63,190 nt of DNA from Alphaproteobacteria bacterium (lineage in GTDB: Bacteria > Pseudomonadota > Alphaproteobacteria > CAAHEQ01 > UBA3637), in assembly GCA_051885475.1 (NCBI GenBank), contig JBJEXE010000066.1, forward strand, positions 1 to 63,190, given 5' to 3'. Each line of letters begins with the position of its first letter. Position 1 is the first letter of the stretch. Positions 1-63,190 of this stretch are shown here, one piece after another. Position numbers and translations under genes: made by a program. The notes under the pieces were generated by a model. The model saw only the letters and a program-made list of their open reading frames with translations, did no database searches and had not been told where the DNA came from.

Positions 1-726
1 CATACCACCGTTGACATTGACGGTTTGACCAGTGATATAAGCGGATTCTTCGCTGGCCAAAAAAGCCACCACATGCGCGATATCCTGCGGTGTTCCCATA
101 CGCTTCATCGGGATTCTATCCAACATCATCTGTTTAACATTGTCCGGTAAATTTTCCGTCATCGGCGTCGCAATAAAGCCCGGTGCAATACAATTAGCCG
201 TAATGCCGCGCGCACCCACTTCACCAGCCACTGATTTTGTCATAGCAATCAAACCAGCTTTACTGGCGGCATAATTCGCTTGTCCCACATTACCAATCAC
301 CCCAACAATGGAAGCCATAGAAATAATCCGGCCCCAGCGCTTTTTCATCATTTGGGGTAAAACTTCGCGTATCAAACGAAATCCGGCTGTTAAATTGACC
401 GCCAAAACCGCATCCCACATTTCATCCGTCATTCGCATGGAAAGTGTATCTTTTGTGATACCTGCATTATTCACTAAAATATCAATATTTTCAAAGTGTT
501 GTTGAGCGAATTTCACCAAAGACTTTAAGTCATTTATCTGGGTGATATTACCTGCAAAAACGACCACACGGTTCCCCAGTTCGGCCTTTAAACTTTCCAG
601 CGCTTTTATTGATATATCCGTTAAAACCAAATTCGCCCCTAAGGCGTGTAAGGTTTTGGCAATTGCCCTGCCAATCCCCCCTGTTGCCCCCGTAATCAAA
701 GCCGTTTTATTTGTCAAATCAAACAT
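1..726 (-). CDS. fabG: 3-oxoacyl-[ACP] reductase FabG (SDR family); C-terminal few residues cut by window edge
   Basis: The minus frame is open from the window edge to the ATG at 724-726. Translation MFDLTNKTALITGATGGIGRAIA..LVNNAGIT..NYAASKAG..GQTVNVNGGM carries the SDR TGxxxGIG, NNAG and YxxxK motifs. It is absent from the ORF track because no stop lies inside the window. Confidence 0.85.
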   Translation of the reverse strand, partial: MFDLTNKTALITGATGGIGRAIAKTLHALGANLVLTDISIKALESLKAELGNRVVVFAGNITQINDLKSLVKFAQQHFENIDILVNNAGITKDTLSMRMTDEMWDAVLAVNLTAGFRLIREVLPQMMKKRWGRIISMASIVGVIGNVGQANYAASKAGLIAMTKSVAGEVGARGITANCIAPGFIATPMTENLPDNVKQMMLDRIPMKRMGTPQDIAHVVAFLASEESAYITGQTVNVNGGM

Positions 727-802
727 TTTAAAGTATTCCTTTCATCCGTTTTAATCTTTTTTAAGGTTAGCCTGAATCCAAAAACTTGTCAAGTAAAATT
801 TA

Positions 803-831
803 TTGACTTTTTCCTTTAAATTTGTTATAAA
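803..831 (+). promoter_or_regulatory. sigma70-like promoter upstream of the flavodiiron gene
   Basis: TTGACT (803-808), 17-nt spacer, TATAAA (826-831). An AGGAGG RBS lies at 849-854, before the ATG at 861. Confidence 0.45.
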
Positions 832-860
832 CACCCCTATATTTTAACAGGAGGAATTTT

Positions 861-2018
861 ATGAAAGAACTGATTCAAAACATTTTTTATGTCGGTGTGA
901 ATGATAAAGGCATTGATTTATTTGAAGGGCAATACATTGTTCCAAACGGCATCAGCTATAACTCTTATTTAATTAAAGATGAAAAAGTCGCCCTGATGGA
1001 TACAGTGGATGAAAGAAAATGCGATGAATGGCTGGCAAATTTAGAGGAAACTTTGGCCGGAAAAGCACCGAATTATTTGGTTTTATTACATATGGAACCA
1101 GACCATACGGGAAGCTTAAAAACCTTTTTGGAAAAATATCCAGATACTCAAATCGTTTCCAGCCAAAAACTTTTTAATATGATTCCTCAATTTTTTGAAG
1201 GACTCAATTTGGAAGGGCACAAAGTTGTTGTTGGTGAAGGCGACACGTTAAATTTGGGTACACATACTTTAAAATTCATCACCGCGCCTATGGTGCATTG
1301 GCCTGAAGTCATAATGGCGTATGAGGAAAAAGAAAAGATTTTATTTTCCGCAGATGGTTTTGGCAAATTTGGCGCCTTGGATACAGATGAAGAGTGGGCC
1401 TGTGAAGCACGCCGGTATTATTTTAACATTGTGGGTAAATATGGTGTTCAGGTGCAGGCTGTGTTAAAAAAAGCCGCTGCCTTGGACATTCAAAAAATTT
1501 ATCCTTTGCATGGACCAATGTTAAATGAAAATTTGGGGTATTATATTGGAAAATATGATACTTGGAGTTCTTATCGCCCCGAAGACAAAGGCGTTTTTAT
1601 TGCCTATGCCAGCATTTACGGGCACATAAAAGTGGCTGCTGAAAAATTAAAAGAAATTTTGGAAGCCAAAGGTGTAAAAGTTGTCCTTTCGGATTTGGCG
1701 CGTTCCGATATGGCTGAATGTCTGGAAGATGCTTTTCGTTATGACCGGTTAGTATTAGCCTCCCCCACCTATGATGGCGGCATTTTCCCTGTGGTTGAAA
1801 GTTTTATCGCTCATTTAAAGGCTAAAAATTATCAAGGGCGAAAAATCGCTTTTATTGAAAATGGGTCTTGGGCGCCGATGGCTGCAAAAAAAATGCGGGC
1901 TGAATTGGAAAATTTAGAAAAGATAACCTTCGTGGAACCTGTAATCACAATTAAATCCGCTATGAAAGAAGCCGATTTGAAGCAGCTGGATATGTTGGCA
2001 GAAGCCCTAAAAGATTAG
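861..2018 (+). CDS. flavodiiron protein (metallo-beta-lactamase-like diiron domain + flavodoxin-like domain), O2/NO reductase family
   Basis: 385 aa. It has the HxExDH diiron motif (LLHMEPDHTG), an N-terminal IFYVGVND..NSYLI pattern, and a C-terminal flavodoxin-like segment (VFIAYASIYGH..). Confidence 0.8.
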   Translation: MKELIQNIFYVGVNDKGIDLFEGQYIVPNGISYNSYLIKDEKVALMDTVDERKCDEWLANLEETLAGKAPNYLVLLHMEPDHTGSLKTFLEKYPDTQIVSSQKLFNMIPQFFEGLNLEGHKVVVGEGDTLNLGTHTLKFITAPMVHWPEVIMAYEEKEKILFSADGFGKFGALDTDEEWACEARRYYFNIVGKYGVQVQAVLKKAAALDIQKIYPLHGPMLNENLGYYIGKYDTWSSYRPEDKGVFIAYASIYGHIKVAAEKLKEILEAKGVKVVLSDLARSDMAECLEDAFRYDRLVLASPTYDGGIFPVVESFIAHLKAKNYQGRKIAFIENGSWAPMAAKKMRAELENLEKITFVEPVITIKSAMKEADLKQLDMLAEALKD

Positions 2019-2647
2019 TATTTTTCCACTTCATATAAACTGCGTTCAGCACCAATGGTTGTGGGATGACCGTGACCGGGGTAAACTTTGACAGTGTTCG
2101 GCAACTCTTTAAAGAGCTTTTTCAAACTTTGCTGCATGGCTTTATCAGAGCTGGTCGGCAAATCCGTCCGTCCATAGGTCCCCTGAAAAAGAGTATCCCC
2201 GGAAATCAAAAGGTCATCAATCAAAAAGCAACAACATCCCCACGTATGCCCCGGGGTTTCCAAAATCCGGATAGGATGATTTCCCAGCTTAAAAATCGTA
2301 TTCCCGTTGAAAGTACCGTCCACCTTTGGAATATCCACTTTCCCCAAATGGGCATAATGTGTGTAATGATTGATTTCCTTAAGGAGCGCCAAATCATTTT
2401 CATGTACATAAGTCGGAATATGATGTTTTTCCCAAAAATAATTGACGCCCATCACGTGGTCAAAATGCCCATGCGTTAGTAAAATCATTTTTAAAATTGC
2501 CCCCTGACTTTCCACAAATTTCATAACTTCATCATTAGGAACAGAACAATCAAACAAAACCGCCTCTTTGGATTTTGAATCCAAGACCAAATAATTATGG
2601 TTATTCAACGGCGGAAATATAAAATCTTTTATCATTAAATCAGTCAT
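2015..2647 (-). CDS. MBL-fold hydrolase, hydroxyacylglutathione hydrolase (GloB)-like
   Basis: 210 aa with THGHFDH, PGHT, GDTLF and PGHG motifs. Confidence 0.75.
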   Translation of the reverse strand: MTDLMIKDFIFPPLNNHNYLVLDSKSKEAVLFDCSVPNDEVMKFVESQGAILKMILLTHGHFDHVMGVNYFWEKHHIPTYVHENDLALLKEINHYTHYAHLGKVDIPKVDGTFNGNTIFKLGNHPIRILETPGHTWGCCCFLIDDLLISGDTLFQGTYGRTDLPTSSDKAMQQSLKKLFKELPNTVKVYPGHGHPTTIGAERSLYEVEKY

Positions 2648-3422
2648 TTATTTTATCCTTTTGCAGTGTATTAACAACTTTTTTACTTTTTCTATCCAAC
2701 GTTTCAATTAAAGAACTTTTCTCTGATAAATTCTTCAAAAACGCCCCCTTTTCTCCCCCCGCATAATACCATTTATCAGGAATAGAAGTGAAAATATTTT
2801 TTGTTTGTAAATAAAAATTATCCTTTTTCCCGACAAATTCTGCAATGCGTGGCACGGAACCAGTCCGAGTGGAAATCGGATTGACGGAATCAAAAACATA
2901 GTCTTTCTCTTTATCTTGAAAAACAATAAAACTATGGGCTTCAAAATCTGAAAAATCTTCATTTTCAACCAATTCACCCCCCACATAACGTGTTGGAATG
3001 TTTTGACTTTGAAAATAAAGCTGGGCCAAAACGGAAAATTCCCCGCAAGCACAATACCCTTCATTATAGGCCTCAGAAAGACAGTGTTTTCCTTCACTGT
3101 CATAAAAATCGGCACGTTTGGAGCAATTTCTGGTTATATGAGGAAAAGCCTTTTCCATAACCTTATTAAAGGAAAACATATGGCAAAAAAGAGAATAATC
3201 AAAATCCGACTTTGGTTGTGCCAAAAACCACTTTTTCAGCACTTCATTTTTTTCAAACAGGGCCTGATAATCAGCCATCTTTTTAAAAAGAGGCTGAAAC
3301 CTTTTCGCATCCACCGACACATAAAGATCCAAAGCCCCAGCGAAACTGCCCCCGACCGGAAAAAGCTCTTTGTCTTCTATGTGATCCGATATCCAATGAC
3401 CATCGGTTAGTTTTTTATACAT
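2640..3422 (-). CDS. transglutaminase-like cysteine protease-fold protein (hypothetical)
   Basis: Cys-His-Asp pattern: YCACGEFS .. EAHSFIVF .. DSVNP. I start it at MYKKLTDG (3422), which follows an AGGAGGG RBS, rather than at the track start of 3500. Confidence 0.5.
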   Translation of the reverse strand: MYKKLTDGHWISDHIEDKELFPVGGSFAGALDLYVSVDAKRFQPLFKKMADYQALFEKNEVLKKWFLAQPKSDFDYSLFCHMFSFNKVMEKAFPHITRNCSKRADFYDSEGKHCLSEAYNEGYCACGEFSVLAQLYFQSQNIPTRYVGGELVENEDFSDFEAHSFIVFQDKEKDYVFDSVNPISTRTGSVPRIAEFVGKKDNFYLQTKNIFTSIPDKWYYAGGEKGAFLKNLSEKSSLIETLDRKSKKVVNTLQKDKIND

Positions 3423-3556
3423 CTTTACCCTCCTGTCTATAAAACAACTTAACAAATTTTCTTTTAAAAGGCAATTATAAAATTCTTCTTGCTTTTTCAA
3501 AAATTTTGTTCTAGGCTACATATCGTTGTATGTTCAACTGATGAAAGGAAATTAAA

Positions 3557-3709
3557 ATGAAACTTGTAAAATTAGCCGTTGTGGCTGCTGCTTTGTTCAG
3601 CTTGTCAGCTTGTATGGGTATTCGCGGATATCATGGAAATCAAAAAGTATGTGAAAACCAAAGCTTTTTGGGGATTTCCATCATTGAAGTGTTATCTCCT
3701 TGTAAATAA
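3557..3709 (+). CDS. small (50 aa) putative lipoprotein, below the ORF-track size cutoff
   Basis: MKLVKLAVVAAALFSLSACMGIRGYHGNQKVCENQSFLGISIIEVLSPCK has a signal peptide and an LSAC lipobox. A GGAAA RBS-like element lies upstream and a hairpin terminator follows directly. Confidence 0.4.
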   Translation: MKLVKLAVVAAALFSLSACMGIRGYHGNQKVCENQSFLGISIIEVLSPCK

Positions 3710-3717
3710 GGAAACTT

Positions 3718-3750
3718 GAGGGGCTCTGCTTTGGGGCCCCCTGTTTTATT
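3718..3750 (+). terminator. rho-independent terminator-like hairpin after the small lipoprotein ORF
   Basis: GAGGGGC..GCCCCCT stem followed by GTTTTATTTT. Confidence 0.45.
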
Positions 3751-3754
3751 TTAA

Positions 3755-4453
3755 ATGATTATTAAAAATATTTTTTGGGATGTGGATGGCGTTTTGGCAA
3801 ATTTAAATTACGCCTATTTTTATTTCCTTAAAAATCATCCTTCTTATGCCCCAAAATACAAAAACTTAAAATGGGAAGATTTGGATAAAGTTTTGCCTAT
3901 CAACCCGAAATATGGGGCGTTGGATTTAAAATGTCATCCCCAAATGGGCAATCAGATGGATGATGATTTTTGTCATAGCCCTGAATTTTTTGAAAATCGT
4001 CCTCTCTACCCTAATGTCATTGAAACATTGTGTGCCTTGAATAAGGCTGGATATCGCCAATTTACTCTTTCCGCCAGCTTTAATCCAGAAATCAAAAAAC
4101 GTTTTTTAAATAAACTGTTGGCTCCCGTCACAAACTTTTTAACCATTGAATGCGTGGGCCATGGCAAATTCTTGCACGATACCACAAAAGAAGGAAAATT
4201 TTTGGAATGCTTTAAAAAATACAATCTAAAGCCGGAAGAAACACTTTTGGTGGATGATCGTATTTACAATATGTATGCCGCTTTAAAGGTCGGTGTTCTT
4301 CCTGTACGTATGAGATGCGAATTTACAACAGACTTACCCCCTGATTTAAAATGGATACACGAAGTTAAAAACGTGAAAGAAGTAAAAAACTGGCTGACAG
4401 AAAAAGGCTATCTTAAGCTTTCCCTGCCCGCGCAGAAAACAATTCAGGACTAA
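3755..4453 (+). CDS. HAD-superfamily hydrolase, possibly 5'(3')-deoxyribonucleotidase-like
   Basis: N-terminal DxDG motif (IFWDVDGVLANL) and a later VDDR motif. 232 aa. Confidence 0.5.
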   Translation: MIIKNIFWDVDGVLANLNYAYFYFLKNHPSYAPKYKNLKWEDLDKVLPINPKYGALDLKCHPQMGNQMDDDFCHSPEFFENRPLYPNVIETLCALNKAGYRQFTLSASFNPEIKKRFLNKLLAPVTNFLTIECVGHGKFLHDTTKEGKFLECFKKYNLKPEETLLVDDRIYNMYAALKVGVLPVRMRCEFTTDLPPDLKWIHEVKNVKEVKNWLTEKGYLKLSLPAQKTIQD

Positions 4454-4994
4454 TCCCCAGTAATTTTAAGGCTTTTTCCCATCGTTCTTCATAAGGTGTA
4501 TGAAACAAAATTTCAGGATTGGAGGGAGCTGTCAACCAGATATTACCCATAATTTCTTCTTCCATTTGACTGGGGGACCAAGTGCAACATCCCACCGCCA
4601 ATAAATAACTTTCGGGGGCCTTTCCTGAAGCAATATCCGTTAAAATTTCCTGAGTAGCCGTCAAATGAACTTGATTTGTTACCGGCCTTGTTTCTGAATA
4701 AAATAAATCCGGCGTATGAAGAATAAAACCCTGCATTTTATGGTCAGGTCCCCCGTCTAAAACAGGAGGGAAAAAGGTCTTTTCATCATATTGAATTTTC
4801 AATTGTGCCAAAATATCTTGGCACGAAATTTTGGGGATGGGTTTGTTGATAACCAAACCCTTAGCCCCTTCATTTTCTGAATGGTGAGTAATATAAATAA
4901 CCGCCTTTTGAAACCGCTTATCCTCAATATTCGGCATTGCTATCAACAATGAACCGCTTAATGAGGTAAACGGGGGTAAATCCCTGGAAAACAT
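4413..4994 (-). CDS. YqgE/AlgH family protein (UPF0301)
   Basis: LLIAMPNIEDKRFQKAVIYITHHSENEGAKGLVINKP matches the family N-terminal signature. Confidence 0.8.
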   Translation of the reverse strand: MFSRDLPPFTSLSGSLLIAMPNIEDKRFQKAVIYITHHSENEGAKGLVINKPIPKISCQDILAQLKIQYDEKTFFPPVLDGGPDHKMQGFILHTPDLFYSETRPVTNQVHLTATQEILTDIASGKAPESYLLAVGCCTWSPSQMEEEIMGNIWLTAPSNPEILFHTPYEERWEKALKLLGISPELFSARAGKA

Positions 4995-5341
4995 TACATA
5001 TCCTTTTCATAATCATCCAAAAACTCATTTAATTCGGGAGCAGCCTCCATATCGCTTTCTTCTTCGGCGATATCCAACGTGTCATCTGTATCCGTTGCCT
5101 CTTCATCCGTGGGCAAAGAGTCCGTTATTTTCAACAGGGTTTCCGTATCCAAATCTTCATCATCAATCTTGGGCATTTCCCGTTTAACAATTTTACTTAA
5201 ATGTTTTTCTTTGGCTTTTGCAAAAGAATCCTCCGTATACTTTGTTTTGCATTTTGGGCAAACAAATTCCTTTTTTCCCATATCGTAAAAGAAAGATTCG
5301 CATTTCGGGCATTTACGTTTTTGACCCCATTTCGTGTTCAT
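4994..5341 (-). CDS. FYDLN-acid (TIGR02300-like) zinc-ribbon protein with acidic tail
   Basis: MNTKWGQKRKCPKCESFFYDMGKKEFVCPKCKTKY followed by a D/E-rich tail. The track ORF extends to 5542, but the conserved start is the Met at 5341. Confidence 0.65.
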   Translation of the reverse strand: MNTKWGQKRKCPKCESFFYDMGKKEFVCPKCKTKYTEDSFAKAKEKHLSKIVKREMPKIDDEDLDTETLLKITDSLPTDEEATDTDDTLDIAEEESDMEAAPELNEFLDDYEKDM

Positions 5342-5582
5342 AAAAGCTCCTTTCGCTTTTGTTAAAGTTCTTAACACCTCCCGTGTTTTACATATTTTGA
5401 TAAATTTGTCAACAAAAAAAATAAAAAAACTTGCACTTTTATTTTTTTTAAGGTATAATAGCCCCACTTTTCCATTCGGGAAAAGTCCCCATACGTCCTT
5501 GGTCAAACGTTCGGGTGAGGAATAAGACCTTTCAAAGTCCATTGGGAGTTTTCCCTTTGGCCAACAAAAAAGTTAAATTTTA

Positions 5583-7355
5583 ATGACAAAAGAAAAAATG
5601 GAAATGAACACCGAAGATTTTGGTGCTTTATTGGATGAATTTATGTCGGCTCGCCCCTTGCAAGGTCAAGTCGTCAAAGGAACAATTACTGCCTTAACAA
5701 AGGATGAAGCGATTGTGGATGTCGGATTGAAATCCGAAGGACGCATTCCGCTCACCGAATTCGGCGCACAAAGCGTTAAAGTCGGCGATGAAGTTGAGGT
5801 TTATATTGAACGTTATGAAAACCGTGAAGGAAGTGCTGTTCTGTCACGTGAAAAAGCGCGCCGCGAAGAAGCTTGGGGCGACTTAGAAAAAGCTATGCAA
5901 GAAGGAAAACACGTCAACGGAACAATCTTCGGACGTGTCAAAGGTGGCTTTACGGTGGATTTGGGCGGAGCAACTGCTTTCTTACCCGGCAGCCAAATTG
6001 ACATTCGTCCCATTCGTGATGTCTCTCCTTTGATGGGAATTACACAACCTTTTGCAATTTTGAAAATGGATAAAGCCCGTGGCAACATCGTTGTTTCCCG
6101 TCGTGCTATTTTGGAAGAAGAACGCGCAGCTCAATTCTCGGAAATCATCAAAGGAATGAGTGAAGGTCAAATCGTTGAAGGAACTGTCAAAAATATTACT
6201 GAATATGGTGCCTTTATTGATTTGGGCGGCATTGATGGCTTATTGCATGTCACCGATATTTCATGGAAACGTATTGCTAATCCGGCAGACGTGTTGAAAG
6301 TGGGTGAAAAAATCCAAGTTCAAATCATCAAATTTTCACCTGAAAACGGCCGTGTTTCCTTGGGCATGAAGCAAATGGAAGCTGACCCATGGGTGGGTGT
6401 CAATGAACGTTACCAAGTGGGTACCAAGGTAAAAGGACACATCAGCAACATCGCCGATTACGGTGCATTTGTTGAATTGGAAGACGGTGTTGAAGGTTTA
6501 GTCCACGTTTCAGAAATGAGCTGGACAAAGAAAAATGCTCATCCCAGCAAAATCGTTACCATCGGTCAAGAAGTGGAAGCTGTTGTCCGCGAAGTGGATG
6601 AAAGCAAACGCCGCATTTCTTTGGGTATGAAAGAACTTCAAGAAAACCCGTGGAAAGTGTATGCTGAAGAACACAAAGTCGGTGAAATCGTTGAAGGGCC
6701 GATTAAAAATATGATTGAATTCGGTATCTTTATTTCTTTAAACAACGATTTAGACGGAATGATTCATACCTCTGATTTGTCTTGGGACAAACCGGGTGAA
6801 GAAGCCATCAAAGACTACAAAAAAGGTCAAGTTGTTAAAGCCAAGATTTTGGATATTGACGTTGAAAAAGAACGCATTGCCTTGGGGATTAAACAACTGG
6901 AAAAAGATCCGGTCAATGAAGCCAGCGGTTCTTTGAAAAAAGGTGCTGTAGTCACCGGTGTTGTATCTGCCATTACCGAAGATGGTATTGAAGTGGATGT
7001 GGATGGTGTCAAAGGCTTTATTCGTCGCTCCGATTTGGCCAAGGAACGTTCCGAACAAAAACCTGAACGTTTTGCCATTGGCGAAAAAGTGGATGCGAAA
7101 GTAACCGCTTTTGACAGCAAAGCCGGTAAATTGACTTTGTCCATCAAAGCCCGTGAAATTGCCGAAGAAAAACAAGCTCTGGCGGAATTCGGTTCCACAG
7201 CAGCCGGTGCTTCTTTGGGCGATATTTTGGGCGCTGCTTTGGCAAAGAAAGCCAAAAAGTCCAAAAAGGCAGATGCCGATGCTGAAGAAAAGCCGGCAAA
7301 AGCCAAAAAGGCAAAGAAAAAAGAAGAAGCTGAAGAAGCCCCAAAGGCTGAATAA
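5583..7355 (+). CDS. rpsA: 30S ribosomal protein S1
   Basis: 590 aa with six S1 (OB) repeats (G.V.G.V..I..YGAFVDLGG.DGLLH.S), plus a Lys/Ala/Glu-rich C-terminal tail. Confidence 0.95.
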   Translation: MTKEKMEMNTEDFGALLDEFMSARPLQGQVVKGTITALTKDEAIVDVGLKSEGRIPLTEFGAQSVKVGDEVEVYIERYENREGSAVLSREKARREEAWGDLEKAMQEGKHVNGTIFGRVKGGFTVDLGGATAFLPGSQIDIRPIRDVSPLMGITQPFAILKMDKARGNIVVSRRAILEEERAAQFSEIIKGMSEGQIVEGTVKNITEYGAFIDLGGIDGLLHVTDISWKRIANPADVLKVGEKIQVQIIKFSPENGRVSLGMKQMEADPWVGVNERYQVGTKVKGHISNIADYGAFVELEDGVEGLVHVSEMSWTKKNAHPSKIVTIGQEVEAVVREVDESKRRISLGMKELQENPWKVYAEEHKVGEIVEGPIKNMIEFGIFISLNNDLDGMIHTSDLSWDKPGEEAIKDYKKGQVVKAKILDIDVEKERIALGIKQLEKDPVNEASGSLKKGAVVTGVVSAITEDGIEVDVDGVKGFIRRSDLAKERSEQKPERFAIGEKVDAKVTAFDSKAGKLTLSIKAREIAEEKQALAEFGSTAAGASLGDILGAALAKKAKKSKKADADAEEKPAKAKKAKKKEEAEEAPKAE

Positions 7356-7376
7356 GCTTATCTTTTTCAAAAAATT

Positions 7377-7406
7377 TCAGCGGGGTATTTCCCCGCTGAT
7401 TTTTTA
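7377..7406 (+). terminator. rho-independent terminator of rpsA
   Basis: TCAGCGGGG-TATTT-CCCCGCTGA followed by TTTTTT. Confidence 0.7.
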
Positions 7407-7493
7407 TGGTCTTTTTAAAAGAGAAAAGGATCTGATGTTCTGATTTTGCAGAGGGTTTGGGGGATGATACGAAGTGTCTTGGCAAAAATCTTC

Positions 7494-7525
7494 ATAAAAA
7501 AATGGCAGGGTAAATACCCCGCCAT
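7494..7525 (-). terminator. rho-independent terminator of the Cys-rich lipoprotein gene
   Basis: The minus strand reads ATGGCGGGG-TATTTA-CCCTGCCAT followed by a T-run (plus-strand A-run 7495-7502). Confidence 0.6.
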
Positions 7526-7544
7526 TTCTGGATTTGAATGAAAT

Positions 7545-8102
7545 TTAATTCACATCCTGATATTTTGCCCAACAATTATCACGGCCTTTAGCACATTGGG
7601 TACCATTCTTGTTGCAATCATAACCACAAGAATAACCATTTGCGTCCCAACAGTGCATTTTAACGCCCCCATCCGGTCCGCAACTAATCTTCAAAGTGGG
7701 ATGTTGACAAACATAAAATCCGGATCTTCTTCTATAAACAAGATCCCATTTTTGTCCCATCACGTTATCACAATCAGATTGAAGACAATAACCGCTATAG
7801 CAGTTGCTGCCATCCGCCTGACAACCTGTTCCACATTTATATTGCCCCAAACGACAAGTATAGGAATTCTTGTCTGTTTTAATACACTGCAATTTCTTTT
7901 CAGGCATTGCGGGAGCAGCCATACCCACAGCCCCAGATGAAGAAGCAGAAGAAACCAGCTTGGCGGTTGTCTTTTTTTCTTCCGGCCAGGCAATGCCTTG
8001 CGTCTGTTTATAATAGGTATTATCTGTCGGTTGTTTTGAATTATAAGAACAAGCCGACAAAACAATACCTGAAACCATTAAAATAGATAAAATTTTCTTC
8101 AT
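7545..8102 (-). CDS. cysteine-rich secreted lipoprotein (hypothetical)
   Basis: Signal peptide with an LSAC lipobox (MKKILSILMVSGIVLSACS). The mature C-terminal half carries about 20 Cys. Confidence 0.5.
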   Translation of the reverse strand: MKKILSILMVSGIVLSACSYNSKQPTDNTYYKQTQGIAWPEEKKTTAKLVSSASSSGAVGMAAPAMPEKKLQCIKTDKNSYTCRLGQYKCGTGCQADGSNCYSGYCLQSDCDNVMGQKWDLVYRRRSGFYVCQHPTLKISCGPDGGVKMHCWDANGYSCGYDCNKNGTQCAKGRDNCWAKYQDVN

Positions 8103-8113
8103 TTTTATTCCCC

Positions 8114-8596
8114 TTAATACTTTTGGCGAATACGCGTTGTGCCATCAATTTCCACCAAGATAACATTATCCCCAGGACGCAAATTGAGTTCATTGGTTTG
8201 AACAACGGAAATCACATTACTTGTGCCATCTTTTTTAACCAAAAATTCAAAGGCTTTATCCGAAGTTGCTGCCTGTTCAGCGGCGGAACCAATCGCAGCT
8301 CCAGCCAAAGCACCAACAGCAGCGCCCCCGATAGCCAACAATGTGGAGCCTTTACCGCCCCCCAAGGAACCGCCACCAACACCACCCAAGGCGCCACCGA
8401 CACCGGCTCCGACTAAACCACCCGTTGCATTTGTTCCGGCCACATCAATTTGAGTCATAGAAATAATTTTCCCCGTGGATGTCCGGCCCTGACGTCCGAT
8501 TTGTGCACGATTATAGGTCGTATTTGTATCCCCAATTCCACAGGCCGACAATAACAAACCGCCAGCCACTAATGTTAAAATCTTTTTACAGTGCAT
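8114..8596 (-). CDS. glycine-zipper outer-membrane lipoprotein (17-kDa surface antigen / SlyB-Pcp-like)
   Basis: LLLSACG lipobox and a Gly-zipper segment GGLVGAGVGGALGGVGGGSLGGG..AIGGAAVGALAGAAIG. Confidence 0.7.
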   Translation of the reverse strand: MHCKKILTLVAGGLLLSACGIGDTNTTYNRAQIGRQGRTSTGKIISMTQIDVAGTNATGGLVGAGVGGALGGVGGGSLGGGKGSTLLAIGGAAVGALAGAAIGSAAEQAATSDKAFEFLVKKDGTSNVISVVQTNELNLRPGDNVILVEIDGTTRIRQKY

Positions 8597-8738
8597 TTTT
8601 TCTCCTTTTGTTGATTTACACTGCCCAAAGCATAGTCTCTTTGTTTTTTTAATGCAAGTTTTTTATTTTTTTCTTGCTTTTCTGTAAAAAAAGTGTAAAA
8701 TCATTTTTCGTGTTTTTAACTAAAAAAAGGAGAAAAAA

Positions 8739-8975
8739 ATGCCTTCAGTAATTAACGATTCTTGTGTCAAATGCGGTTCTTGTGCAGCTGTATGCCCTGT
8801 GGGAGCCATCAAAGATGGTGAAACACAATATGTGGTTGATCCAAATGTGTGTATTGATTGCGGTATGTGTATTGCCGAATGTCCCCAAGGGGCCATTAAA
8901 TCATCTGATGAAGCAGATGAAAAATGGGTAAAATTCAACGCTGAAAAAGCCCCCACAGCAACACAAGTGGGCTAA
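8739..8975 (+). CDS. 2x[4Fe-4S] ferredoxin
   Basis: Two CxxCxxCxxxCP motifs (CVKCGSCAAVCP, CIDCGMCIAECP). 78 aa. Confidence 0.85.
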   Translation: MPSVINDSCVKCGSCAAVCPVGAIKDGETQYVVDPNVCIDCGMCIAECPQGAIKSSDEADEKWVKFNAEKAPTATQVG

Positions 8976-9032
8976 TCAAAATACTTTAGGGGGCTTCCGA
9001 TGGAGGCCTTCCTTTTTTATATAAAGCATCCA

Positions 9033-9968
9033 ATGATTTTTAAGGCGACAAAAGAAAATATCTTAAAGGCCGGTCAGTTGATTAAAACCGGTGAGACGGT
9101 TGCTTTTCCCACCGAAACGGTTTATGGGTTGGGGGCCAGTGCCTATAATCCAAAAGCTATTGCCAAAATCTATGCCATTAAAAACCGTCCCCATTTTAAT
9201 CCTTTGATTTCGCATATTGCGGAAGTGGATTTTTTACGCGACTATGCCGTGGTGGATGAACGTGTATTGGCTTTGGCCGAAAAATTTTGGCCGGGTCCTT
9301 TGACCTTTATATTAAAAAGAAAAGACGACAATCCTGCCTTGGATTTAGCCTGTGCTGGATTACAAAAAATCAGCGTCCGAATGCCCAACCACCCCGTGGC
9401 TTTGGATTTAATACGGGCAGCAGGTGTGCCGATTGTGGCGCCTTCAGCCAATAAATCCCAGACCATCAGCCCAACAACAGCCGAACATGTGCAACACAGT
9501 TTGGGAGAGGCAGTTCCAATGATATTAGATGCCGGTGCTTGCCAAGTGGGGGTGGAATCCACCATTATTGATGTCAGTGAAAAGCAAATTGTGCTTTTGC
9601 GGGCGGGAGGCATTGCTTTGGAAACTTTGGAAGAATTCTTGAATGAGAAAATTTTAATTTCGGATGGCGACCCCAATAAGCCAAGTTCCCCAGGACAAAT
9701 GCTGCGCCACTATGCGCCAAAGTATGAGTGCAGAATCAATGTGGAACGCCCTACCCCTGATGAATTTTATATCGGATTTGGGGATATGAATGGGGATTTG
9801 AATTTAAGCATAACAGGGGATTTACAAGAAGCAACGGCCAATCTTTTCCAAATGATGCATCAAGCAGAAGAGCAAACTCAAAAGACAAAAATTGCCATTG
9901 CCCCTATTCCCAACATCGGCTTAGGCAGAGCGATTAACGATCGCATTAAACGCGCATCGTATAAATAA
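9033..9968 (+). CDS. tsaC: L-threonylcarbamoyladenylate synthase (YrdC/Sua5 family, with Sua5 C-terminal domain)
   Basis: FPTETVYGLGA, KNRP..NPLI and APSAN motifs. The start is placed at MIFKATK; the track ORF starts at 9000. Confidence 0.85.
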   Translation: MIFKATKENILKAGQLIKTGETVAFPTETVYGLGASAYNPKAIAKIYAIKNRPHFNPLISHIAEVDFLRDYAVVDERVLALAEKFWPGPLTFILKRKDDNPALDLACAGLQKISVRMPNHPVALDLIRAAGVPIVAPSANKSQTISPTTAEHVQHSLGEAVPMILDAGACQVGVESTIIDVSEKQIVLLRAGGIALETLEEFLNEKILISDGDPNKPSSPGQMLRHYAPKYECRINVERPTPDEFYIGFGDMNGDLNLSITGDLQEATANLFQMMHQAEEQTQKTKIAIAPIPNIGLGRAINDRIKRASYK

Positions 9969-9970
9969 GA

Positions 9971-9996
9971 AAGCCCCTCTGTTAAGGGGCCTTTAT
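9971..9996. terminator. bidirectional hairpin between convergent genes
   Basis: GCCCCT-CTGTTA-AGGGGC with T/A-rich flanks on both sides. Confidence 0.45.
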
Positions 9997-10694
9997 TAAA
10001 AGGGCAACGAAAAAATTAAATTTCCTGAAGCATCTTCTTGCATGATACCCCCCCTGATGGCACTTTTTTTCACAGCTTCGTCCACATCAGAAAATACAAC
10101 CTTTCCTTCAGGATAGACGACACACCTTCCTGTAAAAAATTCCGGCGTTGAAATATCAAAAGAGGAACAATCAAACGGCCTTGTCAGACCTTCTCCTCTT
10201 TCATAAACACGCGCCATAATGGCAATTTGACTGGAATAATTTTCCAGCTCTCTGGCTTTATACCTATCCATTGCTATTGTATACCCGGCTACGCCACTAA
10301 CGCCCCAAACTAAAACACTCCAAAGATAGCTAAGGATACCTAAAATGCCCAAAATATACTTTGCCGGGTTGCAAATTTCAAATTCATTTCCTTTGGCATC
10401 CGTATGAATTGTAAAAATGTTAATAATTGCCCATAAATGGGTAATAATAACGCCTATAAAAAATGTCAACAAAGTAATCAGAAGTTGTGTCAAACCTCGT
10501 TTCCAACGACCAACATAAAAGTTATGAATGCCAAATATCCCAAAGAAAAAGGCCAGCAAACAATAGGCTAGCTGATTTTTTCCGCCATTGGTTTGCTGAA
10601 GTAATTTGGTTTTTTGTTGTAAAAATTCTTCTTCAGAAATAGCTCCTTTTTCTTTCAGTTCGTAAAGTTTTTCTATACTCTCTAAATTTTGCAT
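9996..10694 (-). CDS. SHOCT + TM2 domain membrane protein with extra C-terminal domain
   Basis: SHOCT-like LYELKEKGAISEEEFLQQKTKLL and a TM2-like AYCLLAFFFGIFGIHNFYVGRWKRG. The start is taken at MQNLES (10694). Confidence 0.6.
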   Translation of the reverse strand: MQNLESIEKLYELKEKGAISEEEFLQQKTKLLQQTNGGKNQLAYCLLAFFFGIFGIHNFYVGRWKRGLTQLLITLLTFFIGVIITHLWAIINIFTIHTDAKGNEFEICNPAKYILGILGILSYLWSVLVWGVSGVAGYTIAMDRYKARELENYSSQIAIMARVYERGEGLTRPFDCSSFDISTPEFFTGRCVVYPEGKVVFSDVDEAVKKSAIRGGIMQEDASGNLIFSLPF

Positions 10695-10719
10695 TGTTTT
10701 TCCTTTCTTTATAAAAAAA

Positions 10720-10911
10720 TCAATAATGCGGCGGTGGAGTTTCTTCCGATTGGGGTTTAACAAAGGATAAATCCATCGTTTCCTTCAAATTTTTATAATC
10801 CCGCATCAATTGTGCCAACAACCTGTTCAAACGAATCAGTTCCTGATTCATTTCCCCCAGTTGTTTTTCCTGCTCCATAAGGCGCATCTGTAAATCGGTA
10901 ATTTGATCCAT
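10720..10911 (-). CDS. slyX: SlyX-like coiled-coil protein
   Basis: 63 aa. ITDLQMRLMEQEKQLGEMNQELIRLNRLLAQL shows the heptad pattern typical of SlyX. Confidence 0.55.
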   Translation of the reverse strand: MDQITDLQMRLMEQEKQLGEMNQELIRLNRLLAQLMRDYKNLKETMDLSFVKPQSEETPPPHY

Positions 10912-12549
10912 TTAAATCTCCGATAAACGCTTTTTCACTTCTTCCGCCCCCAGCACTTGCATAATAGCAAATAAATCCGGAGATTGAGTCCGTCCCGTCA
11001 TCAAAAGGCGTAAAATGCGCGCGACATCCGCCACGGAACCTTTGTAATTGCTTGGATTGGCTTTGTATTCCTTCATATTGTCCGCAAAACCAAATTTGAC
11101 AGCCAACTGTTTAATTTTGCCAAACCAGACATCTTTATCATCCGAAGCCGCATACATAGCCGCATATTCGGCTGCCAGCTGACGCACTTCATCCATTGTA
11201 AGAGGTTTCAAAGAATCCGCATCCACTATGGGTTTGGTAAAGAAATAGGAAATTTCATTTTCCACATCTTCCCATTTTTGTAAATCTTTACGCGATTTTG
11301 TCCCTATTCCGCGTTCAATATTCAAGATAGCCTTCACTTTATCAGGATTGGCTTTCATCAGAGCAGCCAATTTTTCATTGAACTTTTCGGCCCAAGCCAG
11401 TATTTCATTATATACTTCTTCGGCCGTCATATGCGCAATCACTTCACGGCAAATGCTGTGCAATTTCATAAAGTCAAAAAGCGCCCCTGCCGTATTGGAA
11501 ATTTTTTTGAAATTCACGGGAAAATCAAAAGGAGAAGCCAACGGATTTTCCTTGCGCCATTCTTCAAAATTCGCATTCATTAAGTTTTGCAAATAATCCA
11601 AAACAGCTGTTTGCGGATAACCGTGCTCAGCAAAATATTCAATGTTTGCTTCAGGGTCATAACGCTTGGAAATTTTGCGCCGTTTTCCATTATCCAGCTT
11701 TTGCAAAAGCGCATGATGCGCATATTTCGGGGGCGTCCAACCCATCAAAGCAAATAATTGCAGATGTAAAGGCACAGAAGAAACCCATTCTTCCCCGCGC
11801 ACAACGTGCGTTGTATGCATTAAATGGTCATCCACAACATGCGCGAAATGATAGGTCGGCAAGCCATCCCCTTTAATAATCACGTGGTCAATATTGTTTT
11901 CAGGAAGGGAGAGTTTTCCTTTTAAGAGGTCTTCAAACACAAGCCTTTTTTCATAGTCGCCATTTGATTTAAAACGCAAAATCCAAGGTTTACCAGCCTT
12001 TAAATTTGCCAAAATTTCTTCCTCTGACAAAGTGCGACATTTGGCATATTTGCCATAATAGCCTGTCCTCAAACCTTGCTTTTCTTGAACTTTACGCATT
12101 AAATCCAATTCTTCTGCCGTACAAAAGCAAGGATAGGCTAATCCTTTTTTCACCAATTCTTTGGCATAAGCTTGATAAATTTCTTTGCGTTTGGATTGGG
12201 TATAAGGCCCATAGGAGCCTTTATCGGAATTATCCATTTGGACGCCTTCGTCCGGCAAAACATGGTAATGCGCCAAAGCCTTCAAAACAACCTGAACAGC
12301 CCCATCCACACGGCGCTTTTGATCAGTATCTTCCACACGCAGAAAAAAGACGCCATTATTTTGGTGTGCCAAACGTTCTGCCAAAAAGCCCTGATAAAAA
12401 TTTCCGATATGCAAATAACCGGTCGGACTGGGGGCCAAACGGGACACAACCGCCCCTTCTGGCAATGTGCGAGAAGGATATCTTGCTTCAATTTCAGCAA
12501 TGGAAGGGAGGGGATTGGGAAACAATAAATCAATAATTTCAGGCGACAT
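10912..12549 (-). CDS. gltX: glutamate--tRNA ligase
   Basis: Class I HIGH motif (PSPTGYLHIGN) and KMSKS-type motif (KISKR). 545 aa. Confidence 0.9.
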   Translation of the reverse strand: MSPEIIDLLFPNPLPSIAEIEARYPSRTLPEGAVVSRLAPSPTGYLHIGNFYQGFLAERLAHQNNGVFFLRVEDTDQKRRVDGAVQVVLKALAHYHVLPDEGVQMDNSDKGSYGPYTQSKRKEIYQAYAKELVKKGLAYPCFCTAEELDLMRKVQEKQGLRTGYYGKYAKCRTLSEEEILANLKAGKPWILRFKSNGDYEKRLVFEDLLKGKLSLPENNIDHVIIKGDGLPTYHFAHVVDDHLMHTTHVVRGEEWVSSVPLHLQLFALMGWTPPKYAHHALLQKLDNGKRRKISKRYDPEANIEYFAEHGYPQTAVLDYLQNLMNANFEEWRKENPLASPFDFPVNFKKISNTAGALFDFMKLHSICREVIAHMTAEEVYNEILAWAEKFNEKLAALMKANPDKVKAILNIERGIGTKSRKDLQKWEDVENEISYFFTKPIVDADSLKPLTMDEVRQLAAEYAAMYAASDDKDVWFGKIKQLAVKFGFADNMKEYKANPSNYKGSVADVARILRLLMTGRTQSPDLFAIMQVLGAEEVKKRLSEI

Positions 12550-12608
12550 TTTTTTCCTTTCTATTAGAGGAATTATAACACACTCTTAAAAATTCTTCAA
12601 GAATTATT

Positions 12609-12633
12609 TAAAAAGCCGGCCTGATAACCGGCT
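12609..12633 (-). terminator. rho-independent terminator closing the VirB6-like/unknown-gene operon
   Basis: The minus strand reads AGCCGG-TTATCAGG-CCGGCT followed by TTTTT. Confidence 0.6.
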
Positions 12634-12646
12634 GATTTTACCTGCG

Positions 12647-13126
12647 TTACCTGCGTGACGGAATTTTGATTTGGGCAAAAGCACCCGACGGAATCACATA
12701 CTTGCTATAAACAGGATTTTCAATGGATATAGAATTAATAGGACGTTCCGTTTGACGCAAAACATCCGGATAAAAATCTTCTACACTCTTGTCGTATGGG
12801 GTGATATTCATCATATACAGAATACACGCTTCTGAACGAGAAACACGTCCACACAAGGGAAAGCGCCCTTGAATATCAGGGTTCCGAACATATTGGAAAG
12901 GACATTCCGGTTGAGGAGGAGCCGATTCCCCACCAACCATTATAACCCCCAAGAGCAATCCCATGGCAAAAGTTCCCCCTAAAACATACCACAAATAAGG
13001 TAAAATTTTTTGTTTGGGATCTTCAGGTGCCGGTGCAGACGCTTGTTCCTCCGGTTCTTTTGGTTGAGGGGGGGTAAAACCGCTGCCACTGGGGGGCAAA
13101 GGTGCCTTAAAAATCGGTTCAGTCAT
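12647..13126 (-). CDS. hypothetical bitopic membrane protein (Pro-rich N-terminus, 1 TM, 3-Cys periplasmic domain)
   Basis: 159 aa. A PPSGSGFTPPQPKEPEE head is followed by the TM helix LWYVLGGTFAMGLLLGVIMVGG. It overlaps the upstream gene by 8 nt. Confidence 0.5.
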   Translation of the reverse strand: MTEPIFKAPLPPSGSGFTPPQPKEPEEQASAPAPEDPKQKILPYLWYVLGGTFAMGLLLGVIMVGGESAPPQPECPFQYVRNPDIQGRFPLCGRVSRSEACILYMMNITPYDKSVEDFYPDVLRQTERPINSISIENPVYSKYVIPSGAFAQIKIPSRR

Positions 13127-14279
13127 TTTGTTCTCCTTTTTTAATCAGTTGTATAAATTGAAATTGTAAAGACATCATCAGCTCCCGATAGGGGTTTCCC
13201 GGAACAGGAACACCAATAAGCATTACTTTTTGATCCAAATTATTATTCAAATCAAAAGAGGTAATTTCCCCAGAGGAACTATCCAAAGTCAAAACAGTTT
13301 GAGCTTCATTTTTCTTTTTGACAGAAGTTTTCAAAAAAACAGACAGGTCCGGATAGGACGCTTTAACAGAACATTGGTTAAAATTAAAACGGGTCCGCCA
13401 TCCGCTGGGAACTGCCACCTTTCCGGCAGCAATTAAAACAAGTGAAAAAGTCCCCTGCATTGCGGATAAAAATGTTTGATCATCCACAGAAGGCGCCAAT
13501 GTCAAGGCTTGACCCACCAACCCACTTTGAGTAACGGAAATTTTTCTGGTTCCCAATCTGTCCAAAACAAATTGCCAATGTGTTTCAAAAGACGTTGAAG
13601 AAAGGTCATATAATTTGATTTGAGCTGCCAAAATATACTTTTCCTTTACCATCATTCCCATCAAAGATTGAACTTCAGTCAACTCCGGACGCGTCAAATT
13701 CAACGTAATTTGAAAGTTTGTCCAATCAACGGAAAACGGTTCAAAATGAGCCCCGTTTAAAGCATCCAATACCGCCATCATAACCAACTTATTCGCCGGC
13801 ACTTGGATCACGGCTTTTGCTTTATGGGTCAAAAAAAGAGTCTTGGTATCCGGTTGATAGGTATAAAACAGATTACTTTGACGCACCAACTCTTCCATGA
13901 CAACAGAAAGTTCCCCTTTTAAATCATTGGCAGAAAGAGTTGGATATTTTCCTTCTTCAGCAATGACTTTAATTTGAGCGGAATCCAACAATTCCAAAAT
14001 CGCCACATCAGCTGCCTTATTGGAAAACGAAAAACCATTGACCTGATACCGTGGCAACAAACCGGTTTGTCCCGGCAAACGCACCGTAAAATCCGTTTTA
14101 GAAAGCGCCACAGAGGAAGCGATCCCCTCTCCTTCAACGACTGCATCGGAAGAACAGCGAAAGGGAAGTTCAACATCCAAATAGCGCAAGGAATCCGGAT
14201 TATTCATTAACGGAGCAGACTGGGCGGTCAAACAAACCGTCAGCAGTCCCCAAAACAATCCCTTTTTCATCCAATTCAT
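13119..14279 (-). CDS. exported hypothetical protein, weakly secretin-like
   Basis: Signal peptide MNWMKKGLFWGLLTVCLTAQSA. KYILAAQIKLYDLSSTSFETHWQ and the tail LIGVPVPGNPYRELMMSLQFQFI loosely resemble the start and end of secretin domains. 386 aa. Confidence 0.45.
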   Translation of the reverse strand: MNWMKKGLFWGLLTVCLTAQSAPLMNNPDSLRYLDVELPFRCSSDAVVEGEGIASSVALSKTDFTVRLPGQTGLLPRYQVNGFSFSNKAADVAILELLDSAQIKVIAEEGKYPTLSANDLKGELSVVMEELVRQSNLFYTYQPDTKTLFLTHKAKAVIQVPANKLVMMAVLDALNGAHFEPFSVDWTNFQITLNLTRPELTEVQSLMGMMVKEKYILAAQIKLYDLSSTSFETHWQFVLDRLGTRKISVTQSGLVGQALTLAPSVDDQTFLSAMQGTFSLVLIAAGKVAVPSGWRTRFNFNQCSVKASYPDLSVFLKTSVKKKNEAQTVLTLDSSSGEITSFDLNNNLDQKVMLIGVPVPGNPYRELMMSLQFQFIQLIKKGEQND

Positions 14280-14291
14280 CCAATTCCCCCA

Positions 14292-15392
14292 TTACTTTTT
14301 AGGTTTCAAAGAAAAGCTCAATTTTCTTTGTACACTATTTTTGGACGTTTGTGAAGTCTTTTTTTCAGTTTCCTGATTTTCAGCCAAAACTTCTTTTTCC
14401 AATTTTTGATATTGTTCCTTCACCGCTTTTTCATCCAAGGGCGCATCAGAATCTTGAATCAATTCAAATCCGTCCGGCGCAGGCCCCAGATATTCAGGTT
14501 CCGTACTTTCGTCCAAATTGCCCAAAGTTTTACGCACCTCATCCATATTGATATTTTCATCAATCAATGCCGTTGTCGCCGATTCACAGTTTTGAACAGC
14601 AATTTCAATATCTGCTTCCACCGCCTGTTTTTTACGCAAAAGAGCCTCTTCCCCGCCTTCGTATAAATCAGACAAAACCGTTTTGTCTTCCAAATCCAAA
14701 ACCGCCTGAATATCTTTGACAGTCTGACGCATTAAATCCACGGCAAAACCATAGTAAGGATAGGCAAAAACTTCCATATTATTTAATTGCAAACAACGCG
14801 CAGAAAGCCACGCTTGAACCCCCTCCAAAAGGGCAATTTCATTTTTAGCCTTTTGAACAGCAAAAGCAGACGGAGAATTCATATCAATCGTTGATTTTTG
14901 AGGTGTTTCTTCCCCCTCCTCTAGCTTTTCCGGGGAAACTGTTTCTTGGGGGGCGGGCTCTGTTGAGAGTTCTTCTCTGGGGGCTTCTTCCACCACAGAA
15001 TCGGCCTGAACAATTTCCGGTTGCGGCTCTGCCAATTTATTTTCCAACTGCTGATACAACTCTGTTCCCGGATCGCCGAAAAAATCCAACCAATGTTTTA
15101 AAACCGGTAATCTTTCCTGGACATCTGGCTCCAGCGGCTCTTTTTGTTCCAAATAGCTCTGTGTTTCCTGCCAAGCCATTAAGGCCGCGTAGTAATTAAA
15201 GGTATGGTTGAGTTTTTCCTTTAGCTCTGAAGGAAGCCCCCCCAATTGTTCAAAAACGGTTTCAGTCCAATTATCCCCCAATTCTTCAGCCAAAACAGTT
15301 ACCGTTTCCTTTAAAGAATCCTCGGTGCCTTGATAAGCTGTCAAAGCCTGAACAATTCTTTCCTCATTCATTGGACTTTCCTCCTGAAACAT
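14292..15392 (-). CDS. hypothetical acidic cytoplasmic protein
   Basis: 366-aa ORF, E/D/Q-rich, with no signal peptide or TM helix. It is tightly packed in the operon. The start may instead be MNEERIV at 15371. Confidence 0.45.
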   Translation of the reverse strand: MFQEESPMNEERIVQALTAYQGTEDSLKETVTVLAEELGDNWTETVFEQLGGLPSELKEKLNHTFNYYAALMAWQETQSYLEQKEPLEPDVQERLPVLKHWLDFFGDPGTELYQQLENKLAEPQPEIVQADSVVEEAPREELSTEPAPQETVSPEKLEEGEETPQKSTIDMNSPSAFAVQKAKNEIALLEGVQAWLSARCLQLNNMEVFAYPYYGFAVDLMRQTVKDIQAVLDLEDKTVLSDLYEGGEEALLRKKQAVEADIEIAVQNCESATTALIDENINMDEVRKTLGNLDESTEPEYLGPAPDGFELIQDSDAPLDEKAVKEQYQKLEKEVLAENQETEKKTSQTSKNSVQRKLSFSLKPKK

Positions 15393-15918
15393 CTTCTATA
15401 ATTTCCGAATAATTTTCAAAAGCAGTTTTTTTCTCCGGCGCCTTGGGGGGCGCGGTTTGTCCCAAACTTTCAAAAGTATGCAAAAGGGTTTTTATTTGTT
15501 GAACCAAGGCTTCTTTTTGGATTTTCATTTCCTGCCATTCTGCTTCTGAAATCGTAATCATCCCATTGACTTTTTTAATTTCCAAATCATTATCCGGTGT
15601 GGGCAAATACCCCTTTGTTTGCGAAACATTAACTGTATCTTGTTGTTCTGATTCGGTTTTAGAAAGATGGGCATTTTCTTCCAAAAATTCCAAATAATCT
15701 TCTACTTCTTTCCCCCCCATAAAAGTCCCAAGCAAACGTTTAACACCCGGCTTTACTTGCAACAACATTTGGTTATAACGGGAAATAAAATCTTCCCCCA
15801 AAAAGGGTAAAGAACGATAGAGATTGACCAAACGACGTGCCTCTTGCAAAGAGGTACTGTCCTTCTCTGCTTTCTTTTCTTTAAAGTGTTGTAATAAAAG
15901 CTGCGAAGCTTCCGTCAT
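15364..15918 (-). CDS. hypothetical cytoplasmic protein
   Basis: 184-aa ORF lying 10 nt downstream of the HTH gene. I recognise no motif. Confidence 0.45.
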   Translation of the reverse strand: MTEASQLLLQHFKEKKAEKDSTSLQEARRLVNLYRSLPFLGEDFISRYNQMLLQVKPGVKRLLGTFMGGKEVEDYLEFLEENAHLSKTESEQQDTVNVSQTKGYLPTPDNDLEIKKVNGMITISEAEWQEMKIQKEALVQQIKTLLHTFESLGQTAPPKAPEKKTAFENYSEIIEDVSGGKSNE

Positions 15919-15928
15919 TTTTCATCCT

Positions 15929-16897
15929 TTATAATAAAACAATCCAAACAACACGTTCCAACTGTTCAAAGGCAATATCATCCGTTTTTAAATCAGCACC
16001 CAAAATACGTGCTTGTTTTTCCAAAACAGATTGGACACGGACTAATTTATTTTGAGTTGCCCCTTTATAAACAGCCCAATCCCCTTCCCTTAAAGGCATT
16101 AAGGGAGCAATCACCAAAACTGCCCCTGCCGGTAAGGAACAACTGCCAGCCTGTAAACGCAGCGCATACAGCCCCACTTCATCTGATAAAGTAGAGGGGC
16201 ACAAAACAGCACCGACCGAATTTTCCGGATGCATCATCACTTCATCATTTTCATTGATTGTTCCGGTAATCGGCAAGGTAATTTCACGCGAAGAACCGGT
16301 ACGCATCATCAAACGGCTCATTGGTAAGTCATTATACCCCCCCTTAAACAAGCCCACTCCGGTCTTGCCGGCATTGTGTTTAAGTTCATCCAGAGCCCCT
16401 GCCGCATCCAATTCATAAATCTTCAGTTGCAATTCTTCTTCATTCATTCCCAAGGCACGTGCAATATTGGCAAAAGTTTTTTCATCCACTTCCCGTTGCC
16501 CCATTTCAATGCGATGATAAACAGATAAAGTCAACTTGGACAACTTTGCCACACCGTTCAAGGTCATTTTCTTTTGACCACGAATATAACGCAACCCTGC
16601 CCCCAAAATTTTCAACCCACCACCGATATTCATTTGATGACGGCGGTCTTGTTCATCCTGCCAAGCTTTCAAAACCTCCGGCTGCGAAGAAGTTGTTGAC
16701 ACAAATAAACTTTCGCAAGGACAATCTAAAAAAGCAGCAATTTTACGAATTTGTTCTTCATTTAAACGACGATACCCTTTTTCAATTTTACTCATCGCAG
16801 AAATGGTCAAATCCAATAAATGCGCAATTTCAATCATCCGCTTACCCCGCACACGGCGCAGCATTCTGAGTTGATTCGGGAAAACAATTTCTTCCAT
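15929..16897 (-). CDS. XRE-family regulator with two HTH domains and a C-terminal LexA/S24-fold-like domain
   Basis: Two Cro/C1-type HTH units (LRMLRRVRGKRMIEIAHLLDLTISAMSKIEKG; LRYIRGQKKMTLNGVAKLSKLTLSVYHRIEMG). The C-terminal segment AGAVLVIAPLMPLREGDWAVYKG..LVRV is beta-rich. Confidence 0.6.
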   Translation of the reverse strand: MEEIVFPNQLRMLRRVRGKRMIEIAHLLDLTISAMSKIEKGYRRLNEEQIRKIAAFLDCPCESLFVSTTSSQPEVLKAWQDEQDRRHQMNIGGGLKILGAGLRYIRGQKKMTLNGVAKLSKLTLSVYHRIEMGQREVDEKTFANIARALGMNEEELQLKIYELDAAGALDELKHNAGKTGVGLFKGGYNDLPMSRLMMRTGSSREITLPITGTINENDEVMMHPENSVGAVLCPSTLSDEVGLYALRLQAGSCSLPAGAVLVIAPLMPLREGDWAVYKGATQNKLVRVQSVLEKQARILGADLKTDDIAFEQLERVVWIVLL

Positions 16898-16981
16898 TTA
16901 ACCTCCTTTTTATTCCGTTGTTCCACTATACACTAATTTTTTATTTTAGGAAATAGACAAAAACAAAAATTTTTTAAAAAA

Positions 16982-19372
16982 TTATTTTTTTCCATCAGAA
17001 AATCCTTTTGCAACGGGAGCCTTCATCTTATTCCAGGCTGCCTGTGATTTATTTTTAACCGCTGTTTTGAGGTTTTTAGGTGCGTTTTTAATCGCCTGCC
17101 CAGCCTTTCTTAAATTTTGCGGTGTATTTTTAATCCCCCTGGTTATCGCCCCCGGTGTCTTCACCAGTCCAGAAGCAACTTTCCCTGTGGCACGAATGCC
17201 TGTTGATAAAGTTTTAGCCCCCAAGGTCAAAGGCACCCCCAGGATGGCTCCCACACCTGTTTTTGATAAAGCTTGCCCTAAACCGACCCCGAATTTATCC
17301 ACACCCGAGGCCAAATATTGAGAAGTGCGATTGACAGCGTTGCCCGCTTTTTGTCCAAAATAACGCTTGCTAGCTGCCGGCGAATTACTTTCACCCAAAT
17401 CCTTTAACGGATTTTGACCTGACTTCATACGCCCGTACGCACGCCCAGCCAAATAAGCACCACTTTTCCCATTGGGCACTTTATACGGTTTTACTTTTTG
17501 GGCCACATTGGAGGCCGGCTTCCAAACCTTGTTAGCTGTTCCTTTGATAGCGGCCATTGTCGCCAGCCCCGTTATATCACCACCAATACCACTTGTTCCG
17601 AAAAAGCTTGCAACTGTTTGCGTACAAACAGACAAAATAGAAAGTCCAATAAAAAACAAAGCCACTATCATAAAAAAGAAATACCAGCCACCATTAGAAA
17701 GAATCACATTGAGTAAATTTTCTCCATAGTCTTCGGAATAATTGGCTGTGATAGCTGCTACCAATCTATCTGTATTTCCCAATCCGGTTTCAAAGGAAAT
17801 CATAATAAAGTTGAGTGCCAAAACTAACCCCAAAAAATCGCTGATAATCCCCATCAAAAAGCTAAAACCTTTTTTGGTAAAATCCCGTGTAATCGGAAAA
17901 GCCCAAGTTGCCACAAACAACGGAATCAAAACCAAGACGAAACCGAATCTTAAGAAAATATCAATAATCTTAAAGGCAACCAAAAAGCTGAAAATTGAAA
18001 ATAAAACAACCAAAACAAGACCGACCCCCCACATTTCCAGATCCGGAAACTTCATGAGCCACAAAATCGAGGTTCCTTGGCGAAATGAAAAACCGATAAG
18101 CGATTGGCCGACTGCCGTCATGGGGGAAACTTGACGATACAATTTTTGGGTTAAACAAAGCAAATTTACCTGTAATTCTAGTGTAATCAAACTGTCAGAA
18201 GAATTAGTCAATCTTGAATAATTCTGATCCATGCCCGGAATAACCGCACCCATCAATCGCCTAGCAGGACTATTTTCCGTTCCTGAAGAACTGCTAAAAG
18301 AAAGCGTACAATAATCCGGTCCCCTGGAAGCTATCCCCACACCGGAACGCACGTCATCAGCAAAACTAAACATAGATTCATCCAGATGATCGGAAATATC
18401 CTGAGAAAGACCCAGTCCCAAACTCACAATCGGGGACAAAAAAGAGCCGTATAAAGTTTTCAAATTATCTCCTGATGATAAAATCAGCGCCGCAATCATC
18501 ATACATAAAACGCGGGTCATCAAATCCTTTAAAAAGGAAGCCCCTTTACTGGGAAAAATAACGGCCAAAAAAGCGGCATACAAAATCCACAAAAGCATAA
18601 ATATCTTCAGGATATTTATCCCCGCTTCACGCATATTCGTTTCCAAATGAGAGCTCATTGATTGGACCACCGTCAACGTAATATAGGCCATTTTGCACGG
18701 CCAACAGCCGGAATCATTCGCATCTTTGCGCATAATCTGTCCAACAGTCTTAGCAACTGTGCTCGGATGACGGCGTTCATAGGCGGAACAAAGAGTGGCA
18801 AAATAAGAGGCACAAGCCATTTCTTCCGCATTGATTCCTGCTTCAGAAAAATTTTGCTTCCATTCATTCCAATGTGAATCTTGACGGAAAGAGCGCCATG
18901 TTTTTTGTTCTGCAGCCGTCAGTTTATCCTTTTTAGTAAAACCGTCAGTGGTCTTTTTTAACCCGTTTGTCGCTTGACGAGCCCTATCCCAATCATCCTC
19001 ATCGCAAGGTTGATCCCCTTCCCAATTCTGCGCTTTGGCATTAAAGGTTTGTTGATCATATCTTTCCGCCAACTGACAAAAGGAATCTGCCCACAGAGAG
19101 TTGCTCCACAATAAAGTTCCCCCTAAAAGAACATAAATCAAGTGTTTTTTCCTGAGGAAATTTCTGGACGCCCTTTTTTCAACGACAGGGGAAGCGGCCG
19201 ACTGGCAAAAATAACGACGCCCCCAAAAACACCCCCAAATCCCTATCAACAACAAAATCAATCCCGTCAAAATAAAATGAATATACGGAATTTCAAACAG
19301 GCGAATTTTTAACATTAAGAAAAAAATCGTCCCCAAAAATAAAATTTGCAAAAGGTGTCTGAATAAATGCAT
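16982..19372 (-). CDS. VirB6/TrbL-like polytopic membrane protein, paralog 3, with Lys/Asn/Gly-rich C-terminal tail
   Basis: 796 aa with many TM helices, a CWPC motif and the LVLIPLFVATWAFPITRDFTKKGF core. It is paralogous to the two upstream ORFs, and its start overlaps the upstream stop by 1 nt. Confidence 0.55.
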   Translation of the reverse strand: MHLFRHLLQILFLGTIFFLMLKIRLFEIPYIHFILTGLILLLIGIWGCFWGRRYFCQSAASPVVEKRASRNFLRKKHLIYVLLGGTLLWSNSLWADSFCQLAERYDQQTFNAKAQNWEGDQPCDEDDWDRARQATNGLKKTTDGFTKKDKLTAAEQKTWRSFRQDSHWNEWKQNFSEAGINAEEMACASYFATLCSAYERRHPSTVAKTVGQIMRKDANDSGCWPCKMAYITLTVVQSMSSHLETNMREAGINILKIFMLLWILYAAFLAVIFPSKGASFLKDLMTRVLCMMIAALILSSGDNLKTLYGSFLSPIVSLGLGLSQDISDHLDESMFSFADDVRSGVGIASRGPDYCTLSFSSSSGTENSPARRLMGAVIPGMDQNYSRLTNSSDSLITLELQVNLLCLTQKLYRQVSPMTAVGQSLIGFSFRQGTSILWLMKFPDLEMWGVGLVLVVLFSIFSFLVAFKIIDIFLRFGFVLVLIPLFVATWAFPITRDFTKKGFSFLMGIISDFLGLVLALNFIMISFETGLGNTDRLVAAITANYSEDYGENLLNVILSNGGWYFFFMIVALFFIGLSILSVCTQTVASFFGTSGIGGDITGLATMAAIKGTANKVWKPASNVAQKVKPYKVPNGKSGAYLAGRAYGRMKSGQNPLKDLGESNSPAASKRYFGQKAGNAVNRTSQYLASGVDKFGVGLGQALSKTGVGAILGVPLTLGAKTLSTGIRATGKVASGLVKTPGAITRGIKNTPQNLRKAGQAIKNAPKNLKTAVKNKSQAAWNKMKAPVAKGFSDGKK

Positions 19373-20742
19373 TATTTTTTACCTTCCTTTGAGGGCGCCT
19401 TATTTTGTTTTGAAGCTTTTTGAGAATTGTCCTGCTGCCCTTCTTCTTGTTTATCATCAGCTTTATCCCCGGAACCGTTTTCACCGGATTCAGTGTTTGT
19501 CACCTCTTTAGCTAAATCTTTGGCCGCGCCGGCTATACCGGCCACAGCCCCCACCGGACCAGATAAAAGAGCTGCCCCTACACGAATTCCTTTCACCGCC
19601 AAATTTTTGATGGCATTAACAGCATCAATCATTGAGGATTTTCCGGCACTGTCAAAAAAGTATTTTGAAAAATCTTGAATTTTACCGGATAATTTAACCA
19701 TAACCCAAGCCAACATAGTCAAGATTAAAAAATCTGTGCCAAAGTTTTCGGCCGTCGTACGCATTCCGCCTTCTGTTGTTTGGACCGAAGCCGAAAACAT
19801 ATAGGGCATTTCCTGATTTTCATAAACGCGAAAAGTACTGATTAAGAAGGTGATGTAAATACAGCTGAACAAAATATCAAAAAAGCCGGCAAACAGGTTA
19901 TGAAACACTGTTTTAACAATCCCCTTTGGATAAGAAAAGACCCATCCCACCATCAATAAAGGAGATAACATTATAATTAAACCGATGCGAACAAAGGCAT
20001 CCACAAAAGAAAGCGGCATCATCACCACCAACCAAAGCATTCCGGCAATCAAAATAATTCCGGCAATGGTGGCACTCCAGCCTTTCATGGTCCATAATTG
20101 AAAGCCCAATCCCACATTCGCCCACAAAGCATCATAAATTTGATAGACCATCCCTTGAACACTGACCGCCAAGCCACCAAACATTCTGCTGTCGGAAACA
20201 GAGTTGGAAGAAGAAGAACCAGAAAGAGCATTTATAATATCCTGTATCTCACGTAATATGCCTGATCTATAGTTAAAACCGATTCCCAAACTTTGCTGCG
20301 GCGTTTCCAAAACTATATTTGCCATAGATAAAAATCCGTCCCCAATCGGTTGAATCACCGTCGCCCCAAAAAAATCATAAAGATAGGTCGGGTTATTTAA
20401 AAACAAAGCCACAATCATTGCTTTAAACAACACAGTGATAAAAGAAGAAAATTCCTTTTTCATATTCGGCATTGAAAAAGCGCCAACCACACGAGCGACC
20501 CGAAACAACAACCAAAAAAGCAACGCCAATTCCAACACCATCAATGAATTTTGACAGATAATATTTAAAGAGCCATCCAAGACACCGTCTATTGCTTTAA
20601 AGGCTTGCATATACATTTTGCAGGGCCAACAGTTATCTGGACTTGCCCTAAACATTTCCGCATTATAAGGAACATTGGAATCACATCCCGCCAACCAAAG
20701 CAAGAGCAAAAACATTCCCCAAATACGCATCCGTTTCATCAT
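19372..20742 (-). CDS. VirB6/TrbL-like polytopic membrane lipoprotein, paralog 2
   Basis: 456 aa with an LAGC lipobox, a CWPC motif and the IMLSPLLMVGWVFSYPKGIVKTVF core. An ATGA overlap joins it to the upstream gene. Confidence 0.55.
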   Translation of the reverse strand: MMKRMRIWGMFLLLLWLAGCDSNVPYNAEMFRASPDNCWPCKMYMQAFKAIDGVLDGSLNIICQNSLMVLELALLFWLLFRVARVVGAFSMPNMKKEFSSFITVLFKAMIVALFLNNPTYLYDFFGATVIQPIGDGFLSMANIVLETPQQSLGIGFNYRSGILREIQDIINALSGSSSSNSVSDSRMFGGLAVSVQGMVYQIYDALWANVGLGFQLWTMKGWSATIAGIILIAGMLWLVVMMPLSFVDAFVRIGLIIMLSPLLMVGWVFSYPKGIVKTVFHNLFAGFFDILFSCIYITFLISTFRVYENQEMPYMFSASVQTTEGGMRTTAENFGTDFLILTMLAWVMVKLSGKIQDFSKYFFDSAGKSSMIDAVNAIKNLAVKGIRVGAALLSGPVGAVAGIAGAAKDLAKEVTNTESGENGSGDKADDKQEEGQQDNSQKASKQNKAPSKEGKK

Positions 20743-22874
20743 GTTATGTAGTCCGATACTTGACCTGTTAAGAGGTCAGTTTTTTTATTGGTTTGCAAAT
20801 TGACTTTGAATTTTTCGGTTATGTTATTATCTTTATCGGTGGATTGTGTAAAAAATCCAGTTCTAACACCGCGTGCATCATACTGATTTGTTTCAAGGGT
20901 GGTATTTCCATCGCGATCTTTCATTGTTATTTTGGTTTCATTTCCTCTTGCATCAAATTCAGTTTGTGTAACGTTTCCATCACGATCTTTTACGGTCTTG
21001 CTCGTTTTACTTCCATTTGAATCAAACTCAGTTTTTGTGGTACCAGCGTTTGTTGTTTCCAAGGTAGACTTTTTCCTGTCCAAAGCATCATATTCTGTTG
21101 CCACTTTCGTTGAAGTGCCATCTTTATTATAACGCGTTTCGGTCATCACAGTTCCTGTTTTCATACCATTAGTCATGCTTTCGCGTTTTTGGATTTTAGA
21201 TTCCAGCTGCCCGTTGGCATTTCTGACAATTTCTTCAACTTCTTGATGCGTGACGTTACCATTGGCATCCTTAAAGACCTTAAGGTTTCTTTCTTTTGTT
21301 CCCCCGTTGGCAAGTTGCTCTCTGGAAGACGTTGTTGAAACACTTGGTCTTTGCGGTTGCGGAGTCCCGCCGCTGCCAGCAGGAGAAGGTGCATTTCCGT
21401 CTGTCGGGTTTCGGCCATAGCCTTCTGCTTCCCCTTCATGGAAAGCCTGGACAGTTTTTTTGGCCAACCCTGCCCCCGGCACATCCGACCATCTTAAAGG
21501 TTTACCGGATTTAATACGACCGGCCACAAACCCTGCGGCATAAGGAGTTTTCTTAATTCCTTCCTTGATCTCGGAAGCCCCCTTTTGAAGAACCGGCTTG
21601 GCCACTTTATTCCCCATCAAAGCAACACCAGCCATAGCTGCCCCTTCCAAAGCGGAGCCCATACCACCGCCGGTACTTCCTCCGACAAAATTATTCACAA
21701 AGCTATCCGTTTGTTTAACCAAAGCATTGGCCAGAAAAGTCATTGCCAGCATTGTGAAGAAAGTGCCCGTGGACCAATCAATCATTTTCAACGCCTCTTC
21801 TGTTTTCCCCATAGTTAAAAGTTGCCAAAAGCGAGTACTATTATCACCCAATCCATCCAAAGCAGCCCCCAAAATGGTCAGGCTCATTTGCAAAATAACT
21901 GATAAAACAATAAAAGTGACCAAGACATTTAAAAACATATCAAGGGCTTTTTTACTGTAGCCACGTGTGGCCGGTAAGACCCACAAAACAACCCATAACG
22001 GCATCAAGGCCGAAACGAACATCAACCGGAACATGGAATCTACCAACTTGAACGGAAAGGAAAGGAAAAGGCCAAATGTCATAATAAATAAACAAAGTCC
22101 CACCCCCAACATAGACCACTTTGGAAAAATCAAACCCAATTTGAAGGAATCTGTGATAAAAGTGGCCCCCAAAGCCATATACAGAATTAAGTTAGAAGAA
22201 ACTGTCTTTAAAAAACATTGAATCGCATTATTCACTTCCGGCCCGAAACCATTATTTTGAGAAGTGGTAGAAACAGAGGAAAGAGCATCGCAGGCATTTA
22301 TCCGTGTCGTTGTTCCGCTACGGGAATTCACTTGCACGGTCAATTCTCTTGCCGAATCAGTAGAGAGTATTTCCGTTGAAAAACCAATGGAAAGGGCGGT
22401 TAAAGGATTCACAACTTGCGCATAAAAACTGCCCAAATTGTATAAAACAGCCATTGCCACCAAACACTTCAAAACCGGCATAAACAACTCGGTAAAAAAT
22501 TCTTTCGGACTGGTTGCCCCGAAAGAAACAACGGCCTTCAAAACTTTAAACAAAATATAAAAGCTCAATCCCAACCCCAATAAAAGCTTCCCATCCGCTA
22601 TTAAAGTATCCGAAAGAGAAGCCGTTATCGTGTTGATGGCATTGAATAAGGTCGTAAAAATATCACAAAACCAACAGCCTTCATTAATAGAGGTAAAGGA
22701 TTCCATCACCTTAACAAATGATCCATTATCTCCAAAAAAATAGTTATAGAGCCGATAAATACCGTATGCAGCAGCAATCACAACGACAGGAGCAATCGCC
22801 TGCGCCATTATTGGTGCAAACAAGGCCGAAAGAAAAATTCCCCACCGGGCAAACTGTTTTTTAATTTTTGACAT
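20739..22874 (-). CDS. VirB6/TrbL-like polytopic membrane protein, paralog 1, with YD-repeat-like C-terminal tail
   Basis: CWFC motif and ALMPLWVVLWVLPATRGYSKKAL core. The start is taken at MSKIKKQ (22874), which follows a GGGGGA RBS; the track ORF starts at 22916. Confidence 0.55.
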   Translation of the reverse strand: MSKIKKQFARWGIFLSALFAPIMAQAIAPVVVIAAAYGIYRLYNYFFGDNGSFVKVMESFTSINEGCWFCDIFTTLFNAINTITASLSDTLIADGKLLLGLGLSFYILFKVLKAVVSFGATSPKEFFTELFMPVLKCLVAMAVLYNLGSFYAQVVNPLTALSIGFSTEILSTDSARELTVQVNSRSGTTTRINACDALSSVSTTSQNNGFGPEVNNAIQCFLKTVSSNLILYMALGATFITDSFKLGLIFPKWSMLGVGLCLFIMTFGLFLSFPFKLVDSMFRLMFVSALMPLWVVLWVLPATRGYSKKALDMFLNVLVTFIVLSVILQMSLTILGAALDGLGDNSTRFWQLLTMGKTEEALKMIDWSTGTFFTMLAMTFLANALVKQTDSFVNNFVGGSTGGGMGSALEGAAMAGVALMGNKVAKPVLQKGASEIKEGIKKTPYAAGFVAGRIKSGKPLRWSDVPGAGLAKKTVQAFHEGEAEGYGRNPTDGNAPSPAGSGGTPQPQRPSVSTTSSREQLANGGTKERNLKVFKDANGNVTHQEVEEIVRNANGQLESKIQKRESMTNGMKTGTVMTETRYNKDGTSTKVATEYDALDRKKSTLETTNAGTTKTEFDSNGSKTSKTVKDRDGNVTQTEFDARGNETKITMKDRDGNTTLETNQYDARGVRTGFFTQSTDKDNNITEKFKVNLQTNKKTDLLTGQVSDYIT
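20817..21278 (-). repeat. coding YD/RHS-like short repeats in the tail of VirB6-like paralog 1
   Basis: Recurrent D-x-(D/N)-G-N-x-T ... (Y/F)-D-x-x-G units: KDANGNVT, RYNKDGTST, EYDALDRK, EFDSNGSKT, KDRDGNVTQTEFDARGNET, KDRDGNTTLETNQYDARGVRT. Confidence 0.5.
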
Positions 22875-22957
22875 ATATCCCCCAATCTGAAATAACTTAT
22901 GAAGGTATGCTAACATAAGGATTTTTAAAAAACAAGCCTTTTTTTTGGAAAATTGAC

Positions 22958-22989
22958 AAAAAAATATGCCGGGATGAAAACCGGCATAT
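22958..22989 (-). terminator. rho-independent terminator after secF
   Basis: The minus strand reads ATATGCCGG-8 nt-CCGGCATAT followed by TTTTTTT. Confidence 0.6.
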
Positions 22990-23012
22990 CTTTTGGCAGA
23001 TAAAAAGAATAT

Positions 23013-23954
23013 CTACTTATTAAAATCAGGTTCGGCAGATCCTCTGTCGCCCAGCTTTTTAATATCAAAATACTGCAAAACAGGAACCGCCAAATAAATG
23101 GAAGAATATGTCCCCAAAACAGTTCCCAAAGTCATTGCCAAAGTAAAGCCGAATAAGGTTTCCCCGCCAAAGAACAACAACACCAAGACTACAAATAATG
23201 TTGTCAAGCTGGTCAAAATAGTGCGCGAAAGTGTTTCGTTGATGCCTTTATTTAAAAGCTCCAATACCGACATTTTACGATACTTTTTCAGGTATTCGCG
23301 AATACGGTCATAGGTGACGATGGAATCATTACAGTCATAGCCTGCGAACGACAAAAGCCCCGCCACAACAACCATATTAAATTCAATTTGAAACAAGCTG
23401 AATACCCCCACCACAACAATCATATCATGGGCCAAGGCCAATAAACAGCCGACCGCAAACGGCCATTCAAAGCGAAACCAAATGTAAATAGTAATCGCCA
23501 ACAAAGCCAAAATAGAAGCCAACAGACTTTTATCCTTTAATTCTTTACCGATGGTCGGACCGATAATTTCCACCTTTTGATACGAATAAGTCGGCCCCAA
23601 AGTGGATTTGATTTTTTCCAATAACTGATTGGAATTTAACGTTTCATCCGGTTGAGCCAAAATGAGGATGGATTTACCTTCGGTTCCAACGGATTGAATG
23701 GTCAACCCCTTTAAGAAGCCCAAATTTTCACGGACTTCTTCCATTTGGATGGCATCCACCGAAGAGGCTTCAATTTGAACACCCCCTTCAAAGTCAATGC
23801 CGTAGTTCAAACCCCGCGTCATAAAGGAGATAAGCGACACAATCAGCATCAACGCCGACAGCATATATCCCCATTTGGATTGCTTCATAAAATCAAAGTG
23901 ATATTCACGTTTTTTAAAGAGTTTCTTCATCTTTTTTCCCTTCTTAAAAATCAA
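23013..23954 (-). CDS. secF: protein translocase subunit SecF
   Basis: 313 aa. GLNYGIDFEGG and the six-TM SecDF C-terminal pattern. It follows secD. Confidence 0.9.
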   Translation of the reverse strand: MIFKKGKKMKKLFKKREYHFDFMKQSKWGYMLSALMLIVSLISFMTRGLNYGIDFEGGVQIEASSVDAIQMEEVRENLGFLKGLTIQSVGTEGKSILILAQPDETLNSNQLLEKIKSTLGPTYSYQKVEIIGPTIGKELKDKSLLASILALLAITIYIWFRFEWPFAVGCLLALAHDMIVVVGVFSLFQIEFNMVVVAGLLSFAGYDCNDSIVTYDRIREYLKKYRKMSVLELLNKGINETLSRTILTSLTTLFVVLVLLFFGGETLFGFTLAMTLGTVLGTYSSIYLAVPVLQYFDIKKLGDRGSAEPDFNK

Positions 23955-25515
23955 TCTTTTTCGGATGTTTTAAATGCACCCAAGCAATAATCAAAACTTT
24001 GGACACGAAAATGGCGGCAAACAAAGTGGTGGCTAACCCTAACCCCAATGTGACACCAAATCCGCGCACAGGGCCTGAACCCAACCAGAACAAAAAGAGG
24101 GCTGCAAAAAGTGTCGTCAGCTGGCCATCCAAAATAGCGCTGAATGAACCGGCAAAACCACGGGTCAAAATTTCGGCGGGAACCGTTACACCACGCATCA
24201 TTTCCTCTTTCATCCGTTCAAAGATAATGACATTGGAGTCAACGGCCATCCCGACAGTCAGCGCAATTCCTGCCAATCCGGGCAAAGTCAAAGTAGCCCC
24301 GAACAGGCCTAAAAGCGCCAAAAGTAAAAATCCGTTGATAATCAGTGCTAAATCAGCAATCACGCCAAACACACCATAAACAATAATCATAAAGGCCAGC
24401 ACGACCGCCAGGCCAATCGCACAGGCCAAACTGCCCGAACGGATTGAATCTTCGCCAAGACCGGGGCCCACAACCCGTTCTTCCACAACCGTCAGCGGCG
24501 CCGGCAGAGCCCCCGAACGCAACAAAAGCGCCAAATCATTGGTGGCTTGCACCGTAAAGTTGCCCGTAATAATCCCCTGCCCGCCTGTAATCGGGGTATT
24601 GATGGTCGGTGCACTGATGACTTCCCCATCCAAAACAATCGCCAAACGGCGCCCCACATTTTCACGTGTGGCACGGGCAAACTTTTTCGCCCCCATGGAT
24701 TTAAAACTGAAAGAAACCGCAGGACGCCCTTGTTCATCATAGGTGCCTTTGGCCGAATCCAAACTTTCACCGCCCACAACCACAGAGCGTTTCAAAACCA
24801 AATAGCCCGTTTCATCGCCCACAACCAGCATAGAATCAGCAGGCAAATTGCCAGCTCGCGCCGATTGAACAGAAGTTTCTTCGTCCACCAAATGGAAAGT
24901 CATTTTGGCCGTTTTTCCCATCATTGCTTTGATTTCACTGGGATCTTGAACCCCGGGTAATTGAATAACGATACGGTCTGTTCCTTGGCGCAAAATCTGA
25001 GGTTCTTTTGTGCCCATTTCATCAATACGCTTACGCACGATTTCCAAAGATTGGTCCACTGCCTGAGATTTCATCAAAGTCAAGGCCTCTTCCGTATAAG
25101 CCACCGTCAAAATATCCCCATTGGCCGTGATATTTAAGGGAACGGAATCTTGCTTGCGAATCAATTCACGGGCCCGCGCCAATTCTTCAGATTTTAAAAT
25201 TTTAACCTGCAAGGCCTCATTTTCCACTTTAAGACCAGCAAAGCGAATTTTTTCATCACGTAAAGAAGTGCGAACCAAATCAGCCAAAGAGCCCAACTTT
25301 TCGGCCACCAATGTATCCGTGTCCACTTGCATCACCAAATAAGAACCACCCTGCAAATCCAAACCCAAGGTGACAGGACGATACCAATCGCGCACCTTTT
25401 GGGGGAGTTGATTATACATTGATTTTGGCATAAAGTTCGGGGCCGATAAAATAACCCCCAACGCGATAACAGCACTGACAATTCCGACTTTAATTTTTGT
25501 ATATCCAAACAACAT
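23944..25515 (-). CDS. secD: protein translocase subunit SecD
   Basis: LGLDLQGGSYLV and GPGLGEDSI motifs. The start is taken at MLFGYTK (25515), just after the yajC stop. Confidence 0.9.
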   Translation of the reverse strand: MLFGYTKIKVGIVSAVIALGVILSAPNFMPKSMYNQLPQKVRDWYRPVTLGLDLQGGSYLVMQVDTDTLVAEKLGSLADLVRTSLRDEKIRFAGLKVENEALQVKILKSEELARARELIRKQDSVPLNITANGDILTVAYTEEALTLMKSQAVDQSLEIVRKRIDEMGTKEPQILRQGTDRIVIQLPGVQDPSEIKAMMGKTAKMTFHLVDEETSVQSARAGNLPADSMLVVGDETGYLVLKRSVVVGGESLDSAKGTYDEQGRPAVSFSFKSMGAKKFARATRENVGRRLAIVLDGEVISAPTINTPITGGQGIITGNFTVQATNDLALLLRSGALPAPLTVVEERVVGPGLGEDSIRSGSLACAIGLAVVLAFMIIVYGVFGVIADLALIINGFLLLALLGLFGATLTLPGLAGIALTVGMAVDSNVIIFERMKEEMMRGVTVPAEILTRGFAGSFSAILDGQLTTLFAALFLFWLGSGPVRGFGVTLGLGLATTLFAAIFVSKVLIIAWVHLKHPKKIDF

Positions 25516-25516
25516 T

Positions 25517-25849
25517 TTATTTTCCTTTTTTTGATACTTCTTTTTCATCATACAACACTTGGCTGACATAAGGGCGAAGCACCGTCACCTCTGTATCGGG
25601 CGCAATTTCAACCAGCAATTCCAAAGGCTCTGCTTTTTTCACAACGCCTGTCAAACCACCGACAACAATCCGCGACCCCACCTGAATAGAATCCAATTCC
25701 TGTTCGTGTTTTTTCAGGCGTTTTTGTTGCGGACGAATCAATAAAAAATACAAAATCGCAATAATCAGAACAAACTGAACCAACATCCCCAGTGCTGTCC
25801 CTTGAGGGGCAGCAGCGGCCGTATCGGCAAAAGCAGGTGTAATCAACAT
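25517..25849 (-). CDS. yajC: preprotein translocase subunit YajC
   Basis: ILYFLLIRPQQKRLKKHEQELDSIQVGSRIVVGGLTGVV. Confidence 0.9.
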   Translation of the reverse strand: MLITPAFADTAAAAPQGTALGMLVQFVLIIAILYFLLIRPQQKRLKKHEQELDSIQVGSRIVVGGLTGVVKKAEPLELLVEIAPDTEVTVLRPYVSQVLYDEKEVSKKGK

Positions 25850-25907
25850 TTTTATCCTTTCATTTTTCTGATCTTTTAGCCTTTTTTAAGGAAAAAAGCA
25901 AGTCTTT

Positions 25908-26099
25908 TTATTCTTCGTCTTCGGCAGAGGGGATTTTTGTTTCGGGTGTTTCATCAGTATGCACCACATACACCCCCTTCAACCAACGCCCCAAATCCAC
26001 GTCGGCGCAGTGTTTGGAACAAAAAGGCGCATATTTTGGGTCAACATCAGCCCCACAAATCGGACATTTACTTTTCACGTTTGACATAGCTGCGTTCAC
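25908..26099 (-). CDS. yacG: DNA gyrase inhibitor YacG (zinc finger)
   Basis: CPICG..(x)..PFCSKHCADVDLGRWL. The start may be the second Met at 26087. It overlaps the dksA 3' end. Confidence 0.8.
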   Translation of the reverse strand: MNAAMSNVKSKCPICGADVDPKYAPFCSKHCADVDLGRWLKGVYVVHTDETPETKIPSAEDEE

Positions 26100-26490
26100 G
26101 ACGTTCGCGTTTTTCTTGTTCTTCTATGCATAAAGTGGCCACCGGACGCGCATTCAAGCGCAACAGGCCAATGGGTTCGCCTGACACCAAGCAATAGCCG
26201 TAAGTGCCCTTTTTAATGCGTTCCAAAGCGGCATCAATTTTTTCAAGTTGTAAACGGATTCTGTCGCGGGAATGCATATCCATGACCTGATCCATTTCAT
26301 TACTGGCACGATCGTTTAAATCGGGTTCTTGCAATTCGGCTTCTTTTAATTCCATCAACAATCTGGCTGATTCGCGAAAAAGCTCACGACGCCAATTTTC
26401 CAATTTGAGGCGGAAATATTCCAGCTGGCGTTCGCACATATATTCTTCGTCTTCAGAGGGTTTATACCCTTTAGGGAGTTTAATACTCAT
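26068..26490 (-). CDS. dksA: DksA/TraR-family RNA polymerase-binding factor (2-Cys variant)
   Basis: Coiled-coil region with the DxxDxA-type tip (DLNDRASNEMD). The C-terminal GTYGYCLVSGEPIG..RLNARP.ATLCIEEQE retains only two of the four Zn-finger Cys. Confidence 0.8.
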   Translation of the reverse strand: MSIKLPKGYKPSEDEEYMCERQLEYFRLKLENWRRELFRESARLLMELKEAELQEPDLNDRASNEMDQVMDMHSRDRIRLQLEKIDAALERIKKGTYGYCLVSGEPIGLLRLNARPVATLCIEEQEKRERRERSYVKREK

Positions 26491-26515
26491 CTGTACCTCC
26501 TTGGTTGATATCCGC

Positions 26516-26544
26516 TAGATAGACCATTTTAGGGAAAAAGTCAA
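26516..26544 (-). promoter_or_regulatory. sigma70-like promoter of dksA
   Basis: On the minus strand: TTGACT, 17 nt, TATCTA. An AGGAGG RBS follows. Confidence 0.45.
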
Positions 26545-26963
26545 GAAAAAAAGTTTTTCAGATGGTTTTTAAAAAGAAAAAAACAGAGAGATTATTTTTA
26601 TCTCTTAAAAAAATCAAGCCGAATGTCATTTTCCATCAAATGGGAAATGACAAGTTGTTGTTTACTTCCTTTCTTCATTTTACCTCTTGTTATTCTGAAT
26701 CAATCTGACACGAAGGCTTTACCTTATTTGTTGATATTTTAACAATACAGAAAAAAACTCGTATTTGATGCAGAACCTTCCATACAGGATTTTTCCACCT
26801 TTCAAGAGTTTATAATGCGTTTTCATCATCTTTTAAAAGTATCCTTATCCCTCTCCCCAAAAAAAATTTACACTTTAGTTTACAGCCTCTTAAGGACTTT
26901 TTTTTAAAAAAAATTCTTGCATCCTAAAAATAATCGTGTTAAAGTTAAAAAAGGAGAGAAAAA

Positions 26964-28187
26964 ATGGTCCGCTTTTTATTATTTTGTTGCGTCAGTGTGT
27001 TGTGTCAAGGGGCAATGGCTCAAACATCAGCCTTGGGGATTGAATGCCAAGAAGCCGTGCGGGCCGGCGAAAACATCCGAAATCCGGCCGTCTATGCGGC
27101 GTGCGGGTTTGATGAGCGGCAAAAAGCCTTTGGTGAATGGGCGCTATGGGCCGAAAAAGAAAAAGCGGGACAAGCCCTTTATGAAATCTGTGTCAGGCAC
27201 CCTGAAGCCCCTCAAGCCGAAAGGTATTGTCAAAAGGCTGTTCAATTGGGAAACGGCCCGGCTTTGGTCAGAGCCGCAAACCAAAAATATCAGCAAAAAG
27301 AGTATGCCGCAGCGGCCGGTTTTTACACGCGCGCTTTGAGCTCCCCCCTTTTGAGCGAGGCGGAAAAAGGCGACATTTCCCAAAAAATGGGGCTTCTTTA
27401 TTTAAACCCCGACAGCAATTATTATAATCCAGCCAAGGGGCTGCTCTTGATTGAACGCGCCGTCGGGCGTCGGGGCGCCGAAGCCAATAATTTAATGGGG
27501 GTCTATGCTTTATTTGGAATGCAAGGCGTGCCCCAAAATGCCGAAAAATCCTTTGAATATTTGTGGCGGGCCGTTTTATTAGGGTGTCCCGCTGCCGAAG
27601 AAAATTTAGGCCTGTGGCATTTGGCAAAGCAAAAAAAGATAAGTACTCAAACCACCCGTCAAGAAATGTCAAAACGAATGTTTTCCTGCGTTGCACCAGA
27701 ATATGTGGCGCCAGCTGAAATTCAAAAAAATAACTGCGATTGTCAGGAAGTGGCGGAGCGGGAACGCTTGGCCGGGCTTTATCCTTACCGGTTGGTGGCC
27801 GTTGCCGAAAATTTACAGGCTGCCACGGTGTTGGATCCGCAAGGTCAGCGCATCAATGCTAAGGTCGGGACTGAACTGGGCAACAAAATGAAAGTCAGTG
27901 AAATCAAAAAAAAGGCTGTCTTTTTAACCTCGGGTGGCGCACGCATGGTGTTGAATTTGGCGCCCGTGGATAATTGCCCCGAACTGTGCCGTCAACAAAA
28001 AGCAGGAAGAGCGGCTTTGGCCAAAACAATCAAGCCCTATCACTTGACTTTTACCCCCCGCGAATGTTCGGACATTTTATATTATGCCGAACGTTTGGTT
28101 GACACAAATTTGCCCTTTACCGGCAAAACCGAGTGCAGCTTTTCGGCCGAGATGGATAAAACAACCGATTTGTTGATGAACTTGTAA
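26964..28187 (+). CDS. secreted Sel1-like repeat (SLR/TPR) protein with an extra C-terminal domain
   Basis: Signal peptide MVRFLLFCCVSVLCQGAMA. Sel1-type repeats (AEANNLMGVYALFGMQGVPQNAEKSFEYLWRAVLLGCPAAEENLG). The C-terminal roughly 170 aa do not belong to the repeat region. Confidence 0.65.
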   Translation: MVRFLLFCCVSVLCQGAMAQTSALGIECQEAVRAGENIRNPAVYAACGFDERQKAFGEWALWAEKEKAGQALYEICVRHPEAPQAERYCQKAVQLGNGPALVRAANQKYQQKEYAAAAGFYTRALSSPLLSEAEKGDISQKMGLLYLNPDSNYYNPAKGLLLIERAVGRRGAEANNLMGVYALFGMQGVPQNAEKSFEYLWRAVLLGCPAAEENLGLWHLAKQKKISTQTTRQEMSKRMFSCVAPEYVAPAEIQKNNCDCQEVAERERLAGLYPYRLVAVAENLQAATVLDPQGQRINAKVGTELGNKMKVSEIKKKAVFLTSGGARMVLNLAPVDNCPELCRQQKAGRAALAKTIKPYHLTFTPRECSDILYYAERLVDTNLPFTGKTECSFSAEMDKTTDLLMNL

Positions 28188-28204
28188 TTTTTAAGACAAA
28201 AACC

Positions 28205-28233
28205 TTGACTTTTATCGCAAAAAAGACTATCTA
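28205..28233 (+). promoter_or_regulatory. sigma70-like promoter of secA
   Basis: TTGACT, 17 nt, TATCTA. Confidence 0.45.
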
Positions 28234-28270
28234 ACGCATATTATATTATTGCAACCAAAGGAAGAGCCTG

Positions 28271-30877
28271 ATGAAATTAAAATTGTTTAAGTCCGCCAAT
28301 GAAAGATATTTAAAAAAATTTGATAAAGTTATAAAAAAAATCAATGCCTTAGAGCCAGAAATTCAAGCATTAACTGATGCTGAATTGGCCGCAAAAACAA
28401 CAGAATTTAAAGAACGGCTGAAACAAGGAGAAACTTTAAAAGAGTTATTACCAGAAGCCTTTGGGGTCGTGAGAGAAGCCGCCAAACGGACTTTGGGGTT
28501 GCGTCCTTTTGACGTGCAATTATTGGGGGGAATGGTTTTATTTGATGACAAAATCGCCGAAATGCGTACCGGCGAAGGAAAAACTTTGGTTGCCACCCTG
28601 CCCGTTTATTTAAACGCCCTGACAGGAAAAGGGGTTCACGTTGTGACGGTCAATGATTATTTGGCCAGCCGAGACAGCGAGTGGATGGGGAAAATCTATC
28701 GTTTTTTGGGAATGAGTGTGGGCTGTATTGTCGCCAATATGCCCAATGACAAACGCCGGGAAGCCTATGCGTGCGATATCACCTATGGGACAAATAATGA
28801 ATTCGGCTTTGATTACCTGCGCGACAATATGTGCTTTTCAAAAGCCGAAATGGTTCAACGTCCCTTTCATTACGCCATTGTAGATGAAGTGGATTCCATT
28901 TTAATTGATGAAGCCAGAACACCTTTGATTATTTCGGGACGGGCCGAAGATTCGTCTGACAAATACAAAGCCGTGGATGCCATTATGATTCATATTCGTC
29001 CTGAACATTATGAAAAAGATGAAAAACATAAGAATGTAACTTTGACAGAATTGGGAACAGAATTTGTAGAAAACGCTTTACGAGAAGCCGGGTTGATGAC
29101 AGGTTCATTATATGATACAGCCAATATTCCCTTGGTGCATTATGTGGAACAAGCCTTGCGCGCTCATACTTTATTTAACAAAGATGTGGATTACATTGTC
29201 AAAGACGGCAAGGTGATGATTATTGATGAATTTACGGGCCGTATTATGGACGGACGTCGGTATTCCAACGGTTTGCATCAGGCCTTGGAAGCCAAAGAAG
29301 GCGTCATGATTCAACCGGAAAATCAAACACTGGCCAGTATTACTTTTCAAAATTATTTCCGGATGTATCCCCATTTAGCCGGAATGACCGGAACAGCTTT
29401 GACGGAAGCTGCCGAATTTGATGATATTTATAAGCTGATTGTTATTGATGTGCCGACCAACAAACCTTTGGCACGCAAAGATGAACACGATGTGATTTTC
29501 AGAACAGCTGCCGAAAAATATGATGCCATTATCAAGGACATTGAAGAAGCCCATCGGCGGGGACAACCGATTTTGGTGGGCACAACCTCCATTGAAAAAT
29601 CGGAAATTTTGGCAAAACTGTTAAAAGAAAAAACCAATCTGTCATTCAACGTGCTCAATGCACGCCACCACGAACAAGAGGCTCAGATTATTGCTCAAGC
29701 AGGTGTCCCAGGCGCCATTACCATTGCGACCAATATGGCCGGACGCGGAACGGATATTCAGCTGGGGGGCAACTTTGATATGCGTTTGAAGGCTGAATTG
29801 GAAAAAAATCCGGAAGCTAACCCAGAAGAATTAAGTGATAAAATTCATAATGAAATTGCGGCAGCCAAGGAAGTGGCTTTGAAGGCCGGAGGATTATATG
29901 TGTTGGGCTCAGAGCGGCACGAAAGTCGCCGAATTGACAACCAATTACGGGGACGTTCCGGACGTCAGGGAGACCCGGGATTATCCAAATTTTATGTGTC
30001 TTTGGAAGATGATCTGATGCGGATTTTCGGAAGTGAGCGCATCGGACGTATTTTACAAACAATGGGCTTGAAACAAGGCCAATCCATTGTTCATCCTTGG
30101 ATTAGTAAAGCCATTGCCAAAGCACAACAAAAAGTAGAATCTTTCCATTTTGATGTCCGTAAAAACTTGCTGAAATATGATGACGTGATGAATGAACAAC
30201 GCAAGATTATCTATGAACAACGCCGGCAATTATTGGAAACTGATTCAGTCCACGATATTATCGGGGATATGCGCAAAGATGCCTTTGAAAGTGTGATTTA
30301 TTCTTTGGCCCCCGAACGCTCGGTTCCGGATGATTGGGATGCCGAAGCTTTACGGCAAGCTGTTTTACAACTGACCAATATTGACATTCCCTTTGATTCT
30401 TGGAAAGCCGAACCCGGCATGACTCCGGAAGAAATGGTGGAACGCCTGTGCAAAAAAGCAGAAGAAGTTCAGAATCAAAAATGGGCAGAACTTCCCCAAA
30501 AGACACGTGATGAGCTGGAACGTTCCTTGTTGGTGCAATCAGTGGATCAACTGTGGAAAGAACATTTGCAGAGTTTGGATTTTATGAAAACCTCTATCGG
30601 GCTGCGTGCTTATGGGCAGAAAAATCCGTTAAACGAATATAAACACGATGCCTTTATTTTGTTCCAAAATATGCTGGAGCGCATTCGGGAACGTATTTGT
30701 CAGGTGATGGCTTTTTCAGAACTGCGTGTGAAACAGGCTGAGCAGGAAAAAACCCCTGCGACACCGGCAAAAGAAGAACCAGCGAAACAACAGGAAAATT
30801 TGGACATTCCTCGCAATGCCCCCTGCCCTTGCGGCTCAGGGAAAAAGTATAAGCATTGTTGCGGAAAATTAGCTTGA
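28271..30877 (+). CDS. secA: preprotein translocase ATPase SecA
   Basis: 868 aa. Walker [27 protein letters not shown], and the C-terminal zinc motif [14 protein letters not shown]. Confidence 0.97.
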
Positions 30878-31477
30878 GTTTTTTTGCCAATTCTGATCGG
30901 CAAATTCCCAGTTGAGTAAATTTTGGACAATACCTTCCAAATAATCTTTGCGCAGGTTTTGATAATCCAAATAATAGGCATGTTCCCAAACATCCAAACA
31001 CAAAAGAGGAACCAAATCAGGCTTGACCAAAGGGGTATCAGCATTGGCCGTTGTGATAACCCGTAAATCCCCCTTGCCAGCAACCAACCACACCCAACCG
31101 GAAGCGAATTGATTTAAGCCTTTTTCAATCAGGATATTTTGAAGTTCTGTTAAACTGCCAAAAGTTTTGCTGATTTTATCCAACAATTCTGCCGAAGGTT
31201 GATGTTTTTGCGCATCAGGCGTCAAGGAGTGCCAATAAAACGTATGATTCCAAGTTTGAGCTGCATTATTAAATAACTTGGTGTAAATTGTATCACTGGC
31301 TGATGTCAGAATAATTTGTTCCAACGATTTATTTTCTAGATCGCTCCCTTTAATCAATGTATTCACCGTGTTCACATAACCGGCGTGATGTTTTTCGTAA
31401 TGAAAGCGCAAAGTCTTTTCCGAAACAATCGGAGCCAGTGCAGTAAAGTCATAGGGTAATTGTGGTAATGTAATCAT
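30869..31477 (-). CDS. sodB: Fe/Mn-family superoxide dismutase
   Basis: [16 protein letters not shown] and [13 protein letters not shown] motifs. Confidence 0.9.
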
Positions 31478-31612
31478 TTTTTCCTCCCTTCAATAATAAA
31501 GAGGAAAAAAGTAAAATTGTCAAGTCCCCACTTGAATATGTCTTAAAGATTTTATCATCAAGTGGTAAATAAAAAGCCGCCCCCCCCCCTCAAAAGGGGT
31601 ATGAAATTTTTC

Positions 31613-31641
31613 TTGATTTTTACGGAAAAGTTTGCTAGAAT
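31613..31641 (+). promoter_or_regulatory. sigma70-like promoter of tRNA-Leu(GAG)
   Basis: TTGATT, 17 nt, TAGAAT, ending 9 nt before the tRNA 5' end. Confidence 0.5.
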
Positions 31642-31650
31642 GGATGCGTT

Positions 31651-31735
<85 letters not shown>

Positions 31736-31948
31736 AATTTTTATTGTTGACTTTTCCATTCGTTAGATAGCAGATACATAATTGTAAACTTTTCAACCAT
31801 TCCTTTCAGGTGGTAAATGTTTTTAATAGGAAAAGTAAGGGGGGGCATATCTTTGTATTATATGGATTTTTTGGTCATTTCACGCTTGACAAGAAAAAGG
31901 GTGAAACACACCTGTTAGTTGTTATCAACCAACAAAAAGGAGTAAAAA

Positions 31949-32224
31949 ATGAAATTAAAAACTAAAATGAATCAAGATTCAAATTCTTTAACAGACAAAG
32001 AAAAAGCTCTGTTGAAAGAGGAAATTCGCGAGGCTTGGCCAGAATTTCCTGAGGAAATGAAACGCTTTATCTTTGAAACCAAAAAACAAAAATTACAAAG
32101 TCTGTATATGATGGAATCTTGGGCAAAAGAAAACGGTCATACAACTATCGTTGATTTAATTGCCAGACGCATTGCCCACAAAGAAGCCAAGATAGCACGT
32201 CTGAAAGAAGAACTGGATTCATAA
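31949..32224 (+). CDS. hypothetical small protein (91 aa)
   Basis: ORF preceded by an AAAGGAG RBS. Charged, helical-looking sequence with no recognised motif. Confidence 0.35.
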   Translation: MKLKTKMNQDSNSLTDKEKALLKEEIREAWPEFPEEMKRFIFETKKQKLQSLYMMESWAKENGHTTIVDLIARRIAHKEAKIARLKEELDS

Positions 32225-32249
32225 AAATTTATTAAATGAAAGGAAGAAA

Positions 32250-32486
32250 ATGAAAAATTCTTATCAAAAACAAAATTATGCTTTGGGAAACGGCCTTTTC
32301 CTTTCTGAAAGGCAAGTGGCCGTTTTAAAAGAATTGGCACAAGGAAAATCCAATAAGCAAATTGCGCATGTTTTGGGCGTCGCCGAACCCACCATTAAAA
32401 TGCACGTCAGTGCAATGCTTCGGGCGTTTGGTGTTCAAAACCGTGTTCAAATTTTACTGAAAGCCAATGAAAAAGGATTCATCTAA
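32250..32486 (+). CDS. stand-alone LuxR/GerE-type HTH DNA-binding protein
   Basis: LSERQVAVLKELAQGKSNKQIAHVLGVAEPTIKMHVSAMLRAFGVQNRVQ is a canonical GerE HTH. The 78-aa protein has no receiver or ligand domain. Confidence 0.75.
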   Translation: MKNSYQKQNYALGNGLFLSERQVAVLKELAQGKSNKQIAHVLGVAEPTIKMHVSAMLRAFGVQNRVQILLKANEKGFI

Positions 32487-32508
32487 AAAGAAATCCATTA
32501 TTTTTTTG

Positions 32509-32557
32509 TTGACAAACCTGTTATTTGTGGTAGACTAGACCTTAGAATAACAGGTTT
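32509..32557 (+). promoter_or_regulatory. promoter overlapped by a perfect 12-bp inverted repeat (candidate operator) upstream of the ankyrin gene
   Basis: TTGACA (32509-32514) and TAGACT (32531-32536). The inverted repeat is AAACCTGTTATT (32514-32525) / AATAACAGGTTT (32546-32557). Confidence 0.4.
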
Positions 32558-32579
32558 ATTTATAGCAAAAGGATTGTAG

Positions 32580-35500
32580 ATGGCAGAAATAAACGACATC
32601 ACCAAAGAATTTATCAGTCAAAACTATGCGACTTTGACACCGGAACGCATCCGCGAGTATCACAAAAAAGGGGCGGATTTGAATGCCTTGTGGCGGGACG
32701 GCTCTGCTTTGTTGCACAAATTGTGTGCATTGAGTCAAGATGATATCGCTTCTTTAGGATTATCAGGCAGCCTGCAGGCTTTGTTGGAATGCGGTGCAGA
32801 CCCCAATTTAAAAGATGCCAAGGGCCGGACAATTCTTGATTACCTGAAAAAAGGAGGTATTGAAGATCAAGAAGAAAAAAAAGCTTTGTTGAAAAAATAC
32901 GCTGCAGACATTTTGGAAGCTGTGTATGAAAAATCCCCTGCTACTCCAGAGGCCATTGCAACACCCCAAGAAGAGACTAAAAAAGAAGAGAAAAAAATGA
33001 TTGATACAAATAAAGATCCGAATTCCTTGACACCAGAAGAAGCGACGGAAAAGCTGAAGAAATTGCATTGGACAAGTATGAATGCTGATATGATCAGAAA
33101 ATACCTTGATGCCGGTGCAGATATAAATGTCAAAAATGATAACGGACACACCTTATTGACAACATTGCTCGGCCAAAATGTAGAAAGTGAAAGAGAATTT
33201 GCAAAAGAGATGTTGGCAAGAGGGGCTGATCCTAATTTAAAAAATGAACACGGCTTTGATCCATTGCATTATGCATTAGCAACTCACTCTTTGGAGAATT
33301 TAAAACTGTTAGCAGAAAATAAGGGGGATTTTTTAAGCACGCCTAAAGAACAGTTTTTCAAATATTTAAAAGGGAACCAAGAAGCCTTGGATTTTGTTGA
33401 AGAAATAATCAAGAAGCAAGGCCAAGAAAAAAGAGAATCTGAAACGGAAAAGGATAATGTTGTGGAATTGTCAGAGGCGGACTATACTATTACTCCTCAA
33501 TCTGAAATTCAAACCCAGTCCAGGAAACCTTCTGAAGCAGAATTTGCCGTAGAACAATTCAGAAAGATGAAACTTTATGGAAAAGAGGGTATTCTTTTAG
33601 GTCTAAACGATAGGGAACAAATAAAAAGATTGATAGAAAAGGGCTTAGATATCAACGCCGACTGGAACCCTAAGGAAAATCTGACTTTAGCACACTTAGC
33701 CGCCGTTGTAGGGAATAAAGAAGCTATGCAAATGCTGGACGAGATGGGAATTGATTGGAATCAAATTTGGCTCCACAATAATTTAGAATTTACAACGGCT
33801 CATTTGGCAGCACAATATAACAAAAATAATGAAGCACTGAAATTTTTAATCGGAAAAGTGGATTTTTATGCAAAAGATAAAGACGGCAAAAGTGCTTTAG
33901 ATTACATTCAATCCCCAGAAAAAAGAGCTGAAATAGAAGAGCTGATACGTAAGAGTGCAGAAAATAAGGTGGACAATGTTGTAAATCCTGAAGAACAAAA
34001 AAAACAAGCCGAGCCATCTGCCCCAGAAAATAACAACCACTCCGTTGATCCGAATGATAATGGGGAGCAAGAAGAGGGAGAAAAAAATAATAACAAGACC
34101 CCAGATCATCCCGTAAAAACAAATGATGATGGGGAACAAGACGAAGGAGAAAAAAATAATAACAAGACCCCAGATCATCCCGTAAATACGAATGATGATG
34201 GAGAACAAGATGAAGGAGAAAAAAAACAGTCTCCCACCGAAAATCAGCAAGAAAATGACACTCAGGACAATAAAAATGAGGCCCCCAAAAATGAGGCGCC
34301 CAAACAAGAAGAAAAAACTGAAGGGCGTTCAATATCCAAAGCCTTAAAAAACGCAACAGACACTTTCTTTGCCAATGTGTTCGGAGCAAATCATAAAACA
34401 GCCGAAGATTTTGCTCAAGCCATGTTATTCAACGTCTTGGCTTTCCCGTTGGAGGCGTTGGGAAATTACCTGTCACAAGAGGAAAAAAAGAAGCTGGATA
34501 AACTGGCCCAAAAAATCAATGAAAACGCCAAGCAACAGCCCTTATCCGAAGATGAACAGCGCCTGAAAAACATTATCAAATTGCAGTATTTAATGATGGC
34601 ACGCGATCCGGAAGCTTTCAAAGAACTGTATGCCGGAAAAGAAAGAATAACGCCTGAAGAAGTTGAAGGCTTTTTAAAGAACAATCCGGATTTACAAAAA
34701 CGGATGGAAAAGAATTTGGGGGAAATCGCCCAAGATCCTGAAGGCAGAGCCCTGATTGAAGCCCTATTCCCCGAAGGCTACAACGGTCGATTTTCCAAAG
34801 AAGATTTAATCGGTATTTTAACCGGACGTTTGGGGCAACAAAAACAAAATGAAAACGGTAAAAAAACCGAAGGAAAAGAGGATAACCTCAATCCACATAT
34901 TGACGGTTCCACAAATCCGCCACAAAAGCAGGCTGCAAGTCCGACGGGCACGCCGACACCAACACCTGCTCCATCAGCCTCGAAAACAAGTTCGGGGCCA
35001 ACACCTACTCCGGCGGCACCGAAAACAAGTTCGGGACCAACACCTGACCCGGCGGCACCAAAAGCACCGAAAACAAGTTCAGGACCAACACCTACCCCGG
35101 CAGCACCAAAAACAAGTTCAGGACCAACACCTGCTCCGGCGGCACCGAAAACAAGTTCGGGACCAACACCTGACCCGGTGGCACCAAAAGCACCAGATGC
35201 AAGTTCAGGGAAAACACCTGACCCGGCAGCACCAAAAGGAAAGCCAAAGAGGACTCCCGGAAAAAAATCGGCATCTCCCACCATAGGTAAAGGAAAAGGA
35301 GATGAATTCATTTTTGTAAAAGGAAAAGATGGAATAGTTCATTGGAAACCAGCTCCTCCTGTGCCACCAGTTGTGCCTCCAAAGGGGAAGCAGGCAGAAG
35401 AGCAAAAAGGCAATTCGCCGTTCACTTTGCCCGGCAACATCAGTCAAAAATCCAAAGATAAAATCATGGGCCTTTATGACCAAGTAAAGAAAGCCCCAAA

Positions 35501-35813
35501 TGCGGATAAAATAAAGCCTATTTTTGAAGAATTTATGCGTTCAAAAGAAGGAAGCTTTACGCAAAAGGCGAATGCTTGGGATTTGGCCCAGAATCACAGT
35601 GAAGAATTAAATCGTCTGAAGGATAAGTTGGGACGCTTTAATCACAGCTTAATGCAAAAAGAGCTTAATAAACTGAACGAAGGGAAAAAGAAAAACGAAC
35701 TATTAGATGCGGATACGATGAAACAAGCTTGGGGGCTTAAAAAACGTTTAGAGGCAGCTTCCAAGGCGGGCGCTCCTCATCAAAAAGACCCAAAAGGCCA
35801 TGATGGACTTTAA
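32580..35813 (+). CDS. giant ankyrin-repeat protein with internal tandem repeats and a Pro-rich region (effector-like)
   Basis: 1077 aa. Several ANK units (GADLNALWRDGSALLH, GADPNLKDAKGRTILDY, GADINVKNDNGHTLL, GADPNLKNEHGFDPLHYA, LAHLAAVVGNKEAMQML). Acidic 23-aa repeats and KTSSGPTPxPAAP repeats follow. Confidence 0.8.
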   Translation: MAEINDITKEFISQNYATLTPERIREYHKKGADLNALWRDGSALLHKLCALSQDDIASLGLSGSLQALLECGADPNLKDAKGRTILDYLKKGGIEDQEEKKALLKKYAADILEAVYEKSPATPEAIATPQEETKKEEKKMIDTNKDPNSLTPEEATEKLKKLHWTSMNADMIRKYLDAGADINVKNDNGHTLLTTLLGQNVESEREFAKEMLARGADPNLKNEHGFDPLHYALATHSLENLKLLAENKGDFLSTPKEQFFKYLKGNQEALDFVEEIIKKQGQEKRESETEKDNVVELSEADYTITPQSEIQTQSRKPSEAEFAVEQFRKMKLYGKEGILLGLNDREQIKRLIEKGLDINADWNPKENLTLAHLAAVVGNKEAMQMLDEMGIDWNQIWLHNNLEFTTAHLAAQYNKNNEALKFLIGKVDFYAKDKDGKSALDYIQSPEKRAEIEELIRKSAENKVDNVVNPEEQKKQAEPSAPENNNHSVDPNDNGEQEEGEKNNNKTPDHPVKTNDDGEQDEGEKNNNKTPDHPVNTNDDGEQDEGEKKQSPTENQQENDTQDNKNEAPKNEAPKQEEKTEGRSISKALKNATDTFFANVFGANHKTAEDFAQAMLFNVLAFPLEALGNYLSQEEKKKLDKLAQKINENAKQQPLSEDEQRLKNIIKLQYLMMARDPEAFKELYAGKERITPEEVEGFLKNNPDLQKRMEKNLGEIAQDPEGRALIEALFPEGYNGRFSKEDLIGILTGRLGQQKQNENGKKTEGKEDNLNPHIDGSTNPPQKQAASPTGTPTPTPAPSASKTSSGPTPTPAAPKTSSGPTPDPAAPKAPKTSSGPTPTPAAPKTSSGPTPAPAAPKTSSGPTPDPVAPKAPDASSGKTPDPAAPKGKPKRTPGKKSASPTIGKGKGDEFIFVKGKDGIVHWKPAPPVPPVVPPKGKQAEEQKGNSPFTLPGNISQKSKDKIMGLYDQVKKAPNADKIKPIFEEFMRSKEGSFTQKANAWDLAQNHSEELNRLKDKLGRFNHSLMQKELNKLNEGKKKNELLDADTMKQAWGLKKRLEAASKAGAPHQKDPKGHDGL
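34053..34226 (+). repeat. 69-nt in-frame tandem repeat, about 2.5 copies (NDxGEQxEGEKNNNKTPDHPVxT)
   Basis: Units at 34053-34121 and 34122-34190 are near-identical. A partial third unit follows. Confidence 0.85.
34953..35240 (+). repeat. 39/48-nt in-frame tandem repeats encoding KTSSGPTP(T/D/A)PAAP(KAP), about 6 copies
   Basis: Units start at 34983, 35022, 35070, 35109 and 35148, with a degenerate unit at 35196. Confidence 0.85.
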
Positions 35814-35831
35814 GCGTTTAAGGGGGGAGAA

Positions 35832-36713
35832 ATGAGCAGAATATCAAAGGCAATTTTATGGGTTGTTTGTTATGGAGGCGCTTGTTGGATTGGGATAAAA
35901 GCCAAATTGGGCTTTGACATTTTATCCACAAGCCACTGGTCAATGTTGTTTGACAAATCCGTTCATTCAATATGGCCCCCTGAAATGGCTTCCAAAAAGG
36001 TCGTTTGCAAAGTTTCATTAGCTTTCATTATCGTTGGCATTTTGGGTTTATCCGTCGTTATCAAGAAAAAGAAGCCACGCATCCCCATCGTAAAAGGAGA
36101 ACTGCCGGAAAAAGGAAGTATGCGCCCTGCCCTCATGCCATCTCAAGGAAAGATGAATGTTGGGCCGACACCGACACAAATTGCCGCCACAGGCTCTGCT
36201 CCTGCTCCCAGCGCCAATTCAATGGCAGAAGTACTTCGTCAAATAACCGAAATTGCCAAAACTTTTGAAGTCAGTGTTTTTCCCCATGTTAAATTAGAAA
36301 ATACATTTACACAGCTGGTTGTTTCAGATGATGCAACAGCTTTATTGTTAAAAATTCTGCCTCAGTCAGCTATGTGGCAAGTAGAACAAGCTGCAACAGC
36401 TGAAGAAAGTTTGTGGAAAATTGAAGGAGAAGAAGCAAAGCCACTCCTTAAAGAAATTATGCAAAGTACAGCTATTTTGTCGCGATTGGAGCCGGAAGCA
36501 ACCAGCATCAGTGTCATCATTTTAGCGGGGGGAACTTTGCAAAATCCCGCTGAAGTCAGACAATATCTGGGGCAGCAGGGTATCAGAATTGCCTCTTTAC
36601 AAGAAGGCAGTATGCCGGATATTCCGTCTTGGCGAGAGTTGTTGGCTGAGTTTTATCCATTGAAAGAAAGTGAGGAACAAAATGAAACAAACATTGATTC
36701 ACAAAGCCTATAA
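35832..36713 (+). CDS. hypothetical membrane protein
   Basis: 293 aa. Two N-terminal TM helices (ILWVVCYGGACWIGI; VSLAFIIVGILGLSVVI) are followed by a soluble domain with no recognised motif. Confidence 0.45.
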   Translation: MSRISKAILWVVCYGGACWIGIKAKLGFDILSTSHWSMLFDKSVHSIWPPEMASKKVVCKVSLAFIIVGILGLSVVIKKKKPRIPIVKGELPEKGSMRPALMPSQGKMNVGPTPTQIAATGSAPAPSANSMAEVLRQITEIAKTFEVSVFPHVKLENTFTQLVVSDDATALLLKILPQSAMWQVEQAATAEESLWKIEGEEAKPLLKEIMQSTAILSRLEPEATSISVIILAGGTLQNPAEVRQYLGQQGIRIASLQEGSMPDIPSWRELLAEFYPLKESEEQNETNIDSQSL

Positions 36714-37155
36714 AATCATTGCAGGACTGGGGCCTGTCGGCAATTTACCGGCCAGCGGAACATGGGGATCCTTGGCCGCTTTACCTTTTGCGTGGCTTTT
36801 AAGAGGAAGTCCTTTCTTGCCGTTATTGGTCATTTTATCCTTTATTATCGGTGTATTAGCCATCCGCCCCTTGATTGAAGGAAAACAAGAAAAAGACCCA
36901 AGTTTTGTTATTATTGATGAATTTATGGGACAGTTGGCCGTTTTTTGCCTGATTCCAAAAGAGTGTATGAGCCCTTTGATTTTGATTTTCGGCTTTTTAT
37001 TCTTCAGGCTTTTTGACATTTTAAAGCCGTGGCCGGCCAGCTTCTTTGACCGAAAGGTCCACACCGGTTTTGGTGTCATGATGGATGATTTTGCTGCCGC
37101 TATTTATGCAATGATTTCTCTTGCTTTGATGATGGCAATCAGCTATACTATTTAA
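36682..37155 (+). CDS. pgpA: phosphatidylglycerophosphatase A
   Basis: GTWGSLAALP, IDEFMGQ, FRLFDILKPWP and GFGVMMDD motifs. Confidence 0.85.
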   Translation: MKQTLIHKAYKIIAGLGPVGNLPASGTWGSLAALPFAWLLRGSPFLPLLVILSFIIGVLAIRPLIEGKQEKDPSFVIIDEFMGQLAVFCLIPKECMSPLILIFGFLFFRLFDILKPWPASFFDRKVHTGFGVMMDDFAAAIYAMISLALMMAISYTI

Positions 37156-37183
37156 GAACAACAACTAACCGAAAGGAAAAAAA

Positions 37184-37408
37184 ATGGATATCAATCATTT
37201 TAAACATATTGCCGAACTGTATGCCGCCGCAAAAGGATATGAGTTGACTCCGTTTGCCGACAAAATTATGAACCGTTGTCTGAATGCCTGCAACGGATGC
37301 TGTCCCTGTGATACTTCAAGAGGCTTTTGCCCGTGCAAAGAACACGTAAAAGAAATTGAAGAAATGGGACATTGCCACTGCAATTTATTCAAGAAAAAAG
37401 AAGGCTGA
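37184..37408 (+). CDS. ferredoxin:thioredoxin reductase catalytic-subunit-like mini protein
   Basis: 74 aa containing CPC-x6-CPC-x13-CHCNLF. It matches the CPC/CPC/CHC(M/N)LF signature of FTR catalytic chains, but with atypical spacing. Confidence 0.5.
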   Translation: MDINHFKHIAELYAAAKGYELTPFADKIMNRCLNACNGCCPCDTSRGFCPCKEHVKEIEEMGHCHCNLFKKKEG

Positions 37409-37412
37409 TTCT

Positions 37413-38213
37413 TTATTTCCAATACGTTTCAATCCACGGTGTCGGACGGCAATGTTTATAAAGTCGTTTGATACCGCGGGGGTATTTAGGATTGGAAGAA
37501 TCTGAGCACCAAATACCGTTGATTGCTTCGGAAATACCCGGACAACCGTGAAAGGCAATCATTTTTAAGCCCTTTAGTTTGGGCATTTTCGCATCAAAAA
37601 ACCAACGAAAAATACCAACCGGCAAGCAATGAAAACGATAGCTTTTAAACCAATCATCCGGCCAAAAATTCAAAGCGCTGTATTTTTCAATGACTTTGGC
37701 GGAAAGGTATTCTTGGGAGGCCGTGTAAAATTTGTCCACAACTTCCTTTGGATGTTCTTCAAAATACTTTTTCACATACCCCAAAGTCCCGACAACAAAC
37801 GAATAGCAACTGGCTTGTCCGACTTTGTTTTTCTTTTTACCGTGTCTGGAATTCCAATCATTGATAATATAAAACTTATCCCCTTCGGGGTAATCAAAAA
37901 ATTCATCCAAATTCCCCACAATCAGGGAATCTAAATCAAAGAAAAAGACGCGTTGTCCGTTTAAACCGCCCAAGTTATCATCACACAGGCCTGCTTCTTT
38001 ACAATAAGCGTATTTGTTATCTTCGGGCGCCACATTCAAATGGGTCATCGGTTTGACAATAATTTCTGCATCCAAGCCTTCGGCATTATCCGTGAAGCAA
38101 TAAAAATCCACCGCATAATTTGTATTCCGTTTAATGGAATGGTAAAGTTTATTCACATCCCCCGCAGGATATGCTGTTCCCCATTTGATACAAATAACAT
38201 TAAATTTTTTCAT
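37413..38213 (-). CDS. putative glycosyltransferase-like protein (GT-A/DxD), otherwise hypothetical
   Basis: 266 aa. N-terminal VICIKWGTAY..VNKLY..FYCFTD and FFFDLDSLIVGNLDEFF (a DxD-like motif). The assignment is weak. Confidence 0.35.
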   Translation of the reverse strand: MKKFNVICIKWGTAYPAGDVNKLYHSIKRNTNYAVDFYCFTDNAEGLDAEIIVKPMTHLNVAPEDNKYAYCKEAGLCDDNLGGLNGQRVFFFDLDSLIVGNLDEFFDYPEGDKFYIINDWNSRHGKKKNKVGQASCYSFVVGTLGYVKKYFEEHPKEVVDKFYTASQEYLSAKVIEKYSALNFWPDDWFKSYRFHCLPVGIFRWFFDAKMPKLKGLKMIAFHGCPGISEAINGIWCSDSSNPKYPRGIKRLYKHCRPTPWIETYWK

Positions 38214-38259
38214 AAGACCTCCTTGCTTTCAGGCAGGTTAACAAAAATCAACCGACTTG

Positions 38260-38778
38260 TCAAGTTTGATTCTTATGTTGTAATAATTTAATACCGATTT
38301 CCAATGTTTTTTGGCGCAATGATTCATCAGAGATGGCATTGACCTTATCCAAAAGCGGTTTCAATTCATCTTCCGAAAGAGGCCATTCCGGTTCGGATTC
38401 CTGTATCAAAGGCAAATGGACACCTCCTTGCTCTATTTTTAAACCGGAAACAGCGGGGTAGCCGAAATAGGTATTGACCTTTTCTATAATGCGGCCCTTT
38501 TGGTGTTCCAATAAAAGTGCAAAAGCCCCCCCTGCCGTGCGCACATACAAGGTGCCGTTCATTCTGTCTTTTGCCGGAAAAGTCAGTTTAACAGGCTTCA
38601 CCCCCAAGGCCAATTCTTGCCCCATAATCTCAGACCAATGCGTAATCAGCTCCACCTGAGAAAAACCGTGTTGCCCCAAAAGCGGACGCGCCAATTTTTG
38701 AACTTCTCGTGTCAGATTAGAAAGGCCCTCATAATTACGCGAACGCGGACTTTGCACAAACTCACATTTTTCGGTCAT
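38260..38778 (-). CDS. DUF721 / DciA-like protein
   Basis: [51 protein letters not shown] matches the DUF721 pattern. The start is taken at MTEKC. Confidence 0.65.
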
Positions 38779-39883
38779 CTTTATATTTTTCCTGAAAAGC
38801 AGCCACAAAATCAGCCATTGTATCCGAGGCAATCGCAGCACGGATTTGGGCCATTAAATTTTGATAAAAGTGAATATTATGCTCGGTCAGCAGCATTGCC
38901 CCCAAAATTTCACCGCAACGAAACAGATGATGCAAATAACCACGCGTGTAATTTTGACAAGCTGGACACGTGCATTCGCCGTCCAAGGGAGCGTGATCAT
39001 CCTGATAACAAGAATTTCGAATATTCAAAACACCCCCACTGGTAAACGCTTGGCCCGTGCGTCCAGAACGCGACGGCATCACGCAATCAAACATATCTAT
39101 CCCGCGGGCCACAGACCCCACAATATCACTGGGGCGACCAACACCCATTAAATAACGGGGTTTATCCTCTGGCAATGCTGGAACAGTATAATCCAATACT
39201 TCAAACATTTTTTCTTGGCCTTCCCCGACGGCCAATCCCCCCACGGCGTAGCCATCAAAACCAATCTTTTTTAAAGCCTCCACGGATTCAAGACGCAGCT
39301 TTTTTATCATTTCCCCTTGTACAATACCAAACAAACCATAGCCATCGCGGTCTTGAAAAGCCTGTTTGGAGCGGGCTGCCCAGCGCATAGACCGGCGCAT
39401 AGAGTCAACCACTTTTTTTTCAGGCGAAGGATACGGTAAACATTCATCAAAAGCCATTGAGATATCTGCATCCAACAAATGTTGAATTTCAATGGAGCGT
39501 TCCGGTGTGAGCTCAAATTTTTCCCCAGATAAATGGGATTGAAACGTGACTCCTTTTTCGGTGATTTTACGAAGCCCAGAAAGACTCATCACCTGAAAAC
39601 CGCCACTGTCAGTCAAAATAGGACCAGACCAATTCATAAATTGATGAAGTCCCCCAAAGGATGCCACACGCTCGGGTGTCGGACGCAACATTAAATGATA
39701 GGTATTTCCCAAAATAATACGCGTGCCGGTGCGCCGAAGGGCCTCAACAGACATGGCTTTAACCGTTCCAGCCGTTCCCACAGCCATAAAGGTAGGCAAA
39801 TCCACCGTTCCATGGGCCGTTTGCAATTGGCTGAGCCGTGCCTTTCCGGAAGTTTTAATTTTTTTAAATTTTAACATGGACAA
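38762..39883 (-). CDS. tgt: queuine tRNA-ribosyltransferase
   Basis: [26 protein letters not shown] and the CxCxxC..H zinc site ([16 protein letters not shown]). Confidence 0.95.
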
Positions 39884-39945
39884 ATCTTTCTTTCTGTGCT
39901 AAAATACCTGCTATTGATTATATCATAAAAAAAAGGATAATTCAA

Positions 39946-40752
39946 ATGGAAAACCTAAATCCCGTCGATCAAGAAGAAATACCAAAAGAGCGGCAGGCAA
40001 AAATTGAAAAGCTGAACAAGCAGTTGGAAAAACAAAGTCAAAAAGAAAAATCCGGCTGGTTCGGATTGATGATGGCGGTGTTGGCTGCCTTGGCCATTCG
40101 TTCATTGGCCTTTGAGCCTTATCATATTCCGTCCAGTTCTATGGTCCCAACTCTTTTAATCGGGGATTATTTATTCATTACCAAATTTGATTACGGCTAT
40201 TCACGGCATTCCTTCCCATTTTCATTACCACTGATTCCCACCGGACGTGTCTTTTATGTTCAACCGGAACGCGGCGACGTGGTTATTTTTAAAAAACCGC
40301 CAGAAAATAAAATAGATTATATTAAACGGGTCATCGGTGTGCCGGGGGATACCATACAGTTAAGAAACGGACGGCTTTACATCAACGGTCAATTGGTCCC
40401 GCGCAAAGATCAAGGTCAGGAGTATTGGGATACCGAAGCCGGTCGTCAACTTTACACACGTTATACCGAAACTTTGCCAAACGGTGTTGTGCATGATATT
40501 TATGAATTGACGGATAATAATATCTATGATGAAACAGACCCCGTTTTTATTCCCGAAAACCACTTCTTTATGATGGGTGATAACCGGGATAATTCCTTGG
40601 ATAGCCGTTATTTTGGATTGGTCCCCGCCGAAAATTTGGAAGGTAAAGCAAGGCTGATTTTTTATTCCACCAACGGCGATGGTTGGTTCTTCCAATTTTG
40701 GAGATGGAGCCAATTTTTAAGATTAGAGCGCTTCTTTACCGATATAAAATAA
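39946..40752 (+). CDS. lepB: signal peptidase I
   Basis: SSSMVPTL (catalytic Ser), KRVIG.PGD and GDNRDNSLDSRY boxes. Confidence 0.92.
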   Translation: MENLNPVDQEEIPKERQAKIEKLNKQLEKQSQKEKSGWFGLMMAVLAALAIRSLAFEPYHIPSSSMVPTLLIGDYLFITKFDYGYSRHSFPFSLPLIPTGRVFYVQPERGDVVIFKKPPENKIDYIKRVIGVPGDTIQLRNGRLYINGQLVPRKDQGQEYWDTEAGRQLYTRYTETLPNGVVHDIYELTDNNIYDETDPVFIPENHFFMMGDNRDNSLDSRYFGLVPAENLEGKARLIFYSTNGDGWFFQFWRWSQFLRLERFFTDIK

Positions 40753-40765
40753 AAGGACAATAAAA

Positions 40766-41416
40766 ATGGAAAAAGTAGCAGAAACATTAAGAAATAAGTT
40801 TAATCATCCCGAATTGTTTGATTTGGCAATTCAGGTCGCCAAAGAAGGTCAAAAAGCCGGCTATGAACGGTTGGAATTTTTGGGCGACCGAGTGGTGGGG
40901 TTAGTCGTATCGGAAATGCTGTATACCAACTTCCCAAACGAAGCCGAAGGAGATTTAGCCAAACGTTTTGTTGTATTAGTTTGCGCAAAAACATTGGCAA
41001 AAATCGCCACTTTATGGGGGTTGGACGAAATCATCAAAAAGGAAAATAAGCAGCTGCGTCATAACAAAAATACTTTGGCAGATATGTGCGAAGCGATTAT
41101 GGGCGCCCTTTATTTGGACTGTGGTTTGGAAGCCGTCAAAGAAATAATGCGTCCGACGTGGGAGCCGTTGATGATGTCTTATGAACACGCACCACAAGAT
41201 TATAAATCCAAATTACAAGAATGGACACAAAAAAACTTCCAAGTCTTACCGGTTTATCAGTTATTAGAAAAAACCGGATTAGCTCATATGCCGGAATTTA
41301 CCGTTTCCGTGGATGCTGGCCCTTATCATAAACTGGCGAAGGGAAGCTCCATCAAGCAAGCAGAACAAACCGCCGCCGAACAAGTTTTAATGGAAATCAA
41401 TGCAGCCCTTATCTAA
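40766..41416 (+). CDS. rnc: ribonuclease III
   Basis: ERLEFLGD signature plus a C-terminal dsRBD. Confidence 0.92.
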   Translation: MEKVAETLRNKFNHPELFDLAIQVAKEGQKAGYERLEFLGDRVVGLVVSEMLYTNFPNEAEGDLAKRFVVLVCAKTLAKIATLWGLDEIIKKENKQLRHNKNTLADMCEAIMGALYLDCGLEAVKEIMRPTWEPLMMSYEHAPQDYKSKLQEWTQKNFQVLPVYQLLEKTGLAHMPEFTVSVDAGPYHKLAKGSSIKQAEQTAAEQVLMEINAALI

Positions 41417-42299
41417 ACATTTTGCTTTTGTTGCTATCCTGGGCCCTTCTAATGTGGGCAAATCCACTTTGGTCAATCGTTTGGTGGGACAAAAGGTCAG
41501 CATCGTTTCACCCAAAGTGCAAACAACACGTTCCAGAATACGTGCTTTAATCAATGAGGGCGAAACACAATTAGCCATCGTGGATACACCGGGCATTTTT
41601 GCCCCCCACAGGCGTTTAGATCGGGCAATGGTAGATTCCGCTTGGCGCGGAGCAGATGAATCAGACAAATGTTTATTAGTGTTAGATGCCCAAAAAGGAA
41701 TCAGAGAAGAAGAAGATAAAATTATTAAAAAGTTGCAAAAAAACAAAGTTTCTTTTTGGATTGCCGTCAATAAAATAGATGCTGTTAAACCCGAAAAAAT
41801 AATGCCTTTGTTGGAAAAAATAAATCTTTTAAAGGGGGTAGAAAATGTCTTTTGTATTTCGGCGTTGAATGGCGAAAAAGTCCAAGAACTGAAAGCCGCT
41901 TTGTTAAAGTCGGCGCCCATCGGAGACTGGATGTTCCCTGAAGGAATTGTTTCCGATTTACCGGAAAGTTTGTTTTGTGCCGAAATCACACGGGAAAAAT
42001 TATTTATGTATTTAAGGCAAGAGCTGCCCTATCAACTGACCGTTGAAACAACCCATTTCAAACGCGGAAAAAACGGCTTGACGGTGGAGCAAAATATCAT
42101 TGTTTCCAAAATGGCACATCGGCCCATTATCTTGGGGAATAAAGGAGCAACAATCAAAAAAATCGGAGAAACGGCACGCAAAGAAATGATGCGTCAATTG
42201 GGATGCCCCGTGCGTTTATTCTTATTTGTTCAGGTAAAGGGAAATTGGGCAGAAGACAAAACCCGTTTTCAAACTTGGGGATTGGATTTTAATGCCTGA
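41400..42299 (+). CDS. era: GTPase Era
   Basis: G1 GPSNVGKST, G3 DTPG, G4 NKID and a KH domain at the C-terminus. Confidence 0.92.
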   Translation: MQPLSKHFAFVAILGPSNVGKSTLVNRLVGQKVSIVSPKVQTTRSRIRALINEGETQLAIVDTPGIFAPHRRLDRAMVDSAWRGADESDKCLLVLDAQKGIREEEDKIIKKLQKNKVSFWIAVNKIDAVKPEKIMPLLEKINLLKGVENVFCISALNGEKVQELKAALLKSAPIGDWMFPEGIVSDLPESLFCAEITREKLFMYLRQELPYQLTVETTHFKRGKNGLTVEQNIIVSKMAHRPIILGNKGATIKKIGETARKEMMRQLGCPVRLFLFVQVKGNWAEDKTRFQTWGLDFNA

Positions 42300-42969
42300 A
42301 TTCAAAACAGATAAAGCAATTGTTTTAGGGGCAAAGGCATTGGGGGAAAATGCCTTTGTTTTATCTTTATTGACCCAAGAAAACGGGCGGCATTTGGGCG
42401 TCATCAAACGTAAAATTCCCCCTGAAATCGGAGATATTGTCAGTGCCAGATGGTCAGCACGTCTCCCCGAACAACTGGGGACTTTTTACATTGAAAGTCT
42501 GCATACGACGGCGGCCCCTTTTTTAGATGATATAAAACGACTGAATTGTTTGTCTTGCTTATGCGAAGTGCTTAATAATACTTTACCAGAACGCCAATCT
42601 TTTAAAAAAATATATGAAGAAGTTTTTTTATTTTTAAATCACTTATCTGATGAAAATTATCTGATACATTATATTTTTTTGGAAATGGATTTGTTGGCTG
42701 CTTTGGGCTTTGGATTAGATTTATCCGAATGTGCCGGCGGCGGTGATAAAAACGATTTAGCCTATGTTTCCCCCAAAACAGGACGTGCGGTCAGCCGCGA
42801 AAAGGGGCTCCCCTATCACAAGCAACTTCTTCCCCTGCCCCGCTTTTTATGGCAACCGGCTATCCCCACACAACAAGATCTTCAAAATGCACTTTTTTTA
42901 ACAGGATATTTTTTACGTCAGCACACTGTTCACGGCATTTTACCGCGCAATCGCGAATTTTTAAAATAA
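42292..42969 (+). CDS. recO: DNA repair protein RecO
   Basis: N-terminal OB pattern (AIVLGAKALGENAFVLSLLTQENGRHLGVIK) and position after era. Confidence 0.75.
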   Translation: MPEFKTDKAIVLGAKALGENAFVLSLLTQENGRHLGVIKRKIPPEIGDIVSARWSARLPEQLGTFYIESLHTTAAPFLDDIKRLNCLSCLCEVLNNTLPERQSFKKIYEEVFLFLNHLSDENYLIHYIFLEMDLLAALGFGLDLSECAGGGDKNDLAYVSPKTGRAVSREKGLPYHKQLLPLPRFLWQPAIPTQQDLQNALFLTGYFLRQHTVHGILPRNREFLK

Positions 42970-42972
42970 CCC

Positions 42973-43002
42973 TTGACGAAGCGAAAAAATTTGAATTATA
43001 AT
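42973..43002 (+). promoter_or_regulatory. sigma70-like promoter upstream of the Cys/His-rich ORF and xseB-ispA
   Basis: TTGACG, 18 nt, TATAAT. An AAGGAG RBS lies before the ATG at 43022. Confidence 0.45.
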
Positions 43003-43021
43003 AGAAAAAAAGGAGAAAAAA

Positions 43022-43438
43022 ATGACATCAGATAAATCCATTCAATTAGCCCATCATTTACACCATTTGGAGGAAATGTTAGAAGTGGCGGAAAATCCAA
43101 AATTGTTATTGGAAGAAATGCAAATTTTGGGCCAAAAAGCCTTTAACTTACAGGAAAAAATGGAAGCATTATTAAATGAATTGGAAGCAGAAACACAAGA
43201 AGTTTCTGCCGTTCAAACCATTTTTGAAACACGTGAAAAAATGTGGGATATGATGAATCAGTTGGCTTTAGCAGAATTAAAATTAAAAGAAAAAACGCTC
43301 ACAAAAAAATGTCCGAAATGCCCCCCTTCAAAAGAAGAGCATCAGAAGTGTTGCTGCTCTCACGAGCATGGGGAAAAATGTTGCCACCACGAACAAAAAT
43401 GTTGTCAAGGAAAGGGAAAAAAATGTCAGAAAAAGTGA
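43022..43438 (+). CDS. hypothetical coiled-coil protein with Cys/His-rich C-terminal tail
   Basis: 138 aa. The tail is KKCPKCPPSKEEHQKCCCSHEHGEKCCHHEQKCCQGKGKKCQKK. Its last 16 nt overlap the xseB start. Confidence 0.5.
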   Translation: MTSDKSIQLAHHLHHLEEMLEVAENPKLLLEEMQILGQKAFNLQEKMEALLNELEAETQEVSAVQTIFETREKMWDMMNQLALAELKLKEKTLTKKCPKCPPSKEEHQKCCCSHEHGEKCCHHEQKCCQGKGKKCQKK

Positions 43439-43671
43439 AAGATATTTCCTTTGAAGAAGCTCTGAAAGAATTGGAATCCATTGTCCAAAAATTGGAATCC
43501 GGACAGGTCAAATTGGAAGAAGCCGTGAGCGCCTATGAAAAAGGGGTTCAAATGCAAAAAATTTGCGAAGAAAAATTAAAAGAGGCTCAAATGCGTGTAG
43601 AAAAATTGATTTTGGACAAAAATGGAACACCCCTCGGAAAGGAACCTTTGGATGCAACAACTGAAAAATAA
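43423..43671 (+). CDS. xseB: exodeoxyribonuclease VII small subunit
   Basis: MSEKVKDISFEEALKELESIVQKLESGQVKLEEAVSAYEKG is the canonical XseB N-terminus. The longer track ORF (from 43243) is an upstream out-of-context extension. Confidence 0.85.
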   Translation: MSEKVKDISFEEALKELESIVQKLESGQVKLEEAVSAYEKGVQMQKICEEKLKEAQMRVEKLILDKNGTPLGKEPLDATTEK

Positions 43672-44539
43672 ATTAGCTGAAACACGTTTATTATTGGATA
43701 AATCATTTGACCAGCACCTGACTTTACCGGAAGGAAAAGAAAGACGTTTGGTTGAGGCGATGCGTTATTCTGCCATTGGCGGGGGAAAGGCTTTCCGCGC
43801 CTTTTTAGTTTTAACCGTTGGGCAAATGTTAGGTTTAAAGGAAAAAAGCGCTTTGCAAATTGCAACAGCTTTGGAAATGGTGCACACCTTTTCATTGATT
43901 CACGATGATTTACCGGCAATGGATAACGACACGATGCGTCGCGGCAAACCAACAAACCATATTCAATTTGATGAAGCAACAGCCGTTTTAGCCGGAGATG
44001 CATTGTTGGCCAATGCCTTTGAAGTTTTAAGTGGTTCTGAAACAGATTTAGAGAGTGATGTGCGTTGCGAGTTGGTTCACTTTTTGGCGCAAATGACCGG
44101 AAAATCCGGAATGTGTGGCGGACAAATGTTGGACTTAATTGGTGAAAAAGAGGCTTTACAGTTAGAAGAAATAACACGCTTACAAACATTAAAAACAGGG
44201 GCTTTATTGCGTTTTGCGGTTTTGGCACCGGCCATAGCCGTAAAGGCAGATGAAAAAATTAAAAAAGCGTTGGAAAAATATGCTGCCTGCATCGGATTGA
44301 TGTTTCAGATGAGCGATGATATTTTAGACATTGAAGGCGATGAACAATTGATGGGCAAAACTTTGGGAAAAGATAAAACCGAAAAGAAATCCACTTTTGT
44401 CACTTTAATGGGCTTGGAAGCAACCCGCCAAAAAGCAGAAGAATTGGGAGAAGAAGCCAAAGCTGCTCTTCTGTCCTTTGGTGCAAAAGCTGACCTTTTA
44501 AGGGACGCTTCTGACTTTATTTTGAAAAGGAAAAACTAA
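43652..44539 (+). CDS. ispA: farnesyl/geranyl diphosphate synthase
   Basis: FARM motif LIHDDLPAMDND and SARM motif DDILD. It follows xseB, as in many bacteria. Confidence 0.9.
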   Translation: MQQLKNKLAETRLLLDKSFDQHLTLPEGKERRLVEAMRYSAIGGGKAFRAFLVLTVGQMLGLKEKSALQIATALEMVHTFSLIHDDLPAMDNDTMRRGKPTNHIQFDEATAVLAGDALLANAFEVLSGSETDLESDVRCELVHFLAQMTGKSGMCGGQMLDLIGEKEALQLEEITRLQTLKTGALLRFAVLAPAIAVKADEKIKKALEKYAACIGLMFQMSDDILDIEGDEQLMGKTLGKDKTEKKSTFVTLMGLEATRQKAEELGEEAKAALLSFGAKADLLRDASDFILKRKN

Positions 44540-45187
44540 ATGGCATTATTAAATAAAAAAGAGGTGGAACAATTTTGTGCAGCTTTACACGATTTGCACC
44601 CGGAACCAAAATGTGAATTAGTATGGGAAAATCAGTGGCAGTTGATTATGGCAATCATCTTATCGGCTCAATCCACCGATAAAAATGTGAACCGTGTGAC
44701 GCCCGAATTATTCAAGGCTGTTCCTTCCCCGCAAAAAGCCGTTGAATTGGGGGAAGACGGCGTGCGTCCCTTTGTGAAATCCATCAATTACTTTAACAAT
44801 AAAACACGTTCTATTGTCAGCTTGGCTCAAAAATTGCTAACAGACTTTAATGGGGAACTGCCAACCGATTTTGATACACTGATAACCTTGCCCGGGATTG
44901 GACGAAAAACAGCCAGTGTTTTTTTAAATGTTGCCTATCATAAGCCTTTTATCGGGGTGGATACGCACGTCTTTCGGTTGGCTCACCGGTTGAAATTATG
45001 CACGGGGAAAACACCGGCTGAAGTGCAAGAAAAGCTGGAAAAAATTATCCCGGAAAAATATAAGCCAGATTTTGCATTGGCTTTGGTTTTGGTGGGACGT
45101 TATATTTGTCAGGCAAGAAAGCCAAAATGCCAAGAATGCCCCTTGTGGGATATCTGCCAGGCAGACGAAAAGGAAAAAAGAAAATGA
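44540..45187 (+). CDS. nth: endonuclease III
   Basis: HhH-GPD region (LPGIGRKTA) and [4Fe-4S] cluster loop Cx6CxxCxxxxxC (CQARKPKCQECPLWDIC). Confidence 0.92.
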   Translation: MALLNKKEVEQFCAALHDLHPEPKCELVWENQWQLIMAIILSAQSTDKNVNRVTPELFKAVPSPQKAVELGEDGVRPFVKSINYFNNKTRSIVSLAQKLLTDFNGELPTDFDTLITLPGIGRKTASVFLNVAYHKPFIGVDTHVFRLAHRLKLCTGKTPAEVQEKLEKIIPEKYKPDFALALVLVGRYICQARKPKCQECPLWDICQADEKEKRK

Positions 45188-46458
45188 AAAAAGGGGGGAT
45201 TTTAATCGGGGGACTGATTTTTGCTTTCGTTTTTGAGGCCGTTGCTCAAACGGATATGAACTCAGTGTTTTCCAGCGACAACAAAAATATTCTTTATTCA
45301 AATCAGGCCAAAGATTATACGGGTTCTCCTTTGGTCTTCATTGAAGGAATTTCAGATGTGCCTCAGCCCAAAGATTGGAAAGATGAGTTAAAAATCAAAT
45401 TATTCGGATCCATGGAAATCCCCCAAAAGGAAAGTCAAAAGCCCCTGCCCCCTTTGGCGCAAAGTAATGTTCAAAATTCGTTAAAAATCGTCCCCACCTT
45501 CGGGGAAGAAAAAGAAGTCGCCTTTGTCCCCCATACCAGCGATTGGAACTTCATTATTCAAATTTTAAATGATGAAGATATTTTAATTCAAGAGGATATT
45601 CAATTTATCAAAACTGCAGATGTCCTCGCCCCTGTTCGGGATTGGCCAAAACAAAATTTGACAGTGATTGAAGCACAGATAAACGGTCAAAAAATTCCTT
45701 TAAATTTAGAAGAATATCAAGATACTTTAAGATTAAACTTGCCTGAATTGGAAACCGGTGTTTATAAAATCCGTTTAAATTATTTAATCCAAAATGCCGG
45801 CGTTTTCGGAAAAAAGAACGCTTTTATTGAGCTGCCTTTAACCGGAATGGGGTGGAATTTACCCACAAATACGTTGAATGGAATTGTTTTGTTTCCCACA
45901 AAAATCAACATGGTAAAGGCTGAATTTTTATTGGGAAAGAATCATCAGGAAATTCAAGGGGCCTTTGAAACACAACAGGATAATCAAGGCGCTTTATTTT
46001 TTAAGGCCACCCATTTAATGCCCGCACAATCTGTTCTTCAATTAAATTTGGATTTGGCATTTGATTCTTTTGTCAAAAAAGGATTTTGGGAAAAAAGAGC
46101 GGGCTCTGCCCCATTTTTAATTTTCATTGTTGCTTTGGGGGTTATCTTACTTTATTTAATCTTGAATATCATTGAAATAAAAATAACACCTGTGGAGGAA
46201 GTGTGGTTGAAAAAGAAATATAAAGTTTCGGAAAATTCTTTTAAAAACTTTATGTGGCGCACTGGTGAAATTTGGATAGGTTTGATTTTACTGTGGGGCT
46301 GTGCTTTCCTTTGCCTTTATTTTACCAATACTGCCTTAAGTATTCCGGAAATACAAGTTTTGTTTTTACTGCCCATTGTTTTTGTTTTAATCACAGATTA
46401 TCTTTTATTGTATCCACGTCAGGAAACATTGAAAAAAATTCGGAGGGAAAATGATTAA
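45184..46458 (+). CDS. hypothetical membrane protein (exported N-domain + C-terminal TM helices)
   Basis: Starts at MKKGGILIGGLIFAFVF, with an ATGA overlap onto the nth stop. About 300 aa of beta-rich ectodomain are followed by 3 TM helices. Confidence 0.5.
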   Translation: MKKGGILIGGLIFAFVFEAVAQTDMNSVFSSDNKNILYSNQAKDYTGSPLVFIEGISDVPQPKDWKDELKIKLFGSMEIPQKESQKPLPPLAQSNVQNSLKIVPTFGEEKEVAFVPHTSDWNFIIQILNDEDILIQEDIQFIKTADVLAPVRDWPKQNLTVIEAQINGQKIPLNLEEYQDTLRLNLPELETGVYKIRLNYLIQNAGVFGKKNAFIELPLTGMGWNLPTNTLNGIVLFPTKINMVKAEFLLGKNHQEIQGAFETQQDNQGALFFKATHLMPAQSVLQLNLDLAFDSFVKKGFWEKRAGSAPFLIFIVALGVILLYLILNIIEIKITPVEEVWLKKKYKVSENSFKNFMWRTGEIWIGLILLWGCAFLCLYFTNTALSIPEIQVLFLLPIVFVLITDYLLLYPRQETLKKIRREND

Positions 46459-47233
46459 AAAAAGCCTGTTCATTTTAAGCATTCTGTTATCGCTTTCCGT
46501 CGGGGCAAAAGAATTATCCCCCACTCTTCAAAAAGCACGACAACACCGAGCAGAATTGGTTGAAAAGCAAGATGAGATGTTGGCGCTTTTGTTGCAAGTC
46601 CCTTTTGAGCAACGGCAATACATTTTTCCCATGCTGTCCGCCAAACAAAGTATCCCCAAAAAAATTAAAACCCATCCGCAAGTGTTGGTTTGGAAAGGCA
46701 AAAAGCCAACCCGAATTGCGGACCGGTTTAAAGACGATCAAGAATTGATTGACTATTTACCGGAACAATTTTATTCCTTTTTATCACCGGATGCGTGGGG
46801 CCCCCAACTTGGGCAAAACCAAATGGAGCTGAATCCAAACCAAATCCTGCAAAATATGATTCAGCAAAAAAGTGAAGAAATGTCAGTTATGCCGGAAGAA
46901 TTGGTAGATATTTATGATGGATTGAATATTTTACAAGAATGGATCCAGCAACAAGGAAAACAACCGTCTATGCCCTTATATTTTGAACAATGGGCAAGCA
47001 CGGCCCCAGATGATATTCAAAAACAAATTTTGGAAAAAACAGGCCTTTCGGTGACAGCATTCGGCAAAAAGACAGATGCAATTACCAAAAGCTATCGTTT
47101 GTATCAAAATCAAAAAATCCCCCCGGCTTCATCGGAACAAAAACTGGTCCAAGAATATTGGTCTTTGATTCCTTTCATCTTTAAAAAAACAGGCTTTACA
47201 GATACTTTAAAAGGGCGATTTTATCAAGATTGA
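46451..47233 (+). CDS. hypothetical secreted protein
   Basis: Signal peptide MIKKSLFILSILLSLSVGA. 260 aa, Q-rich. It overlaps the upstream gene by 8 nt. Confidence 0.45.
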   Translation: MIKKSLFILSILLSLSVGAKELSPTLQKARQHRAELVEKQDEMLALLLQVPFEQRQYIFPMLSAKQSIPKKIKTHPQVLVWKGKKPTRIADRFKDDQELIDYLPEQFYSFLSPDAWGPQLGQNQMELNPNQILQNMIQQKSEEMSVMPEELVDIYDGLNILQEWIQQQGKQPSMPLYFEQWASTAPDDIQKQILEKTGLSVTAFGKKTDAITKSYRLYQNQKIPPASSEQKLVQEYWSLIPFIFKKTGFTDTLKGRFYQD

Positions 47234-47258
47234 CAAATGAAATTATTTTCGCTATAAT
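47230..47258 (+). promoter_or_regulatory. consensus sigma70-like promoter of gcrA
   Basis: TTGACA, 17 nt, TATAAT. An AAAGGAG RBS lies before the ATG at 47279. Confidence 0.55.
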
Positions 47259-47278
47259 AGTAAAAAAGGAGTTTTTAA

Positions 47279-47653
47279 ATGGCGTGGACAGAAGACAAAA
47301 TTAAAAAATTAAAAAAACTATGGACGGCCGGAAAAGCAACCGCAGAAATTGCCAAAAATTTGGGGATGAGTAAAAACTCTATCATCGGAAAAGTGCACCG
47401 GTTAAATTTAACGGCACGCCCTAACCCCGTCAAAACAGAAGCAAAGCCACAAAAAAAAGCACCGCCTAAAAAAACGGGAATGGTGCGTTTGATTGATTTA
47501 AAAATCAACACCTGCCGTTGGCCCATTGGCGATCCAAAAGATGAAGATTTTCATTTTTGCGGGGAACAAACCGTTACAGGAAAGCCCTATTGTTTGGCCC
47601 ATTGCCAAGAGGCTTATGCTAATATGACCCCAGAAGTTGAAAAGAAAAAATAA
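47279..47653 (+). CDS. gcrA: GcrA cell-cycle regulator (short form)
   Basis: MAWTEDKIKKLKKLWTAGKATAEIAKNLG.SKNSIIGKVHRL and the C-terminal CRWPIGDP..FHFCG..KPYC..H. Confidence 0.85.
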   Translation: MAWTEDKIKKLKKLWTAGKATAEIAKNLGMSKNSIIGKVHRLNLTARPNPVKTEAKPQKKAPPKKTGMVRLIDLKINTCRWPIGDPKDEDFHFCGEQTVTGKPYCLAHCQEAYANMTPEVEKKK

Positions 47654-50268
47654 TGGAAGCCCCCCAAAAAACACTGTGTTTGGTGGATGGTTCGGGGTAT
47701 ATTTTTCGGGCCTTTTATGCCTTACCCCCAATGATACGTTCTGATGGAATACCGGTGGGCGCCGTTTATGGCTTTAGTGCAATGATGATGAATTTATTGC
47801 AAGAAAACGCCTCGGATCACATTGTGGTTGTTTTTGATGCTGCCAGACATAACTTCAGAAACGAAATTTACCCTGAATATAAAGCCAATCGGCGTGAAAC
47901 ACCACCGGATTTAATTCCTCAATTTCCACTGATTCGTGAAGCCTGTGAAGCCATGAATGTCGCTTGGATTGAAAAAGAAGGCTATGAAGCAGATGATTTA
48001 ATTGCGACTTTGGCGCATCAGGCAAGAAAGCAAGGAATGAAAGCACGAGTTATTTCTGCGGATAAAGATTTAATGCAGCTGATGGATGACAATACCAGCC
48101 TGTATGATCCGATGAAGAAAAAGGAAATTACCTTGGAAGATGTCTTGCAAAAGTTTGGTGTGGCCCCCGATAAAGTCACAGAAGTTCAAGCTTTAATGGG
48201 GGATTCAACCGATAATATCCCCGGCGCAAGCGGCGTGGGTCCCAAAACAGCAGCTGCCTTGATTCAACAATTCGGCAGCATCCAAAATATGTTTGAACAT
48301 TTGGGGGAAATTTCTTCTGACAAAAGGCGTGCTGGATTATTGGCCGATAAAGAAAAAATTGAAATGTCCCAAAAGTTAGTTTTACTGGATAAATATGTTC
48401 CTTTGAAAGGCGATTTAGAAGCATTTAAACGTCAAGAAACTGACCCCCAAAAATTGATTTCTTTTTTAAGCAAAAATAATTTTCAAAGTTTGGTTAAAAG
48501 AATCCATTTGATAGCGGCTCACTTTAATGAAACACCATCAAAAGAAATTCAAATCCTTTCATTGACAACGCCCAAAGAAGTTCAAACAGCCGTAGAAAAC
48601 CTCTCTCAAAAGAAAAGTTTTTCCTTTTATTTGAACCAAGATGAAAACAAAAATTTGTCAGGCATTTCATTGGCAGATGAAAACCAAATTTATATCATTA
48701 AAAAGGGCAATACTCTTCAAGGGGATTTATTTGAAACAAGTACCCCCCAAACAATCAGTCAAGAGTTTTTGAAATTACTGGCCCCGCTCTTTGGTTTAAA
48801 AAATACAGTTAAAATAGGCTATGATATAAAGGCGTGCATTCATTTATTGGCCAAAAATGAAATTGTTTTGCAAGAGCCCTTCTGGGATGTGATGTTGATG
48901 AGCTATGATTTAGACGGGTCCAAACATTCACACGATTTGGAAACTTTAAAAGGCCTTTATTTTCCAAACGAAGACGGCCAAGATAAAGAAGCCTTTTTTA
49001 TCCATCAAATGGCCCAGAAAATAAAAGAAGAACTGATTGCACAGAATGAGTGGGCAACCTATGAGGATATTGATGCTCCTTTGATTCGTATTTTAGCCGA
49101 TATGGAAAAAGAAGGGATTTTGTTGAATGAAGAGCATTTAAAAAAATTAGAAGAAATTTTAAATCAAAGATTAGAAAATTTGAGTCAGCAAATTCACACA
49201 CTGACGGGTGAAGAGGTCAACATCAATTCCCCTGCGCAGTTGGGCGTCGTTTTATTTGAAAAAAGAGGACTAAAAGGCGGAAAGCGTGGGCCGAACGGCC
49301 ATTGGGTGACAGATGTGAAAGTGTTGGAACAATTGGCTGACGAACAAGAAGATGCATTAGCCCAACTGATTTTAGAGTACCGAAAAGCCGCCAAATTAAA
49401 GTCAACCTATATAGATGCTTTATTGGAAAGAATCAAAGAAAATCCACGCGTTTCTACCACCTTTTCGTTGGTGGCGACCAATACAGGACGACTGGCTTCT
49501 GCAAATCCAAACTTGCAAAACATTCCCGTTAGGACAGAAGAAGGCAAAGAAATTCGGGAAAGCTTTATTGCAAAAGAAGGCTGCCTGCTCTTATCTGCCG
49601 ATTATTCACAAATAGAACTGCGTTTAATTGCAGATGTCGCCAAGGTGGTCAAGCTGCGCGAATCCTTTTTAAAAAACGAAGATATTCATGCCAGAACCGC
49701 CAGTGAAGTATTGGGGCTTCCTTTAAATGAAATTACGGCAGATTTACGCCGACAAGCAAAAGCCATCAATTTCGGCATTATTTATGGCATTTCGGGTTTT
49801 GGCTTGGCTCGGAATTTAAAAATTTCCAGAACTGAAGCAAATCGTTATATTGACTCATACTTTGCTCAATACCCGGAAATCAAAGAATATATGAAAAAAA
49901 CAATTCAATTCGCAACTGAAAAAGGCTATATCAAAACACCTTTCGGGCGTAAAATTTATATTGAAGGATTGAATGCGGGTAAAACAAAATCTTTTGCCGA
50001 ACGCGCCGCCATCAATGCCCCCATTCAAGGAGGCGCTGCCGACATTATCAAAATGGCCATGATTCGCGTTCAAAAAGTGTTAAATCAAAAGAAGATACCA
50101 GCGAAACTCCTGTTGCAAATTCATGACGAACTGGTCTTTGAAGTAGCGGAAGAATTTGCTGAAGAAGCCGGCCGGATTATTAAAGAAAATATGGAACAAG
50201 TCGTCAAGTTATCTGTTCCTTTGGTGGTGGAAGTGGGTATCGGTAAAAACTGGCGCCAAGCGCATTAA
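47653..50268 (+). CDS. polA: DNA polymerase I
   Basis: 871 aa. 5' nuclease domain (LVDGSGYIFRAFYA), polymerase motif A (LSADYSQIELR) and motif C (QIHDELVFE). Confidence 0.95.
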   Translation: MEAPQKTLCLVDGSGYIFRAFYALPPMIRSDGIPVGAVYGFSAMMMNLLQENASDHIVVVFDAARHNFRNEIYPEYKANRRETPPDLIPQFPLIREACEAMNVAWIEKEGYEADDLIATLAHQARKQGMKARVISADKDLMQLMDDNTSLYDPMKKKEITLEDVLQKFGVAPDKVTEVQALMGDSTDNIPGASGVGPKTAAALIQQFGSIQNMFEHLGEISSDKRRAGLLADKEKIEMSQKLVLLDKYVPLKGDLEAFKRQETDPQKLISFLSKNNFQSLVKRIHLIAAHFNETPSKEIQILSLTTPKEVQTAVENLSQKKSFSFYLNQDENKNLSGISLADENQIYIIKKGNTLQGDLFETSTPQTISQEFLKLLAPLFGLKNTVKIGYDIKACIHLLAKNEIVLQEPFWDVMLMSYDLDGSKHSHDLETLKGLYFPNEDGQDKEAFFIHQMAQKIKEELIAQNEWATYEDIDAPLIRILADMEKEGILLNEEHLKKLEEILNQRLENLSQQIHTLTGEEVNINSPAQLGVVLFEKRGLKGGKRGPNGHWVTDVKVLEQLADEQEDALAQLILEYRKAAKLKSTYIDALLERIKENPRVSTTFSLVATNTGRLASANPNLQNIPVRTEEGKEIRESFIAKEGCLLLSADYSQIELRLIADVAKVVKLRESFLKNEDIHARTASEVLGLPLNEITADLRRQAKAINFGIIYGISGFGLARNLKISRTEANRYIDSYFAQYPEIKEYMKKTIQFATEKGYIKTPFGRKIYIEGLNAGKTKSFAERAAINAPIQGGAADIIKMAMIRVQKVLNQKKIPAKLLLQIHDELVFEVAEEFAEEAGRIIKENMEQVVKLSVPLVVEVGIGKNWRQAH

Positions 50269-50321
50269 AAACGGGATTTTAAACTGAATTGAAGGGAATG
50301 TCCTTTACAGCCAAAATTTTC

Positions 50322-50350
50322 TTGACTTTTTTTAAGCGATAAGCTAAAAT
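50322..50350 (+). promoter_or_regulatory. sigma70-like promoter of tRNA-Leu(CAG)
   Basis: TTGACT, 17 nt, TAAAAT, ending 10 nt before the tRNA. Confidence 0.5.
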
Positions 50351-50360
50351 AGCCTCCGTT

Positions 50361-50445
50361 GCCCAGGTGGCGGAATTGGTAGACGCGCTCGTTTCAGGTG
50401 CGAGTCCCGCAAGGGGTGGGGGTTCGAGTCCCTTCTTGGGCACCA
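50361..50445 (+). tRNA. tRNA-Leu (anticodon CAG), CCA encoded
   Basis: Acceptor GCCCAGG/(C)CTTGGGC, anticodon loop TTCAGGT, long variable arm, T-loop TTCGAGT. Confidence 0.85.
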
Positions 50446-50475
50446 AAAAAGCCTTTTTATCAAAGGCTTTTTTTA
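50446..50475. terminator. bidirectional terminator between tRNA-Leu(CAG) and chpT
   Basis: AGCCTTT-TTATC-AAAGGCT flanked by an A-run and a T-run. Confidence 0.6.
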
Positions 50476-50503
50476 TTTGTTTTCAAAATCTGATAAAAAA
50501 AGT

Positions 50504-51040
50504 TCAGGCGATTTTTAAGCACATCGTCCCTTGATTTTGAGTGAGTTTCAGGGTTTTCCCCTGCTCTTTTAATTGATGCATCAACCATTCAGCTTCAACA
50601 GTTTCCGGTGAAGGAGAAACCACCTGATCGGACAGGGATGCCATAAAAGCTGGGCGTGCTGTGATTTCCGGTCCCGTTAAGGTCATTTGGCCGTCAGTTA
50701 GTTTTATAGAGCCGCCTTGGGCCAACAAAAGGATACCAACGGCCACCAACGATAATTGCAAGCGGTTTTGAGGAATACCGTCAAAAGTGATTTTTTGCCC
50801 CCACGTTTTCAAATAATCCGTGATAATAGAAGCGTTGATTTCTTTTGTTTCGGCCCCAAACAAAGCGCGGTAAAAACGAAGACGTGCCATCAACATCAAA
50901 CTGTTTTGTTTCAGCATTTCTCCTGCTTCATTTTGAAAACCTGGATCAATTTCCATCAATTCCGCCGTAGAGGCCATTGCCCCTATTCCACCGGCTAAAT
51001 CATGACTTATTTTTACAACAATTGCTTCTGTCAATGTCAT
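50504..51040 (-). CDS. chpT: histidine phosphotransferase ChpT-like
   Basis: VVKISHDLAGGIGAMASTAELME matches the ChpT H-box region. 178 aa. Confidence 0.65.
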   Translation of the reverse strand: MTLTEAIVVKISHDLAGGIGAMASTAELMEIDPGFQNEAGEMLKQNSLMLMARLRFYRALFGAETKEINASIITDYLKTWGQKITFDGIPQNRLQLSLVAVGILLLAQGGSIKLTDGQMTLTGPEITARPAFMASLSDQVVSPSPETVEAEWLMHQLKEQGKTLKLTQNQGTMCLKIA

Positions 51041-51915
51041 TTCTTTTTTCCTTTTACCCTTTCCGAAAGAACCTGACCGATTTTATCAGGCGCATCAATC
51101 CAAATCGCTGTTGCTTTGGTCAGAAGTTTTTTCTTTTCGTCAATCACATCCGAAAATAAAACGGATTTCATTCCCAATAAAGGCGCTTTATCCGAGCGCG
51201 CCAAGGCTTTTCCGGGAATATACACAAACAATTTTTTAGTATGTTTTTTCGCATAAAAGGCGGCCAATTCCTGCTCTAACGTGCCATGCACTTGCCCTAC
51301 CACCAAAATAGCTTTCGTTGCTTCATCGGCGTATAAGGCCTGCATCACCGGTATAAAATCTGTGCCAATTAAATGATCCGCCCCCAATGAGATACATTTG
51401 GAAACACCCAAACCACAAGCCGAAAGCTGACCCGCAGCTTCAAACATCAAAGATGCAGAGCGCCCGATAATGGCAATATTTCCTTTTTCAAAAAGGGGCG
51501 TTGGCATAGTGCCCGTTAAGGCCGAATTGACAGCCAAAACACCTGCAGAAGAAGGACCTAACAACGTGATTTTTGCCTTTTGGGCAGCCAATTTCATTTT
51601 TAAAGCATCGTGCATCGGCACATGTTGAGTCGTGCAAATAATGAAAGGAATTTTGGCTTTGATGGCTTCTAATACATCCTTTAGGGCCTTTTCCGGCGTT
51701 GAAAAAACAACACTGATTTTGGGATGTTTCGCACGTACGGCTTGAGCCACAGAACGATATAAGGGAATTCCGTTCAATTTTCCCGATATTTCAGAGCCGA
51801 CACCAGCCACAACATTTGTCCCGTAGGCCAGGGCTTTTTCCGTTTGATAGCGTCCCATCATTGAAGTAATCCCTTGAAACAAGACAGGGGTTCGGTTATC
51901 TGCAAAAAAGAACAT
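51037..51915 (-). CDS. succinyl-CoA ligase alpha-subunit-like protein lacking the phosphohistidine loop
   Basis: It aligns by eye with SucD along its whole length (VLFQGITS..AYGTNVVAGV, IIGRSASLMFEA, CISLGAD). The position of GKRMGHAGAI reads SDKAPLLGMKSVL, with no His. Confidence 0.6.
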   Translation of the reverse strand: MFFFADNRTPVLFQGITSMMGRYQTEKALAYGTNVVAGVGSEISGKLNGIPLYRSVAQAVRAKHPKISVVFSTPEKALKDVLEAIKAKIPFIICTTQHVPMHDALKMKLAAQKAKITLLGPSSAGVLAVNSALTGTMPTPLFEKGNIAIIGRSASLMFEAAGQLSACGLGVSKCISLGADHLIGTDFIPVMQALYADEATKAILVVGQVHGTLEQELAAFYAKKHTKKLFVYIPGKALARSDKAPLLGMKSVLFSDVIDEKKKLLTKATAIWIDAPDKIGQVLSERVKGKKK

Positions 51916-53054
51916 TACTTACCCCCTTTCACTTGTTTCACAATTTCCGAAACAGCATCCGTCATTTGATTCATAACCCAAAAAGGCGAAATGGAATGAT
52001 TCAGAAGGTGCGTCCCTTCCGCTGCATCCAAACCCGCCATACGCACAACAACCGGAATCCCTGTGGCAATTTCGGGTGAAGCCGCCAAAACCCCTTCAGC
52101 AATCGTTTTACAGCCCGTCAATCCACCAAAAATATTGACAAGAATACCATCTACGTTTGGTTCTGCCAAAGCCAACTTCATTGCCTTGGTAATCGCATTG
52201 GCCGAAGGTTCGGTCCCAACATCCAACAAACAAGCCACACGTCCTTTTTTTTGATGGATTAAATCTATCGTCGCCCAACCAAGCCCTATACCATTGACCA
52301 AACACGCAATATTCCCGTCCATTTTCGTATAGCGAAAGGCATTTTTTTTGGCCAGTGCTTCCCGTTCGTGTCCCCATTTTATTTCTTGGCATTTCACAAT
52401 TTCCGGAAAACGAAAGAGGGAATCAGGGTCAAAAATCAATCGTCCGTCCACCACAACCAACGTCTTATCATTTTGAACAATAGGGTTCAATTCCACAGCC
52501 ACTGCCCCATAAAATGTAAAAAGATGGTAGGCTTTTTCCAAGATTTCCCACAACATTTTGGCTACCACACGGTCATGAATTTTCATCATTTTTAAAATTT
52601 CTTTTTTATGAGAAGCCTCTAATTTCAAATCTTTTAAATAAAAAGTTTTTTGGGCGTGTTCGGAAAAAAGTGTCAAAGTATAAGTTTGTTTGTTAAAATC
52701 CACCCTGAACACAAAACAGCAAAGTGATTTTCTTTGAATTGCTCGTTCCACATAAACACGGTTGATTGTTGCCGGCACATCCGGCGCAAAACCTTGTAAA
52801 GAGCACCCCAAAATGCCATCTGCCGCCGCAAAAGCTTGATCAGGGGTTTCAGCCAATTTTTTTTCCAACAAAGGATTTGACTGTTTTTGAGGGGAATAGC
52901 CCAACAACACCTGGGGCTTTACCCAGAAAGGCCCCTCCCCGATTTTAAGTGCCGCTTCCTTGGCTTCCTGGGGCGTATAAGCCACCCCACCGGCCGGTAC
53001 AGGCAAACCGGCTTGTTCAAAAATAGCTTTCACGTAATATTCATGCAGTTCCAT
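51915..53054 (-). CDS. succinyl-CoA ligase beta-subunit-like protein with degenerate ATP-grasp glycine loop
   Basis: MELHEYYVKAIFEQAGLPVP..FWVKPQV resembles the SucC N-terminus. AGGRGKAGGV is replaced by LGYSPQKQSN, and LDVGGGA is replaced by LDVGTEP. NIFGG is retained. Confidence 0.6.
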   Translation of the reverse strand: MELHEYYVKAIFEQAGLPVPAGGVAYTPQEAKEAALKIGEGPFWVKPQVLLGYSPQKQSNPLLEKKLAETPDQAFAAADGILGCSLQGFAPDVPATINRVYVERAIQRKSLCCFVFRVDFNKQTYTLTLFSEHAQKTFYLKDLKLEASHKKEILKMMKIHDRVVAKMLWEILEKAYHLFTFYGAVAVELNPIVQNDKTLVVVDGRLIFDPDSLFRFPEIVKCQEIKWGHEREALAKKNAFRYTKMDGNIACLVNGIGLGWATIDLIHQKKGRVACLLDVGTEPSANAITKAMKLALAEPNVDGILVNIFGGLTGCKTIAEGVLAASPEIATGIPVVVRMAGLDAAEGTHLLNHSISPFWVMNQMTDAVSEIVKQVKGGK

Positions 53055-53089
53055 AAAAACCCCTTTTGCCTGATTTTATTGTGTTTTAA

Positions 53090-53971
53090 CTAAGTTGTCA
53101 ATCTCTTTTTTAAATCCTGAAGTTTTTCCCGTAACGTTTTGGGATGTTCCTGATAAATCAAAGGCATCAAAAAGGCATTCAATTTTTTATCCAATTCCTC
53201 CATATTTGAAAAAGTGTTGACCTTCCCGTTTTTTACCAAGGACACATCCCCTGTTTCTTCCGACACAACCAGACAAAGAGCATCCGTATTTTCGGAAAGG
53301 CCAATCGCTGCCCTGTGACGCGTGCCATACTTCCAAGAAAGATCCAAGCTGGTGGACAAAGGCAGAATGACCCCTGCCGATACAACACGTTTTCCCCGAA
53401 TTAAAACAGCCCCATCGTGCAACGGCGTATTCACAAAAAAGATATTGATCAACAATTCCGCAGATAAAACGGCATCTAAAGCCACACCACCCGTTAAAAC
53501 CATATCCAAAGGTTCTTGATTTTCAAAAACAATCAATGCACCCGTTTCATGCGTGCGCCAATAGGAAATCGTTTGCATTAAAAGATTAACCAAATCTTTG
53601 CCTTCTTTTTTACGTTTTTTATGCGACCAAGCGTTCCACGAAAGGTTGTTTCCAAAGCGCGCCATTAAACGGCGCAGTTCCGGTTGAAAAATAACCACAA
53701 ATGAAAGAAGAAGTAAAATAATTAAATTCTTTAAAAGGCCGCTTAAAATACGCAAATGAAACAGCGAAAAAACTTCACTGACAAGCCAAACAATGACCAA
53801 GAAAAACAAAATCCCTTTAACCGTTTTTTCCGCCGGAGAATTTTGAAGCAATTTTTTATAGCCAAACCACAAAAAGATAATGATAATACCGACTTGCAAC
53901 AAAAAACTGGCCCAAGATAAACCAGACACCCCCAATAAAGATTGTAATTGTTCGCGTAAGTGTTGAATCAT
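53090..53971 (-). CDS. cdaA: membrane-anchored diadenylate cyclase (CdaA/DacA type)
   Basis: Three N-terminal TM helices and a DAC domain with TGALIVF, LHDGAVLI and GTRHRAAIGLSE..VVSEETG motifs. Confidence 0.85.
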   Translation of the reverse strand: MIQHLREQLQSLLGVSGLSWASFLLQVGIIIIFLWFGYKKLLQNSPAEKTVKGILFFLVIVWLVSEVFSLFHLRILSGLLKNLIILLLLSFVVIFQPELRRLMARFGNNLSWNAWSHKKRKKEGKDLVNLLMQTISYWRTHETGALIVFENQEPLDMVLTGGVALDAVLSAELLINIFFVNTPLHDGAVLIRGKRVVSAGVILPLSTSLDLSWKYGTRHRAAIGLSENTDALCLVVSEETGDVSLVKNGKVNTFSNMEELDKKLNAFLMPLIYQEHPKTLREKLQDLKKRLTT

Positions 53972-53991
53972 TGCCGACCTCCTTTTATCCC

Positions 53992-54020
53992 AGTTTAAAA
54001 GAAGGTTTGCCCCTTGTCAA
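53992..54020 (-). promoter_or_regulatory. sigma70-like promoter of cdaA
   Basis: On the minus strand: TTGACA, 17 nt, TAAACT. An AAGGAGG RBS follows. Confidence 0.45.
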
Positions 54021-54038
54021 GGGCTTTTTACAGTTTTT

Positions 54039-54263
54039 TTAAGTGCTACGTGCTCCTTGTTTTTGACGCATCAAAGTCATCAGTTTTTGTTTTGCTTGTT
54101 CGGCTTTTTGTTTGGCCTCTTGCGCGCGACGCTGTTCTTCTTCTAATTGACGCGTCCTTTCTTCGTAATAAGCGGCCCGTCGTTCTTCCAACTGGCGGCG
54201 TTTTGTGGCTTTTTCCAATTCTTCTTTTGAGCGATCCGTTTCAGGTCTTTCGTTTTCTTGCAT
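54039..54263 (-). CDS. hypothetical highly charged coiled-coil peptide (74 aa)
   Basis: ORF composed mostly of E/R/K/Q (EERRAAYYEERTRQLEEEQRRAQEAKQKAEQAKQK). Whether it is coding is uncertain. Confidence 0.3.
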   Translation of the reverse strand: MQENERPETDRSKEELEKATKRRQLEERRAAYYEERTRQLEEEQRRAQEAKQKAEQAKQKLMTLMRQKQGARST

Positions 54264-54402
54264 TGTGAGACTCCTTTTGCTTCGCTTTTATATTATATCA
54301 CAGTTTTAAAATCTGTCAAAAAGAACTTGCATTCCGCCACAAAATGTGCTTATATAAACGACATCGTTAAATAGTGTCAACAAAAAAAGAAAGGAAAATA
54401 AA

Positions 54403-55410
54403 ATGACATTAAAAGTAGCCATCAATGGCTTTGGCCGTATCGGTCGTTTGGTTTATCGTGCTTGGTTGGAATCCGGTCGCACAGACTTGGACATCGTTGC
54501 CATTAATGATTTGGGCGATGCTGCTGCCAACGCTTATTTGTTAAAATACGATTCTGTCCACAGAAAGTTGGATATGGATATTCGCGCTGAAGGCGAATAT
54601 TTGTTGGCCGGCGATAAAAAGACCCGCGTGATTGCGCAACGTGATCCGACACAACTGCCGTGGAAAGAAATGGATATTGATATTGTCTTTGAATGCACAG
54701 GTATCTTTACATCAAAAGAAAAAGCCTCTGTCCATTTAGCAGCCGGAGCCAAACGTGTGTTGGTTTCTGCTCCGTCAGAAGGGGCTGATAAAACCATCGT
54801 GTATGGTGTGAACCAAAATACTTTAACCAAAGAAGACTTGGTCGTTTCCAATGCTTCCTGCACCACCAACTGCTTGGCCCCTGTGGTCTATGTGTTACAA
54901 AAGGCTTTCGGAATTAAACAAGGCTTTATGACCACCATTCACAGCTATACCAATGACCAAAAGATTTTGGATCAATTACATAAGGATTTGTATCGTGCCC
55001 GCGCTGCTGCGATGAGTATGATTCCCACAAAAACAGGTGCCGCAAAAGCAATCGGTTTGGTGATGCCTGAATTGGCCGGTAAATTGGATGGTGTTTCCAT
55101 TCGTGTGCCGACACCGGATGTTTCCTTGGTGGATGCTAACCTGATTATGGAAAAAGAAATCACCGTTGATGAAGTCAACGCTGCCATGAAAGCCGCCGCC
55201 GAAGGTGAATTAAAGGGCGTGTTGGGCTATAATACAGAAAAATTGGTCAGCATTGATTTTACACACGATGCACATTCTTCCACCTTTGATGCCAACGGCA
55301 CAAAAGTAATGGGTGGAACTCAATTGCGTGTGATGAGCTGGTACGACAACGAATGGGGATTTTCCAATCGTATGTTGGATACAGCCGTTGCTATGGGCAA
55401 ATTGTTGTAA
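54403..55410 (+). CDS. gap: glyceraldehyde-3-phosphate dehydrogenase
   Basis: INGFGRIGR and the active site SNASCTTNCLAP. Confidence 0.95.
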   Translation: MTLKVAINGFGRIGRLVYRAWLESGRTDLDIVAINDLGDAAANAYLLKYDSVHRKLDMDIRAEGEYLLAGDKKTRVIAQRDPTQLPWKEMDIDIVFECTGIFTSKEKASVHLAAGAKRVLVSAPSEGADKTIVYGVNQNTLTKEDLVVSNASCTTNCLAPVVYVLQKAFGIKQGFMTTIHSYTNDQKILDQLHKDLYRARAAAMSMIPTKTGAAKAIGLVMPELAGKLDGVSIRVPTPDVSLVDANLIMEKEITVDEVNAAMKAAAEGELKGVLGYNTEKLVSIDFTHDAHSSTFDANGTKVMGGTQLRVMSWYDNEWGFSNRMLDTAVAMGKLL

Positions 55411-55426
55411 GAAAAACAAAGGAAAA

Positions 55427-55457
55427 AGCACCCTTGATTTTCAGGGGTGCTTTTTTA
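55427..55457 (+). terminator. rho-independent terminator of gap
   Basis: AGCACCC-loop-GGGGTGCT followed by TTTTTT. Confidence 0.65.
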
Positions 55458-55458
55458 T

Positions 55459-55487
55459 TTGCAATTGTGAAAAAATTTTGATAAAAT
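55459..55487 (+). promoter_or_regulatory. sigma70-like promoter driving the structured leader / ParB-like gene
   Basis: TTGCAA, 17 nt, TAAAAT. Confidence 0.4.
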
Positions 55488-55655
55488 GGCCTGGCATACG
55501 GCGATTCCGTATGTGGAGGCCTAGAAACCCCAACGCCTGGTTGTCTTATAAGACATAAAATTTCCAACTGACTCTATCGGTTGGAAGATCGCAAAATAAA
55601 TGGAAACACGAATATGCGATGCTATTCCGAGCGATAGTTTTCTAGCTTCCAACCG
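55488..55655 (+). other. structured untranslated leader or small RNA with mutually exclusive helices and a tRNA-Leu-like fragment
   Basis: Hairpin at 55488-55521 (GGCC..CATACGG/CCGTATG..GGCC). Palindrome GTCTTATAAGAC. TTCCAAC (55562-68) pairs with GTTGGAA (55580-86), while GGTTGGAAG (55579-87) can alternatively pair with CTTCCAACC (55647-55). Confidence 0.35.
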
Positions 55656-55699
55656 CCACTCATCAAGGCGATTTTTATTTTCAAAAAGGAAACCGGAAA

Positions 55700-56254
55700 A
55701 TGAAACTAATAAAATTAAAGAAGAAAAAAGATAGATTTGAAATCTATTTATTCGGAAGCAAAATCATTTTTTATCGTTATTTTAGAATTTTAAGAGAAAT
55801 TTTCTTAATGGTTCATTATAATCAGTTAAAAGAAACATTAAAAACAAAGTTCAACATCACTCTTCCCAAAGAAGCCTATCATCATTTATCAGGGGATGTA
55901 GAATTGGTGGAAGTTCCTTTAAAAGAGTTACGTATTCCATGCGGGCACAGAAAAACATGCACTATTCCTGAAACTTCTGTCTATAAGTTTTTGGAATCAA
56001 AAGGAAAAATGGATTATGATTACAGGCTTCCCGATTATTATTCCGAAGCAAATGTTTTTATTCCAGCAGAGAAAAAAGACACGCTTAAAAGGATGGAAAA
56101 TTTGGTTATTTCTTTGGCCGAAAAGTATGATCCATCCAAATGCGCGATCACTGTTCGCAAAAATAACACCGTGATTGATGGCCAACATAGAGCCGCTGCT
56201 TTATATTATAAATACGGCAAAGAGTATAAAATTTTAGTTGTGAGAGAAAGATGA
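55700..56254 (+). CDS. ParB/sulfiredoxin-fold, DGQHR-motif protein (hypothetical)
   Basis: The C-terminal NNTVIDGQHRAAALYYKYG is a ParB-N / DGQHR-type motif. The start is uncertain; an internal Met at MVHYNQL is possible. The gene ends 5 nt from the tRNA-Leu 3' end. Confidence 0.45.
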   Translation: MKLIKLKKKKDRFEIYLFGSKIIFYRYFRILREIFLMVHYNQLKETLKTKFNITLPKEAYHHLSGDVELVEVPLKELRIPCGHRKTCTIPETSVYKFLESKGKMDYDYRLPDYYSEANVFIPAEKKDTLKRMENLVISLAEKYDPSKCAITVRKNNTVIDGQHRAAALYYKYGKEYKILVVRER

Positions 56255-56258
56255 TTTT

Positions 56259-56341
56259 TGGTGCGGGCGGAGGGACTTGAACCCCCACGCTTGAGGCATT
56301 GGCTTCTAAGACCAACGTGTCTACCATTCCACCACGCCCGC
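56259..56341 (-). tRNA. tRNA-Leu (anticodon UAG), CCA encoded
   Basis: The reverse complement GCGGGCG..GTGGAATGGTAGACAC..CTTAGAA..GGTTCAAGTCC..CGCCCGCACCA folds as a class II tRNA. Confidence 0.85.
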
Positions 56342-56352
56342 AACAAGGGTCA

Positions 56353-56380
56353 TTATAATAAAAATAAAGTAAAAATTCAA
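56353..56380 (-). promoter_or_regulatory. sigma70-like promoter of tRNA-Leu(UAG)
   Basis: On the minus strand: TTGAAT, 16 nt, TATAAT. Confidence 0.45.
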
Positions 56381-56384
56381 GTAC

Positions 56385-56411
56385 AAAAAAAGCCCGTCCT
56401 TAAAGACGGGC
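56385..56411 (-). terminator. rho-independent terminator of the rplU-rpmA operon
   Basis: The minus strand reads GCCCGTC-loop-GACGGGC followed by TTTTTTT. Confidence 0.6.
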
Positions 56412-56417
56412 CTGATT

Positions 56418-56612
56418 TTAATCTTTCACATTCACCGGCATATTGATACCGTTAAACCACATGGGCATAAACCTGTCATGCTCATCCCGTTCACATCCAC
56501 GATGTTTGGCAACCAAACGGGGTTTTTGAGCTTTAAAGACAGCCGCATTCTGCTCCTCGCCAATCCCCTCCAAATGGATGGGAAGCGGTGCAACAGAGAC
56601 ATTATTAGTCAT
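56418..56612 (-). CDS. hypothetical small protein downstream of rpmA
   Basis: 64-aa ORF lying 9 nt after the rpmA stop and upstream of the operon terminator. No motif recognised. Confidence 0.3.
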   Translation of the reverse strand: MTNNVSVAPLPIHLEGIGEEQNAAVFKAQKPRLVAKHRGCERDEHDRFMPMWFNGINMPVNVKD

Positions 56613-56621
56613 AAAAGCTCC

Positions 56622-56876
56622 TTACTTTGTCACCACAGACACATAGGTCCGGTTTTTAACAGAATGTTTAAATTCAACAACACCATCAGCCGTTGCATAA
56701 ATCGTATGATCCACGCCCATCCCGACATTTTCACCAGGATAATATTGCGTCCCACGTTGACGGATAATAATGTTTCCGGCGATAACAGACTGACCACCTG
56801 ACTTTTTTAAACCTAACCGACGACCGGCAGAGTCTTGTGAGTTTTTAACGGAACCGCCCGCTTTTTTATGAGCCAT
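56622..56876 (-). CDS. rpmA: 50S ribosomal protein L27
   Basis: [33 protein letters not shown]. Confidence 0.95.
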
Positions 56877-56888
56877 TTCAAATTCTCC

Positions 56889-57188
56889 TTATGCTTTAAT
56901 ATCCAAAATTTTAATCAAAGTCAATTGTTGACGATGACCATTCTTACGTTTATAACCGTGGCGACGTTTCTTTTTAAAGACCAACACCTTTTCATCACGC
57001 ACCTGACGAACGATTTCGGCAGCGACCGTTGCCCCAGCCAAAGTGGGGGTCCCCACTTTACCGTCAGCCATCAACACTTCAGTGATGGTCAACTTATCGC
57101 CGGCTTTGCCTTCTAATTTATCAACAGCCAAAACATCGTCTTTTTGGACTTTGAATTGCTTTCCGCCTGTTTTAATAATCGCAAACAT
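56889..57188 (-). CDS. rplU: 50S ribosomal protein L21
   Basis: MFAIIKTGGKQFKVQKDDVL.VDKL ... KKRRHGYKRKNGHRQ. Confidence 0.95.
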   Translation of the reverse strand: MFAIIKTGGKQFKVQKDDVLAVDKLEGKAGDKLTITEVLMADGKVGTPTLAGATVAAEIVRQVRDEKVLVFKKKRRHGYKRKNGHRQQLTLIKILDIKA

Positions 57189-57225
57189 TTGTTATCCTTT
57201 TCTTAAAATAAAACTATGAAGCGTA

Positions 57226-57254
57226 TTTATACCCGATTTTAATGCTTTTGTCAA
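57226..57254 (-). promoter_or_regulatory. sigma70-like promoter of rplU-rpmA
   Basis: On the minus strand: TTGACA, 17 nt, TATAAA. Confidence 0.5.
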
Positions 57255-57295
57255 GAAAAAAAAGAAAATTTTTTATATTTTTTTAGAAAAAAGAC

Positions 57296-57324
57296 TTGCA
57301 TTTTCTAAAAAAGGTTGGTATAAT
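57296..57324 (+). promoter_or_regulatory. sigma70-like promoter of tRNA-Arg
   Basis: TTGCAT, 17 nt, TATAAT, ending 13 nt before the tRNA. Confidence 0.55.
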
Positions 57325-57337
57325 GGGCATCACTGAC

Positions 57338-57414
57338 GCGCTCGTAGCTCAACTGGATAGAGCATCTGACTACGGATCAGAAGGCTGTGAGTTCGAATCC
57401 CGCCGAGCGCACCA
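57338..57414 (+). tRNA. tRNA-Arg (anticodon ACG), CCA encoded
   Basis: Acceptor GCGCTCG/CGAGCGC, D-loop AGCTCAACTGGATAGAGC, anticodon loop CTACGGA, T-loop TTCGAAT. Confidence 0.85.
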
Positions 57415-57419
57415 TAAAA

Positions 57420-57443
57420 AACCGCTTCTCAGCGGTTATTTTT
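57420..57443 (+). terminator. terminator after tRNA-Arg
   Basis: AACCGCT-TCTC-AGCGGTT followed by ATTTTT. Confidence 0.55.
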
Positions 57444-57458
57444 ATCAAAAGGAACCGA

Positions 57459-57740
57459 ATGACTCTTTCTTATAAACAACAATTAAAAAAAAATCAATAT
57501 ATCAAAAAATTAAACCGTGTTAAAAAATTTGAAATCATCAATCGCCTGTTATGTTATGCATGCGTGTTTCCTTTTTTCCACACAGCCGCTTGTTTAGGCC
57601 AACAAAAAGAGGTCCCTGTAGTGGATACAGTCGGAAGCATCGGTTTAGTTTTATCAGCAGCTTCTGCTGTCAAATTGCAAAATAAAGAAGAAGAACTGAC
57701 CGAAAAAATAAGCAGAATCAAAGCCTTGGAAAGAGGTTAA
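57459..57740 (+). CDS. hypothetical small membrane protein
   Basis: 93-aa ORF starting at MTLSYKQ after an AAAAGGA RBS, with one hydrophobic segment. The 5' part of the track ORF (from 57387) overlaps the tRNA and was discarded. Confidence 0.3.
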   Translation: MTLSYKQQLKKNQYIKKLNRVKKFEIINRLLCYACVFPFFHTAACLGQQKEVPVVDTVGSIGLVLSAASAVKLQNKEEELTEKISRIKALERG

Positions 57741-58567
57741 AATAAGTCCTCGGGGTTGAGACGTACCCCATACCACGAAAGGCCAAAATGTAAATGAGGC
57801 CCCGTTGCGCGTCCTGTGGAACCAACAGCTGCAATCATTTCACCAGATTTTACCGATTGTCCCGGTTTGACATCTATCCGCGATAAATGACAATAGGTCG
57901 TATAAATTCCAGAACCATGGTCAATCAAAACAGTCGCCCCCGTATAGAACATATCCGGATGAGTCAGAACCACTTTGCCATCAGCTGCGGCCAAGACAGG
58001 CGTTCCTTCTGGAGCAGCGTAATCCGTGCCGGAATGACCCTGCGTTAGCGTCCCATTTAAAACACGACGAGCGCCAAAGGGACTGGAAACACGGGTAAAA
58101 TTTTGGACTGGCAGCGTCCATTTTCGGGCCAGCTGAGGATAATCAGAAACCTTCCGTTTTTCACGCATCAATAAAATTTCCGATAAAATGCGGTCTTGTT
58201 CTTCCTGAGGCGGAATCACTTTTTTTGGGGGAAGACCATTCACAATATCTTCTTTCCAGAGACGTTTTTGAACGGGAAAATCATAGTTTTTTAAGCCAGC
58301 CTGCGTTTTTAAAGTCAATTTTAAATCGTTTGCATCTTGTGGAATTCCAAGGACAAAATGCCCTTTATCCGTGGGAATTTCAAAAAGGCCCGTTTTTTCC
58401 CCGATTCTGCGGTCAGCATTGGCGATAAAGAGTTGATGATTCGGCTTAATACGTCCATAAACCAAGCGCCCATCCATTAAGGGTTGGTCAAAAGTAATCA
58501 GTTCCGTGGGCTTTGATGTTTGGCAAGCCGACAAAAAAAAGAGTAAAGGGAAAAGAAGTTTTTTCAT
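57737..58567 (-). CDS. M23-family (LytM-type) metallopeptidase lipoprotein
   Basis: LSAC lipobox (MKKLLFPLLFFLSACQ) and catalytic motifs HSGTDYAAP and GPHLHFGL. Confidence 0.85.
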   Translation of the reverse strand: MKKLLFPLLFFLSACQTSKPTELITFDQPLMDGRLVYGRIKPNHQLFIANADRRIGEKTGLFEIPTDKGHFVLGIPQDANDLKLTLKTQAGLKNYDFPVQKRLWKEDIVNGLPPKKVIPPQEEQDRILSEILLMREKRKVSDYPQLARKWTLPVQNFTRVSSPFGARRVLNGTLTQGHSGTDYAAPEGTPVLAAADGKVVLTHPDMFYTGATVLIDHGSGIYTTYCHLSRIDVKPGQSVKSGEMIAAVGSTGRATGPHLHFGLSWYGVRLNPEDLF

Positions 58568-58611
58568 AAAGTCTTTATAACTGATTTTTTCCAAAAGAGC
58601 AAGAACCTCTC

Positions 58612-60406
<1,795 letters not shown>

Positions 60407-61465
60407 TTATCCTCCCATCACACCACTCATCAACTGAATTGTTTCAGTTGTAATTTTATCTTGGCGCAAATGACGATATTCACGCGCCAAATTATCCAAC
60501 ATTTCATTCGCGTTATGTGTGGCATTATCCATCGCCATCAAACGAGCCGCTTCATCGCAGACACTGCTTTCCAGCAAAATCGTATGCACATACGCTGTTA
60601 AATAAATCGGCAACATCTGATTCAATAGGGCAACATCTGAGGGTTCGTAATCATAGGCGTCTGGCCGGCGTGTCGTCGCGTGCAAAATTTCCAAATTTAA
60701 TTGTCCCCATGGACCTGTCCAATTTTTATGACCGACAGCTTGATAAAAGGAGCTGGCTTGAAAAGCCGGTTTAGATTTTCCAAAGACATCTTTGTGACGA
60801 TACCCTTCTTCGGGACGAATCAAAAAAGCCCACGGATTTTCGTTTTCATATTCGTGATTGGGAATCAGTTGACGAATGGTGGGGTGTTGAACGGCCATAT
60901 TTTCAAAGTGGTTATAAACCGTCAAACAAGTATCTATACGCCCTTCTTGGAAAGCCTGAATCAAATCCGATACCAAACGACCGGCGGACAAATACCCCTG
61001 CTCTTTTTCCAGTTTTTTTCGGGGAATCAGGTGAATTTTTAAATTGGGAAAAGTGTTCTTTAAAAAGCTGTCTCCTTTTGTCCCAAAACTGACAATTTGC
61101 ACTTCTTTTTGTTGTTCTAAAAGTGTGTTGATGAGCTCTTGTGTTTTTTGTAAAACACTGACAATATTATCGCCCCCAAAACCGGTATCCGAGGTAACAG
61201 CCACCACCGTGTACTTTTTATCGTGGCCGTTGCCGGTTAAAAGCGCAGGAAGTAAACTCTTTCCAGAAGATTCCTGACGCACAGAAACAGCACGAACCAA
61301 CCGGCGCATAATCCTGTCCGTTTCGGTAAGATACGGCATTTCCTGTAAAAGACGTGCGTGTTTTTTCTTTAACTTGGCAAAAGCAACCATTTTCATCGTG
61401 GAAGTCATTTGACGCGTCTGTGTCACAGAAGTTATCCGATTCCGGAGCTGTTTCATTGAGGACAT
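60407..61465 (-). CDS. atpG: F0F1 ATP synthase subunit gamma (with an insertion of about 50 aa)
   Basis: N-terminal LRNRI.SV..T.Q.T..M.MVA..KL and C-terminal ITTE..Q..SG helices. 352 aa against about 290 typical. Confidence 0.9.
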   Translation of the reverse strand: MSSMKQLRNRITSVTQTRQMTSTMKMVAFAKLKKKHARLLQEMPYLTETDRIMRRLVRAVSVRQESSGKSLLPALLTGNGHDKKYTVVAVTSDTGFGGDNIVSVLQKTQELINTLLEQQKEVQIVSFGTKGDSFLKNTFPNLKIHLIPRKKLEKEQGYLSAGRLVSDLIQAFQEGRIDTCLTVYNHFENMAVQHPTIRQLIPNHEYENENPWAFLIRPEEGYRHKDVFGKSKPAFQASSFYQAVGHKNWTGPWGQLNLEILHATTRRPDAYDYEPSDVALLNQMLPIYLTAYVHTILLESSVCDEAARLMAMDNATHNANEMLDNLAREYRHLRQDKITTETIQLMSGVMGG

Positions 61466-63190
61466 TAGTTTTCCCCCTTAAAGAGGGGAATTTCCTCTTG
61501 AATCAATTTTTCAAGGGCCGTTGTTTCTTCGCTAGACAAATCCCCCTGCGTGTTTAAATGATGTCCCCATTCAGGATGGAGAGCCAACGCCTTTTGTCGC
61601 AAATGGGTGGCAAAAGAAGAAACTTTATCAACAGGGAGTTGATCCAAATGACCTTGGACACCGGCAAACAAAGGAAGAGCTTCTTCAGCCAAAGAAAGGG
61701 GATGATTATTTTTTTGTTTTAAAAGTTCTGTTAAACGAGCTCCGCGTTCCAAAAGTTGGTGTGTGGCCGGGTCCAAATCAGAAGCCAATTGTGAAAAAGA
61801 AAGAACTTCACGATATTGAGCCAATTCCAATTTCAAATGTCCGGAAACACGTTTCATAAAAGCGCTTTGAGCACTGGAACCGATACGGCTGACCGACAAC
61901 CCCACATTGATGGCCGGTTTGATGTTTTGATTAAATAAATCATTATCCAAGTAAATTTGACCATCCGTAATGGAAATAACATTCGTTGGAATATAGGCAG
62001 ATAAATCCCCTTCTTGCGTTTCAATAACGGGAATGGCCGTCAAAGAACCGCTGCCTTTTTCCTGATTCAACTGGGCCGCCCGTTCCAACAAACGAGAGTG
62101 CAAATAAAATACATCCCCCGGGTAGGCTTCACGACCAGCAGGACGCTTTAACAAAAGCGACATTTCACGGTAAGCAACCGCATGCTTGGACAAGTCATCA
62201 TAAAACACAATGGCGTGCATCCCGTTGTCACGGAAATATTCCGCAATCGTAGAGCCCGCATAAGGAGCCAAATACCGCAAACAAGCGCTATCAGAGGCCG
62301 AGGCAGAAATAATACACGTATAATCCAGCGCATCATTTTTTTTGAGTTCTTGCATCAAATGGCGCACAGAGGAATGTTTTTGCCCAATAGCCACATAAAT
62401 ACAAAAAAGTTTTTCGGATAAACTTTTGCCTTTGTTATTGCGTTCACGCTGGGCCAAAATGGTATCCAAAATCAAAGAAGTTTTGCCCGTTTGGCGGTCC
62501 CCGATAATCAGTTCCCGCTGCCCACGACCAATCGGAATCAAGGCATCAACGGCCGTAATCCCCGTATGAACAGGATAAGCAACAGGATGACGTGCGATAA
62601 TATCCGGGGCGGGTTGCATCAAAGGCTTTTCATTTGTGCTGACCAGCGCCTTACCATCCAAGGGTTTGCCAAGAGGATCAAGGACGCGCCCCAACACGGA
62701 AAGTCCCGTCGGAATTGTTAAAACAGCATTTGTGCGATAAGCGGCCTCCTCTTCTTGAACTTTATTCCCCCCTTCAATCAAACACACGTCCACCGAGTCT
62801 TCATTTAAATTCATCACCATCCCCGTGGCGCCGCTTTCAAAAACAATTTTTTCACCCGATTGAACAGAGGGAAGACCCACGATATGCGCAACAGAATCTT
62901 GGAGTGATTCAACACGACCCACTTCGGTTAAAAGAGCCCGATCCGGCCAATCAGACATTTTTTTCAAAAGGTGAGCCGGAATCTTTTTAACCGGAATTTC
63001 ATTTAAATTTTCTTGCTGGGCTTGACGCCGGACAGACTGCCATTTTCCCAAAAGGGAATCATCCAAAATAACCGAACCGAAACGAACTTTAATGCCCCCT
63101 GCCAAATCCGGATTGAGCGCGAAATAACACACAACTTTTCGGGGAAGAAGTTTTTCCTTAATAACAGCCGCCAAATGTGTTTGTTGGCCT
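61465..63190 (-). CDS. atpA: ATP synthase subunit alpha, in frame with and not separated by a stop from the C-terminal end of subunit delta (OSCP); open to the window edge
   Basis: Alpha motifs GDRQTGKT, the ATP synthase signature and ITDGQIYL are present. The first roughly 55 codons upstream (..VVCYFALNPDLAGGIKVRFGSVILDDSLLGKWQSVRRQ) read as the delta C-terminus. The frame stays open back to base 63190. The first in-frame ATG of the alpha part is at 62958. Confidence 0.9.
   Translation of the reverse strand, partial: GQQTHLAAVIKEKLLPRKVVCYFALNPDLAGGIKVRFGSVILDDSLLGKWQSVRRQAQQENLNEIPVKKIPAHLLKKMSDWPDRALLTEVGRVESLQDSVAHIVGLPSVQSGEKIVFESGATGMVMNLNEDSVDVCLIEGGNKVQEEEAAYRTNAVLTIPTGLSVLGRVLDPLGKPLDGKALVSTNEKPLMQPAPDIIARHPVAYPVHTGITAVDALIPIGRGQRELIIGDRQTGKTSLILDTILAQRERNNKGKSLSEKLFCIYVAIGQKHSSVRHLMQELKKNDALDYTCIISASASDSACLRYLAPYAGSTIAEYFRDNGMHAIVFYDDLSKHAVAYREMSLLLKRPAGREAYPGDVFYLHSRLLERAAQLNQEKGSGSLTAIPVIETQEGDLSAYIPTNVISITDGQIYLDNDLFNQNIKPAINVGLSVSRIGSSAQSAFMKRVSGHLKLELAQYREVLSFSQLASDLDPATHQLLERGARLTELLKQKNNHPLSLAEEALPLFAGVQGHLDQLPVDKVSSFATHLRQKALALHPEWGHHLNTQGDLSSEETTALEKLIQEEIPLFKGEN

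What the first reader, a model, noticed from the sequence alone, without database searches (positions are those of the whole stretch)
61465..63190. ATP synthase delta (OSCP) and alpha subunits are in one continuous reading frame
Read on the minus strand from the window edge, the frame gives GQQTHLAAVIKEKLLPRKVVCYFALNPDLAGGIKVRFGSVILDDSLLGKWQSVRRQAQQ. This is a typical delta/OSCP C-terminus (xDPSLIGG..V..G....D.S......L). It continues without any stop codon into ENLNEIPVKKIPAHLLKKMSDWPDRALLTEVGRVESL.., the normal N-terminus of alpha. I checked the codons between 62950 and 63190 by hand and found no stop. A delta-alpha fusion conflicts with the 1:3 stoichiometry of these subunits. Free alpha would therefore also have to be made from an internal start, for example the ATG at 62958. 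b-delta fusions are known, but I am not aware of a delta-alpha fusion.
Basis: seen in the sequence. Interest (0 to 1): 0.6.

Follow-up and report, generated by a model that had tools for sequence, protein, structure and literature searches.

The report
Natural delta-alpha fused ATP synthase subunit
The ATP synthase alpha subunit of this small-genome alphaproteobacterium really is made with the stalk-docking half of the delta subunit fused to its front, a design that is conserved across its whole order, was built artificially in 2025 to give a three-stalk enzyme, and has since been noted in a few other bacteria.

Summary
On the minus strand, 63189..61465 is one open frame. It reads an OSCP/delta C-terminal domain, a short linker, then a complete F1 alpha.

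It is not a sequencing error. The same fused gene, with no stop, is found in 60 of 80 genomes, in 12 of 16 genera, of the window's alphaproteobacterial order. Identity in the fused N-terminal part falls to 23-30%, and the sampled alignment has no gaps there.

- **Only half of delta is present.** Just the C-terminal domain (about 75 aa) is fused; the N-terminal domain is absent. The gene starts about 17 codons beyond the window edge, on contig C39, just downstream of a neighbouring gene that is not an ATP synthase gene.
- **The proposed internal ATG is not supported.** The ATG at 62958 is not conserved even in the closest relatives, has no ribosome-binding site, and lies about 16 residues inside alpha.
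- **This kind of fusion is already known.** It was engineered in Bacillus PS3 (PDB 9JC1, Ueno et al. 2025) and gave up to three peripheral stalks. The same paper noted it in Acidaminococcus, and a 2026 preprint notes natural delta-alpha fusions more generally.

No free delta exists in any of the 80 genomes. This scan has already reported the same kind of fusion on other DNA, mostly Clostridia.

Verdict: a new member of a known kind. Whether the native enzyme carries more than one stalk is untested.

The parts
63013..63190 (-). Delta/OSCP C-terminal domain of the fused gene, cut at the 5' end by the contig end. About 17 codons, including the ATG, are missing, and the ATG lies on contig C39.
   Evidence: Pfam OSCP positions 117-170/172 match window residues 2-55. 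The domain aligns to delta residues 108-173 of solved ATP synthases and to residues 5-77 of 9jc1_I. The AlphaFold model of the 78%-identical full-length orthologue shows beta-alpha-beta-beta-beta-alpha at residues 4-75 with pLDDT 74-84. The start was located on C39.
62935..63012 (-). Junction: a short linker plus the normal alpha N-terminal helix (window residues 60-85). It contains the non-conserved ATG at 62958 (Met78).
   Evidence: The alignment of 17 fused genes has no gaps from the delta C-terminal domain to the alpha barrel. The model shows a helix at 83-95, equal to window residues 67-79. No conserved in-frame start or SD motif is present.
61465..62934 (-). F1 alpha subunit body (beta-barrel, nucleotide-binding and C-terminal domains) and the stop codon.
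   Evidence: Pfam PF02874, PF00006 and PF00306 match. The Walker A motif GDRQTGKT is present. The best PDB sequence matches are mitochondrial and Paracoccus alpha at E about 1e-168.
60407..61465 (-). atpG, the gamma subunit, 352 aa (unusually long). Its start overlaps the stop of the fused gene.
   Evidence: Pfam PF00231, E 1.8e-62. The order fusion-gamma-beta-epsilon is seen in most sampled loci, and gamma is 340-374 aa there.
58973..60406 (-). atpD, the beta subunit, 477 aa.
   Evidence: ORF carrying GGAGVGKT. Operon order is shown.
58612..59007 (-). atpC, the epsilon subunit, 131 aa.
   Evidence: Pfam PF02823, E 1e-16.

Best explanation
This is a genuine, ancient gene fusion, atpH(deltaN)-atpA. 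[quoted passage not shown]

Each alpha is translated with the roughly 75-residue C-terminal domain of delta at its N-terminus, followed by the usual alpha N-terminal helix. In ordinary enzymes the delta C-terminal domain is the part that holds the top of the b/b' peripheral stalk. The delta N-terminal domain caps the three-fold axis of alpha3beta3 and binds the alpha N-termini.

Every F1 head would therefore carry three equivalent stalk-docking sites (inferred). The partner Fo genes (atpI-like, a, c, b', b) lie on contig C18 and co-occur with the fused F1 operon.

The enzyme needs at least one b/b'-a stator. By analogy with the engineered Bacillus PS3 deltaDeltaN-alpha enzyme, it may bind two or three, which would raise the ion/ATP ratio. 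The number of stalks is not shown here; I put it at about 0.25-0.3.
For: - **Conservation.** The open fused frame has OSCP C-terminal and alpha domains. The same fusion, without stops and with open frames of about 597-698 aa, is in 60 of 80 genomes and 12 of 16 genera of the order. Seventeen sampled genes align without gaps across the junction.
- **No free delta.** An OSCP profile search of all 80 genomes finds only two carriers: the roughly 600-aa fusion (profile about 95-172) and a roughly 260-aa b-deltaCTD of the N-ATPase operon. No free full-length delta was found.
- **Gene start.** The gene start and the upstream genes, which are not ATP synthase genes, are seen in relatives and on C39 of this genome.
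- **Match to the engineered protein.** By sequence, PDB 9jc1_I (delta105-178 + linker + alpha, 580 aa) aligns over query 5-542 to chain 5-534, and the first 107 residues align without gaps. By fold, the three 9jc1 chains are the top three PDB matches, covering 586-591 columns against about 490-515 for ordinary alphas.
- **Co-occurrence with Fo.** The F-type a subunit is present in the same five genus genomes as the fused F1, plus one more, and is absent from the rest. Fo genes a, c and b' are confirmed on C18; the gene taken as b is assigned by position and coiled-coil look only, with no Pfam match.
- **Abundance.** More than 100 protein clusters of about 591-638 aa carrying PF00213 plus the alpha domains occur in metagenomes, annotated only as alpha.
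- **Engineered precedent.** The PS3 enzyme formed up to three stalks and a-subunits and had H+/ATP 5.8 (PMC12229609).
Against: - There is no protein-level evidence: no peptide across the junction, no size of the product, and no structure of a native enzyme.
- Post-translational cleavage or a non-canonical internal start cannot be excluded from sequence alone.
- The AlphaFold model is only moderate (mean pLDDT 73, pTM 0.59).
- Even the engineered enzyme showed on average only 1.26 stalks on cryo-EM grids, so three docking sites do not prove several stalks.
- Fifteen of the 21 genomes of the window's genus lack this F1 operon and keep only an N-type ATPase. The F-type enzyme is therefore dispensable in this genus.
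- The window copy itself is interrupted by a contig break of about 30 nt.
Confidence: 0.85

Rival explanations
1. Single-stalk enzyme with idle docking domains. The fusion is real, but only one of the three delta C-terminal domains binds a b/b' pair and one a subunit. The other two are unused. On this reading the fusion is an economy of a shrinking genome, in which a covalent tether replaces the delta N-terminal domain, with no change in the ion/ATP ratio.
For: Genomes of the order are about 1-2 Mb and the genus is losing the enzyme altogether. The Fo operon is ordinary, with single a, c, b' and b genes. In the engineered enzyme most particles on grids had one stalk, with a mean of 1.26.
Against: Nothing in the sequence limits stalk number once the axial delta N-terminal domain is gone. 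Biochemistry of the engineered enzyme indicated about 2 stalks and H+/ATP 5.8. Chloroflexus naturally has two stalks with a shortened delta N-domain.
Confidence: 0.55
2. Mixed products. Translation also starts inside the gene, or the protein is cleaved. Plain alpha is then made alongside the fusion, and the complex carries one fused and two free alphas.
For: The window has an in-frame ATG at 62958, and in-frame GTG and TTG codons are scattered through the linker. This would restore a 1:3 ratio.
Against: The ATG is absent in the three closest relatives. No start codon is conserved in any column of the linker among 17 genes. The window's ATG at 62958 has no SD-like motif, and the few SD-like motifs elsewhere sit at differing, non-conserved positions. 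A start at Met78 would remove about 16 residues of the alpha N-terminal helix. With the delta N-terminal domain absent there is no steric need for free alpha.
Confidence: 0.08
3. Artefact. An indel or a missed stop in the assembly has merged separate atpH and atpA genes.
For: The contig ends inside the gene, and the genome is a 70-contig draft.
Against: The same frame is open in 60 independent genomes, with identity in the fused part down to 23%. Fused proteins form more than 100 clusters from many assemblies. Upstream of the start there is no delta N-terminal coding sequence.
Confidence: 0.01

Closest known systems
Engineered deltaDeltaN-alpha fused FoF1 of Bacillus PS3 (PDB 9JC1; Ueno et al., Nat Commun 2025, PMC12229609)
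   Same: The architecture is the same: the delta C-terminal domain (PS3 residues 105-178), a short linker, and alpha from its N-terminal helix. The natural protein aligns to it colinearly, and the first 107 residues align without a gap. 9JC1 is also the best fold match in the PDB. In both cases there is no delta N-terminal domain and no free delta.
   Different: The natural protein has its own linker, not GGSGGS. It belongs to an alphaproteobacterial enzyme with b/b' genes, whereas PS3 uses a b2 homodimer. Epsilon is full length. The number of stalks and the ion/ATP ratio are unknown here.
Natural deltaDeltaN-alpha fusions of Acidaminococcus fermentans and UniProt G4Q3K6 and A0A1I2C5T3 (noted in PMC12229609), and the delta-alpha fusions listed in bioRxiv 10.64898/2026.10.01.756066
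   Same: The delta C-terminal part sits at the N-terminus of alpha, the delta N-domain is missing, and there is no atpH in the operon.
   Different: The lineage is different. The alpha part here is of the alphaproteobacterial/mitochondrial type (best PDB matches), so the fusion probably arose independently. Here it is ancestral to a whole order and coexists with an N-type ATPase. I could not check whether the preprint's tree already includes this order.
Chloroflexus aurantiacus F1Fo with two peripheral stalks (PMC12002316)
   Same: It is a natural F-type enzyme in which a reduced delta N-domain goes with more than one stalk and more than one a subunit.
   Different: Delta is a free subunit there, 157 aa, and dimerises through its N-domains. 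It is not fused to alpha.
b-delta fusions (mycobacterial b-delta; the N-ATPase b with a delta-like C-terminus)
   Same: The delta C-terminal domain is covalently joined to a neighbouring stator subunit. The window's own genome has such a b-deltaCTD (257 aa) in its N-ATPase operon on C42.
   Different: The fusion partner is b, which gives one copy per stalk, not alpha, which gives three copies per head. The fused gene in the window has no b-like part.

Membership tests
deltaDeltaN-alpha fused F-type ATP synthase (Ueno et al. 2025 design; Acidaminococcus type) | The delta C-terminal domain is fused in frame to the N-terminus of a complete alpha. | tested here: met
   Pfam domains in one frame; colinear alignment to 9jc1_I; fold match over the full length.
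deltaDeltaN-alpha fused F-type ATP synthase (Ueno et al. 2025 design; Acidaminococcus type) | The delta N-terminal (axial) domain is absent. | tested here: met
   In fused genes the OSCP profile is matched only from about position 95 to 172. ORFs start 3-30 residues before the C-terminal domain. The ATG and the unrelated upstream genes were found on C39 of this genome.
deltaDeltaN-alpha fused F-type ATP synthase (Ueno et al. 2025 design; Acidaminococcus type) | There is no separate atpH (free delta) in the genome. | tested here: met
   OSCP hits in 80 genomes of the order fall only in roughly 600-aa fusions and roughly 260-aa b-deltaCTD proteins. Caveat: these are draft genomes, and the window's own is 91% complete.
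deltaDeltaN-alpha fused F-type ATP synthase (Ueno et al. 2025 design; Acidaminococcus type) | The remaining F1Fo subunits are present (gamma, beta, epsilon, a, c, b). | tested here: met
   Gamma, beta and epsilon lie downstream in the window. The atpI-like gene, a, c and b' are confirmed on C18. The gene taken as b has no Pfam match and is assigned by position only. The F-type a subunit co-occurs with the fused F1 in the genus.
deltaDeltaN-alpha fused F-type ATP synthase (Ueno et al. 2025 design; Acidaminococcus type) | More than one peripheral stalk and a subunit per complex, with a raised ion/ATP ratio. | not testable with these tools
   This needs a purified enzyme, stoichiometry or cryo-EM. 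It is shown only for the engineered PS3 enzyme.
ATP synthase delta/OSCP (Pfam PF00213) | A full-length two-domain delta: an N-terminal helical bundle plus a C-terminal alpha/beta domain. | tested here: not met
   Only the C-terminal third of the profile is matched. This is a delta fragment, not a delta subunit.
F1 ATP synthase alpha subunit (PF02874 + PF00006 + PF00306) | Three-domain alpha with the Walker A motif GDRQTGKT and the non-catalytic signature. | tested here: met
   (E 6.6e-81 and 1e-35). The motif is visible in the sequence. There is 50-51% identity to mitochondrial alpha in structure alignments.
b-delta fusion (mycobacterial or N-ATPase type) | A b-like transmembrane helix and coiled coil precede the delta part. 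| tested here: not met
   Across the order the fused ORF begins directly with the delta C-terminal domain. No PF00430 hit is found in the window frame.

The most novel reading that the evidence does not exclude
In this order of apparently non-respiring, small-genome Alphaproteobacteria, the native F-type ATP synthase usually carries two or three b/b'-a stators docked on its three deltaCTD-alpha subunits. [quoted passage not shown] It would be a natural multi-stator F-ATPase within the bacterial class from which mitochondria arose, evolved independently of the Firmicutes cases.
Probability: 0.25. Interest if true: 0.8.

Novelty: new member of a known kind. Interest (0 to 1): 0.45.

Why it matters
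The number of peripheral stalks and a-subunits sets the ion/ATP ratio, a basic bioenergetic constant that was long thought to vary only with c-ring size. Since 2025 there has been an engineered three-stalk enzyme and one natural two-stalk enzyme (Chloroflexus).

This finding adds a whole alphaproteobacterial order, and more than 100 metagenomic protein clusters, in which the exact engineered design is the only form of alpha and delta. These proteins are annotated everywhere simply as 'subunit alpha'.

The order provides a second, probably independent, natural lineage for testing whether multi-stator F-ATPases exist in nature. It also gives a clean comparative series: inside one genus the fused F-type enzyme is being lost in favour of an N-type ATPase. 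If the enzyme turns out to have a single stalk, the finding is still a useful annotation correction and an example of subunit fusion during genome reduction.

Tried and rejected
- **Sequencing or assembly error.** Rejected by conservation in 60 genomes.
- **Full-length delta continuing beyond the contig end.** Rejected: relatives start the ORF at the C-terminal domain, and the ATG with its upstream neighbours was found on C39.
- **Internal start at 62958.** Not conserved and has no SD motif.
- **The search of protein representatives with the 86-aa N-terminal piece.** It returned only 8 hits, mostly fragments, and said nothing about distribution.
- **The search for related loci with the junction alignment.** With the single protein it returned one locus, 'Alphaproteobacteria bacterium UBA3637', which gave the class name only.
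- **Class-wide OSCP search of 301 genomes.** The table shows only the 150 best matches, all ordinary free deltas. It could not show whether fusions exist in other orders of the class.
- **The look-up of sequencing runs.** Closed, so no read pile-ups or RNA data could be checked.
- **TLC (ATP/ADP translocase) search.** Uninformative, because the control rang in no genome.
- **GTDB name of the order.** I did not try to determine it.
Full report
**1. Observation**

Read on the minus strand, window 63189..61465 is one open frame of 574 codons that runs off the contig end. Pfam finds the end of the OSCP/delta profile (positions 117-170 of 172) at residues 2-55. A complete alpha follows: beta-barrel at 89-153, nucleotide-binding domain at 210-434 (E 6.6e-81) and C-terminal domain at 441-565. 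Downstream lie gamma (61465..60407), beta (60406..58973) and epsilon (59007..58612).

**2. Where the gene starts**

The window is the entire contig C66 of a 916-kb, 70-contig draft that is 91% complete. Four congeners carry the complete gene: 594, 596, 601 and 611 aa. Each starts with an ATG or GTG only a few residues before the delta C-terminal domain. In three of the four, a small gene and a divergently transcribed YgjP-like metallopeptidase gene lie upstream; the fourth sits too near its contig start to show.

In the window's own genome those two neighbours lie on contig C39. Its reverse strand ends, 8 nt after the stop of the small gene, with ATG AAA ACT GAA AAA TTA C. This reads MKTEKL, matching the MEKIQ, MSSKK and MLSEK starts of the relatives. 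Only about 10 codons fall in the gap between C39 and C66. The protein is therefore about 590 aa and lacks the delta N-terminal domain altogether.

**3. Not an error, and not local**

A search of the order with the 130-residue junction region finds the same fused frame in 60 of 80 genomes and 12 of 16 genera. There are no stops, and open frames are 597-698 aa where the contig allows. Identity in that region falls to 23-30%. Seventeen sampled genes align without a single gap from the first strand of the delta domain into the alpha barrel. The delta motifs NPxLLGG and IDxS are conserved, and so is the alpha N-terminal helix.

A profile search finds more than 100 protein clusters of about 591-638 aa carrying PF00213 plus the alpha domains. 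Where they are named at all, they are called 'F0F1 ATP synthase subunit alpha [Alphaproteobacteria bacterium]'. One related contig is titled Alphaproteobacteria bacterium UBA3637.

**4. No free delta and no plain alpha**

An OSCP profile search of all 80 genomes of the order gives only two kinds of carrier above the cut-off. One is the roughly 600-aa fusion, matched at profile positions about 95-172. The other is a protein of about 255-268 aa. In this genome the second kind is the b subunit of an N-type ATPase operon on C42. That operon reads beta, epsilon, AtpQ-like (PF09527), AtpR (PF12966), a, c, b-deltaCTD, alpha, gamma.

The window's operon has its own Fo genes on C18: an atpI-like gene, a, c, b' and a gene taken as b. 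This is the alphaproteobacterial layout. The putative b has no Pfam match and is assigned by position and coiled-coil look.

Within the genus, the fused F1 operon is present in 5 of 21 genomes. The F-type a subunit is present in the same five plus one more. All 21 carry the N-type operon's b-deltaCTD gene, and the N-type alpha was found in 18 of the 19 sampled. The fused F1 and this Fo therefore behave as one unit.

**5. Internal start**

The ATG at 62958 is Met78 of the window frame. The three closest relatives have Leu at that position. No SD-like motif precedes it. No in-frame ATG, GTG or TTG is conserved in any column between the delta domain and the barrel. By alignment with 9JC1, alpha begins at about window residue 61-63. 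A start at Met78 would therefore remove the N-terminal helix. I find no support for a separate alpha, though a non-canonical start or cleavage cannot be excluded from sequence.

**6. What it is like**

The PDB holds an engineered protein of exactly this design. 9JC1 chains I, J and K consist of Bacillus PS3 delta residues 105-178, a GGSGGS linker, and alpha. The natural orthologue (P0001, 78% identical to the window protein) aligns to it over residues 5-542, and the first 107 residues align without a gap.

An AlphaFold model has mean pLDDT 73, and 74-84 over the first 60 residues of the delta part, falling to about 69 in its last helix. It gives a four-stranded sheet with two helices at residues 4-75, then the alpha N-terminal helix at 83-95, then the barrel. 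Against the whole PDB, the three 9JC1 chains are the top three fold matches. They cover 586-591 columns, whereas ordinary alphas cover about 490-515.

Ueno et al. removed the delta N-domain because it occupies the three-fold axis and so limits the enzyme to one stalk. Their fused enzyme formed up to three stalks, each with an a subunit, and had H+/ATP 5.8.

**7. Mechanism, with status of each step**

- Shown: the fusion exists, the delta N-domain and free delta are absent, the rest of F1Fo is present, and the arrangement is conserved.
- Inferred from established structures: the delta C-terminal domain docks the b/b' stalk, the covalent link replaces the binding of delta's N-domain to the alpha N-termini, and every head therefore has three equivalent docking sites.
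- Open: how many sites are used. I put a mostly single-stalk enzyme at about 0.55, a usually multi-stalk enzyme at about 0.25-0.3, and a mixed product from an internal start at under 0.1.

Context that fits a low-potential lifestyle, but is weak, comes from the own genome. No heme-copper oxidase, cytochrome bd, NuoD or Rnf/Nqr was detected in this 91%-complete draft.

**8. Novelty**

Natural deltaDeltaN-alpha fusions were pointed out for Acidaminococcus fermentans and two UniProt entries in 2025. An October 2026 preprint states that delta-alpha fusions, some carrying only the delta C-terminal part, occur in its genome set.

This scan has itself reported the same kind of fusion about 70 times on other DNA, mostly gut and rumen Clostridia. 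One later check there priced the multi-stalk reading at 17/100.

New here is an order-wide occurrence in Alphaproteobacteria, with a b/b' stator and a mitochondrial-type alpha. The fusion coexists with an N-ATPase that carries its own b-deltaCTD fusion, and the genus appears to be in the middle of losing the F-type enzyme. I file it as a new member of a known kind.

**9. Limits**

All genomes are drafts. The GTDB name of the order was not obtained.

Noticed in passing
G000 contig C42:1-6242 (outside the window): A complete N-type ATPase operon reads beta, epsilon, AtpQ-like (PF09527), AtpR (PF12966), a, c, b (257 aa, with an OSCP C-terminal domain) and alpha (507 aa); gamma follows but runs off the contig end (at least 194 aa). 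Its b-deltaCTD gene is in all 21 genomes of the genus. It appears to be the only rotary ATPase in about 15 of them.
   Followed up: partly
window 60407-61465 (-), especially about 60656-60859: Gamma is 352 aa, against about 285 positions in the Pfam profile, which implies an insertion of roughly 60-70 residues. Gamma is 340-374 aa in the sampled genera that carry the fused alpha, so the insertion goes with the fusion. Its role is unknown. It was also flagged by another first-stage note.
   Followed up: partly
G000 whole genome: There are no hits to COX1 (PF00115), cytochrome bd (PF01654), NuoD (PF00346) or Rnf/Nqr (PF02508) in this 91%-complete, 0.92-Mb genome. This suggests an organism without a classical respiratory chain that nevertheless keeps two rotary ATPases.
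   Followed up: partly
G000 contig C39:1-1040 and window 63190: Contig C39 (2350 b) abuts the window end. It carries the ATG of the fused gene, a small membrane-protein gene and a YgjP-like metallopeptidase gene, in the same order as in relative G013 (L005). The assembly gap is only about 30 nt.
   Followed up: yes
G000 contig C18:23053-25216 (-): The F-type Fo operon has an atpI-like gene (91 aa), a (241), c (81), b' (138) and b (160). Both b-type subunits are rather short, and the second has no Pfam hit. The first helix of c reads GLIALVMLGVAKGVSQIW; from memory I would expect a Gly-rich helix-1 motif there, but I did not check this.
   Followed up: no
protein P0015: The best-scoring hit to the profile of the fused family is a 790-aa protein annotated as mitochondrial ATP synthase alpha of the nematode Toxocara canis. 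It has no OSCP domain. Its score (1209 bits) is higher than that of any true family member, which may point to a duplicated or chimeric gene model, or to contamination.
   Followed up: no
protein P0107: A 602-aa fused deltaCTD-alpha that is 55% identical to the family is labelled 'Lactobacillales bacterium' in NCBI. This is probably a mis-binned contig.
   Followed up: no
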